From Eledone cirrhosa (lineage: Eukaryota): a DNA stretch of 64,000 nt. Numbering within the stretch: position 1 is the stretch's first letter; each line of letters starts with the position of its first letter. This document shows, piece after piece, positions 1 through 64,000 of this stretch. Where the stretch lies: assembly GCA_964016885.1 (NCBI GenBank), contig OZ024740.1, forward strand, positions 169,012,001 through 169,076,000. The letters are read 5' to 3'. The position numbers and the translations under genes were made by a program. Below the pieces are notes generated by a model. It was not told where the DNA came from. It worked only from the letters and a program-made list of their open reading frames with translations, and did not search any database.

Positions 1-75
1 AAGTGGGAAAACCCCCGTCCAAACCCATGTAAGCGTGGAACATGGACGTTAAACGTTGATGATGATGATGATGAT
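1..75 (+). mobile_element. 3' end and (GAT)n tail of an RTE LINE (family A)
   Basis: Nearly identical to 11552-11628 (CCCCCGTCCAAACCCATG...GGACGTTAAACGTT(GAT)n). Confidence 0.85.
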
Positions 76-249
76 ATGGCCCCTTTCTCCTTATGTTTGT
101 GGTAGGTACAATCTTTTTACATCTGATTTTAGATGTTGTATTCTAAATATAGTAATTATTTTTCTTGTTTTTCTATCTATTCTTGCTAGATTATTTAAGT
201 GTCCATTTCAGAACATTAAAACTGTAGCTTATTATTGGGATCACTAGAA

Positions 250-960
250 TATTGATGCCAATTACCTTATTCTTTGCATTTAGTTCTGTTTTAAGTAGTA
301 ATCTATAGTATTCCTTTCTAATCTTTTCTTTCATCTCTGTGTTTGTTGATTCCTCTGTCTAGTTTGTTGATTCCTAAGTATCTGTATTTCTGTGTTTGAT
401 CTAATTCTCTTCTCTTAGGTTTCTTTATCTAGCATGATATTAGTGTTTTTCACTAGTTTTCCTCTCTTCAGAGTTGCCTTGGTGTATTTTTGTAGTCCAA
501 AGTTCATGCTTATTTCTTTTTTGAACTCATGTACTGTCTGGAACAAGGTTTTGAGTTGTCTCTCATCAGCAGCATACAGCTTTAGACCATCCCTATACAT
601 GAGATGGTTAATTTTCTTGTTGTAGCATTTATACTCCAGTCAAGTTCTGTTTAATGTCTCAGGTAATGGTGTCTAGGCAGAAAAGCAGTGGTGATAGGGA
701 ATCCCCTTCAAATATGCCTCTGTTGATTGAGACGCGCTTAGTTTTTATAGTTCCATCTTTCATTTGTATCTGCAGAACTGTTTGCCTCTTGCTTATGGCA
801 TGCTTGATAAATGTTTTTATTATTCGTGCTATTATATTCATTGCTAGTGTGTTCAGTATCCATGTTTGAGGAACATTGTCAAATGCCATGCTGAGGTTTT
901 TTTTTTTTTTTCAGTTTTCGATTATAGCTTTGTTGGTTAGAAACACATCTTTACAGTCAT
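250..960 (-). mobile_element. Degraded R4/Dong-like non-LTR reverse transcriptase fragment
   Basis: ORF pieces AFDNVP, RGIFEGDSLSPLLFCL, MYRDGLKLYA (degenerate YMDDLKLY), ISMNFGLQK. Confidence 0.75.
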
Positions 961-1054
961 ATGAGCCTTGCAGCATGCTAGCTGTTATTCTGGAAGCAGG
1001 TTGTTTTTTTCTTTTTCAGGTGTTTGGTCAGTTTCTGCAACACTATTGCAATTA

Positions 1055-1615
1055 AAATTTATTATTATTGTTCATTTTTGTAAATCTGAGATACTTAGAT
1101 CTTAAATGATCTGAATATTTCAGTTAGGGAGCAGTAATCAATTTGACAAAGGTCCCTCATTGCATTCTCTCCTGTGTTTTACATAGACAAGACTTTCTTT
1201 AAAATCCTTGCTCTCCCAAGATGTGCTGTCTACTGATGAGCGGTAACCTTGCATAAATTCTGATTCTATTTACACAATCCTCAAAACTGTCTGATATGCA
1301 TCCCAATTCTCCGATCACCACTGGAATCACTAAAACCTTCGTCATCCCCCACAACTTTCCAACCTCCTCCTTCAGTGATTCGTACTTCTCCATCTTTTCA
1401 TGCTCTTTATTCTTCACTCTACTGTCTCCTGGGAGAGATATAACAATAATATAGGCCTCTTTTTTCTTATTCTTCACAACTAAAAGGTCTGGCTTTTTTG
1501 TCTCAATCATTCTATCGCATTGAATAGTGAAGTCCCACAAAAGGTTAAATTCATCATTCCCTAACACCATTTCTGGGAATCGTTCCAGATTATGCACTTG
1601 GTCCGTCAAGGACAC
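1055..1615 (-). mobile_element. 3' fragment of R4/Dong-like LINE, restriction-like endonuclease (REL) domain
   Basis: LLWDFTIQCDR..KPDLLVV..KEHEKMEKYESLKEE..VIPVVIGELG; short (TAA)n-like tail near 1060. Confidence 0.8.
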
Positions 1616-1639
1616 CTTCTCTCCTCCCTTCTCTACATA

Positions 1640-1945
1640 TTGACTCGTTATTACTGCAGAAGCTGGAGCTATTGCAAGGCATCCTTCTCAAACTGAGACA
1701 TGGAAGGGCTGCATCAGCATACGTGAACAATGTCATTGGGAAGGTGTTGAACTCCTCAGAAATTGAGTTGGTCATCAACTTCTTAGAAGAATATGAAAGG
1801 TTGATGGGAGCAATATCAACATGAAGAAGTTGGTGGGTTTGTAGATCAGCATCTGGAGAGGCAAATCCATTGCTGTTCAACAGTGGCATTGGACACTGGA
1901 CAGACAGACCAGTGAAGTTGCTCAGGATCTGATTTCATTTGGAAA
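1640..1945 (+). mobile_element. Degraded Tx1/L1-like RT fragment
   Basis: Plus-strand translation by eye: SAYVNNV (degenerate AYADDV), EEYERLMGA, NINMKKLVGL, WRGK, WTDRPVKLL, with frameshifts. Confidence 0.5.
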
Positions 1946-4069
1946 AGAAGGAGAGGGTGGAGAGGGAAGTGCTGCCCCCCTCCCAAGTACATTTGTTAAA
2001 AGGTGGGTGAATGTAGCAAGGATAACTCATGTGAATCTTCCTACTCTGACTATGAGCCTGTTTGCTGGCTAGTTTGGAGAGGTAAGGGCACTCCTCTCGG
2101 GTGCTCTTGGAGAGTATGGTGGTTTAGGCTTGGTGGAGTTCCTGAGTCGCCCCTGGGTCCACCCCCTACTGGGGTATTTTCATTGTTGTAACTTTTTTCT
2201 TTATTGCACTATCAAAAATCTGGGGTCGATTTAATTAATTTTCTCTGGCCTTCTGCATACATTAGAAACCATTATTTTAACTCAACAGTTTTGTGAGATT
2301 TTTTACTGCATTACCAGATCCCCACCATGTTTCTGACATTTGTGTCTTCTTTGGTGGTGCAGGATGGAATGATGTATGCCTGTGTTAATATACTATATCA
2401 GTTTTGATTTACTATGGCATTTAGTTTGTTGTTACTGGTTTGATTTGAGTGTTTCGTCTTATGTACAGAATGTGTGGTGTATATTGTGTTATTTTCATGG
2501 GTGGTGCTTATATTTCATGTATACTGTGTAATGGGAGTTAATGTCTTAATGTCCAATGGTGACTGTATATCGTATGTGGTGTATGGTTTGTGTAGCACTA
2601 ATGAGTTGCAGCTGTGTAGAATATGAGTAGTGTAAATTATTGGGGTTATAATGTCAAGTACTACCCCTTTAGTATTTAAACCGGCAGTATCCGGCCAGAA
2701 TTTTCTCACTTCTTTCTGTTCAAACCATCTGTAACTGGCTGCTTATACCGATTTCAAGGTATTGTTTTCAAAATAAATAATAACAACATCAAAATCTCGT
2801 AGATTCAATATTATGTGAGATAAAGCCTTCACCATGAAAATACAGAAGTAAATACTAAAGGGTTAATTATGTAGGAGTGTATGTTGTGTTATTTTATTAG
2901 GGACATATTGTACAAGTTGTGTTATTTTGTTGGGTGATGATGATGAAAAGTATGTGCTGCATGTGTTGTGTTATGTTATTGGGTGTCGGTTTTATAGAGT
3001 ATGAGTTGTGCTGTTTAATTGACTATGTGTTATGTTTTTTGTTGATGTCCTTACAGCATCTTTTAAGGTGAAACTAGAAAAAAAAAACTAATGGAGAAAG
3101 CAATAAAGGAAGTTTGAATGCTGGTACAAAGGAGGAAGTGCAGAAGCCCTCCTCCACCCACTAAAAAAAAAAGTACAAACATAAAGGTAGGCAGGAAGGA
3201 AAATATAAACAACAGTGGAAAGAAAAACAAACAAACAAAAACTAAATAGATAGATAATTAAAAACTAGGACTAATTTTAATCAGGTGCCCTCCAAAAGAA
3301 ATTGACTGATAAACCTACTAAATAAGTATTATTCACTGGTTGAAATATTGTATTGTTAAATTTCAAACCTTATAAATGTAGCCTTGGTATCAAAGGTTAT
3401 TATTAATGATATTCAGATGAAACAAAGGTACTATGCTACAATAGAATGAATTTATGATTATTAGGAGATTATTTTTACTATTGCTGTAGGCACATGAGCA
3501 CCAAACGCTTATCAGAAAGTATTTTTAGTCATGCTGCAAAACAATAACAGAAGCACCATGGTTTCAACTTAGCTATTATCAGCTTTGGTTCAGCCAGACT
3601 GTTTATATATCAGATGATAAGGTTGCTGCTTACATTCTTAATGTAGAGAGCCCCTAAATACTAATTAGTTAAAATTAATTAAATTTAGAATGTGGGAATA
3701 CAGTATTGGAGACATGTGAAATTAATTTTAGCAGCATGTTTACAGTTATGGACATGTTTCTGCCTTATTAGTCTTTACCTGTAGTGTCAATATAGTGAGT
3801 AAATTATCAGATGATTTAGATTTGGGTGTTAGTAGGCAATTTGATATGTTTGTGCCTCTGTTGGCTGAGTGGTTAAGAAGTTTGCTTCACAATCATGAAT
3901 ATACCCTCACCCACGGAGGAAGGGGTATTTATTGGGGTTAGAATGAAAAAAAAAATGAAAAATGCAAGCCACAAAAACATAGAAGGCATAAATAAATATA
4001 AAGATATATAAAAATGTAGAAAACAGACTTTTTATTTTTTTTTTTTTTCCAGCTACTGACTTAAAAGTT

Positions 4070-4770
4070 AGAAATACCACTGAGCAGAAAGTGTCAAATA
4101 CTGTCAAGATCACCATCAACGTGCCGCTGAGGACCCACCCTTCATGTCAAGCATCATCTCCAGTGATGAGAGTTGGGCTATGAGTTTAACCCTGAGATGA
4201 AGCACCAGTTGACACAGTGGAAAAGCCCTTCATCCCCATGACCAAAGACAGAGCCACAGCTCAATCAAGAGCATGGTCATTGTTTTTTTCAACATCTGCA
4301 GTATTGTGCATCCAGAATTCATTCCCCAGGGCCAGACCGTCAATTGAGAGTTCTACTGTAATATTTTGAGGTGTTTGAGGGAAGACGTTTGGCAAAAGCA
4401 ACTGGATCTGTGGAGCGCACAAATTGGATTCTTCATGACAACAAAGCACTCTGTCATCAAGCTCTCCTCACTCATGAGTTTCTCACCAAAAACAACATTG
4501 TATCGCTTCCATACCCACCCTATTTTCTATATTGAGTATCTGCTGGCTTCCATCTCTTCTCCAAGCTGAAAATGCAGCTCAAAGGTTGCCATTTTAACAC
4601 TTGATGAGATCCAGAGCAAACAGTAGAAGGTCCTTGACTTGCTTACGGAAAACGACTTCCAGGCTGGATTCCAAAAGTGGCAGGTACGCAAGGTGACTAT
4701 TTGGAAGGAGATGATGTTAAAACTTAGTTGTTTTTTTAAACATAACTAGTCTGGGAACTTCTGATATCAC

Positions 4771-4775
<5 letters not shown>
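4070..4775 (+). mobile_element. Degraded mariner transposase fragment with right ITR
   Basis: IISSDESW-like (ITGDESW) motif near 4154, HDN-like motif near 4434, ITR-like end ...GATATCACCTCA followed by TA. Confidence 0.65.
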
Positions 4776-4826
<51 letters not shown>

Positions 4827-4829
<3 letters not shown>

Positions 4830-5170
4830 TCATCCTCATTTCATTTTATGTCCGCTTTTTCCCTGCTTGCAAGGGTGGGACGGGAACTGATTCTGGCTTG
4901 TTTTCTACAGCTGGATGCTCTTCCTAACACCAACCTCATTTACAGTGAGTGCTGGGTGCTTTTTGCTGTGGCACCTCCACGACCACTTTGCAGTGGAATG
5001 ATATGGACCCCAGTCCCTATCATTTCATTGCTACAGCTGAGTAAACTGGAGCAAAGTGAAATAAAGTGTCTTGCTCAAGGAAACAACACATCACCCAGTC
5101 TGAGAATTGAACTCACAACATTTCGATCGATTGCAAGGCCAATGCTCTAACCACTAAGCCATGTGCCTCC
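4827..5170 (-). mobile_element. tRNA-derived SINE (CORE-like body, RTE-derived tail)
   Basis: Reverse complement matches 21212-21557. Confidence 0.85.
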
Positions 5171-5172
5171 AT

Positions 5173-6997
<1,825 letters not shown>

Positions 6998-6999
<2 letters not shown>

Positions 7000-7802
7000 T
7001 TTCGCCAATCCGCCGCTGCTTCAATTATCTCTATGATGTACTCATGTAAACCGTAAAGTACAAATTATTCTCTCCATTCCACGCTCAATTTCGTACATAG
7101 TCCAAACAAACATCCAATCTCGCAAAATCCGAAATCTGTATTTTTTGTTATCTATTTAAGGTTTAAATACGGTGTTTTTGTCGTATTGAACAGAACAAAT
7201 CTTGCAGTTTTGCTTTTTGTTAAATCGCTCGTTAAACATTCATAACCTTCCAGCTATCTTAATTCTATCGTATTCGTCCAATTCCTTAATTCTATCGTAT
7301 TCTCAAACAAAAAACAAAATCCTTCCCATTCTACTTATAAATTACTTTAAATATATATAGTATGCTACTTGAAAGTCAAAAATCCGCTCCACCCCTTCAC
7401 CCTCCTTGCTACTCCACGAGGGGCTGCGGTCAGCCACAATATCTCTCCCCCTTCCCCCCCTCTCTTTCTTCCCCTCTATCTCTCTCTTAGCTACACACAC
7501 ACACATATATATATATAAGATAAGTTCTCCTTCATGTTTATTCACTTTCGCCAATCCACCGCTGCTTCAATTATCTCTATGATGTACTCATGTAAACCGT
7601 AAAGTACAAATTATTCTCTCCATTCCACGCTCAATTTCGTACATAGTCCAAACAAACATCCAATCTCGCAAAATCCGAAATCTGTATTTTTTGTTATCTA
7701 TTTAAGGTTTAAATACGGTGTTTTTGTCGTATTGAACAGAACAAATCTTGCAGTTTTGCTTTTTGTTAAATCGCTTGTTAAACATTCATAACCTTCCAGC
7801 TA
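6998..7802 (+). repeat. 259-bp direct repeat (6998-7256 and 7544-7802) upstream of the RTE ORF
   Basis: Two copies differing at about 2 positions. Confidence 0.9.
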
Positions 7803-7994
7803 GCTACCCCACACCCCTCCCCCTCCCTCCTGCCACCATACTTAATACGTGGACCAATCATAAGCCAGAGCCCCCCCCCGCATCACCACCATTATTATAA
7901 GCCAGAGCCCCCCCCCACCCCCACGCATCACCATTATTATTATTATTACGCGGACCAAATCATAAGCCAGAGGCCTATACTATCGCTTGCCCGG

Positions 7995-10900
7995 TTGCCT
8001 TCGATATATGATGGATGGATGGATGGACGGACGGACTGCGGAATCCTGGAGAGTGGAAGGGAGAGAAAAATCTGGACGCCCAGAGCGAAAATGCCAAAGT
8101 TAAAGTCAAATTCACCTCGTGGACGAGAATGCGAGCACTCCTCTTTGTTTCGTCCGCGGATGGCTAACATAACCCTATCTCCTCCCGCCCCCCACCACCC
8201 CCACCCTCCAAACGCAACCCAAAACTTCAGAGTTGGTACCATAAATGTAGGCACCCTAAAGGGTCGCGCTAACGAGGTTGTAGAAATGCTTGAACGTAAG
8301 GAGGTCGATGTTTGTTGTATTCAAGAGACCAGGTGGAGGGGTGGGTCTGCTAGATTCATTGAGGGTAAAAAACGATGTTATAAGCTTTTCTGGGTGGGAA
8401 ACGACGATGGGCTGGGTGGAGTAGGAATCATGGTAGCAGAAAAGTGGGCAGATAAGATAATAGACGTAAATAGAGTGAACGACAGAATAATTAAAATAAG
8501 ACTTGTCCTCAATAGAACTACGGTGACAGTAATATCTGCGTACGCACCCCAATCCGGACTGCCCGGCACTATAAAAGACAGATTCTATGAGACACTGTTG
8601 CTAACTACCTCCCAAATATCTGACAGTGACTATATAATTATTGCAGGCGACCTAAATGGTCACGTTGGACAACATTGTGACGGCTACGACGAAATCCATG
8701 GAGGCTATGGGTTTGGTACTAGAAATGAGGAAGGCTCCAGAATCCTGGAATACTGTGATGCAAATAACCTAACTATCTGTAACACTAACTTCAAAAAACG
8801 TGACAATCACCTGATTACCTATAGATCCGGGGAACACACAAGCCAGGTAGATTATATCCTTACCAGAAGACGTGACAGAGTGTCTGTTGTAAACACTAAA
8901 TCCCTCCCCCATGAAGAATGCACCTCCCAACATAGACTGATAATTAGCGACCTAATAGTCAGGACGAGACGTACCCGACAGCAGAAGAGGACTATCCTCA
9001 GGAGGAAAATATGGAAACTAAAGGACCCCACAGCCAGAAATAAATTTCAAAGCATATTACTTGATGCTTTCGACAGTAAGGAAGAGCATCTAGAATCGGA
9101 CAATATAGAGGGACAGTGGAAATTTCTGAAAGCAAACCTGCTGTTGGCGACAGACGAGGTCTGTGGCTGGAGCAGGCCTGTAGGCAGGAGGAGAGTAACA
9201 TGGTGGTGGAACAATAGGGTGGAGGGGTCAATTAAGGCCAAAAAGCAGGCTTGGAAAGTATGGCGGGATGGGGGAAGTAGAGTAGACTATCAAGTGGCCA
9301 GGAGGGAAGCTAGGAGAGAAGTGTACTTAGCAAGAAGGGAAGCTGAGGAAAGAAAGTTAAAGCATGTTCTACAACGCGATGACCAAAAACGTGAGGTGTT
9401 CAGGATTGCCAGGCAATGCGTCAAGGAAAACCGTGATATTGTCGGGGAGAAGTGTGTACTTAACGATGATGGCATACTTGCCATCACCGACACTGATAAG
9501 AAGGTAGCTTGGAAGTGTCACTATGAAAGGCTACTAAATGAGGAGAATAAATGGGAGAAAGACAGTCTCCCCCATATCGACCCGATAGAGGGACCAGCAG
9601 TGTTAGTCGAGGGGAGTATAATAAGTAAGGCAATCAAGGATATGAAGACTGGTAAGGCGGCTGGGCCTTCGGAAATAGTTGCTGAGATGCTGAAGGCATC
9701 TGGCACGGTGGGACACACCATGGTCACCCGCATAGTTAACCAAGTCGTACAGAATGGGGTTGTTCCGAAGGACTGGCATAGCAGCATCATCGTTAACTGT
9801 TATAAGGGTAAAGGAGACGCCCTAGATAGGAGTAACTATAGAGGCATTAAATTAATCGACCAGGTCATGAAGGTCACGGAAAAAGTAATAGCGCAACTAA
9901 TCAGAGAGAGAATTGATCTAGATGAAATGCAGTTCGGGTTTGTGTCAGGCAAAAGCACCACAGACGCTCTTTTCATAGTACGACAACTACAGGAGAAGTA
10001 CCTAGCTAAAGGTAAACCCCTCTACTTAGCTTTTGTCGACCTGGAGAAAGCCTTCGACAGAGTCCCCCGCTCCATTATCTGGTGGGCTCTTAGAAAACTA
10101 GGCGTTGACGAATGGCTTGTGAGGGCTATACAAGCCATGTATAAAGAAACAGTCAGCAAGGTTAGAATTAACAACGAATATAGTGAAGAGTTTAGCGTAA
10201 AAGTTGGCGTCCATCAGGGCTCTGTTCTCAGCCCCCTACTATTTATTATTGCCCTTCAGGCTATAACAGAGGAGTTCAAGACAGGCTGCCCATGGGAACT
10301 CCTATACGCAGACGACCCGACACTCATAGCGGAATCAATGGCCGAGCTAGAGAAGAAATTCCAAACATGGAAGCACGGCCTAGAGTCAAAAGGACTTAAA
10401 ATTAACCTGGCTAAGACCAAAGTTCTAGTTTGTAGGAAAGAAAACAAGGCGGCGGTCCCTTCTGGGAAATGGTCGTGCTCGGTATGTAGGAAAGGCGTAG
10501 GTAGAAACTCCATCTTATGTCCTAAATGCAAAGTATGGGTGCATAAAAGATGTAGTGGGATCACAGGTAAGCTAACTAAGAACATAGACTTTACATGTGG
10601 CCGGTGTTCTGGTGCAATAAGTAGCAGCAAGTGCCCACTAAATACTAGCTCTTTCAATTGCGCAGAGGGTTCTATAGAAATAGTGGACAGCTTCCGTTAC
10701 CTGGGCGATAAAATCAGCAGTGGGGGAGGGTGCTCTGAAAGTACTGTAGCTAGAGTCAGAACTGGTTGGAAAAAGTTCAGAGAGCTTATACCACTATTAG
10801 CTGCTAAAGGGTTCTCCCTAAAAATGAAAGGCAGGTTGTACGATGCCTGCATACGAACAGCAATGTTGCATGGTAGTGAGACCTGGGCATTGTGTGCAGA

Positions 10901-11273
10901 GGATATACGCAGACTAGAGAGGAACGAAGCTTGCATGCTCCGCTGGATGTGTAACAGTAATATACGTGAACGGCAAAGCATAAACGAACTAAGGAAAAAA
11001 TTAGAGATAAGAGGGATCAGATGTTGTTTACTCGAGAGAAGGCTGCGTTGGTATGGACACGTGATGCGCATGAAAGTCGATAGCTGTATTACAAAGTGCA
11101 GGGCAATAAAGATAGACGGTAGCCACGGAATAGGCAGACCTAGAAAAACATGGGATGAGCTGATAAACTCCGACCTCACACACTTACACCTCTCCAAGAC
11201 AATGTCACTGGACCGTGACCTTTGGCGGTACTCAGTAACAGAGAAGACCCGCCTTGCCAGTAGGCATCTCTAA
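7995..11273 (+). CDS. RTE LINE polyprotein: AP endonuclease, reverse transcriptase and PHD-like finger (true start probably a downstream ATG, 8019 or 8160)
   Basis: APE motifs NVGTL, IQETRW, AYAPQ, GDLNGHVG, QVDYIL, SQHRL; RT motifs [43 protein letters not shown]; no stop in 1092 codons. Confidence 0.95.
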   Translation: MPSIYDGWMDGRTDCGILESGRERKIWTPRAKMPKLKSNSPRGRECEHSSLFRPRMANITLSPPAPHHPHPPNATQNFRVGTINVGTLKGRANEVVEMLERKEVDVCCIQETRWRGGSARFIEGKKRCYKLFWVGNDDGLGGVGIMVAEKWADKIIDVNRVNDRIIKIRLVLNRTTVTVISAYAPQSGLPGTIKDRFYETLLLTTSQISDSDYIIIAGDLNGHVGQHCDGYDEIHGGYGFGTRNEEGSRILEYCDANNLTICNTNFKKRDNHLITYRSGEHTSQVDYILTRRRDRVSVVNTKSLPHEECTSQHRLIISDLIVRTRRTRQQKRTILRRKIWKLKDPTARNKFQSILLDAFDSKEEHLESDNIEGQWKFLKANLLLATDEVCGWSRPVGRRRVTWWWNNRVEGSIKAKKQAWKVWRDGGSRVDYQVARREARREVYLARREAEERKLKHVLQRDDQKREVFRIARQCVKENRDIVGEKCVLNDDGILAITDTDKKVAWKCHYERLLNEENKWEKDSLPHIDPIEGPAVLVEGSIISKAIKDMKTGKAAGPSEIVAEMLKASGTVGHTMVTRIVNQVVQNGVVPKDWHSSIIVNCYKGKGDALDRSNYRGIKLIDQVMKVTEKVIAQLIRERIDLDEMQFGFVSGKSTTDALFIVRQLQEKYLAKGKPLYLAFVDLEKAFDRVPRSIIWWALRKLGVDEWLVRAIQAMYKETVSKVRINNEYSEEFSVKVGVHQGSVLSPLLFIIALQAITEEFKTGCPWELLYADDPTLIAESMAELEKKFQTWKHGLESKGLKINLAKTKVLVCRKENKAAVPSGKWSCSVCRKGVGRNSILCPKCKVWVHKRCSGITGKLTKNIDFTCGRCSGAISSSKCPLNTSSFNCAEGSIEIVDSFRYLGDKISSGGGCSESTVARVRTGWKKFRELIPLLAAKGFSLKMKGRLYDACIRTAMLHGSETWALCAEDIRRLERNEACMLRWMCNSNIRERQSINELRKKLEIRGIRCCLLERRLRWYGHVMRMKVDSCITKCRAIKIDGSHGIGRPRKTWDELINSDLTHLHLSKTMSLDRDLWRYSVTEKTRLASRHL

Positions 11274-11625
11274 CAAAATACACCCCGTCCCGCCACCACC
11301 CCCACCCCATCCACACCACCCCGTTCCATGTAAAGTTATGTTGGTGCCGCGCCATCCAGGCCGAAACAAACGAGATCGTGTAGGTGTCACGACAAAAAAA
11401 CACACAGTCCACGCTGTAATGTGGCCGTGTAGGCAACACGGTAAAAACCTCCCAGACCCACACTGTAAATGTGGTTGGTGTTAGGAAGGGCATCCAACTG
11501 TAGAAAACCTGCCAGACAGTCCTATGCGAGCAAGACAATCACTCTTGCCTCAAGTGGGACTACCCCCGTCCAAACCCATGCAAGCGTGGAACACGGACGT
11601 TAAACGTTGATGATGATGATGATGA

Positions 11626-11833
<208 letters not shown>

Positions 11834-12936
11834 AGGGGTAATTCCATATATGGTCAAAGTGATTGTCAAAAATCAGTAGTAATTCTGTGATTGCAAATTA
11901 GTAGGGGAGATGGTGGCTAAGCCTGCCAGTAGGAGAAAGAGGGGAGGGGGTGGAGTAGACCCAATCAAGCGTTGGTAGTGCCAGCTACAGCTGGGCATGA
12001 GGTCAAAGAAGATACTGGGGAGGGGGAGGGGGAGGAAGTCGGAACGGTAGGTAGAACAATGGGGGGTAAAAATATAAATGAAAGAAAAAATACTGAGAGT
12101 GAAGAAAAGCGAATAAGTGTAAAGAAAAAAGTAAAGCAAGTTCTACGACCTAGGTCTCTAGCTATTGTTAGGCTAGAATAAATAAATAAAGAAAGAAATA
12201 AAGAAGTAAAGAAAGAAATAAAGAAATAACGAAATAAGTAGAAGAACTAGGTGGGACGGAATAGGCAAGGACCCTTTTAAGAGGTATAAGTACGTAAATG
12301 ATACGGTGACGGGTCAACAAAAGGGGCCAAAATACTAAAGAGACTACCACGAAATAAACAATAAAGGTTTCTATCCCGGGCACAATGCCAGCAACCACCC
12401 AGTGCAGCAAAGTGAACTAGTACGAGATAATAATTCTGAGTCCCGAAAAAAATATATACTAATGCTAACTCTAAAAGATCTAAAACAAGCTACATGAAAG
12501 TTCGTACGAAGTAAAGGTAGAATACAGAAAAATCAATTCAGAATCCACCCCGCCCAAAAGAAAAGCGAAGAAAGAAATACTGAAACGAAAAAATAAGGCA
12601 TAAGTGCCACTAAGAAATATAGAAGGCACGGAGAATAGTGGGAGCGGTCGGAAAAAGGGGGCAAGTATCCGGGGTCTAAACCAACTGCTATAAAAGGCGG
12701 AGTCCGCCAAATCTATCATAGACTAGGGGAGGGGATGGGGGTACTAAGGCTACAAGGGGCCAAAGGGCAGCCTCGGGTGGGCGAGAAAAGACGCCGACAA
12801 AGGAGAAGAGCTGGGGTAGAAGGACTAAGGAGAGAAGGGGGAAGGAAATAAAGGAAGCGATAAAAGAATAAAAAGAAGATCTTACGTCTCCCTTGGCAAG
12901 CAGGGGTTACCCATTGCAACATCGGCAAGTGGGGTG

Positions 12937-15249
12937 TTATAGCCCTAGTCTACCCCCCGGGTCATTATGGGGTTTGAGGGCGAGGTAAGTCCTACGCAAT
13001 CTATGTTTACATGCAGTAACCAGTTCAACTTTCTTGTTTAGGAGTTGGTCCGTCGAAAACAGTATTTGTAAAGTTTCCTCCGAGCATAAATTGCACGGAC
13101 GGCGTCCTCCCGTGTAAGAATTAGCTCTGGACAGTAATCTCCAAGTGAGATCATAGGTGATGTTGTTGTCCTTGAGGTCCCATATGTGGCCCGAAAGTGT
13201 AGTGGCGTGACGCCGGGCCGGGTTTCGGAAGGTATGTCTATGTTGGTATAGCCGGGTCTTGAAGTCACATGCGGTAAGTCCTATATAGGCTTTGTTGGAG
13301 GTATCCGTCCTCACGTTGCACTGGTAGATCACATTACGGTCTCTGCATCTATTGTCGAGTGGGCAAATAGATCTAGCCGGACAGTTACACCTCCTGGTCG
13401 GTTCTCTACTGCTATTTAGGTTATTTCTGCCATCGGGGTTGAGTTTTTTGTTGTTAGAGGAGACGATGTTTTGTGCGAAGTTTGGTGTAGTGCTGTAAGA
13501 GAGTTTGATGGTATTTTTGTTAATTATGTTGTGGTAGCGGTGTTGTAATGGGAAGTGTTTTTCAATGAGCCTAAAGAATAGTTTCCCGATGGGAGTTGTC
13601 ACCTCTGCGTTGTGGGGAGGATTGAACCATGTTACATTGCGTGAGCGGCGGTGTCTCCTGCTGGTTCCGCTAATGGGAGCTGGACAGTAGGATATTTCCT
13701 CCCGGAAACCACTCCGCTTGAGGGCCTGGTTGTAATAAGGCGCATGTTCATCGAATATCCGCTCATTAGCTGACAAACGGGATATGCGGAGGGAGATGTT
13801 TTTGACCAGGTTGTTTGTGATGTTCCTAGGATGGTTTGATCGGCGGTGGATGTAGTGCAGATTGTCATTAGGTTTCCTGTATGGGTAGTACAGGTCGTTT
13901 TCGAGGTCGAGGGTCACGTCCAGGAAGTTTACTCGGGTCAGGGACGTTTGTAGGGTTATTTTAAATCCCCAGTCGCGGAAGAATCTGATTAATTGTTTCC
14001 GGACCCGATCTGTACTACTGGGGTTGTACCCTTTAAGGGTAAGGAGCCCATCATCACGGTACAATCCACCACCGAATGCAGGAAACATATCAGTGAGTTT
14101 GGCTATTAGGAATAATCCTATAAGATTTGTGACCTCCGCCGAATCCGTGGCGCCCATGCTGACGTCGAAGGGTGAGTCGGGAGCTCTTTTTATCCATTTA
14201 GAGTCGTCAAAGAGTAAGACTGTCTTCCTGGCGTGGAGGATGATTTTTCTTTCCTGGTCGGTGATGGGCACAAGTGTTTCGGCGAAGTCCAAGGCGGCAG
14301 TAAGTAGCGGTAAGGTGATTGAAGCATAGTAGCTCTCTATGTCGAACTGTATGAATTTAGTGTCTCGTTTATCCTCCATATTGCTGAACCATGAGATTAC
14401 TTCCTGGGTGTTGATCCATAGGCTAAGTCGGGCGTGTTGCTTGACTTTTAGTATCACGCGGTCTAGGATTTTTTTGCTGATTCTCCCTATGTCGGGCTTC
14501 GTTGGGTTAATAAGCCTGATAGAGGGTTTACGGTCAAAATCGGATTTATGGTCCTTCAGTGTGAAGTATGGTATCCGTGGGTCTAGAGGTTCCGTGCGGT
14601 CGGCGACCCCGAGGCTGGAGGTAATTTGTTGTCCATCTCGATTTATGTCCTCGATGCAAGAGTGGTTGGCCTTTTTATAGGTGGAGTTTAGGCTGCTCCT
14701 GATCAGTGTGTGGTATCTGTCAGGGTTGACAAAGTATAGGTTCCCAGTTTTATCCGAATGCACCATGATGTCATTTGTGTTATCATACTCTGTTAACTTG
14801 CTACGGAGTTTTTGTAGGAATCGGTTGTGTCTGGGTTTAAATTTAATGTTCTTGACCAGTTGGAAGAGGTCATTCTCGAAGGGTGAGAGCAAGGGGTTCG
14901 GGGGCGGAGATTTGTAGGTAATAAATCCGAATCTCTCCTTGGTGCCGAAGTCTTGGTTGTCGCAATATCTGTCATAGAAAAAAGTTCTCCATCTAAGTCT
15001 TTTCGCAAATAGATCGATTTTTTGCGTGAGCATCCGAAGGTAAAGTTTTTTCGGTGGGATTGGGATGTTCTTGGTAGAGAAGTCAATGTTGTGTTTTCGC
15101 ATGGTGCGGGTGAAATGAATTGAGCTTAGCGGAAAAGTCTGGATACGGCGTGGTAGGGTCGGAAAGTGCTCTACTACGGGAGTAGGAGCTAGATAACGAA
15201 GGAAATGTGGTAAGGAACCAGGTGGACCATAACGCACCAAAGTACTCAA
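12937..15249 (-). CDS. Penelope-like RT plus GIY-YIG endonuclease (first ATG at 15102, 721 aa)
   Basis: KNIPIP N-terminus, DKTGN, FDIESYY, MGATDSAE, YRDDGL, FLDVTL, SNHP; linker CNCPARSICPL; VIY..YIG, FKTRL..H, CNLC.EE, LLN, CKH. Confidence 0.93.
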   Translation of the reverse strand: MSTLVRYGPPGSLPHFLRYLAPTPVVEHFPTLPRRIQTFPLSSIHFTRTMRKHNIDFSTKNIPIPPKKLYLRMLTQKIDLFAKRLRWRTFFYDRYCDNQDFGTKERFGFITYKSPPPNPLLSPFENDLFQLVKNIKFKPRHNRFLQKLRSKLTEYDNTNDIMVHSDKTGNLYFVNPDRYHTLIRSSLNSTYKKANHSCIEDINRDGQQITSSLGVADRTEPLDPRIPYFTLKDHKSDFDRKPSIRLINPTKPDIGRISKKILDRVILKVKQHARLSLWINTQEVISWFSNMEDKRDTKFIQFDIESYYASITLPLLTAALDFAETLVPITDQERKIILHARKTVLLFDDSKWIKRAPDSPFDVSMGATDSAEVTNLIGLFLIAKLTDMFPAFGGGLYRDDGLLTLKGYNPSSTDRVRKQLIRFFRDWGFKITLQTSLTRVNFLDVTLDLENDLYYPYRKPNDNLHYIHRRSNHPRNITNNLVKNISLRISRLSANERIFDEHAPYYNQALKRSGFREEISYCPAPISGTSRRHRRSRNVTWFNPPHNAEVTTPIGKLFFRLIEKHFPLQHRYHNIINKNTIKLSYSTTPNFAQNIVSSNNKKLNPDGRNNLNSSREPTRRCNCPARSICPLDNRCRDRNVIYQCNVRTDTSNKAYIGLTACDFKTRLYQHRHTFRNPARRHATTLSGHIWDLKDNNITYDLTWRLLSRANSYTGGRRPCNLCSEETLQILFSTDQLLNKKVELVTACKHRLRRTYLALKPHNDPGGRLGL

Positions 15250-15272
15250 TACTTGGGGTAGTAGAGTGGGTA

Positions 15273-15375
15273 ATAGGAACCAGTAAGACCCCGACAGCTG
15301 AGCTCAAGCCGTTTCGACGGCTAATTCTGGACTAAATGAAAATTTATCCTGGTATTTAAATAGCCGATCTTCTCA
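15273..15375 (-). repeat. 5' pseudo-LTR (partial tandem copy of the 3' end)
   Basis: Identical by eye to 11731-11833. Confidence 0.92.
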
Positions 15376-16039
15376 TATATATATATAGAAAGGATGAATA
15401 TAAAATGAAAGTGCTTTTTTTAAAAAAGGAATTTATTAGGTATTGACATATGTTTCTGTAACAGACTGAATACCTATGTATCGCTGCTTGCGTAATCATA
15501 TAATGTTAGCAAGTATTCGATAGCAAATGTATAATCAGTTGTCACTTCTTCAGAGATTTTGGATAAATTGGATAAAATCAGAAAAATTGAAGTATTTATA
15601 TTAGTAATAGAGGAAGAAACAGAGGGGATAGTATATGACAGATGGTAAATTAATTTACTGCTAAACAAGTATATAATGGGTTTCGAATGAAAATACCATG
15701 AGTAAATCTAAATAAGAATTTTGGGAGTGCCAATTTTAATCTCTACTCGACCAACTGGACAGTGGACAGGGCTGGTCATTTGGTGCAGTAGTATTAATTA
15801 TAAAGTGTCAATTGGGGAAGGGGGAGATTTCGATTGCTACTAAATAACATCAATGCTAGTAGCCAGCTGGTATATGCATTAGGGAATTGAATCAAGAAAT
15901 CAGAAATCTCATTTTATCTATAGCAGTTTGTATTAAAAGGTAAATAATAGAAGAGTTGATAGAATTAAGACTAATAAAGAATGTTAATATCTATTTTGAC
16001 AATCAAACGGGGATAAAGACAGGCGTTCAATCCTGGTAG

Positions 16040-16092
<53 letters not shown>

Positions 16093-16096
<4 letters not shown>

Positions 16097-16527
16097 TTAA
16101 AGTATATGATAAACACGAAATGTGTTTACATTGCAACAAACAAAGTTAGCTATTAATGAAATAAACTAATAAAAGTGAATACAATTTGTCTGTCTCGATA
16201 CAAGTCAATAAAGACAAGCTTATATTGGATTTGGATATTTCACTCTTTTATTTCTATTCCATTTCGATTCTCTTTATTTTTCAATTCACATTCCACCATT
16301 GCGAAACTTATTTGGGTTTCGAGGTTCAAATTCGTCTACAGAACAGGTTTGAATTTTGAAATTTAAATATGTCCAGGAATCATGGCAGTTGCCAATATAA
16401 GCTTGTCTTTATTGACTTGTATCGAGACAGACAAATTGTATTCACTTTTATTAGTTTATTTCATTAATAGCTAACTTTGTCTGTTGCAATGTAAACACAT
16501 TTCGTGTTTATCATATACTTTAAATGT
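16093..16527. repeat. 136-bp inverted repeat (16093-16228 / 16392-16527), insert between (TA)n tracts
   Basis: Arms are reverse complements with one mismatch seen. Confidence 0.92.
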
Positions 16528-16601
16528 ATTTAACTGCTCGGAAGAGCCCCTTCCTGGAGCTTAATTATTGTAAACGACTGAGAGTTTATTCTCAAAATAT
16601 A

Positions 16602-16692
<91 letters not shown>

Positions 16693-16696
<4 letters not shown>

Positions 16697-17148
16697 TAAA
16701 ATAACAGATTAAAGTTTAAGCAAAGAATCGCTGCTTTCACCCTTAACGGGATCTTCTGAAACTAACAAAGTCAATCTGTAAACGCAGAAGTGGATATTTC
16801 AAAAAACGTTGCAACCGGAGGAAGACAGGAAGACGATACTTTGGTTCGTGGAAACTTCACTGGCAAAGAACGGGAAAAAACGAATATAATACGTCATTAA
16901 TAGGAGCAGTGAAAAACAATTACGCGCAAAGACAGAACCACGTTTATGGTATAAAAGAGGTCGTAGACTAATGTTCTCTTAGGTGGTTCATAGAGACGTT
17001 CTCTGGCAATGAACGAAAAAAACGAAGATAATAAGTCATATGTGGAGCGTGGAGAACAATAGAACGCAAAGACAAAACCACGTAAATGGTATAGCAGAAG
17101 TCGTAGACTAAAATTCTAACTAGGAGACCGAATGAATCTCCGCTATAA
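16693..17148 (-). mobile_element. Non-coding repeat with internal ~140-bp diverged tandem duplication and a 3' variant hammerhead
   Basis: Homologous to 33100-33305 (+) and 21570-21633; flanked by (TA)n. Confidence 0.7.
16705..16778 (-). ncRNA. Variant type I hammerhead ribozyme motif (core CAGAAGA...GAAA, CUU)
   Basis: Stem I AGUUU/AAACU plus distal CAGAUUGA/UUAAUCUG; stem II CCC/GGG; stem III AGCA/UGCU. Confidence 0.55.
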
Positions 17149-17167
17149 AAATATATATATATATATA

Positions 17168-17548
17168 TGGGAGGTCGGGTACTCTGTATTACTGCGTGAC
17201 GCCAGAGGTCACGGTCGTGTGTCATCGCTTTGAGAGGTGTAATTAGGTAAGGTCGGCTTTTATCACCTCATCCCAGGTCATTTTGGGTCTCTCCACTCCG
17301 CGGTTTCCATCGACTTCTAGTGCTCTGCACCTTTTTATGCAGCTGTCATCCTTCATACGCATCACATGTCCATACCAGCGCAACCGCCTCTCCTGCACAC
17401 AGCATTTGATTCCTCTTATGCCCAGTCTCTCTCTCAATTCATTTATGCTTTGTCGTTCGCGTATATTACTGTTACACATCCATCGGAGCATGCAGGGTTC
17501 GTTTCTCTCTAATCTACATAAGTCTTCCACCTTCAGCGCCCAGGTCTA
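17168..17548 (-). mobile_element. RTE LINE fragment, family B
   Basis: Matches 46402-46785; [10 protein letters not shown]. Confidence 0.9.
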
Positions 17549-17640
17549 ACTGGCCAATAAATTAGGAGCCAGCCTCCTAATTTAATGGTCGCTTATATTT
17601 ATGGTACGTCAAAATTATTTATAAAACTATTTATATATTG

Positions 17641-17706
17641 TATTTTATCTGACGAAGGCATGCCATATTTTTAATATGGTATCCCTGAAATATGTATAAT
17701 GAAATA
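17641..17706 (+). ncRNA. Type I minimal hammerhead ribozyme
   Basis: UAUUUUAU-CUGACGA-stem II-GAAA-UAUGU-AUA-AUGAAAUA; 8-bp stem I, 12-bp stem II. Confidence 0.75.
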
Positions 17707-17834
17707 AATATGGTTTTATAAATATAGTTTCTATTTGCTTAATATCGTATATCTACTCCAAAAACTTGTCGAGTGCTTTATATCGGTTATAAAATATTTA
17801 CTTGTTGTAACCCAACAATTTTAAATAAAACTTT

Positions 17835-17885
<51 letters not shown>

Positions 17886-18034
17886 GTAGAACACATATAC
17901 ATATATATATAAATATACATATATATATATATAAATACATGAGTAGGGTTCAATCAGTGGTAACCACAGTTAGTAAGGTACTTGATAGGCTTTCCTGATG
18001 ATTTCTTTTGAATGAAACAGTTATAGTCCTGTTA

Positions 18035-19104
18035 TCTGTATATATATAAAATTAAGTATGTGTGTGTATTACCTATAGGGGCCTACATCTTACGACCGAT
18101 TTTCATGAAACTTTACAGGCTGATAGATTAGTCATCGGGGAGCGTTTTTTTATATATTAGCGAATCGTTTTTTTTTTTATTCCGGGGTCATTCTGCAGAT
18201 AAAAATCGATAGGCGGGGTCACCTTTTTTTAGGTATCGAAAAATAAGATTTTTGGCTCTAGCTCCCACAATTTGCCACCGATTTCGTTCAAATTTTAAAG
18301 CAAAATACATCCTGTAATGGCTTTATAATTTGCATTTGTTGTTCAGGGACGGCCGCTTAAATATTCGAAAATACCACCTTTTCGGCTCTAGCTCCCACAT
18401 TTTTCAACCGATTTCGTTCAAATTTGAAACTTCGGCTCCACCTCACACATAAATCATTTTATTTGGTTCAATTTTTATACTACGATAGAACCTATCATTA
18501 GCTCCCGCATTTTTCAACCGATTTCGTTCAAATTCGAAACTTCGGCTCCACCTCACACATAAATCAATTTATTTGGTTCAACTTTTATACTACGATAGAA
18601 CCTATCATTGCACATCTTATAATAGCTTTACACTTTGCATTTTTTGTTCAGGGACGGTGACCTATCATTAGCTCCCACATTTTTCAACCGATTTCGTTCA
18701 AATTCGAAACTTCGGCTCCACCTCACACATAAATCAATTTATTTGGTTCAACTTTTATACTACGATAGAACCTATCATTGCACATCTTATAGATGGTCAA
18801 AGGCAAAACGATGGCCACTGACGTCGTCTGAGCTTTTAGTTGTGTATTTGAGAATTCATCGGTTTCCAATCAAGTAGCGTGAGGAAGTTTGGCTTAGTGT
18901 TAGAGGTCATTACCTCCCTCCCCCCAGCATACCCCTTCGTCAGTCACCCGCGTTTCTCAGTGATAGAGGTCATCACCACCCTCCCCCCCATGGCCGCTGT
19001 GTGGCCATAGATGAGTCATCGAGAAGCAGTCGCTAAGATCAACACCTTTTCATCAAAGCAGATATTATTTTACCTACCCAGGCAACGCTGGGTACTGCTG
19101 CTAG
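18035..19104 (+). mobile_element. Non-autonomous Helitron with internal ~110-bp tandem repeats
   Basis: 5' TC after A; 3' hairpin ACCCAGGCAACGCTGGGT, then CTAG followed by T; repeats at about 18389, 18499 and 18668. Confidence 0.8.
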
Positions 19105-19116
19105 TATATATATATA

Positions 19117-19565
19117 TGAGGTTTGCCCAAAGAAAGTATACTGGTGTTTTATTTAAATGTATATTAGGTGTACATGAGTTTACCAGCAATCGCCTTCAAA
19201 ATACGACTATTGGAAAGTCACACAGTGGCTTCAACGTTTTTTCCATTGATTATATAGGAAGTCATTTTCTGTAAGTGTTCTTAGCTTATCGGTTACACAT
19301 TTTTGTATGTTTTCCACAGTCACGAAATGCTGACACTTTAACTTCAAGAGAAGAGAGAGAAATCACACTAAGCTAGATTTGGGCTGCAGGGAGGATATGG
19401 AGGCATAGGAATGTTTTTCCTTCTCCAGAAATTCTCGATCATGTTAAAACAAGTAAATACATGCAGCCAAGTTAATAACCAACATGCCTATATATATCAA
19501 TGAGGTGCTTTGATACAATGTTGTACATAGGAAAATCAGTACCTTTACTTTTGGGACAAACCTTG
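19117..19565. mobile_element. Mariner-derived non-autonomous element
   Basis: Imperfect TIRs TGAGGTTTGCCCAAAGAAAGTA / TACTTTTGGGACAAACCTTG, TA on both sides. Confidence 0.6.
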
Positions 19566-19879
19566 TATATATATATATATATATATGAATAAAGTGCTCC
19601 TTCATCAGTGATCTTCCAACCATCATCGGTATTTCTTCGCTTTAAAGACCATATACCTCCGGTTGGTGCGAGCAACGGCTAAAGAAAGTCGTTGGGACAT
19701 GTAAATAAAGGGAACAGCGAGAGTGTAAACAAACAAAGATGGTGAAGCAACGAAAAGTGAGGAAGAACGAGTCAAGTCCCAAATTTCCATGAACATAAGT
19801 TCGGTGAAATCGTGAACGAGAGAGAATAAAGACCATCAAACCTGGGTCTAGCTACTCCATAACTTCCATCAATTTGGAT

Positions 19880-20365
19880 CGCCCTGCACTTTTTTATATA
19901 GCTGTCGTCTTTCATGCACACCACATGACCCTACCAACGTAATATTCTCTCAAGTAAACAGCATCAGATCCCTCTTATTCCTAATTTCTCACTTAGTTCG
20001 TTTATGTTTTGCCATTCGCGTATATTACTATTACACATCCAATGGAGTATGCATGCTTCGTTCCTTTCCAGTCTGTGCAGGTCCTCTGCACACAATGCCC
20101 ATGTCTCACTGCCATGCAACATTGCTGTTCGGATAAAAGCATCATACAATCTGCCTTTCATTTGAGGCCAACAGTGGTATAAGCTCTCTGAACTTTTTCC
20201 ATCCCGTTCTAACTCTGGCTACTGTACTTTCAGAGCACCCTCCACCACTACTGATTTTGTCACCCAGGTAATGGAAAGTGTCCACTATTTCTATGGAACC
20301 ATCTGGTCAGTAAAAGGGACTAGTATCCTGTGGGCACTTACTACTTATTGCACCTGAACATCAGC
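19880..20365 (-). mobile_element. Degraded RTE family A fragment
   Basis: [21 protein letters not shown]. Confidence 0.85.
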
Positions 20366-20367
20366 CT

Positions 20368-20613
20368 TGTGATGCGCATGGAGGAGGACCGCTGGGTGAA
20401 GAAGTGCCAAGAAGTCCCAGTGGAGGGAAGACGCAGTAGAGGTAGACCATGAAAACATGGGCGGAGGTGGTGAGAGCAGACCTCAGATTGCTGAAACTCA
20501 CCAAGGAGATGACGAAGGACTGTGATAAGTGGAGAGATGCTGTGCTAAATAAGACCCGTCCAACCCTTGCAAGCAGGGAAAAGCGGACGTAAAATGATGA
20601 TGAGGATGATGAT
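20368..20613 (+). mobile_element. 3' end of a third RTE family (C) with short 3' UTR and (GAT)n tail
   Basis: VMRMEED..RGRP.KTW-like coding remnant; CCCTTGCAAGCAGGGAAAAGCGGACGTAAAA(TGA)n. Confidence 0.8.
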
Positions 20614-20671
20614 ATATAAATATATATATAAATATTTATATAAATATTTATATAAATATATATAAATATAT

Positions 20672-21024
20672 ATACATTATGAAGAGAGAAGAAACATTTA
20701 GATATAATGAGTAATAAAATGTATCATACCTAAACTGCTCCTAGATTCCTCGACTACGTAGTTTCGTGGCATAAACAAAAACAATACATCATAAAGATAT
20801 AGAGTCCTTGCGAGGTCTGCCGACTTATCAAGAGGATACCTCATTTTACTAGTCTCAAGAACGCGTCTACACGACGTGAGAAAGAATCCCAAAAGGCGGA
20901 GGGGGAGATAGTCACGCGATATAACGGTCGAGAAACAGAGCTAAGCCTCTTATAACCCCGAATTAGGTATGATACATTTTATTACTAATTATATCTAAAT
21001 GTTTCTTCTCTCTTCATAATGTAT
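20672..21024. repeat. 62-bp inverted repeat (20672-20733 / 20963-21024)
   Basis: Reverse-complement arms, one mismatch. Confidence 0.9.
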
Positions 21025-21211
21025 TTTTAACTCTGATACTGGTTCAGTCTAGTTCAACCGGATTGGTCTGTCCCGGTCATTCATTGAGCAACATCGGTGA
21101 AGTTGGCACCCTTAACTCACGGTTGGGTGTGGATGCATTCATGTATATGTGTGTGTCCGCATGTATCTGTGTGTTTCTAAATATATTATAAATAAATATA
21201 TATATATATAT

Positions 21212-21557
21212 GGAGGCACATGGCTTAGTGGTTAGAGCATTGGGCTTGCAATCGAAAGGTTGTGAGTTCAATTCTCAGACTGGGTGATGTGTTGTTTCCT
21301 TGAGCAAGACACTTTATTTCACATTGCTCCAGTTTACTCAGCTGTAGAAATGAGATGATAGGGACTGGGGTCCCTATCATTCCACTGCAAAGTGGTCGTG
21401 GAGGTGCCACGGCAAAAAAGCACCCAGCACTCACTGTAAATGAGGTTGGTGTTAGGAAGGGCATCCAGCTGTAGAAATCAAGCCAGAATCAGTTCCCGTC
21501 CTACCCTTGCAAGCAGGGAAAAGCGGACGTAAAATGAAATGATGAAAATGATGATGA
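21212..21557 (+). mobile_element. Full-length tRNA-derived SINE, CORE-like middle, RTE-derived 3' tail
   Basis: A box TGGCTTAGTGG, B box GAGTTCAATTC, CCTTGAGCAAGACACTT...CAGCTGT core-like segment, tail shared with RTE 3' UTRs. Confidence 0.88.
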
Positions 21558-21988
21558 TATAAATATATATTAAAATAGCAGTTTAAGCAAAGAAGTTTAA
21601 GCACAGAATCGCTGCTTTCACCCTTAACGGGATATTTTAATAAACATTTGCTCTATGGTTTTATATATATTTTTTATATATATATATTATCCTTATCAAG
21701 CTCTCTTCGGATTTTAGTCTTCACATTTATTATTATTACTATTATTACTATATATATATATATATGAAAATATAGAAATTATTGTGAGCAAAATGGAAAA
21801 TAATTAACGTAAGATATGGGAAAAATAATTCAAACTCAATTAAAAAATAATCAAGACAGAGATTTTATCCACAGATTTTGTGAAATCCAGGAAAAAAACC
21901 AATAGAGTCTTAACTCGGAATAAAATAAAGCTTAAATACTCATCCTTCAATTTGGAAAAACTACAAATGCTCTATATAGTCTTAAAAA

Positions 21989-22097
<109 letters not shown>

Positions 22098-22445
22098 GAG
22101 AAAGAGAGAGTGATGATGAGAGATAGGGGAAGAACCAACCCCAATACTTTATTTGTCAACCTGCAGCAAGCCAGAGCAAATTGCAAGGTATTTTTTTATT
22201 TGCTGCCTAGGTAAATAGATATATACATTAAATACATCTTCTCTGGATAGAAGCTAATGTTTCTGGTATGTGAAGCTTGCTTTCTTGAGAGGACAGAAAA
22301 ATACTGCTTATATACAAAACTGATGAAGTACAGATATCAACACTGGAATATGATGAAAATATTAAGAGTTTTGTTATGATTCTTTTACTTTTAAAAAACT
22401 TTACAAAATTGCTTCAATAACTAATTCAAAATTAGTTTACAGAAA

Positions 22446-22605
22446 TGGCCAGCAATTACTCAGTACATTACTGGTACTTTGTTTTATCGACCCCATGAGG
22501 ATGAAAGGCAAAGTTAACCTTGGCGAGATTTGAACTCAGTCCATAAAGGTACGTAACTCTATGCTGGAAAGCATGGCGTCCGACCCCTTACTGCAAATCC
22601 ACCAA
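22446..22605 (-). mobile_element. tRNA-derived SINE family 2 (Meta-like domain)
   Basis: Reverse complement of 57271-57458. Confidence 0.8.
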
Positions 22606-22754
22606 TAATGATGTCTAATTTGGGCACAAGACCATGTGTATGGAGGTAGGATGGGAAAGTCAACTAAATTGACCCATTACTGTGAACCTCAAAAAGTGGC
22701 AAACACTACGCTTGTAGGAAACCTAACAAGGAAATGGTAGATATATATATATAT

Positions 22755-22912
22755 AGGAACTCCAACCACCCACCTCGATAGTTAGGAATGGGATTAGCAG
22801 AATAATCTTTCACTTATTGACCAACGAACAGATCTCTGACAGGGATGCACCCCATTACAATGAGGCATTAGCTAGAAGTGGCTTCACAGAAAAATACTAT
22901 ACATGAAGGACA
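22755..22912 (+). mobile_element. Internal fragment of a related Penelope-like element
   Basis: Translates NSNHPP..APHYNEALARSGF, matching SNHPR..APYYNQALKRSGF of the 12937-15249 ORF. Confidence 0.75.
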
Positions 22913-24595
22913 CTCCACCCATACATCGTTATCTACATTATAATTAACACAGCTAAGACAATGCTTGTACAAAATCAGCTGAAATGATCAAAGTTTGGTA
23001 TGTTTTATCAGTTCATGACATCAACATAATTGTTGGAAGTTGCTCTCTCTCTATGTAGATAATCAGGTATATGATAGGCTGGATTAAGTCTTGATAGTAC
23101 TGTTAAGATAAGCACCTATATTGTTGTCTATTTTCTTCTTTTTTTTAAAAATATATTTTATTTTATTAGACTTCTTGGGTTGATTAATATCTAACACCCC
23201 TCTTCACTTACATACATTAATAAACACACCCACAAAATGTTTGCCTAGTGTTCAAAACAATAACAGTTATTTTTATCAACAAAAGTAGAACAATAACAAT
23301 TTATTGAAATGAAATTAAGAAAGAGACAAATACATTATTAAATGGAAAATAATAATAAGTAAAAAATTACTTCATTTAAGCAAAATATGATTAATTAATT
23401 TGATGCCCTAATTTTCTTAATTTGAAAAAATGATAAGTCAGAACCAGATTCTGAAACAAAAATAAACAAAAAATACATAGTACTAAGCTTGACCTTTTTA
23501 TGCATTTAAGGTCATTGCAACCTTTCTAAATAAACTTATTTCTTGGCTTGCTATTTTCAAGAGGCATCTTCCTCTTTTTATATAAACAAAATGATAAACT
23601 CTCCTTCTCATTCATCTTTCCCATCTTGATATTACTAACAGAAATTCTCAACAAATATGTTACTTTGTCTCAAAGTCTCTTTTGCACATCTTTTAAAATG
23701 CTGTCATTACTACTCTCTGAACTTATCGAACCACTAAAAGTTGTATGACTATCTCCCATCCTCTATTGCATATATCTGTTTCAATCCACTTCTAAACAAC
23801 ATTAATGACTTAATGCATACAACTTTTGGTTCTTACACTCTTTCCTTAAAACTCTAGAGCCTGAATTCTTTGTTATTTTCATCATCATCAACAACAGTAA
23901 CAGCAGTCAGTTTATAAATGTTCTATCTACTATAGACTCAAATCTATTAGTCAATGCTGTTATTACTGTTGTAGATGCTGTATCTAAACGTTTATTTTCA
24001 ATATGTAGGGTTGTAGGGTGTCTTGGGCATGTTATACCTGATGGAACCCATATCCTTTCTAGGTTTGCACACAGTTAATTTCTTCCAGAGAGGGAAAGAG
24101 AATGATAGAAAAGAAGTGAGGCAGAGATACAGAGGAAAAATTGATGTCAATACTTGATTGGTACTTTTTTTATCAAACTCAAAATAATTAAAGGAAAAGT
24201 TAAACATGGCAAATTTTGAACTCAGAGTACAGAAAGCTGGAACAAATACTACAAAGAATTCAATCCTATGGTCCAACCACCTTCTCCACTTATAAAACCA
24301 TAAGATTTTCTGCTTGTTTTTACTCCAGTTTCACACAACCAACATACTAGAAACATTTTTTCAAACTCTTTTTTTTCACTCTACCTATCTTCCCATTTCA
24401 TGCACATGGTCTCCAATTGTACAAGCTTCTCTGATAGCAAACCAATGAGGGAGCTGCTAAATAGTTGTTTGACCTCCTTGGTGGGATTGGAACTCAGAAT
24501 GTAAAGAGCTGGAAGAAATACTGAAAAGTATTTTGTTTGATGCTCTGATGCTTCTGTCAGTCCATTTATAAAGAGTAGCCATAGCAGAGGGAGAT

Positions 24596-24921
24596 CGATG
24601 ATGATGATGATGAAGATGATGATGATGCTGATGATCATGATGTTGAAGGCGATGATGATGATGATGATGTTGAGGATAATGATGATGATGATGATAATGA
24701 TGATGATAATGTTGAAGGTGATGATGATGATGATGATGAAGAAGATGATGATGATGATGATGTTGAAGGTGATGATGATGATGTTGAAGGTGATGATGAT
24801 GATGTTGAGGATAATGAAGTGGTGATGATGATGATGATGATGACGACGAAGACGACGATGATGATGATGATGATGACGATGTTGAGGATGATGATGATGA
24901 TGATGTTGATGATGATGATGA
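24596..24921. repeat. Degenerate (GAT)n array with recurring GTTGAAGGT interruptions
   Basis: Directly visible. Confidence 0.9.
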
Positions 24922-25569
24922 GGTGGAGGAGGAGGGGGAAGGGAATTTTAATGCTTCCCAGTGCACTGGAATTGTTTTGAAAACAATTCTTCTTTTGAAT
25001 AGAGTACTAGTTTTGTCTGTAAGACAGTTTTAACTCAAGACTGCCCATTGTTGAAGACACTCCTGAACTATAGAACTTCAGTATGGTTCCTATTTTTCAG
25101 CTGCTTAGACTGGGTCATTTGAAGAGATAGTGCTACAATGTCAGTAATGAAATATGAAATGTTGACCTTATATTATAAACTGTTGACTTGTCATTCTGAA
25201 CTTTTAACATCATCTTCCATGGCTCAATAGCACATCATCCAAGATAATGAAGGAACAGTAATATAGAACCTTATGATTTGCCTGAAATAGCAGTCAAATC
25301 TGCCCTAAATTATATCCTATTGTGTTCAATAATAAAAAAAAAAAAAATGCATTGATAATGAAGTCACTTAAAAAGGCAGGATGGTCACAACCGGAACAAC
25401 TTTGATTATGCATATTTTTTAAAAATCTGAAATACTTTGAACTCAGTACAACAAACCTGCTACTATCTCAAGCAGTGGTTTCTTCTTATTTATTTATTTA
25501 TGTATAAAGGGTGGTGGATTGGCAGTATCAGTAGAGTGTCAGGCAACATGCTTTGCAGCATATAGTTAC

Positions 25570-25615
<46 letters not shown>

Positions 25616-25811
25616 TTAGACACACACTTATATATGTATATACATATACGCTTTGTATGTAGAAGATGCACAGGAGTAATTGAGTGGAAGAGCATCTCAG
25701 TGATATAAACCTCTTCCAATCATAAGAAGGATCCATAGAAGTGGTTGATAGATTCTTGCAAGCAGGCAAAAGCGGACGTAAAATGATGATGATGATGATG
25801 ATGATATCTAT

Positions 25812-26405
25812 GTTACTTAACTAGCAAAGGAGGAGGGTTCTTTGAGAGCATAATACCTAGAATAAGGTTAGGTTGGAAAAGGTTTAGACTCCCACTGTTG
25901 ACCACAAAAGGTTTCTCCCTACATACAAAAGGATGGCCGTATGATGCCTGTGTGAAGTGCGATGCTGTATGGTAGTGAAACATGGCAGTGACTGAAGAGG
26001 AAATACATAGACAGGACAGAAATGAAGCAACCATGCTTCATTGGATGTGCTATGTAAATGTGAGAATGGCAGAACTTAGATAAACTGAGGGAGAAACTGA
26101 GTTTAAGGGGAATCCGATGTGGTGTGTAAGATTGCATTGGTACAGACATGTGATGCACATGGATAATGATCACTGGGTTACGAAGTATCAAGAAATCCCA
26201 GTTGAAGTAAGCCACAGTAGAGGTAGGCCAAGAAAGACCTGAGTAGAGGTGGTGAGAGCTGATATCAAATTGCTGAAACTAACAGAAGAGCTGACAACAG
26301 ACCATAGCGAGTGGAGAGATGCTTTGCTGAAAAGAACTCATCCAATCCATGCAAGCATAGAAAAATAAACATAAAAACGATGATTATGATGATAATGATG
26401 ATGAT
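25812..26405 (+). mobile_element. Degraded RTE 3' fragment
   Basis: GWKRFR, KGFSL, AMLYGSETW remnants, (GAT)n tail. Confidence 0.8.
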
Positions 26406-26481
26406 ATATATACACATACATATATATAGACATATATATATACTTATGAATATAAATAAATAAATATATATATGAAAAAAT

Positions 26482-26620
26482 TCAGGACCCTGACGGCTGA
26501 GCTCTGGATCTAGTTGTTGAAACAGCCGGAGCTCAGTCGTCATATTACCCCCTCAACTATCCCAAGTATCGAGTACTCTGGTGAGTAATGGTCTAAATGA
26601 TTTTTACTGCCTCCAATCTG
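26482..26620 (+). mobile_element. Penelope-related pLTR hairpin plus 5' leader fragment
   Basis: TGACGGCTGAGCTC...GAGCTCAGTCGTCA followed by sequence similar to the reverse complement of 15200-15273. Confidence 0.65.
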
Positions 26621-26635
26621 ATATATATACATATA

Positions 26636-27020
26636 TCATCATCATCATCATCATCACCGTTTTACGTCCGTTCTTCCACGCTAGCATGGGTTAGACGGGT
26701 GGTCCTGTTGTGGGCAGTGTCTGGTCGGCTGACCATGCCTTGCTCATACAGGAACTGATTTGGCTTGATTTCTACAGCTGGATGCCCTTCCTAACACCAA
26801 CCTCATTTACAGTGAGTGCTGGGTGCTTTTTCGTGGCGCCTACACGTCCACTTTACAGTGTGGGGTGGGTGCTTTTTTGCTGTGGCACCTCCACGACCAC
26901 ATTGCGGTGTGGGGGCATATTGTCTATATGCTTCAGCTTGTACCCATGGGAGGTCGGGTACTCTGTATTACTGCGTGACGCCAGAGGTCACGGTCGTGTG
27001 TCATTGCCTTTGAGAGGTGT
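26636..27020 (-). mobile_element. RTE family B 3' end
   Basis: Reverse complement of 46710-47104. Confidence 0.9.
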
Positions 27021-27707
27021 GGTATATACATCTTATATATTTTTATGTGAGCTGATAGAGGGCAGTTTAAGGATTTACAGAAACCCAAGAAGCTAGATTT
27101 ACCATCTTTCTAGCGGGTCCGGGTATGCTTTTTACATTCATTTGATTTATTGATTTATTGATATTTTATCTGAGTGTCCCGAATCTTCCAGATCGCAATT
27201 TTTCGGTCGTATGGTTGATTATAGACATGTTCTATGTGTGACGGTATTTTAACGATAGTTATAGCTCTGATTTATCTGAATTATTGAGCCCTCTGCCGCT
27301 CATTTCGAATTTTGTTTATCGTGAACTCGTGCGCCGATTTTTCGATACTCAATTATTCTACTATATATATATGTATATAAATATATATATTTATATATAT
27401 ATGAATTTGTTTTGCGAGGTTTTTGATATGAAATCGTGTGTCGAAACAAATATTGTTATACTTGGGGAGGGTCATGTTGTTGTAATAATATTGTCAGAAA
27501 TAATAACAGAACACACTCACTGTTTGGTTGGTTTTCGCTTCTGTATCTTTTATATCTCCATAGTTAATTCATTTGGTCCTCAATGTTTATCATTGACTGA
27601 CCAACGGTAAAAAATACAGATATAAATATATATATACAGTCTAACAAAGTTCTTTTGTTGCAGTGGTACTATTATGTTTCCTCCTGTTGTATTGTATATA
27701 TATATAA

Positions 27708-27750
<43 letters not shown>

Positions 27751-27775
27751 TGTAATAAACAACATAAGCCAATTA

Positions 27776-27848
27776 TTCCATTTACCAAAGATTTCACGAA
27801 AACAGACGTGCTCAACAGAGACGTCTGAAATCGCTCATCAGAATGAAA
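27776..27848 (-). ncRNA. Canonical-core type I hammerhead ribozyme in a ~108-bp insert between (TA)n tracts
   Basis: UUUCAUU-CUGAUGA-long stem II (CAGACGU/ACGUCUG)-GAAA-UCUUUG-GUA-AAUGGAA. Confidence 0.78.
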
Positions 27849-27895
<47 letters not shown>

Positions 27896-27898
<3 letters not shown>

Positions 27899-27952
27899 AA
27901 CGAGTAGCACCCTGACGGCTGAGCTCAAGCCGTTTCGACGGCTAATTCTGGA

Positions 27953-27956
<4 letters not shown>
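27896..27956 (-). repeat. Solo Penelope pLTR fragment in (TA)n
   Basis: Matches 11733-11791. Confidence 0.85.
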
Positions 27957-27987
<31 letters not shown>

Positions 27988-27991
<4 letters not shown>

Positions 27992-29342
27992 TCATCATCA
28001 TCATCATCATCGTTTAACGCCCATTTTCCACGCTAGCATGGGTCTGGACGGGAATTGTCCCACTTGAGGCAAGATTGGTTGTCTTGCTCAGGACTGTCTG
28101 GCGGGTTTTCTACGGCTGGATGCCCTTCCTAACACCAACCACGTTTACAGTGTGGACTGGGAGGTTTTTACCGTGTTACCTACACAGCCACATTACAGCG
28201 TGGACTGTGTGTTTTATTGTCATGACACCTACACGTCTGGCGGGTTTTCTACGGCTGGGTGCCCTTCCCAACACCAACCACGTTTACAGTGTGTACTGGG
28301 AGGTTTTTACTGTGTTACCTACACGGCCACATTACAGCGTGGACTGTGTGTTTTTTTGTCGTGACACCTACACGACCTCATTTGTTTCGGATTGGATGTT
28401 GTGGTACCAACATAACTTCACATTTAAGGGGGTGGTGTGGATGGGGGTGGGGGTAGTGGGACGGGGTGTATTTTGTTAGAGGTTCCTACTGACTGTAGGT
28501 TTCGCTTTGGCGGGTCTTCTGTATTACTGTTTAGCGCCAAAGATCTCGGTCCAGTGGCATTGTCTTGGAGAGGTGTAAGTGTGTGAGGTCGGAATTTATC
28601 AAGTCGTCCCAGGTTTTTCTGGGTCTGCCTACTCCGTGGCTATCATCTATTTTTATTGCCCTGCACTTTTTTATACAGCTGTCGTCTTTCATGTGCATCA
28701 CGTGACCATACCAACGTAGTCTTCTCTCGAGTAAACAACATCTGATCCCTCTTATTTCTAATTTTTCCCTCAGTTCGTTTATGCTTTGCCGTTCACGTAT
28801 ATTACTATTACATATCCAGCGGAGCATGCAAGCTTCGTTCCTCTCCAGTCTGTGTATATCCTCTGCACACAATGCCCAGGTCTCACTGCCATGTAACATT
28901 GCTGTTCGTATGCAGGCATCATAGAGCCTGCCTTTCATTTTTAGAGAGAACCCTTTAGCGGCCAATAGTGGTATAAGCTCTCTGAACTTTTTCCATCCCG
29001 TTCTGACTCTAGCTACTGTACTTTCAGAGCACCCTCCCCCACTGCTGATTTTGTCACCCAGGTAACGGAAGCTGTCCACTATTTCTATAGAACCATCTGT
29101 GCAATGGAATGAGCTAGTAACCTGTGGGCACTTGCTGCTACTTATTGCACTAGAGCACCGGACACATATAAAATCTATATTCTTAGTTACCTTACCTGTG
29201 ATCCCACTACATCTTTTATGCACCTATTCTTTGCATTTGGGACATAAAATGGAGTTTCTACCTACTCCTTTCTTACACACTGAGCATGGCCATTTCCCAG
29301 ATGGGACTGGTGTCCTATTTTCCTTCCTACAAACTAGAACTT
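27988..29342 (-). mobile_element. RTE family A 3' portion with ~140-bp duplication in the 3' UTR
   Basis: 230-aa ORF 28531-29223 similar to the 7995 ORF C-terminus; (GAT)n tail. Confidence 0.92.
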
Positions 29343-29419
29343 ACAAACTAGAACTTATATATATATATTGTTATTATATATATAATATATATATATTGTT
29401 ATTATTATTTTATTTCTAG

Positions 29420-32189
29420 AATCTTCCTCTCCTCACTCCCTTATATATTGTCTATACGCTTGCACCTTCTCACGCCCCCCTCTCTTCTCTCTGCAAATAT
29501 AAAATAAACTCTGTAGGCTTCTTAGGCCAGAATTTATCTATCTAATTTCTCTTTTATATGCCGAATTGTTGTTTTGAGATTGTAAGCAACCCACTTTTGT
29601 CTGTCTTTCCATTTTTCGTAGTCCATTTGACCAGTGTCATTTAATTTGTTATTCATGTCTGTTTAGAATCTAATCTCTCTTTTTCTCTCGGATTTTCAAT
29701 AATATTTCACATGTTTTTAATAATATACCTCATTCTGTTGGACCCTTCCTAAAAACTAACCTTATCCTAAAGTTACCCATTTCCTGCCCACCCACCACCA
29801 CACACCACCATTGCTATTTGGTCCAATCATAACTCAATAGTTTATAGTAAGTTCTCTTAGCAATCTGTACAGCAAACCCACCACCTTGGTTATTACTCCT
29901 TAAGTTTAGACCTGGCTGCTTTTTGGTTTGCTAAATGGACTGCAGAATTTGGAAAGTCTGAACACTCAATGACAATGTCACAGATAAAGATAAATTCATC
30001 TCCTGCTGCAGGACAAGAATGCAAGGACCCCTCTTTATGTCAGACATGGATGACCAAAATAATTCTATCTCTCACACCCCTCCCTGCCCCTCCAACCAAT
30101 CCATTCCTCCCACCCAACGTAATACAAAACTTCAGAGTTGGTACCATGAATGTAGGCACAGTGAAAGATTGCTCAAATGAGGTTGTAGATATGCTTGAAC
30201 GTAAGGAAGTTGATGTTTGTTGAGTTCAAGAGACTAGGTGGAGAGGTGGGTCTGCTAGATTCATTGTGGGTAAAAAAAACGATGCTATAAACTTTTCTGG
30301 GTGGGAAATGACAACGGACTGGGTGGAGTAGGAATTATGTTAGCTGAAAAATGGGTAGATAAGGTAATTGCCATAAATAGAGTGAATGACAGAATAATTA
30401 AAATAAGACTAGTTCTAAATAAAACTACTGTGACAATAATATCCGCTTATGCACCCCAATCTGGTCTACCTGACATTATAAAAGACAGGTTCTATGAGTC
30501 GCTAATGCACACTACCTCTCAAATAACCGACAGCGACTACTTAATTATTGCTGGTGACCTAAATGGTAACGTTGGACAACATAGTGTTGGCTATGATGGA
30601 ATCCATGGAGGCTATGGGTTTGGAACTAGAAATGAGGAAGGCTTCAGAATCCTGGAATTCTGTGATGCTAATAACCTAACTATCTGTAACACAAACTTCA
30701 AAAAACGAGACAATCACTTGATCACCTATAGATCAGGAGAACATGCCAGCCCGATAGATTATATCCTTATTAGAAGACGTGACAGAGCGTCTGTTGTAAA
30801 CACTAAGTCCCTCCTCCGTGAAGTATTCATCTCCCAACATAGTCTAGTAGTTAGTGACCTCATAGCCAGGACTAGATGTACCCGATGACAGAGGAGGACT
30901 ACCTTGAGAAGAATATGGAAGCTGAAGGACCCCACAGCCAGTGACAAATTTAAAAGCTTATTACTTGATGCTTTTGACAGTAAGGAAGAGCAATTAGAGA
31001 CGTACAATAAAGAGGAACAGTGGGAATCTTGAAGGCAACAGATGAAATCTGTGGCTGGAGCAGACCTATAGGCAGTAGGAAAGTAACTTGGTGGTGGAAC
31101 AGTAAGGCTTGGAAAGTATGGCGGGATGGAGGAAGTAGAGAACACTATCAAGTGGCCAGGAGAGAAGCGAAGAGATAAGTGTACCTTGCAAGAAGGGAAG
31201 CAGAGGATAGAAAGTTCAAGCATGTTCTACAATGCGAGGACCAAAAATGTGAGGTGTTCAGGATTGCAAGATAACGTGTCAAGGAAAATCATGATATTGT
31301 GGGGGAGAAGTGTGTTTGTAATGATGATGATGTACTTTCCCTCACTGATACTTATAATGAAGGTAGCTTGGAAGTGTCACTACGAGAGACTACTAAATGG
31401 GGAGAATAAATGGGAAAAAGATAGTCTGCTCCAAATTGATCAAATAGAGGGACCAGCAGTGCAAGTTAGTGGTAGTATAATAAGTAAGGCAATCAAATAT
31501 ATGAAGACAGGCAAGGCGGCTGGGCCTTCGGAGATAGTTGCTGAGATGTTGAAAGCATCTGGAATGATGGGCCATCCTATGGTCACCCGGATAGTAAACC
31601 AAGTAATACAGAATGGGGTCATACCTAAGGATTGGAGTAGCAGCATCATCGTTAACTGCTACAACGGTAAATGAGATGCTCTAGTTAGGGGAAACTATAG
31701 AGGTATTAAGTTAGTTGACCAGGTCATGAACGTCACAGAAAGAGTTATAGCACAACTAATCAGTGATTGAATTGATCTAGATGCAATGCAGTTTGGGTTT
31801 GTGTCAGGTAAAAGTACCACAGATGCTCTTTTCCTTGTACGATAACTACAGGAGAAGTACCTAGCTAAAAGTAGACCCCTCTACTTTGCTTTTGTTGACT
31901 TGGAGGAAGCCTTTCACATAGTCCCCAGCTCCATTATCTGGTGGGTCCTGAAAAAATTAGGAGTAGATGAATGGCTTGTGAGAACTATACAAGCCATGTA
32001 TAAAGATACAGGCTAAATTAACAATGAATATGGTGAAGAATTTAGCATAAAAGTCAGTGTTCATCAAGGCTCCGTCCTTAGCCCCCTACTATTTATTATA
32101 GCCCTTCAGGCTATAACAGAGGAGTTAAAGACTGGCTGCTCATGGGAACTTCTATACGCAGATGATCTAACGCTCATAGCTGAATCAAT
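29420..32189 (+). mobile_element. Degraded RTE family A 5' portion (5' UTR, APE, RT up to YADD)
   Basis: ORF pieces 29969, 30301 and 31126 match the 7995 ORF; stops, frameshifts and deletions. Confidence 0.9.
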
Positions 32190-32245
32190 TCCCATCTTAC
32201 CCTTGCAAGCAGGGAAAAGCGGACATAAGATGATGATGATGATGA

Positions 32246-32284
<39 letters not shown>

Positions 32285-32852
32285 TATATATATGCAAATA
32301 TATATATGCAAATGAGGTTGGTGTTAGGAAGGGAATCCAGCTGTAGAAATCAAGCCAGAATCAGTTCCCGTCCCACTTGCAAGCAGGGAAAAGCGGATGT
32401 AAAATGATGATGATGAGATATATATATATATATATATCATCATCATCATCATCATTTTACATATATATGTACATAATAGACCAAGAAACAAGAATGTCCT
32501 TCATCAGTAGCCTGCTGATTATCATTGGTATTAAAGACTAGATACCTAAAATCCTAAGTTAAGTTATCAGGAAAACAGAGGAAAGGAAACAAACAACATG
32601 GTAGTAATGCAACGTAAAGAGAGGAAAAGAGAGACAAGTCAATGAATCTTGTGGTCTTAAGTTCGACAAATGAAATGACGAGAAGAAACAGACACGTCCG
32701 AGCCACGAGAAAAGTGAGAGAGGAAAGAATTTCACGCAGGTCAGACGGGAGGAAGTGAGAGAGGAGGAGTAGCAGACAGTGAGTGAGTGAAAGTGTGAGT
32801 ATATCTCACAAGATCTTTTTTATTGGAGAAGGAGAAGGGAAGAAAATTCTTT

Positions 32853-33000
32853 ATCTATATATATAAAACTGTAGTTGTCTGTGTTCCCTCATTTTTGCAA
32901 AGTCTATACAAATCCACATTTCTACTCCGATTGACTTCAAACTTGCATTTATATATTCCTTGCGGTCTAAAGATATTAACTGCAGCTTTTATTTTAAAAT
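32853..33000 (+). mobile_element. Possible Helitron-like 5' end
   Basis: ATCTATATATATAAAA start and CCGATT..AAACTT motif as in the 18035 element; no 3' end found. Confidence 0.4.
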
Positions 33001-33220
33001 GTTCTGCTGTTAAAGGCACCGGTTATCCATCTCCGTCGCGCTCTTATAATATCTGTCTGTATGCCCGGCTATCTGCATTACGACATCTTGATGAACATTG
33101 ATGACGTATTATGTTCGCTAATTTCCGTTCATTGCCAGGGAACATCTTCACGAACCAAAATATCGTCTTCCTGTTCTCCTTCGGTTGCAATTTTTTTCGA
33201 ATTATTTACTTCTGCGTTCA

Positions 33221-33293
33221 CAGATTGATTTTTTAGTTTCAGAAGATCCCATTAAGGGTGAAAGCAGCGATACTTTGCTTAAACTTTAATCTG
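33221..33293 (+). ncRNA. Second copy of the variant hammerhead motif (CAGAAGA core)
   Basis: Same helices as 16705-16778; differences fall in loops. Confidence 0.55.
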
Positions 33294-34788
33294 TTATTTT
33301 AATATATAATATAAGCGAGGCAAGCCAGCCCAGTTGCACTTCTTGCCAATAAACATTAACCCTTTGTGCGCCATTCATCTAACTGTAGACCAACAATTAC
33401 CAACTAAACGGAGCATTGACAAGAACAATGGCAAATGAATCTTCGAGGTAAGCAGTTTCCTCCCGAGCTGTTAGTTCACGTGAGATTCTCTGCTACACCT
33501 TTTCGTAATAATATCGAACAACGTACTGATGGTCACTCCTTCCTCCAAAAGCCGTACAAAGCGGACATGTGCATCGGGTAGATGGATTGGGTGCAAATCT
33601 ACACCAGGCCTACGCGAGAGATTCACAAGGGACTGCACCGACAGGGATAGAGAGAAAGAGTAACTTAGTGGAAAGAGTGCGAATGAACTTTTGAGGTAAG
33701 TAGCCTACGCCTTACTGCTATGGCACTGGAACCTTCTGCCAACTTAACCTGTAACTTTCTCTTTCACATTTACTCTAAAAGGCAAAAACAGAGGAGTATG
33801 AAAAGAAGAGGCTCAACAATATTTCTATGAACAATGCACGTAGACAGCTAAACTGTACTTTCAGCTTCTTAATTTTCTCCAAATAAAACAAGTTTCCTGT
33901 AGGTATATTTTTGTGTGTTTTTAACAGGCACTCACAAATAAACATTTCTCATTGGAGGTGCTATTACCAATGTTCTTACCGGTGCAACCCGTACATTCTA
34001 TAATCCATATTTTTATTTACTATTTTATGGTCAATTGCATACACTAAAATAGAGAGGATTTTTTGAAAATTTTATTTATTCGTTATAAAAATTAAATGAT
34101 AGTATTGTAGTTGTGGGTGGGCCCCTTTTTCTCCTCTTGGCAACCAACATTTTTAAACCCAGTTCACCACTGTTCTGGCAAATTAATAATTCTCACTAAC
34201 TCTTCATTCTGTTTTTTCAAAAACCAATTTGAGGTACTTTTCTGACTGTGTATATTTGTTCAGAATAGGTATACCATGTGCCTGTGTGTTGCAGGTGACT
34301 AAAAGTGTTAACATCAGAAAGGGCACCCCATTTTAAAACTTTGCTCACAAGGATAACTTTACTTTATTAGAAAAATGGCTTGAAAATATTTGTTGTTCTT
34401 AAGGAAATGAATTTTAGTTTTCTTCTTTTTTGCTGTAAATGCTGTGTTGTAGTCCTTATGTCTATAGCTTATTGTATAACATATGCATACACAGCTCATC
34501 AAATATTTCAAAGTTAAAATATTATTTTTTATGCAACCATCTCAGAATTATAATGTGAACCAGTTACACATAGGGTAAGAATCTCTGTAGTAAAATTAAT
34601 ATTTTGCAATATTCAATAGATTACTATTTTGGGGTTTACTATATCAAATATGTTAACGTCCACTTTGCTGTTAAGTTTTCATGCAGGAAGTGTCCCTGAG
34701 TATTTTCCTAGTCAATCTAATAATTTATAGCACCAGTATGTGTTCATTCTCAAAAATCCTCTATGCTTCTCTACAGTAATGTTTAGAC

Positions 34789-35081
34789 CAGTCATGGGCA
34801 ACCTGCGGCCCGCGAAGCTTTCTGAATGGCTCGCCTAAGTCCCTAAGTGAAATCTTTCTGATTTTTTTACCCCAACTTTTCAATTGTAATTTATCTTTCT
34901 ATCATTTTTACAACCAAAGAAAACAGCATGTACGAATTCTGAAGAAACAAATCAAAACAACCTGAGTTACTGCCCTTTTTTTTAATGTGAGCACGAATGT
35001 AAATAGCGCTTGTGGCCCGCCTGACTGATGATGAGCCATATCTCATGCGGCTCACTTCTCGAAAAAGGTTGCCCATGCCTG
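34789..35081. mobile_element. hAT (Charlie-like) MITE
   Basis: TIRs CAGTCATGGGCAACCT / AGGTTGCCCATGCCTG; 8-bp TSD GTTTAGAC at 34781 and 35082. Confidence 0.92.
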
Positions 35082-36211
35082 GTTTAGACTATACTTTGTG
35101 CTTGATTCATTCATATTGATAGATTGGCAGCATGACAGATCTTGTACTTTTCCTTCTCCCAGTGACAAACAAATGGTGATTTCAATATTGATTAGTTGAC
35201 GTATGTTTTGGTATAGTAGGAAAAACTCAGGATTTAGATTGGCAAAAATGTGTCAGATGTGTGGTAGAATGGTTTCAGTTACCAATCGGTTATGGTCAAT
35301 GCAAACAACTGATTCACGTTAAGTGATATATATGAAGCTGTTGACAGTGAGGATCAGAGTGAAATAGCCAACTGTGTTTATCAGAGTTACCAACACTAAG
35401 GAATTCACTTTCCAGGTTCAGTATTTTTTCTCCACACCATTGCAGCTCTGGTCTTTTATGAAGGAGTATCTATATGCTCACATAAACTTCTATATATAGC
35501 AGCCAAATCTCTCTGCCATCTTAAAGAAGGAAATAGCTTGAGAAGGAAAATACAAGTTTGACATAGCTGGAATGCCTTTGATCATAGTTCTATTCACTGA
35601 GATCTGAACTGGAGTTAAACAACAACAATAACAGCAGCAGCAAGAACAACAGCAAAAATCCAGTCTCAAAATAGATTGGTGTCTTTATCATTGACAGTAG
35701 CACTAGAGAAGTTCAGTTTCCTTATTTGGTGGTTTTCTCTCCACCATTATAATTTTAACTTTATCAACAAAACAAGACAAAGTAAAGTGTATTAGGTTAC
35801 ATAACCAATAGTGCAAACTGTGTGGTGGTAGTTCAAGCAGATTAACAGCTAATATTTTATTACTTTTGTTAGTCTTAAAATTCAGGGAACATAAAAACAT
35901 TTAATAACAAATAATTATGTGTTGTGATATAAAACAAAAAATAAACAATATTATTAATTAATTATTATTGTTTTGATTATTTTAGCAAGTACTCTGGTAG
36001 ATTCACAGAATCATTAAGGTGTTGGACAAAATAATTTGTAGTATTTAGTTATGGGTCATTACATTCTGAGTTCAAATCCTGCTGAGATTAACTTTGCTTT
36101 CATCTTTCTATGGTTGATAAAATACAGTACCAGTCAAGTACTGGGTTCAATATAATTGACTTACCCCTCACCACTATGTGTTGTCTTTCAGTCTCATTAC
36201 TTTGGCAAGTA

Positions 36212-36410
36212 CAAGGGTGGTGGATTGGCATATTGGTAGAGAGTCGGACATCATGCTTTGCAGCATAGTTATGGCCCTTTACGGTCTGAGTTCAAATCCC
36301 GCCGAGGTTAACTTTGCTTTTCATCCTTATGGGGCCGATAAGATAAAGCACCAGTAATGTACTGGGGTGGATTTAATTGACTTTTCTTGTGCCAAAAGTA
36401 GAAACAATTA
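36212..36410 (+). mobile_element. SINE family 2 (Meta-like); a diverged copy precedes it at about 35990-36170
   Basis: Matches 57271-57458; imperfect TSD ATTA(C/T)TTTGGCAA. Confidence 0.82.
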
Positions 36411-36993
36411 TTTTGGCAACTTAGAGCATGTTTTGGTCTTATTATGACTTCATCAGCAAATCATAGTCTTTGTTGTATAGACCAAATTAGTGATGATATA
36501 AACTCTAAGTAAATGTACAAAATGTACACTAATTGGTGGTACTAACTAGAATCATTAAAAAAATAAATTACTCATATTTCTTGAGTAATATTAATCAATA
36601 CTTATCAATTAAACACAAACAGACATATAAGATGAAGGTAATCAACAGAACACTTAGAAATAACAAACAGATTTTTCTTGTATTTCTGATATGTTGTGTG
36701 TTACTTTTGTGGAGAACTATACAATACAATAGGCACAGGTCAAAGCTTTGTAAGTTATATATATATATACACAGTTCAAGAGTAACCAATCTTAAAGAGA
36801 GAGATGGTGATAGTAGAGGAGATATGAGAGGAGAGATTGGTGAGTTAGTTAGAAGCCGAAGCGTAAAGGCATGTGCTCAATGTGCAATATGCAGTAGAAA
36901 GCTGATGCAACCAAGACACCATAGTATAAACCAATATATGGAACATTATATTATGTAACATTATCCCATTATTTTAATTTATATTCCTTTGAA

Positions 36994-37113
36994 GTTCCGA
37001 TGAGCCACTCTGTTTTTTAAATATGTTAATTATTTTCAACTGAACCAGATCAATTATCATATATAGTCATCTGATCCAGAAATATTATATGGAGTAGTGA
37101 AACAATTGTAAAC
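36994..37113 (+). ncRNA. Hammerhead-like motif with ~95-nt stem II region (core CCGAUGA...GAAA-CAAUUG-UA)
   Basis: GUU/AAC stem I, GCCACUCU/GGAGUAGU stem II base, palindromic stem III CAAUUG. Confidence 0.45.
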
Positions 37114-37349
37114 AGACATTATTATTATTAATATTATTATTATTATTCTCTACATTCCTTACATCAAACTAAAATATGTTGACAATCTTTTAATAATGTC
37201 TTCCTTGTGAAGTTTGTGGTCTTGTTTTGCTTAACTAATGAATATATATATATATATATTGTAAAAGGAAATAACAACAAGGATTACAGTTACGAAAGGT
37301 GTTAGGTATTAGGTTCACGCTTATGAGTGGTGGGGGTGGGGGGCTAGAG

Positions 37350-37385
37350 GACGACGTTTCGGGCATAAGCCTTCGTCAGGAGAAT
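37350..37385 (-). ncRNA. Minimal hammerhead core motif of Penelope pLTR type
   Basis: CUGACGA-AGGCUUAUGCCC-GAAACGUC; stem I not evident. Confidence 0.45.
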
Positions 37386-37750
37386 GGTGGGAAGGAGAGG
37401 AGTTCTGAGAGTGTGGAAAAACATTAAAATAGAGGAAAAAATTAAAATGAAGGGAAAAAATAAAAATAACACATGAATGGGACAATAAGTTGAAAACAAG
37501 TGGTGAAAGAGTGTGAGGCGTGTGGAGGTGGTGGTGGGTGGAGGGGGCGGGGGGGGGAGAGAGAAGGAAATTGGGGGTTCAAGCAGGGAGGGCGGAAGGT
37601 GGGGAGTGTGTGTGTGTGTGTGTGTAGGTTTACATGTGTGTGTGTATGCATGGATGTGAGTGTGAGAGTTTGGGGGAGAACGGGCTTCCATGTTCGGATT
37701 TTAGGAAAACCAGTGTGTACATGGGATGGGGGTAAGTCTGTGTTTTGCTA

Positions 37751-38146
37751 TCATCATCATCATCATCATCATCATTTTATGTCCGCTTTTCCCTGCTTGC
37801 AAGGGTGGGACGGGAACTGATTCTGGCTTGATTTCTACAGCTGGATGCCCTTCCTAACACCAACCACATTTACAGTGAGTGCTGGGTGCTTTTTTTATGT
37901 GGCGCCTACACGACCACTTTACAGTGTGGGCTGGGTGCCCTTTTACCGTGGCACCTCCACGATAACTTTGCAGTGGAATGATAGGGACTGGGGTCCCTAT
38001 CATCTCATTTCTACAACTGAGTAAACTGGAGCAATGTGAAATAAAGTGTCTTGCTCAAGGAAACAACACATCACCCGTTCTGAGAATTGAACTCACAACC
38101 TTTCGATTAAAAGTCCAATGCTCTAACCACTAAGCCATGTGCCTCC
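37751..38146 (-). mobile_element. tRNA/CORE-like SINE with one extra ~42-bp tail unit
   Basis: Reverse complement of 21212-21557 plus an additional repeat unit. Confidence 0.88.
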
Positions 38147-38869
38147 ATATATATATATATATATAGCAAAATTGACAACAGATACTTTTTGTTTTTCAAT
38201 TTACTCACCCCAAACAAGGCAGTGATGCCACAAAAATGCAAAGCTCTACTGAAAAGGGAAAATGATAAGACAGAGGGAACATAATTGAAGGAGACAGGAG
38301 ATGACACTTGATGTTGCTCTTGAACTTTTGCAAATTGTAGTGGTCTGGAAAGCAAGTGGTCAGAAGAGAATTCAATAGACCAGAGGTGATTGAGGGAAGA
38401 AACTATCAGAATAACATTTGCAATTCCATTTAAGAACTTCAACTGTAAAGGGATAAAATATAGCTGTGTATCTGGTACTTCATTTAAACTCATGAAGATG
38501 AGGCAACAAAGATGAAAATTTATCAGAACAATTTCCACGAAAACCAAAACACAAGCACAGACCAACAGAACTGCTGGTTCATTTGGGGTGCAATGTCTAA
38601 CAAGATAGTTAAATAGTTGCCTAGTGTATTTCAAAAGATGAAGAAAAAGATGAAAATACAGGACAGAACGCAGACATGAACGATAAAGTAAGCAAAACAA
38701 AACAAAACTTAAGTAAAATTACATGGTAAATACAAAGTGAATGAATGAATGAATAAATATTTGATATTTAAATTGAATGGGTGTGATAAAAGATGGATTT
38801 GGTCAAACATGACATGGACTAGGTGAGGCAGAAAGGAGAAATGCCTATGGTAAAAAAGTAGTGAACTAA

Positions 38870-39080
38870 TAATGGTTTCTTATATAAGCACAAGGCCGGC
38901 AATTTTGGGGGAGGGGAAAGTCGATTGAATCGACCCCACTGCATGACTTGTACTTTATTTTATCGACCCCCGTAAGGATGAAAGGCAAAGTTAACCTCAG
39001 TGAGATTTGAATTCAGATCATTAAGGGCCGTAACTCTATGCTGCAAAGCATGGCATCCAACCCTCTACTGACACCGTCCT
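38870..39080 (-). mobile_element. SINE family 2 (Meta-like)
   Basis: TTTATCGACCCC.GTAAGGATGAAAGGCAAAGTTAACCTC. Confidence 0.8.
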
Positions 39081-40132
39081 CTAGTGAGCTAATAATAAAC
39101 CGCATCTGAATGGAAAGTTACCAAGTGGGAAGAACAAGACAATAAGGTCACATGGCAGAGTAAGCAACTCAACAAACAGTTATCTTGTTCTTGTTTCCAA
39201 TTTTGTATTTTCTATATACCTTCTCATCCCTTATTCATCCACGCCTGTGTTTGTGTTTGGTTTGACTTGTATCTGTTGCTAATTTGACAATATTATCTGT
39301 GAAGTGTGACCTACCTCTTATTCTGTCATGTGACAGCCTCTTCTCCAGCTTTTGATAGATTAATAAAGATTTGGCATATTGTTACAATAGATTTGTAGTG
39401 CAAAGATATACAATCAATGATATTGGTATTGAGAGTTCAAATCCAGTTGGTGTTAACTTAGCCTTTCATCCTTTTGGGATTGATAAATAAAGTACTTGTC
39501 CAGAAGCAGTGGATAAGAAGAATTGTAAAAGAGTAAGACAAGATGCTTTGCAGTATATAATCTGACTCTGGTGTTCTGAGTTCAAATCCTGCCTCCTTTT
39601 GCCAGGAAATACAATCAACAGATAGTATTAGCAATAGAAGAACTAACTGAAATGTAGTTTCCTTAGTCTGATCTGATGATCAGCTCCCTTTCTTATATGA
39701 ATGGTATTTATTTTTATACTTTATTGACACTAGAGTGATAAATGACAGAATTAAACCTCTTTCTCTGGCAACATTTGAAATCCAAAACATATAGATGGGA
39801 AACTAAATACTGTATCAGCCAAGAATGAAGTCTCTAAGTGATCACTTGACTTGTTAGAAATAGCAACTAAATCTCCCTCAAATTACATGCCACTGTGTTG
39901 GGAAAAAAAATAGACACATTACATAATTTAGTCATATATTTCTCTAAAATTACAAGATGGTCATGGCTGGAATGTCTTTGAGTATAAGTCTGCTCAATTG
40001 GGGCTGGCCTAGATCTAAGCTACAACAGCAACAACAATTAAATATTGTAATGTATTTAGCCTAGCATTCTACCATCTGTGCCCCCCCCCCCCACCTTCAG
40101 ATAGATTAATAATGGTTGACATGCACACACAT

Positions 40133-40201
<69 letters not shown>

Positions 40202-40556
40202 CACACACAAACATATATTAATACCTGCTATAGCCAAAAGTAAGAAAGGATGGTGACACACATGTTAGTACCTGCAATAAAAACTAGTAGGATAGGAATC
40301 TTTTCCCGGAAAGAGCCAACCAGGGATTTACAGACTAAACATAGTAGTCATGTATAAACAAGTAGTTTACACTTTTTCATAAGTATTAACCTTGAAAGAT
40401 ATACTGTTGTGTCCATGTACTTAAATCTTGGTGAAGCAAGTAAGACTAGAAAGTATTATATCTAGACAGGAACAGAAAAAATGCATAGGTAAGATTATAT
40501 ATGTGTAATAATGTTTGTAATGTGTATATGAATGTAAAATGGGAGTATGTATTAGC

Positions 40557-40596
<40 letters not shown>

Positions 40597-40615
40597 ATAT
40601 ATGTATATATATGTG

Positions 40616-40652
<37 letters not shown>

Positions 40653-40974
40653 ATCATCATCATCATCATCATCATCGTTTAACGTCCATGTTCCACGCTT
40701 GCATGGGTCTGGACGGGAGTTTTCCCACTTGAGGCAAGAGTGGTTGTCTTGCTCGCATAGGACTGTCTGGCGGGTTTTCTACGGCTGGATGCCCTTCCTA
40801 ACACCAACCACATTTACAGTGTGGGGCTGGGAGGTTTTTTTGTCGTGACACCTACACAACCTCATTTGTTTCGGACTGGATGTTGTGGTACCAACATAAC
40901 TTTACATTGAAAGGGGTGGTGTGGATGGAGTGGCAGTAGTGGGACAGGGGTGTATTTTTGTTAGAGGTGCCTAC

Positions 40975-40975
<1 letters not shown>
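40653..40975 (-). mobile_element. RTE family A 3' UTR copy within mixed microsatellite
   Basis: Reverse complement of 11258-11628 with internal deletion. Confidence 0.85.
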
Positions 40976-41029
<54 letters not shown>

Positions 41030-41066
41030 TTGTATATGTATATATATGTGTATATATATAGATATA

Positions 41067-41131
<65 letters not shown>

Positions 41132-41243
41132 ATGAGTGAGTGTATATATATATATATAATATATATATATCATCACCATCATCGTTTAATGTCCATTTTC
41201 CACGGTAGCATGGGTAGGACACATATATATATATATATTATAT

Positions 41244-41381
41244 AATGAAGGAGGTGTGGTAAGGAACCAGATGGACCATAACGCACCAGAGTACTCAATA
41301 CTTAGGGTAGTAGAGTGGGTAATAGTCCAGAAATAGCCGTCGAAACAGCTTGAGCTCTGCCGTCGGGGTCAAACATTTTCC

Positions 41382-41383
<2 letters not shown>
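41244..41383. mobile_element. Penelope 5' leader joined to an inverted pLTR
   Basis: 41244-41324 matches 15195-15275 directly; 41324-41370 matches the pLTR in the opposite orientation. Confidence 0.8.
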
Positions 41384-41466
<83 letters not shown>

Positions 41467-41949
41467 ATATATTTATTTATATTTATATATATATGTATAT
41501 ATATGTTCTCTCTTTCTCTTAATTTTGAGTTTATTTTTGACTGGCCACCTGCCTGGTGGTAAGGTTGTAAAGAAAGGAAATTGTTCTCTCTTGTGTAAGT
41601 AATCGTTCTTTGAATCGTAAGAATGTTTTACAAATTTTAAAGGTTCCAGATATTGTGGCCATTTGTAGTTTATGTATTTTAGAGCGATGTTCTTTCTCCC
41701 CAAATCCAAGCTCAGTTATGCTTTACTCCATATAGGTTGGTATATAACCTGTAGCTCTAATGATGGCAGTTATGAAATTGAATGAGTATCTTGGATACTG
41801 GATCTGCAAACTCATTAATGGTTCATAGATAACCTCCTACTCTTGCATTTCTTTTCTAAATTCATATCAAGTGGGCAGCTGACTTCTACAGCAGGGCATG
41901 TTTTTTTATGTGTGAACCTAAACAATGTATGTATGTATGTATGTATGTT

Positions 41950-42330
41950 TCAAAATCAAGGACTCGATACTTGACATGTGAGACCTGTAATAGGGTTTGT
42001 CTGAGCATGGCAGGTCTAAAGAGTCACCTGAGAGTGCACAAGAACAGGGAAGCAGGCACCTGTGGAGCTATAAGTATTCATCAAACGACGACATGTGATG
42101 TTTGTGGAAGGGTATGCAGGTTGAGTAGTGATCTCACACGACACCTTGGGTCACATGGTGCCATGGGCCCAGCACTAGGTGTCAATAATTGTCACAAGTG
42201 TAGTGTTTGTATCAGAGTTTTCAAGTCGTTGGCTGGACTAAAAAGTCACAGTCGTTCAGCGCATCAGTAGGGGTTCTCCTACATGGATATAAAGTAGTGG
42301 CCATACTCGAAAACGAGTTGGCAGCCACCA
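41950..42330 (+). mobile_element. 3' end of a LINE encoding three C2H2 zinc fingers, in (TGTA)n
   Basis: CETC..GLKSHLRVH, CDVC..LTRHLGSH, CSVC..GLKSHSRSAH, stop, short hairpin 3' UTR, (TGTA)n tail. Confidence 0.7.
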
Positions 42331-43673
42331 TGTATGTATGTATGTATGTATGTATGTATGTATGTATGTATGTATGTATGTATGTATGTATGTATATATG
42401 TATGTCTATATGTATGTATGTATATATGTATGTGTGTATGAATGTGTGCATGTATGTATGTGTGTGTATGTATGTGTGTATGTATGTACGTGTGTATGTA
42501 TGTATGTATGTGTTGTATGTATGATTGAGTTTACAAAAAAAAAAGAGGAAAAACTCTCAATGCAGTAGATTGTAATTATTTGTTGTAGTGATTGAGTAGT
42601 TACTATAAGCAACACTCAATATATATATATATGGTGGCGGGGTGGTGGTCTTTTTGAGGCAACCGGATGCTTTTCCTAATGCCAACAATTTTAGTCACTG
42701 CTTGTGATACATAGAGATACAGTGTACCTATTCTAAACTGGGTACACATAGTTAAACTAGGAATCATAAAAATATAAAAATATATTGATATATCATGTCA
42801 TTAAGTTTAACTATGTACAAAAATTGACAGCTACTTCCCTTTTGGTTCTTCTTATGTTGTTGTTCCTTTTGTTTAACCCCCAATCAATCCTTGATTGAGT
42901 AGATCTATAAACAAAGGTATTTCAATATTGAACATCCTGTCGTTTTTTTCATTATCTAATGTGTCCATCCATTGTTTTATTTCTAAGATGGTAGGGTTTG
43001 ATTTGAGAGAAATCTGTCTTCTATTTTTTGGCATGTAGGGACTCTATTCCTGGTTTGTTTTGTTGTGTTTGCAATATATGTTAAAATTCAATTATTCCAA
43101 ACATAGTTTTTGAACTGTCCAGACGAGTTTTGAAACATATCAAAACTAAAGTAACAGCAATAGGAGTAACAATCAGTAATAATTCTCTCCTTTTGAAATT
43201 TTATTTTATTTTGTATAGTAAAGAGCAAGTATAGAGAGACTTTATATAGTCATTAGAGCTGCTAGAAATAACAGCCAAACCGCCCTTAACTCACACTCTA
43301 CATGTTAGACACAGTTGTAGTCATAAAGAAGGCACAAACATGTTACATTTAAGTATGCTAGAATCAGAGTTACGAATTGTGAAATATCAAACTTGAAGCA
43401 TGAAATTGCAAATATGTAGTGTCTAAAAAAGATAAAGAATCATATTCATAGCGATAGTGACTATAGAATTGTTATTGAGAAGATAAAACAAATATTTAAC
43501 TAAGATATATAAACTAAGATATATAATAAAATTGAATGTAGCACCTGAATAAACATATGACCTAAAACATTTGGATTGAAAGATATGGATTAATGCATAT
43601 TTATTAAAATGGAAAGAATACCTAAGTAAAGAAAATGTAGGAATAATATAATACCAGTTTTGTTTATAGATAT

Positions 43674-43903
43674 CATTTCATTTCATTTCATTTTACGTCC
43701 GATTTTCCCTGCTTGCAAGGGTGGGACGGGAACTGATTCTGGCTTGATTTCTACAGCTGGATGCCCTTCCTAACACCAACCTCATTTACAGTGAGTGCTG
43801 GGTGTTTTTTTGCCGTGGCACCTCCACGACCACTCTGCAATGGAATGATATGGACCTCAGTCCCTATCATCTCATTTCTACAGCTGAGTAAACTGGAGCA
43901 ATG
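43674..43903 (-). mobile_element. 5'-truncated CORE-like SINE
   Basis: Reverse complement of 21320-21550. Confidence 0.85.
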
Positions 43904-44099
43904 TACAAGTTACAAAAGACATAGTGTATAGGATGTTATAAGACTAACGAAAGAATTGATAATCTGTCATCAGTACTGCATTATCTCCATGGCTAAACCA
44001 CTTAATTCACAAATATTACAGCCTGTCTTGATGTAAATATCTGCTATGGTTTAGGTAAGCCACAAGAGTACTGTATAACTGCTAATAATGAGAAAGTTA

Positions 44100-44300
44100 G
44101 TTTTTCTTCTTCTTTGCCCACTTATTCCTGAGGGGCTCTTTTGGGCAGAGTCCTCAAAACCTCCTTTCAGCGGGTCTTGTCAGAAGCAACCCTCTCCAAC
44201 TGATTCGGCTGGATCCCCAATTATGACCATCCAAGCTCATGGATGTTATCCAACCATCTTGCTCAGGGTCTACCCCTGGGTCTCTTGCTGTTGGGTTTTG
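44100..44300 (-). mobile_element. 3' fragment of RTE family D
   Basis: Similar to 47355-47530. Confidence 0.7.
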
Positions 44301-44322
44301 CCTGTAAAGAAAGTTAGTTATA

Positions 44323-44508
44323 CAGGTAAAATTCCATTATAATGAATACCATTATAACAAATTTTTCAGTATAACAAAATTTTTTTCGATCCGTGGGGCG
44401 ATAACAACCAAATGCTTGATGTGTTTCAGTTGATCTCTTTATAAAGAATTTTTCATTACAACAAATTTTTTTGTACCCCGTAAATTTCGTTATAACAGAA
44501 TTTCACTG
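44323..44508. mobile_element. Tigger/pogo-like MITE
   Basis: TA-CAGGTAAAATTCCATTATAATGAA ... TTCGTTATAACAGAATTTCACTG-TA. Confidence 0.75.
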
Positions 44509-45387
44509 TATTACTAAATCCCTCTAAATTTTTTTTTATTATTTTTCAGAATTATTTGAAAATTATAGACAGATTCTTTCATTAGAAATTTATAATAAAA
44601 CAATTAAAAAGGGCAGAACATATGTGCATTTAGGATAATGTAGTGATAGATACATTATATTTTATACAAGGATGGGATGGTCATTGTTGAATTATCCTTG
44701 ATCATATCTGCTCAATGAGCACTTTATCATACTGGCATTATATTTTATTGATGTTAAAAGAATGAAAGTTTAAGTCAATCCTAGCAGAGTTTGAACTCTG
44801 ATACACAATCATCTGCAACAATCCCATAGGGTTTATCAAAGGCTCCATAAGTAAGACACCATTTAAACATTAATGCATTCAGGAACAAATATATATAATC
44901 TCACAAGGAGTATATATGTATAGATTAGCTGCCAAAGATCAAACTTACTCCCACACGTTGTATATAGTCATTACATTTTTCACTTGATTGAACTTTTGGA
45001 AATTGTATCTTGCTTTCTTTGGGGATAAATTTTCATCAACATGTATGAGCTTCCTACTCATTCATCATCATCATCATCATCATCCTCATATAACGTCCAT
45101 TTTTCCACACTGGCATGGGTTAGACGAGTTATCTTGTTGTGAGCAATGCCAGGTAAAGTGACCATGTCTTGCACATAGAGAATCGATTTTGGCTTGGTTT
45201 TTACAGCTGGATACCCAAGCCAATACCGGTTCTGTACGAGCAATTGTGATTTTAGTTTCAGTTTATTAAAACTAATTGATGGTTCACCACCTAAAGTGTA
45301 GTAGTCTGCATCTACCTATATGTATGGGTAGCTGAAGGAGTAATGTAGTCTCTGAGTGAATAATAGGTCACTAGACAATTAGGAGTT

Positions 45388-47104
45388 ACCAGGTCATGAA
45401 AGTAACAGAAAGAGTTATAGCACAGCTGATTAGGGACCGGGTGAATATAGACGAGATGCAATTTGGGTTTGTACCAGGGAAAGGCACCACTGATGCCCTC
45501 TTCCTTGTGAGGCAATTACAGGAAAAGTACCTAGCTAAAAGTAAGCCACTCTACTTGGCATTTGTCGACCTTGAGAAAGCCTTTGACAGAGTTCCACGTG
45601 CAGTAATCTGGTGGGCTCTTAGAAAACTAGGAGTAGATGAATGGCTTGTGAAAGCGGTACAAGCCATGTATAGGGGAGCAGTCAGCAAAGTTAGGATTGG
45701 CAATGAGTATAGCGAGGAATTTAGCGTACAGGTTGGGGTCCACCAGGGCTCTGTTCTTAGCCCTCTCCTGTTCATCATAGTCCTGCAGGCAATAACGGAG
45801 GAGTTTAAGACCGGATGCCCATGGGAACTCCTGTATGCTGATGACCTCGCACTCATAGCTGAATCTATGGTAGAACTAGAGAATAAATTCCAAACCTGGA
45901 AGCAGGGACTAGAGAGAAAGGGCCTCAAAGTCAACATGACAAAGACTAAGGTCCTTATAAGTAGACGAGAAAACAGAACCCAGATCCCCTCAGGGAAATG
46001 GCCTTGCTCAGTATGTAGGAAAGGTGTAGGTAGGAACTCCATTCTCTGCCCCAAATGCAAACAATGGGTACACAAGAGATGTAGCGGGATCTCAGGAAGC
46101 TTAATTAAGAATGTAGGATTCACATGCAGCAGCTGTGCTGAAACAGCAAGCAAACAGCCACAGGAAACAAGTACCACCTATCTCTGGGAGGGCCCTGTAG
46201 AAACAGTAGACAGCTTCTGCTACCTAGGTGACCGAATTAGCAACGGAGGTGGGTGCTCAGAAAGTACAATAACTAGGGTAAGAACGGGATGGAAGAAGTT
46301 TAGGGAACTACTACCACTGCTAGCTGCAAAAGGCTTCTCCCTCAGAATGAAAGGCAGACTGTATGATGCGTGTATCCGAACAGCGATGTTGCATGGTAGT
46401 GAGACCTGGGCGCTGAAGGTGGAAGACTTACGTAGATTAGAGAGAAACGAAGCCTGCATGCTCCGATGGATGTGTAACAGTAATATACGTGAACGACAAA
46501 GCATAAAGGAATTGAGAGAGAGACTGAGCATAAGAGGAATCAAATGCTGCGTGCAGGAGAGGCGGTTACGCTGGTATGGACATGTGATGCGTATGAAGGA
46601 TGACAGCTGCATAAAAAGGTGCAGAGCACTAGAAGTTGATGGAAACCGCGGAGTGGGGAGACCCAAGATGACTTGGGATGAGGTGATAAAAGCCGACCTT
46701 ACCCAACTACACCTCTCAAAGTCAATGACACACGACCGTGACTTCTGGCGTCACGCAGTAATACAGGGTACCCGACCTCCCATGGGTACATGCTGAAGCA
46801 TATAAACAATATGCCCCCCCCCCCCCCCCACCGCAAGGTGGTCGTGGAGGTGCCACGGCAAAAAAGCACCCAGCCCACACTGTAAAGTGGACGTGTAGGC
46901 GCCACGAAAAAGCACCCAGCACTCACTGTAAATGAGGTTGGTGTTAGGAAGGGCATCCAGCTGTAGAAATCAAGCCAGATCAGTTCCTGTATGAGCAAGG
47001 TATGGTCAGCCGACCAGACACTGCCCACAACAGGACAACCCGTCTAACCCATGCTAGCGTGGAAGAACGGACGTAAAACGGTGATGATGATGATGATGAT
47101 GATG
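45388..47104 (+). mobile_element. 5'-truncated RTE LINE, family B, uninterrupted 466-aa RT frame (45396-46796)
   Basis: DLEKAFD, LLYADDLALIA, PHD-like finger, GRPKMTW; (GAT)n tail. Confidence 0.95.
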
Positions 47105-47311
47105 AGTCCATATTCTGTTACTGTTACTAAATATGCATATGACCAAGAAAGATTTTATGCTCAGGACATTAACCTTTTTTATACCAAAACACTTAAAATT
47201 GCTGCTGGTTCTACAATACTTTGAAAGTATTTATATTTATTTAAAACCTGTCATAATTTTATGTTAGAACCTTTAAATTGTATCTCAAAAAACAGCCATA
47301 TAATGAGAAAG

Positions 47312-49760
47312 TTCTTCTTCTTCTTCTTCTTCTTCTTCTTCTTCTTCTTCTTCTTCTTCCTGAGAGGGTCATGGTGGCAGAGTCTTCAAACACTCTTTCC
47401 AGTAGGTCCTGCCAGAAACAGCTGTCTTCAACTGATCCGGCTGGATCCTCAAGTGAGACAAACCAAGCTCTTGGATGTTATCCAACCATCTTGCTCAGGA
47501 TCTACCCCTGGGTCTCCTGTTGGCTGGTTTCGATTTAGTACCATTTATCTGAACAGAACAACTCAGGCATTCATATAGAGACCTCAGGGCAACAAGAAGC
47601 TGACCATCGATCCCATAATCCTTCCACATGTCCCATGGAATGCGGTCATATGTCTTTTTGAGGTTTACAAAACAAAAATATACCTCTTGGTAATACTTCC
47701 ACAATTTTTCGAAGTCCTGCTGCAGTGTGAATATTTGGTTAGCTGTGCTCCATCCAGGGTGAAAGCTGCACTGTTCATCAGCTAATTTGGACTTGAAAAC
47801 CTTCCTACATCTTTTTGCCAGACACTTAGAATAATAGACTTTACAAGGAGATCCCTCTGTAAGTGAAACAATCTCTTTTGTCTCCCTTTTTGAAAATAGG
47901 GAATATCATTCCCGATTGTCATTGCTTAGGTGCCTTTCCAGAGATCCAGGCCACCCTGCACACATCAGTCAAACAGAGACTCTATGTAAGGCTTTTAACA
48001 TATCAGGCCAGATTTCATCTTTCCCAGTGACCTTGCTGTATTTGAGCTCTTTAATTGCTCTCAGCCTCTGAGAGATTAGGTACCATTCCCAGATGCACTT
48101 CATGTACATCCGAAGATTCTGTTGTGATTGGGTTTAGGAGATTAGTGAAATATTCTCTCCATCTTGTTAAAATGCACCTTTCTAAAGAGAGGAGAACCCT
48201 GGATGTGTTCCTAATAGCAGGTGAGGAGAAGGACTTCTTATTACCATTTCCAGATACATCTCACTTACATCCGAATATGCTGTTGTGATCAGGTTTAGGA
48301 GATCAGTGAAATATTCTCTCCACCTTGTTAGGTTGCACCTCTCTAAAGAGATGAGAACCTTGGATGTGTTCCTAATAGCAGGTGTGGAGAAGGATTTCTT
48401 ATTACAAAGCTGGAGGATGGTCTGCCAGAACACTTTATTTGTTGATCTGAAGTCGGATTCCAGCTTAACCCCAAAGTCCTCCCATGTCTTAACTTTGGAT
48501 GACATTACTGTCTCTACAGCGATTCTTCATGCCTGCTTGTACGACAAGTGCAAGAAGGAGGACTTATTTCCAAGCCAAGCTTTGTAAGCCTCCTTCTTTG
48601 CTTGGATGGCATCTTTGACCTCTTCATTGAATCAATGAGTCCTCATGCCACCCGGCGCCATACCAAGTCTCTTTCGTCCACAGAAGCTGAAGCAGAAACT
48701 GTTGAGCTGAACAATATCCACTCATTCTCAACATCCTCAGTTTGGTCTGGGAGTTCTCTGAATTTGAATGCAATAGTATCTATATACCTGGTCCGGACAT
48801 TCTTTTCCACCAATGCTTCCTACTTTATCCTCCAGGTCACCCTGGACATGTCAGTTTTGTAGGCTTCTTTGGCTTTAGGTAGTCTCAAGTTGCAGATAAC
48901 TAGATGGTGATTAGTTGACAGCTCAGCCCCACTCTTAACACAAACATCCAGCACAAAATCGAAGAGATCAGAGACAATAATAAAATCAATTATTGATCTC
49001 TGTCCCTGATACCTTTTATACCATGTATATTTATGAATATCTCTATGCTGGAAGACGGTGTCCATAATTCAGAGTCCATTGCTAGAACAGAAATCTAGTA
49101 AGGCCTCTCCATTTGTATTTAGATTGGGGTCGCTGTTCCTTCCGATCACTCCTTTCCATGTGAGGTGGTCAATGGCAACATGTGCATTGAAGTCTCCCAT
49201 CAGGATATATGACTCAGTGTTAACTACATCTAACGCTGCAGTGGTGTCATCAAGAAATGACCTATATTTGGACTCCTTGTTTGGTGTTTAAACTAGCACC
49301 ACCTACATAGACCTATCTTTCAGCCTAAGCTGCAAAAGGCAAATCCTCCCTCTTAATGGGATCCAGTCCATAATATATTCTGACAGCCAGGGGCTAGTGA
49401 ATATCCACACTCCCAGCTGTGCAGTAATTTCTGGTGCCACACCTGAATAGTGGAGTTTCCATCCTTCATCCAAATTTACTGTATCAGGAGCCACTGAACT
49501 TTGTTGAAGAAACCCTGGCTATATCTAGCCAGTAGCGACTAGCCTCCTCCACCAGTTCCTGCTCCTTACCTGTGAGAGTTATGATGTTCCAGTTTCCAAT
49601 TGTCAAGGTTTGCTCCCTTCCAAACCCTCTTTGGTGTTTCGGGATACACAATCTTTGTGCCTCCATCTCACACCTCCCAGGACAGGTGGTAATCCTATCG
49701 CCTGTTTATGAACATGAAGTGGAGACTGCAATATATTTTTCAAACAGGCCCCTCTATCTA
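47312..49760 (-). mobile_element. Degraded, internally deleted RTE LINE, family D (Rex3/Expander-like), (GAA)n tail
   Basis: IGNWNI..LTGKEQELVEEA, RSIIDFIIVS, GAELSTNHHLV, LTRWREYF, FVNLKKTYD, RPRGR; duplicated segment at 48085-48400. Confidence 0.85.
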
Positions 49761-50507
49761 ACTTATGTGAAGGACAATGCGGCTTGGTTCTTTTTTGTAC
49801 CTCTCACCATATTGTAGTTTTGGTGGTCTTAGTCACACCAGTCACCAATCTGGTGCTTTCTCAGACCCACGAAATGAGAAAGTTAGATATATCATTAAAT
49901 ATTTTGAAAATTCTTGATTACTTTCTAAATTATTTGAAGTCCCTATTGCTGACACAGACCATCATTTACTTTCTTGGACCCACCTTGCTGTTTACATTAG
50001 TAAACTACCAAATGACCACCTGATGAGGAATAACCCTGTGGCCAGTCTTGTGTAGTCTTGTATCACTTTGCCTCATATAACACTTCATCTATTGTGGATT
50101 TGAACTCATATATCCACTAGAACTTAAAAAGTTTATCATCTGACTTATTTGAACTCATCTAGATTCAATACATTACCAGTATATATTTAATCAACCCCAG
50201 AAGAGTAGAAAGTGAAGTGAGATTATAGATATAAAAGCATTCATACATACATTACATAAATACACACATACACACACATATGCACTAAGATATACATATA
50301 TGTATACATTAAACATTTGTGAACTTACATTTATACATGTACACACACAATTAAATGAATAATTGCATAACTTTACGCAGATTTATAAATAGATTTATAT
50401 GTATAGATAAACAGAGACAAGCAACAGGAACTTGTCAGAACTCAAATATTAAGCATATCTATGAGCATACAAACAAATGTTCACTCACACACGTACACAA
50501 ATGCATA

Positions 50508-51713
50508 TATGAGAAGTGCATTCTTCATGGGGGAGGGATTTAGTGTTTACAACAGACACTCTATCACGTCTTCTGGTAAGGATATAATCTATCTGACTGG
50601 CGTGTTCCCCTGATCTATAGGTGATCAAGTGATTGTCTTGTTTTTTGAAGTTAGTGTTACAGATAGTTAGGTTATTAGCATCACGGAATTCCAGGATTCT
50701 GAAGCCTTCCTCATTTCTAGTTCCAAACCCATAGCCTCCATGGATTCCGTCATAGCCATCACAATGTTGTCCAACGTGACCATTTGGGTCGCCAGCAATA
50801 ATTATGTAGTCACTGTCAGTTATTTGGGAGGTAGTGAGCATCAATGTCTCATAGAATCTGTCTTTTATAACGCCAGGCAGTCCGGATTGGGGTGCGTATG
50901 CAGATATTACTGTCACAGTAGTTCTATTTAGGACAAGTCTTATTTTAATTATTCTGCCATCCACTCTATTTACGTCTATTATCTTATCTACCCATTTTTC
51001 TGCTAACATGATTCCTACCCCACCCAGCCCATTGTCATTTCCCACCCAGAAAAGCTTATAGCATCGTTTTTCACCCACAATGAATCTGGCATTTACCCAC
51101 CCCTCCACCTGGTCTCTTGGATACAGCAAACATCAACCTCCTTACATTCAAGCATTTCTACAACCTCATTAGAGCGACCTTTTAAGGTGCCTACATTCAT
51201 GATACCAACTCTGAAGTATTGGATTGCGTTTGAGGGTTGGGATTATGTTGGCCATCTGCGGCCAAAATAAAGAGGAGGAGTCCTTGTCTTTATCTTTGGC
51301 ATTGTCACTGAGTGTCCAGATTTTTCAGACTCTCCAGAATTCCTTAGTCCATCCATCATATCGAAAGGCAACTGGAAGAAGTGATAGCATAGGCCGCTGA
51401 CTTATGATTGGTCGAAATAATAATGGTGGTGAGTGGGGGTGGGTGGGAGTGGTATAAGGTAGTTAGCAAGAAGGTTTAAATAAAATCCTCGAATTTTGGG
51501 CATAATTGGACAAGCATATAACAGTAATAAGCGAATAATGGGATTTTAAAATACAAGAAGATTATTTAGAACAACCAGACAGAATTATAGAATAGCAGTG
51601 AGAAAGAGCAAGGATTGGATTGTGGGCGATGATATGGATATATGAATGGACCGGGAGGATGGAGAGACAAGAAAAAATGGCATTTTACATTACATTTCAC
51701 AGGAGAGCGAGCA

Positions 51714-51715
<2 letters not shown>
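50508..51715 (-). mobile_element. RTE family A 5' fragment (UTR plus APE)
   Basis: 214-aa ORF 50485-51129 matches the APE of the 7995 ORF. Confidence 0.9.
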
Positions 51716-51758
<43 letters not shown>

Positions 51759-52351
51759 AAATGACAAGGTCATACTGGAAGATATGCTGTAAATTTTAAT
51801 TCCATGAAATCACTATACATATTTCAATGGCCAACTCCATCATCCATTCATGATGTAAGACAAAGCGGTCTCATCAAGTAACTTTGACAGAATTACAAAA
51901 CAGAGTTACATAGAACTCATACTCATCATATGGGGATGGCAGGAATTATTTATGTGAAATCTGTGTTGGAACTAATGTTATTGTAGTATGAGTTTTGCCA
52001 ATAAAACCATATACACTAAATGCAAAGATAACCATTCTGTTTGTAGATCCAGTATGTATGGTGTGAAAAATATATATATATAGTATATGTCCAGCCTGTG
52101 AAGTGATGTAACATGTACAGTCCTTCAACCATTGTATACAATTCCCCAGATATATCTCATGGGATTGAATCAGAGTGAACAGAGGACTCAAGGAAAAATT
52201 CAAAACTATCATCAATAGTGATGCAAATGGAATATGCACCAGATACAGGAGCACATTTTTTAATAGGTTAGAAAGGGAAAAAAGATAGACAACTTAGACT
52301 TATGGTACAACAACAAAAAGTTTCAAAGTATGATGTTTATTGATTAAGAAG

Positions 52352-52418
<67 letters not shown>

Positions 52419-53344
52419 ATGTGTGAGAGGATGAGAGAGAGAAAGAGAAAGGAAAAATGAGAAAAATGTTTACCACAGACAGTGAAAAACTTTTCTCTGC
52501 TAGTGTGTCCTCAGGCTATTTCCTTTCCTCAATGATTCTTTTGCAATCTGGCAAAATTCTGCCCAAATAGAACAATTTACCATTTTCATGCAAGTTCATT
52601 GCTTGTGACCTCTCTTTTCTTGTGCCTTTTACATCTATATATCTATGCATGGTCCTGGAAATATTATCTGCTATGTGTATGCTCTGATTGGGTTATTTTC
52701 ACAGCTATTTTGTCATTGAGAGGTTACCAGATAATATAATCGATATTATTGTATATCGAACAAAATTATTCCTGTATTTCAGCTCCTAATATTTATTTTA
52801 GTTGAACTGACTTGTGGGATTAGCGAGGAGCTATTTTTAGCATTCTTGTTGACTTGCCTGTATCCTTCTATTTAGTCATTAAATATATGCTTTCACAGTT
52901 TGTGATTTGACTGCATAGTTGCTGGCTAGAGCTATGTATGAATAACAAGATGTTGCCTATGAGGAGAGCCTAACATCTCAATGATGCCTTTTATCTAATA
53001 ATAGTAAACTGCATTATTTCTATTCAGCTTGAAACAGATCTGTATAAGCTTTAAGAATCAGTATTTAACATTGCTTTCCATCCCATTTTTCATGTGCCTT
53101 TTATATCTATATATCTATACATAGTCTTTGATAGGTTTGAGAGCAGGGTGGAGAAACCTCAGGGAGCTATTACTGCTGCTAACTACAAAGAAGTTTTCAC
53201 TCAAAATGAAAGGCATATTGTATGATGCTTGTGCAAACTATAATCTATATATTTAATTATACTTGCTCGGTGATTATGTTTACATTTCCAACTTTTTCTC
53301 CCTTAAAAAAATCTACTTTTTCCTCAGACCAATATAAAAAAACA

Positions 53345-55665
53345 AAAGGCTTTTCTCTCAAATGAAGGGCAAATTGTATGAGGCATGTATACAGACTGTA
53401 ATGCTGCATGGAAGTGTAACCTAGGCACAGTGCACAGAGGACCTATGAAAATTCGAAAGAAATGAAGATTGCATGCTTCGATGGATGTGTAATAGTAGTG
53501 TGCTTGAATGGCGAAAAATGAATGAACTGAGCTAGAAACTGGGTATAAGTGGGGTCAGATGCAATGTGCAGGAGAGAAGATTGCAGTGGTAAGGATATGT
53601 GATGCACATGGAGGATAACAGCTGTATAAAAAGGTGCAGGTTGCTCAAAGTTGATGGAAGCTATGGATAAAGTGATAAAAGCTGACCTTGCAAAATCAAA
53701 CCTCTCAAAGGAAATGATACAGGACCAAAATCTCTGGTGTTATGCTGTAGTGAAAAAAACATGCCTTCCCATGTACACAGGATGAAACAAGCATGTAGAA
53801 GACAATAGCCTGCACCAAACGTCTCCTTACTCCTCCCCCATTTATGCGCCCCAGTCTTAATACCCTACCTTTATCTCATCCATGTCCAACTTGTATATTT
53901 CCTCTCCTGTCCTGTTCAACTCATGCATACAAGCTTGGAAAGCTGGTCATCATCCAAATCTGCTCTCCATCCTCCCATAATGCTGTTGCAACAACAAAAA
54001 GTAACTTTGTGTGTGTATGAGTGTGTGTATGTGTGTGTGTGTGTGTGTGTGTCCGTATGGTGATCTGGATCACAACAACAAAAGCACCCAGTTCATTGTA
54101 TGAGGTGCTTGTACTGGTAGCATGACATGAGGTACAGGGTGTGGACGATATTTGTTCGCAATTTTCAACTGCTAATTTTATGCAAATTTTTTTTACTTCC
54201 GTTGTCACTCTTGCCTTCATAAAAACAGTGACTATATTTCCATTATTTATTTTCAGAATAATTGATTATGAATAATTTTGAACCTCCAAATTTGTGGAAG
54301 CGACACGGAGTTCTTCTTAGAATCCGCGCCGGGAGGACAAATAAGACCAGAAGATCAACTCCCAGAACAACAGGTGGCTCGCTGTCTCATCCAAAGATGT
54401 GCCCAGAGTCATGCAGACAAAGTTTCCAGAGACAACATTGGTCTAAGGTGTTGTCAGCAGTCAAGGTGACATCATGCCACCTCACTTCTTCCCTGAGGGC
54501 CTCAAGCTGAACACCGATGGCTACATCCGCGTTCTGAGCGAGGTAGCTGCAGGTAGGCCATACGTGTGGCAGCAACCTCAGCGCCCTGCCATACCAGCCG
54601 AAAGACCCAAGTCTGGCTGTCAGAAAACTTCGTCGACCACACTTCACCTGACATCTGGCCTCCCAGCTCGCCTGATTGCAACCCCCTCGACTTCTTTGTG
54701 TGGGGCACAGTGGAACGAGACACCAACAGATCTAGCTGCAATACGAAAGACGATCTGAAGGCCAGGATCACAAGTGCCTTTAGGGGCCTAAGTCGGGGGA
54801 CAGTGACGAAGGCCTGTAGCCGGTTCCGAGGCCGCCTTGAGGCCATTATCAAAGCCAATGGTGGTTTTATTGAGTGAGATTGAAAGAACAAGTCATGAAG
54901 ACAAACTGACCCAAGTTTGATAAATATATCTTAAAAAATAAAACTACTGTGTTATCTTTTCCTAGACAGTAATCTTGCAAACAAATATCGTCCGCACCCT
55001 GTAGTTCCCAATTCACTCTGAAAGGTTGTCTTGCTGGTAATATAATGAGATGCTCCCAGTTCATCCTGTAAAGAGGTCATACTGGTGACATGAGAAAAAG
55101 TACCCTGTCTTCTCTATAGAGTGTTCATGCTGGTGACATGAGAAAAGAGAAAAACAACACTCAGTCTACCTTGTAAAGGGTCATGCTGGTGACATGGAAA
55201 ATGTACCCAGTCTACCATGTAAAGTAATTGTGTTGGTGTCATGACAAAAAGTACTCAGTTCCTCCTATTAAGTGGTCATGCTGGTGACATTACAAAAAGC
55301 ACCCATCCACTTTGTAGGATGGTCATGCTGGTGACACGACAAACAGCATACAATCCACACTGTAAGATGTTTGTGCTGGTAACATGACAAAAACCACCCC
55401 AGCTATCCTATAATGTGGGTGGGCTGGGGACATAACAAAAACCACCCAGTTAACACTGTAACATGGTTGGTGTTAGGAAGGGCATCCAACTGTAGAAACC
55501 AAGCCATAATACAAATCTGTATGAACAAGATGTGGTTTCATAACCTGAATTGTCTCAGAACATGACAACCTCTTGAACCCATACAAAATAAACCCATGGA
55601 AAATGAACCCATGGAAAATGAACCCATGGAAAATGATTGTTAAACGATGATGATAATGATGATGA
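53345..55665 (+). mobile_element. Old RTE 3' fragment with expanded 3' UTR repeat array, interrupted by a Tc1/mariner element
   Basis: KGFSLK.KG.LY..C remnants at 53345-53760; ~41-bp units at 54060-54132 and 55004-55470; TTAGGAAGGGCATCC and (GAT)n tail. Confidence 0.7.
54135..55001 (+). mobile_element. Internally deleted Tc1/mariner element, DD37D (maT)-like
   Basis: TIRs CAGGGTGTGGACGATATTTGTT / AACAAATATCGTCCGCACCCTG, TA TSD; APCHTS, WPPSSPDCNPLDFFVWG, RLEAIIKANGG. Confidence 0.9.
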
Positions 55666-55667
55666 TA

Positions 55668-56035
55668 TATCATCATCATCATCACTATCATCATTTAAAG
55701 TCCATTTTCCATTCTAGCATGGGTTAGACGGGTTGTCCCATTAGAGGCAAGCTGGGTCAGGTGACTGTCTTTTGCTCATTTAGGACTGTTTCTGGCTAGA
55801 TTTCTATGGCTGGATGCCCATCCTAATGCCAACCACAATTACAGTGTGGGCTAGGTGTTTTAAGTTATGACACCAACATGACCACTTTACAGTGTGGGCT
55901 GGATGTTTTTGTGATACCAACATAACTTTACAGTGTAAGGGTGGTGTGAACAGAAGTGAGAGGGTGGTGTAAGGGCGTTGGGTCCATGGAAGTGGGTATA
56001 GTGGTTAAATGGTTAAGAGGTGCCTACTGGATGTA
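55668..56035 (-). mobile_element. RTE 3' UTR copy
   Basis: GGATGCCCATCCTAATGCCAACCA and (ATC)n. Confidence 0.75.
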
Positions 56036-56829
56036 TATTTGAGTCCATATATATATATATTATATATAAATCGACATGTATATCTTACTTAATCAGCGTT
56101 AACAAAAATAACATGAATACACACACATACATGCACAAACAAACACACACATATACACACACAAACCTAGTATTGGTTATATAAGATCAGCTGGTAATGA
56201 TATGCTAAAAAGAATGAAACAGAAAATGAATAGTTTGATCACACAGCGAATGTGATATCATGCAATTGATAAGGTGAACTAAGTTGATCCTATCACACTT
56301 CCTAATCAAGGAAGAAAAGATATACATACACACTTGCAACACATACACATAGAAACACATAGATCACACACACACACAAATACATATCTATTTATATATA
56401 TACTTACACATATATGTATATTATAATACACACACACACACACATATATGTATATTATGAGCATGACGTCACAATACAGAGTACACCCAGAATTGTGATA
56501 AATTTCCTTACTTCATGGTAAGTTATATAAATAAGGGTGATAGTTTGAAATATATTTAGTTTACAAAAATCTTTGGAACATGTCACTTTTGCTGCACTGA
56601 ACTTTTGTTTTTTTCCTCTTCTTGGATACAAGGGATATTTTGAATGTCAATGATTTGAACAAACCAACACACTTTGAGATTTGATGAGTTCCCACTCAAG
56701 CATGCACAACAATGGCTGCATATGTATGAGGTAATTAATTAAATCACTTACACAAACACAAACATTAGACATGCATGTGTACACATGTATTTAATCAATT
56801 TTATATGAAGTTTGTATGTATGTATGTAT

Positions 56830-57088
56830 AAAAAAAAATCTGCAAATCAATCTCTGGTCTTAAAAGGCATATGAGTGTACATAAGGATGACATCCCACAA
56901 ACTGACCCAATCAACCCATTAGAGGGCACATCTTTTGTCTGTCATATTTGCTGCAGACTGTGCAAATCTGCAGCTGGACTTAAAAGCCACCTAAGAGGCC
57001 ATGAACAGACGTTTGGAGTTGGTAATGGTTGATGGGGGTGCATAGGAGACAGCAATCATCTGCAAAGATGAAGCAGTCACCATGTATG
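56830..57088 (+). mobile_element. Second C2H2-finger LINE 3' end at (TGTA)n
   Basis: CKSISGLKRHMSVH..VCHICCRLCKSAAGLKSHLRGH; ends GCAGTCACCATGTATG, like GCAGCCACCA(TGTA)n at 42321. Confidence 0.65.
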
Positions 57089-57270
57089 ATGTTTTTATAT
57101 GTTCAGTGCCAGCTGAAGATCATGACACTTCCACTATCTTGACACCTAGGTTTACCTCGGTTTCATACTAAAATGATAGAGAGGATGTGTTGTGCATGGT
57201 TATTGCTGACTTTTCAATCAGAGATGGTCTTCTTTGGACATGAGTGGACAGTCATTATGTCTTTATGTAT

Positions 57271-57458
57271 AAGGGCGGTGGATTGGCAGTATTGGTAGAG
57301 GGTCGGACGCCATGCTTTGATGCATAGAGTTACGGCCCTTGCCATTCTGAGTTCAAATCCCGCCGAGGTTAACTTTGCCTTTCATCCTTACGGGGTTGAT
57401 AAAATAAAGTACCAGTAATACACTGGGTATTTGCTGGCCTGTGCCTAACGTAGAAACA
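57271..57458 (+). mobile_element. Full-length SINE family 2 (tRNA head plus Meta-like domain) with 17-bp TSD
   Basis: A/B boxes TGGCAGTATTGG, GAGTTCAAATCC; GCCTTTCATCCTTACGGGGTTGATAAAATAAAGTACCAG; TSD ATTATGTCTTTATGTAT at 57254 and 57459. Confidence 0.9.
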
Positions 57459-57859
57459 ATTATGTCTTTATGTATCTATATATTGTCCCAAGAAATGTAT
57501 CAGATGACCTCTAATACAAGGTTATGGGACTCAATCGCTAGTATGCTTTTCTATAAAGAAACATAATAAAATCCTTATAATTTTTTTCCTGGTCCGTTCC
57601 TGGTTATTCATATGTAAACTAAAAACAAGGTATTGACATCTTTTGAAGTCATACTGCCATCTAACAGATGATGATTCATTCAGTCTGGTTAAAGTTTATG
57701 AGGATATATTGAGCAATACTGTGTGGGGTGGGGGTGGGGGGCGGGTGCGACTTGAATCATAAACAAGTTAAGAACTCATACTTTAGGAGGTTTCTTTCAC
57801 TTGTCAATATGCTAAACTTAATAGCACCATCTGGTCAGTGAATGTTGTGGAATCAATTT

Positions 57860-58345
57860 TTTTTTTTACTTTGAAGGGTTTGTGAAGGCCATGGGCAATG
57901 TCCCTCCACCAAACTTACAAAGTGAATAAAAAAAGAAGAAAGTGTTATCAGGAGTTGTAGAGATAAGTTTATCAAAAAGAATTTTGAATGTGTTTGGATC
58001 CTGGTTTATAAGATGTTTTATAGATTTAGTAGAGATGTGTATTAGAGTTAGATTAGTTGAAGTAAAGAAGTTATACATCATATTGATTTGTTGGGATTTA
58101 GATTTTGCAAAGAGTTTTATTGTATGCTTTGATTGATTTTTGAACTGTTTCTAATACAGTTTTTCCATGTTGAAGATGAAAAAGAGTTTGTGCTTCAATG
58201 GGAGAGAATATGGCTTTAATGACTTCCACATTTAATGGTGCCAATAGTCTAAAACATCCATACTATTGATTTTTGCAGTGATTGATCTTTGCTGATGTCT
58301 TCCTTGATGTAGTATGACCACATCTCAAATGAGAGAAATATTCCA
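57860..58345 (-). mobile_element. Highly degraded CR1/L2-like LINE 3' fragment
   Basis: NTFKILFDKLISTTPD resembles the FK..LDK.L..IPD C-terminus. Confidence 0.4.
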
Positions 58346-60275
58346 AAGAAGTCTAGGTAAAGAATACAAGATAATTTTAACTTCTCTGTCTCTAGACAGA
58401 GAAGTTCTGAAATGCCAAAAGCACAGTAGTTTTAGTAGTATCTAGTCATGTATTTAATTGGGAATTATAATCAAGGTTTTTAGTAGCAATATTTTGGTTC
58501 TGGTTACTACTAGACTTCCAAGTTGATGGGCACTAACTAGGTTATAAATAAGTGGTCAGTCTTACCCAGAAACATGCTGAGAGGAAGCTGTCTATGAATG
58601 GTCAGATAGAGGTTGGGAATGCATACATCATCTTCATTATTATCCCGCCGAGGTTAACTTTGCCTTTCATCCTTACGGGGTAAATGAAATAAAGTACCAG
58701 TAATGCACTGGGATAATTGCTGGCCTTGTGCCAAAAGTAGAAATAATTATTTATTACCATCTGATTGCCTTTCTTTGTCTCAGTTTTCATGTGACCAGGT
58801 TGTCTACATTTTTAATTTTGGGGAAAAGTAAACATACTTTTTGTCAGAAGGTCCATTTGCTGTCACATCCTCTGCACAGAAGGCCTTGTATGCTGTGATT
58901 GATGAGGCACAGATATGCTGTGTAAGGCCTTGTATGCTGTGATTGATGAGGCACAGGAATTATTGCTTTTGCAGTGTTTTCAGGATAGCAAGAATGTGTG
59001 GTCACCATTTGTGATGCATACTTTTCCATAGCTTGTCTCTTTGACCAAGCAGAGATATTGGATCAAGCAAGACCTATCAACAACTTCCAAATATCCCTGG
59101 TCAGTAAGGGAGATGGAGCATTAGTGGTGTATGTGAGGTGGGGGAGGCACTACTTATAGTTTCATCATCTAAATTTTTCTGTCTATATAACAAAAATACA
59201 CACATACACACACACATGTGTATGTATGTGTCTGGGAGATCAGTAGCCACTGCTTCAGTACTGACTTGGTCTGTGTAGATTCATCCAGCTCTTGCTAGCA
59301 GGGAAAGTGAATTTTAAAATGATGACAATGATAATGATGATGATGATGATGTTGATGATGGTGATGTGTGTGTATTATATGTATATATTAAACATACATA
59401 CAAATATATAAATATACATATGTGTGTTTGTGGGAATATGTGTGTGTGTGTGCATATGTGTATATGAGTATGTGTGTGTGTACCTGTGTGTATGTGCGTG
59501 TATCACGGTTTGCTGGAATGAACCTGTGTAACATGACATGTCTATCTTATCACACTTCTCTTATAGACTTTGTTCTCAGGTGCTAACTAATGCAATCAGA
59601 GCCTCTTGGGTTCAAGTGCTTCTCTGGTCAGGTGTTTCTTTTAGAATTGATATTGCCACCTTCATGGAAACAGAGCACATCTGGGAGCAAAACAGCAGTA
59701 ACATGTAAAAAACAAAAAAATGAAAACTCTAAAACAAAAAGGCCAAAAATAGTGAACAGTCATCTGATGGTTATGTAGCGCATTATATATTTTTGCCCTT
59801 TATTTTATATATCCCAAACCTGGTTTTAGTGATTCTAATAGTTAGGTGTTGTAACTTTTCAGATGATTTTTATGAAACTGGATCAGGACAAATATTTTAT
59901 ATTCCTTTGTAAGTAGTACTACTTTTAATTGCTGCTTGTATGTTTATCTTTATTTCTTTCTCTATAAATGACTCTTCCTGTCCCTACATGTCTTCTTGAT
60001 TTATACTTATTTTTTTGTCAAATCTCTTAACTCTTTTCTGACTATATTTCTAATGAAATACACTCTATTTCAATTAATTACTAAAGAAATTTTAGGGATT
60101 TACTTAAATTATTAATTATTTAATTGCTACAATAGTAATTTAACATACTGTTCTTATAAAAAAAACATTATATGAATTTAATTTAAACAGGAAGCCCTTT
60201 AAAATGGGTGGCTTTTTGTAGTGCACCTGAGCACTGTGCGCAATAATTTTCATTATCATTATTATTATTATTATA

Positions 60276-60502
60276 TGAATTGGCAGTATCGGTAGAGGGT
60301 TGGACGGTGAATTGGCAGTATCGGTAGAGGGTTGGACGCCATGTTTTCTAGCATAGTTACGTCCCTTTACAGTCTGAGTTCAAATCTCGCCGAGGTTAAC
60401 TTTGCCTTTCATCCTTACGGGGTCGATAAAATAAAGTACCAGTAATGTACTGGGTAATTGCTGGCCTTGTGCCTAAAGTAGAAACAATTATTATTATTAT
60501 TA
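60276..60502 (+). mobile_element. SINE family 2 with duplicated 5' ~31 bp
   Basis: GAATTGGCAGTATCGGTAGAGGGTTGGACG twice, then Meta-like domain and (ATT)n; further partial copies at 58643, 62545, 62757 and 63018. Confidence 0.85.
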
Positions 60503-61624
60503 TAAAACCAGAGCTGATTTTGACTGGGATTTCATTAAAAAGGTTAAACTCATCTAGTCTCTCCAACTAGCTCCCTTTGTGTCATTGAGTGGTATCACAA
60601 ACTTTAGTTGTTTACTTTTAAGCAATTGCTTGCTTTGTAAACAATATTAATATGTAAGCAGCTGCATATTGTAAATTAACCCTTTTGTTACAATATTTCT
60701 ATCATCTATTTATCATTTATTTATTTATTTATTCAATTTAAACGTCCGTATAGAGTTAGTAAGCCATGACAGACAAAGGGAAGTATCGAGTATTCCTTAC
60801 TGTTGGTAATCAATGAAAGATACAGCCTATTCTTTTCAAATAATTTTGAAAAGAATAAAGAATTTGCTGGGATCCAATAAAGTAATTAACTTGCTCATTA
60901 TCAAATTGGTGTTTTGAACATAATTCAACAAAGATTCTCATGTAACATTATGATGGAAGGTTTCTTAGATAAATATAAACACTTTCAAATATACAGCTTT
61001 GTATCATAGAAGCAGTATAGTCTTCCAGTGGTCTGGTATTAAAAGAGTTAATCAACATTATTTGTTGCTCAATAGATTGTATTATAGAACCAGGGGTGTT
61101 TTCAGGTGGTTTAGTATAGTATCAAAAGAATTAAAATCTTCAATCTCTCTAACCATTCCCAGTGTTTGTTAAGTGTTATGACAAACATTCTTCTAAGTAA
61201 TTGTTCATTTAGTAAACAACTTGTGAGCAACATATATTAAATTAAACCATTTTTTTAATATGTTGGTCATAAACATATAAAGGAGATAGATGCATAAGGT
61301 ATTGAACTGATTTCAGTAAATGACAAATTATTATTTAATTAACAATATATATATAAATTTTCATGTAGATATCCTCTTTGGTTGTAAGGCACCAGTAGAT
61401 CCTTTTCTGTCTGCCCTTTGTTTTGTTAACATCTCACATACACCACCATCAGAACAGTCCATGTTTTGTTGCAAAAACTGGCATTATAAGTGCAGTACTC
61501 CTCTAATGCACAAAAGTGCACTGTCAATGGGGGGGGGGGGGGTCTGAAGAAGTGAAAATGCATTTGTATGTACATGTTATTTTGCTGTGTGCATTTTCTG
61601 CTAATGTTTTAATCAGACATCTTC

Positions 61625-61978
61625 AGGTTAACATGCATCTATTTTGGATGTACAATGTAAGTGTGAGAGAAAGGCAGAGCTTGGATGAGCTGAGGGAGAT
61701 GCTGGGTTTAAGAGGAATCTGAGATGGTGTGCTGGAGAGAAGACTATGTTGATAAAAAACATGTTGTGCACATGGATGATGATTGATGGGTGAAGAAGTA
61801 CCAATAAATGCCAGTGGAAGGAAGCCGCAGTAGAGGTAGATGAAGAAAGACCTGGGTAGAAGTGGTGAGAGCTAATCTCAAGATGTTGAAGGAATGTGGC
61901 GAGTGAGAGATGCTCTGCTGAGAAGGATCTGTCCAACTCATGGATGTAGTAGCGATGATGATGATGGTGATGATGATA
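61625..61978 (+). mobile_element. Degraded RTE 3' fragment
   Basis: WMYNVSVRERQSLDELREMLGLRGI; (GAT)n tail. Confidence 0.75.
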
Positions 61979-62973
61979 GCATAAAACTGGGCAACAAGTT
62001 AAGTATATCACTAAAATTATAATGTAAAATATAAGTATTTCACTCGATAATTTGTATTGAGCTCTCTATCAGATAATATTACAGTTGCTATTAACATATC
62101 TGTCTTTTATGATATCAGTATTTTTACACTGAGAATATTTCATTAAACAGACAAGCTACAATAGCTCTTTGGGATAATCCCAGAGGTAATTTAGTAATAG
62201 ATAAACTGTAACATATAATTTACTTTGTATATGTGTCACATATGCACTTATTCTATTGACTGGTTCGTGTTTTATTGACATCTGGAAGGTTGAAAAACAA
62301 GGTGGGTCTGAATTTGATTTGAATTCCTCTCAACACAAAGTGATGTAGCATAATACTATAAAGTAGCTTCGTTTAACCATTTTGATACCAACCTGTCTGA
62401 TACTACCTCTGTCTCAATGAAACAAAATAACCTATTTTAAAAGATTTCTATTTAAATTTAATCTTCCAACAACATTTCATAGAAGAATCATATGTTAAGT
62501 TACTATCTTAGTAATGAAATAATTAATAATATTAGTAAATCCTTACTTTGCCTTTCATCCTTACGGGGTCGATAAAATAAAGTACCAGTAATACACTGGG
62601 ATAATTGCTAGCCTTATGCCAAAAGTAGAAACAATTAATTAATTAAAATCGAGTTTATTTCATAAGAAATGCAGTCATAAAAGGGGTCAGCATTCAACCA
62701 ATTCTCTTATCTACTTGTTGCATATCTATCCAAATAAAAAAAAAGAGAAAAGAATAGTAGTTTCTAATTTTGGCAAAAGGCCAGCAATTTGGAGAACAGA
62801 AAATTGATTATATTGACCCCAGTACTTAACTGGTACTTTTTTTATCAACCTTGGAAGGATGAAAGAGAAAGTTACCCTTGGTGAGATTTGAACTCAGCAA
62901 GTTAAAGAGCCGGCACAAATACTGAAAAGCATTTGTTTGACACTAATGATTCAGCCAATCCACTGCCTAAGAA

Positions 62974-63021
<48 letters not shown>

Positions 63022-63111
63022 TGTTTCTACTTTGGGCACAAGGCCAGCAATTACCCAGTGCATTACTGGTACTTTTATTTTATCGACCCCGTAAGGATGA
63101 AAGGCAAAGTC

Positions 63112-63142
<31 letters not shown>

Positions 63143-63145
<3 letters not shown>

Positions 63146-63470
63146 CGAGAGTGCAAGAGAAGGAGAGGGAGAAAATTAACCGATACCAGGACTTAAAGTG
63201 GGAGGTAAAAAGGATTTGGAACTGCCATGAAGTCAAAGTGGTCCCGATTGTCATAGGCGCACTGGGTACTATCTCAAAAAGTTTCCAGGGATGGTTAAAG
63301 AAAATTGGCCCCGCCACGCTTTTTGGAACGCTTCAAAAGGCATGCTTGCTGGGAACAGCAAGAACCCTTCGATACGTCCTGAATATCTGAGGCTGCAGGT
63401 AGTGGCTTGATATTCATTTCAACAAACTTCCAGTTAACTAACATCAATGACTGAGACTCAAAGAATTATA
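63143..63470 (+). mobile_element. 5'-truncated R4/Dong-like LINE (REL C-terminus) in (TAA)n
   Basis: KEREKINRYQDLKWEV..VVPIVIGALG..LQKACLLGTARTLRYVL; (AAT)n on both sides. Confidence 0.88.
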
Positions 63471-63836
63471 ATAATAATAATAATAATAATAATTATTATT
63501 TATTTTTTTATTTTTTTATTATAATCAATGTGCTGTATTAACTGACTTACCAATGCACACTGTGAATTTATTTGCCCTAGGTGTCAGGAAGACACTTGGC
63601 ATGTATCTCAGAAACAATAATGAAATAAAATAAAAATGATAATAATAATAATAATAAAATAATAATGAAAACAAAACAAATAATTTTAAGAACGATGAAT
63701 GGCATTTTTCAGTAGATAAGTGGGACAAGTACAAAACAAGGCATGACATGAACTTATTCAGGAGGTTTGTCAGAACAAGAAGTGCATGTAAAATACTTGA
63801 ATTAAGATTTAAAAGAAGTAATCATGATTTTTCACT

Positions 63837-64000
63837 GGAGGCACGTGGCCTTAGTGATAAGGCTGTTGGACTTAGGATCATAATATCAGGATCATAATGT
63901 CATGGGTCATGTTCTTGAGCAATACATTTCATTTCATGTTGCTCCAGTATACTCAGCTGTAAATGAGTACCAGCAATAGCTGGGGGTTTAATCCTGTGAT
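63837..64000 (+). mobile_element. Diverged CORE-like SINE 5' part
   Basis: GGAGGCACGTGGC..AGTG, CTTGAGCAATACA..GCTCCAGTATACTCAGCTGTAAATGAG. Confidence 0.7.

What the first reader, a model, noticed from the sequence alone, without database searches (positions are those of the whole stretch)
27746..27853. Solo canonical hammerhead forming almost the whole of a 108-bp insert in (TA)n
Seen on the minus strand: stem I UUUCAUU/AAUGGAA, core CUGAUGA (27841-27835) and a long stem II with perfect CAGACGU/ACGUCUG. These are followed by GAAA (27795-27792), a short stem III and a GUA triplet (predicted cut between 27783 and 27782). Pure (TA)n lies on both sides and a solo Penelope pLTR follows about 40 bp away.
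Basis: partly seen in the sequence, partly recalled or inferred. Interest (0 to 1): 0.72.

Follow-up and report, generated by a model that had tools for sequence, protein, structure and literature searches.

The report
Truncated Penelope retrotransposon end with hammerhead
The hammerhead-shaped RNA motif is really there, but it is the cut-off, slightly decayed end of an ordinary jumping gene (a Hydra-type Penelope-like element) with hundreds of copies in this genome, and this copy is likely a poor self-cutter.

Summary
All named hammerhead parts are at the stated coordinates. The insert is not a stand-alone ribozyme: it is the last 108 bp of a Penelope-like retroelement, cut short at its 5' end and lying in (TA)n. 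A 20-nt family marker occurs 392 times in the genome; a 25-nt marker shared with sister families 11,119 times. In two loci the motif is collinear with an upstream endonuclease ORF, in one also with a truncated RT. A complete sister element shows all Hydra-clade protein motifs, pLTRs, an inverted copy and a tail. Across seven subfamilies the core is fixed, N7 varies and stem II shows four compensatory pairs, so the motif was kept in the parent elements. 'Canonical' is overstated: 10.1-11.1 is G.U, and this copy has U15.2 where 66 of 71 relatives have C, which removes the predicted stem III. The 'perfect' 7th stem-II pair is a rare substitution. The neighbour is a 58-bp tip of a second Penelope family, not a whole pLTR. 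Cleavage and expression are untested. Earlier notes of this scan reached the same kind of reading on other DNA of this genome. New member of a known kind; low interest.

The parts
27746..27853 (-). 5'-truncated 3' end (pLTR tip) of a Hydra-clade Penelope-like element, ending at the family's short 3' end, without the tail
27842..27848 (-). hammerhead stem I, 5' strand
27835..27841 (-). core C3-A9 (CUGAUGA)
27796..27834 (-). stem II: 4 bp starting with G10.1.U11.1, 3x3 U internal loop, 7 bp, small apical hairpin
27792..27795 (-). core G12-A15.1 (GAAA)
27784..27792 (-). stem III, 3 bp with UUU loop; position 15.2 (27791) is U here, C in 66 of 71 other copies
27783..27785 (-). GUA triplet; predicted cut between 27783 and 27782 (untested)
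27776..27782 (-). hammerhead stem I, 3' strand
27746..27775 (-). pLTR end downstream of the hammerhead, shared with the sister families
27854..27896 (.). pure (AT)n, 21.5 units: target microsatellite at the truncated end
27695..27745 (.). (TA)n, 92% pure: target microsatellite at the element's 3' end
27897..27954 (-). separate insertion: 58-bp 3' tip of a second Penelope-like family; holds only the 3' half of that family's hammerhead (GAAAC, long stem III, GUC)

Best explanation
The 108 bp are the 3' tip of a Hydra-clade Penelope-like retroelement, likely left when reverse transcription primed in a (TA)n tract stopped after about 108 nt, and the hammerhead in it is a passenger that is predicted to cut poorly or not at all in this copy. 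Shown: homology to hundreds of dispersed copies; collinearity with an endonuclease/RT ORF; two fixed 3' ends, the window copy using the shorter; inverted head-to-head pairs with one tail; core fixed and stem II covarying across subfamilies; five differences of this copy from the family majority. Inferred from published PLE work: the element's GIY-YIG nuclease nicks AT-rich DNA and its RT starts at one of two internal sites on the RNA, which gives the short and the tailed end. Inferred: in intact tandem elements the hammerhead cuts the precursor RNA, probably as a dimer or with the element's protein, and selection acts on it there, not on dispersed tips.
For: 392 exact matches of a 20-nt family marker and 11,119 of a 25-nt marker shared with sister families, reversed controls 0. 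Of 16 ten-kb stretches, 6 hold the endonuclease ORF and first UTR part, and 2 of these (L109, L136) run collinearly on to the hammerhead. L136 has a truncated RT with an inverted tailed copy abutting it; this RT is 78% identical over 277 aa to the 711-aa ORF of complete element L161, built as inverted pLTR, pLTR with hammerhead, tail, 5' UTR, ORF, long 3' UTR, pLTR, tail. That ORF has RWK, DKT, CxCx5C, no CCHH, and CxxC / CxH near the end, the Hydra features of PMC8557442 section 11. 19 of 20 head-to-head pairings carry the tail on one arm only. Stem II: 57 of 63 cells paired, compensatory changes at 4 positions; slid controls 19-35 paired, 0-1 compensatory. Stem III pair probability 0.001 here against 0.16-0.18 in copy L011; loop-3 self-duplex +0.1 against -5.1 kcal/mol.
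Against: No cleavage assay. Nearest-neighbour energies leave out the core's tertiary contacts, and 15.2 is U (paired with A) in some active natural hammerheads (PMC1636495 passage), so U15.2.G16.2 need not abolish cleavage. All core bases are intact in this copy. No full-length, intact ORF of this exact subfamily was found; clade motifs at the N-terminus come from the sister family. Pfam gave no RT or GIY-YIG hit and the single-sequence model was unusable. Subfamilies share ancestry, so the four compensatory positions are not independent trials; three subfamilies rest on 1-3 copies. Clade placement is by motifs and by eye, with no tree.
Confidence: 0.92

Rival explanations
1. A short non-autonomous hammerhead element (retrozyme monomer or SINE-like unit) of about 108 bp that moves as a unit with the help of Penelope proteins.
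For: Several copies begin within about 25 nt of the same 5' point and share the same 3' end. Animal retrozymes carry type I hammerheads and are argued to derive from PLE pLTRs (bioRxiv 10.64898/2026.07.22.740005, part 1 of 5 read).
Against: 5' ends form a ladder from a few nt to several kb upstream; the short ones were favoured by a 108-nt query. No head-to-tail tandem array among the hits; neighbouring pairs are inverted. The 5' junction falls at an AT-rich stretch that resembles the target.
Confidence: 0.05
2. A retained, active ribozyme that cuts a host transcript running through this locus on the minus strand.
For: Core, triplet and stem I are intact; stem IIa pair probability is 0.98-1.0.
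Against: Its differences from the family majority include one in stem III; the best predicted fold pairs core bases with the GAAA/stem III segment. Published metazoan PLE hammerheads showed no monomer cleavage (PMC4209133) or needed the element's protein (PMC11167929).
Confidence: 0.03
3. A chance hammerhead-like fold in AT-rich repeat DNA.
For: No Rfam hammerhead match; the loose CUGANGA..GAAA pattern is common (11 in the window, 4.8 expected).
Against: Fixed core with free N7, covarying stem II and a fixed place at the 3' end of ORF-bearing elements.
Confidence: 0.005

Closest known systems
Hydra clade of C-terminal EN+ Penelope-like elements, e.g. Hydra-1_Obim (Craig et al. 2021, PMC8557442; read: passages, section 11, supplement part 2 of 59 and search hits)
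   Same: RWK, DKT, CxCx5C, no CCHH, C-terminal GIY-YIG-type EN, (TA)n targets, type I hammerhead near the 3' end. File S2 lists Hydra hammerheads with a non-G-C position after A9 and before G12 (U.U in many) and short stems III, some with a UUU loop. The L161 ORF reads closely like the printed Hydra-1_Obim protein (by eye).
   Different: Hammerhead sequence differs from those in the File S2 table I read; stem II is longer (about 14 positions with an internal loop); 3' UTR is 2.3 kb or more and microsatellite-rich, so elements exceed the usual <3 kb; tail about 64-70 nt rather than 30-40.
[quoted passage not shown]
   Same: Type I topology in the pLTR, long helix II, small helix III, most copies dispersed singly from truncated elements, pairs on opposite strands 100-700 bp apart.
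   Different: G10.1-C11.1, called highly conserved there, is G.U here; loop 3 (UUU) is not palindromic, though sister family C (CC-ACU-GG) is nearly so.
Poseidon element PAc of Anolis (Frangieh et al. 2024, PMC11167929; read: parts 1-2 of 4)
   Same: Two fixed 3' ends explained by two internal RT start sites; AT-rich target; pLTR hammerhead.
   Different: Other clade; there the hammerhead overlaps the ORF start, here it lies about 240 nt before the ATG (L161); activity here is untested.
Animal non-LTR retrozymes (bioRxiv 10.64898/2026.07.22.740005; read: part 1 of 5)
   Same: Non-coding DNA with a type I hammerhead related to PLE pLTRs.
   Different: Retrozymes are tandem monomers; this is a dispersed truncation of a coding element.

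Membership tests
Type I hammerhead ribozyme | Core C3-A9, G12-A15.1, U16.1, H17 in type I order | tested here: met
Type I hammerhead ribozyme | Stems I and II, with covariation among homologues | tested here: met
   stem II compensatory at 4 positions; stem I only a one-sided G.U/A-U change
Type I hammerhead ribozyme | Stem III formed in this copy | tested here: inconclusive
   pairs possible (A-U, U.G, C-G) but predicted probability 0.001
Type I hammerhead ribozyme | Site-specific self-cleavage | not testable with these tools
   needs an in vitro assay
Canonical metazoan hammerhead (PMC4209133) | G10.1-C11.1 pair | tested here: not met
   11.1 is U in this copy and in 69 of 71 others
Canonical metazoan hammerhead (PMC4209133) | Helix II of 4 bp and palindromic loop 3 | tested here: not met
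   long interrupted helix II, UUU loop
Penelope-like elements, EN+ | Single ORF with RT and C-terminal GIY-YIG-type EN upstream of the motif | tested here: met
   collinear in L109 (EN) and L136 (RT part and EN); atlas neighbours carry HTH_animal 25-97%, GIY-YIG 26-58%, RVT_1 18-77% of members; Pfam itself blank
Penelope-like elements, EN+ | pLTRs, inverted 5'-truncated copy, tail at one end | tested here: met
Hydra clade | RWK and DKT motifs | tested here: met
   in sister-family ORF L161; this subfamily's N-terminus was not recovered
Hydra clade | CxCx5C linker, no CCHH, CxxC and CxH near the EN end | tested here: met
   in this subfamily's own EN and in L161
Hydra clade | Insertion into (TA)n | tested here: met
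   65 of 89 3' ends followed by a TA-rich 12-mer; window flanks
Hydra clade | Length generally under 3 kb | tested here: not met
   L161 unit about 4.7 kb between hammerheads; a tendency in the paper, not a strict criterion
Hydra clade | Placement in the Hydra clade on an RT tree | not tested
   reference proteins were seen only in a supplement and compared by eye
Non-LTR retrozyme | Head-to-tail tandem monomers each with a hammerhead | tested here: not met
   single copy in the window; neighbours among hits are inverted

The most novel reading that the evidence does not exclude
The thousands of dispersed hammerhead tips of this lineage are not inert: copies caught in host transcripts pair through loop 3, or are folded by the element's protein, and cut host RNAs in trans; this copy is one such site, working without the G10.1-C11.1 pair.
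Probability: 0.04. Interest if true: 0.6.

Novelty: new member of a known kind. Interest (0 to 1): 0.12.

Why it matters
By itself little: it is one decayed tip among hundreds. The lineage is a handy natural series for an open question, namely whether PLE hammerheads must cut for the element to move: seven subfamilies keep the core while 10.1-11.1 takes four forms (G.U, U-A, C.A, C.U), stem II gains an internal loop and loop 3 goes from nearly palindromic to UUU, and complete 711-715-aa ORFs exist for in vitro work.

Tried and rejected
Rfam at gathering score over the window and up to E=10 over 27600-28100: no hammerhead family. Pfam on P0001, L161 and L136 ORFs: nothing meaningful. PDB sequence search: no real hit. 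AlphaFold without alignment: pLDDT 33, discarded, no fold search run. Sequencing runs: no RNA holder listed. Contigs of four runs (at most 2 samples, 1 study) laid on the insert show many relatives and the family letters at 27801 and 27809, but no listed piece settles this locus. The whole-fold energies printed (-12.4, -14.1) leave out the apical hairpin and are not used. Rejected: a hybrid hammerhead with the neighbour (its stem I and III strands do not pair with the insert's); the plus strand as the functional strand (folds, z -3.6, but has no core); Naiad (EN is C-terminal), Neptune, Nematis and Penelope/Poseidon (no CCHH). Paper searches; the last was mostly noise, and no measured rate for G10.1.U11.1 or U15.2.G16.2 was found in them. 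Look-ups of earlier notes near the window and by sequence were blank.

Full report
Observation. Stem II is 4 bp (starting with G.U), a 3x3 U loop, 7 bp and a small apical hairpin. The right flank is pure (AT)n, the left 92%. A descriptor written after the fact finds this one site in the window against 0.03 per shuffle. Rfam has no hammerhead hit.

It is a repeat. A search of the own 3.0-Gb genome gave 1249 candidates, 40 scored, 52 matches including the window itself, most at 92-97%. Exact patterns give 392 matches for a family marker and 11,119 for the 3' half shared with sister families, with 0 in reversed controls. These are lower bounds and count the two arms of inverted pairs apart. Relatives extend past the insert at both ends. 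They have two fixed 3' ends: the one the window copy uses, and one about 64 nt further on. Of 89 ends scored, 42 have the tail and 65 run into TA-rich DNA. In 20 head-to-head pairings from 18 loci (one locus gives three pairings), 19 have the tail on exactly one arm.

The parent element. Four searches walked upstream through a long, microsatellite-rich stretch. Of 16 ten-kb stretches, chosen because they held upstream parts, 6 carry an endonuclease ORF followed by the same UTR; in L109 and L136 the chain continues on one strand to the hammerhead. L136 also holds a truncated RT with an inverted, tailed copy against its 5' end. That RT part is 78% identical to the 711-aa ORF of L161, a complete sister element: (TA)n, inverted pLTR, pLTR with hammerhead, tail, 5' UTR, ORF, 2.3-kb 3' UTR, pLTR, tail. 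So the tail is the start of the 5' UTR. The ORF has RWK, DKT, CxCx5C, no CCHH, and CxxC / CxH near the end. These are the Hydra-clade features in section 11 of PMC8557442, and the protein reads closely like Hydra-1_Obim in that paper's supplement (by eye). Pfam is blank; the atlas neighbours score 0.96-0.99 and carry PLE-type families on part of their members. No intact ORF of the exact subfamily was found and no tree was built.

Was the hammerhead under selection? Within the family all positions are about equally conserved, which says nothing. Across seven subfamilies (115 copies; sizes 68, 24, 10, 6, 3, 2, 1, and 1 unassigned copy left out) stem II positions 2-10 pair in 57 of 63 cells with compensatory changes at four positions, against 19-35 paired and 0-1 compensatory in slid controls. 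With anchors outside the core, C3, U4, G5, A6, G8 and A9 are kept in 93-96 of 98 copies while N7 takes all four bases; 31 of 129 anchors lacked the 5' anchor and were not counted for that half. The subfamilies are kin and the loci were picked by similarity, so this shows retention in the lineage, not a probability. Position 10.1-11.1 is not a kept pair (G.U, U-A, C.A, C.U). The hammerhead table of PMC8557442 shows the like in published Hydra elements, so it is a clade trait and not canonical in the sense of PMC4209133.

This copy. It differs from the majority of 71 other near-full copies (72 of 92 distinct hits were near-full) at 5 of 108 places: the 5' junction base, 27809, 27801, 27791 and 27769. 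27809 makes the 'perfect' seventh pair and is shared by 2 of 71. 27791 turns C15.2-G16.2 into U.G; the predicted stem III probability is 0.001 against 0.16-0.18 in copy L011, and the loop-3 self-duplex +0.1 against -5.1 kcal/mol. Against a firm 'dead' call: the core is intact, the model ignores tertiary contacts, and U at 15.2 (paired with A) and GUA occur in active hammerheads (passages of PMC1636495).

Mechanism. Shown: a 5'-truncated pLTR tip at the short 3' end, in (TA)n. Inferred from PMC11167929: the nuclease nicks AT-rich DNA and the RT starts at one of two internal sites, giving short and tailed ends; copying stopped here just past stem I. In that paper the hammerhead needed the protein and was not required for insertion in vitro; in PMC4209133 single metazoan motifs did not cleave. 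I therefore take this copy to be a passenger. Expression could not be examined.

The neighbour. 27897-27954 is the tail-less 58-bp tip of a second family, up to 96.6% alike to copies elsewhere. Longer copies show a hammerhead with a U3-A8 core and a long stem III, and at L102/L103 an endonuclease-like ORF upstream with an inverted tailed copy. The window fragment lacks the 5' half of that core. It is likely a separate insertion in the same TA tract.

Earlier notes of this scan, seen after my reading was fixed, describe Hydra-clade ends elsewhere in this genome and a small hairpin in the tails. Tailed copies of this lineage do hold a 7-bp hairpin (55 copies, changes mostly in the loop, no covariation between families; z about -2). 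The window copy ends before it.

Verdict. A real hammerhead motif of a known kind, at its expected place in a known clade of retroelements, in a truncated and slightly decayed copy. I read only parts of each paper, and one of 59 parts plus search hits of one supplement; unread parts may list closer relatives.

Noticed in passing
window 11734-11791, 15276-15333, 41324-41369: Further tips of the neighbour's Penelope family, whose longer copies carry a U3-A8 hammerhead with a long loop 2 and a long stem III.
   Followed up: partly
L161 about 4290-4380; also L162-L165, L171, L172, 300-440 nt after the ORF stop: Near-complete family C elements carry a second, degenerate hammerhead in the 3' UTR with GUG at the cut triplet, likely a captured old pLTR.
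   Followed up: partly
L021 1613-1633, L161 1560-1580 and 53 other copies: 7-bp hairpin at the start of the tail, just past the short 3' end; absent from the window copy.
   Followed up: partly
L161-L165, L172: Six copies with open 713-715-codon frames, near-identical to each other: a young, possibly still mobile sister family.
   Followed up: partly
L109 3300-4700, L136 4400-8600: The 3' UTR of this lineage is full of (TA)n/(TG)n tracts that draw in other insertions, so copies are broken up by nested elements.
   Followed up: no
window 27990-28400 and 26636-26914: Repeats that begin with (ATC)n and hold 48-49 and 139-bp tandem units, common in fetched loci; RTE-like LINE 3' ends by recall, not tested.
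   Followed up: no
window 21219-21282 (+) and 38080-38137 (-): Two tRNA-like matches of 33-36 bits, probably heads of tRNA-derived SINEs.
   Followed up: no
window 26500-26620: Looks like another Penelope-type end with tail, related to the neighbour family, on the plus strand (read by eye).
   Followed up: no
L039 about 240-650 and 1150-1190: A different element with a CCHH-type GIY-YIG reading frame and a possible U3-A8 hammerhead behind it (read by eye).
   Followed up: no
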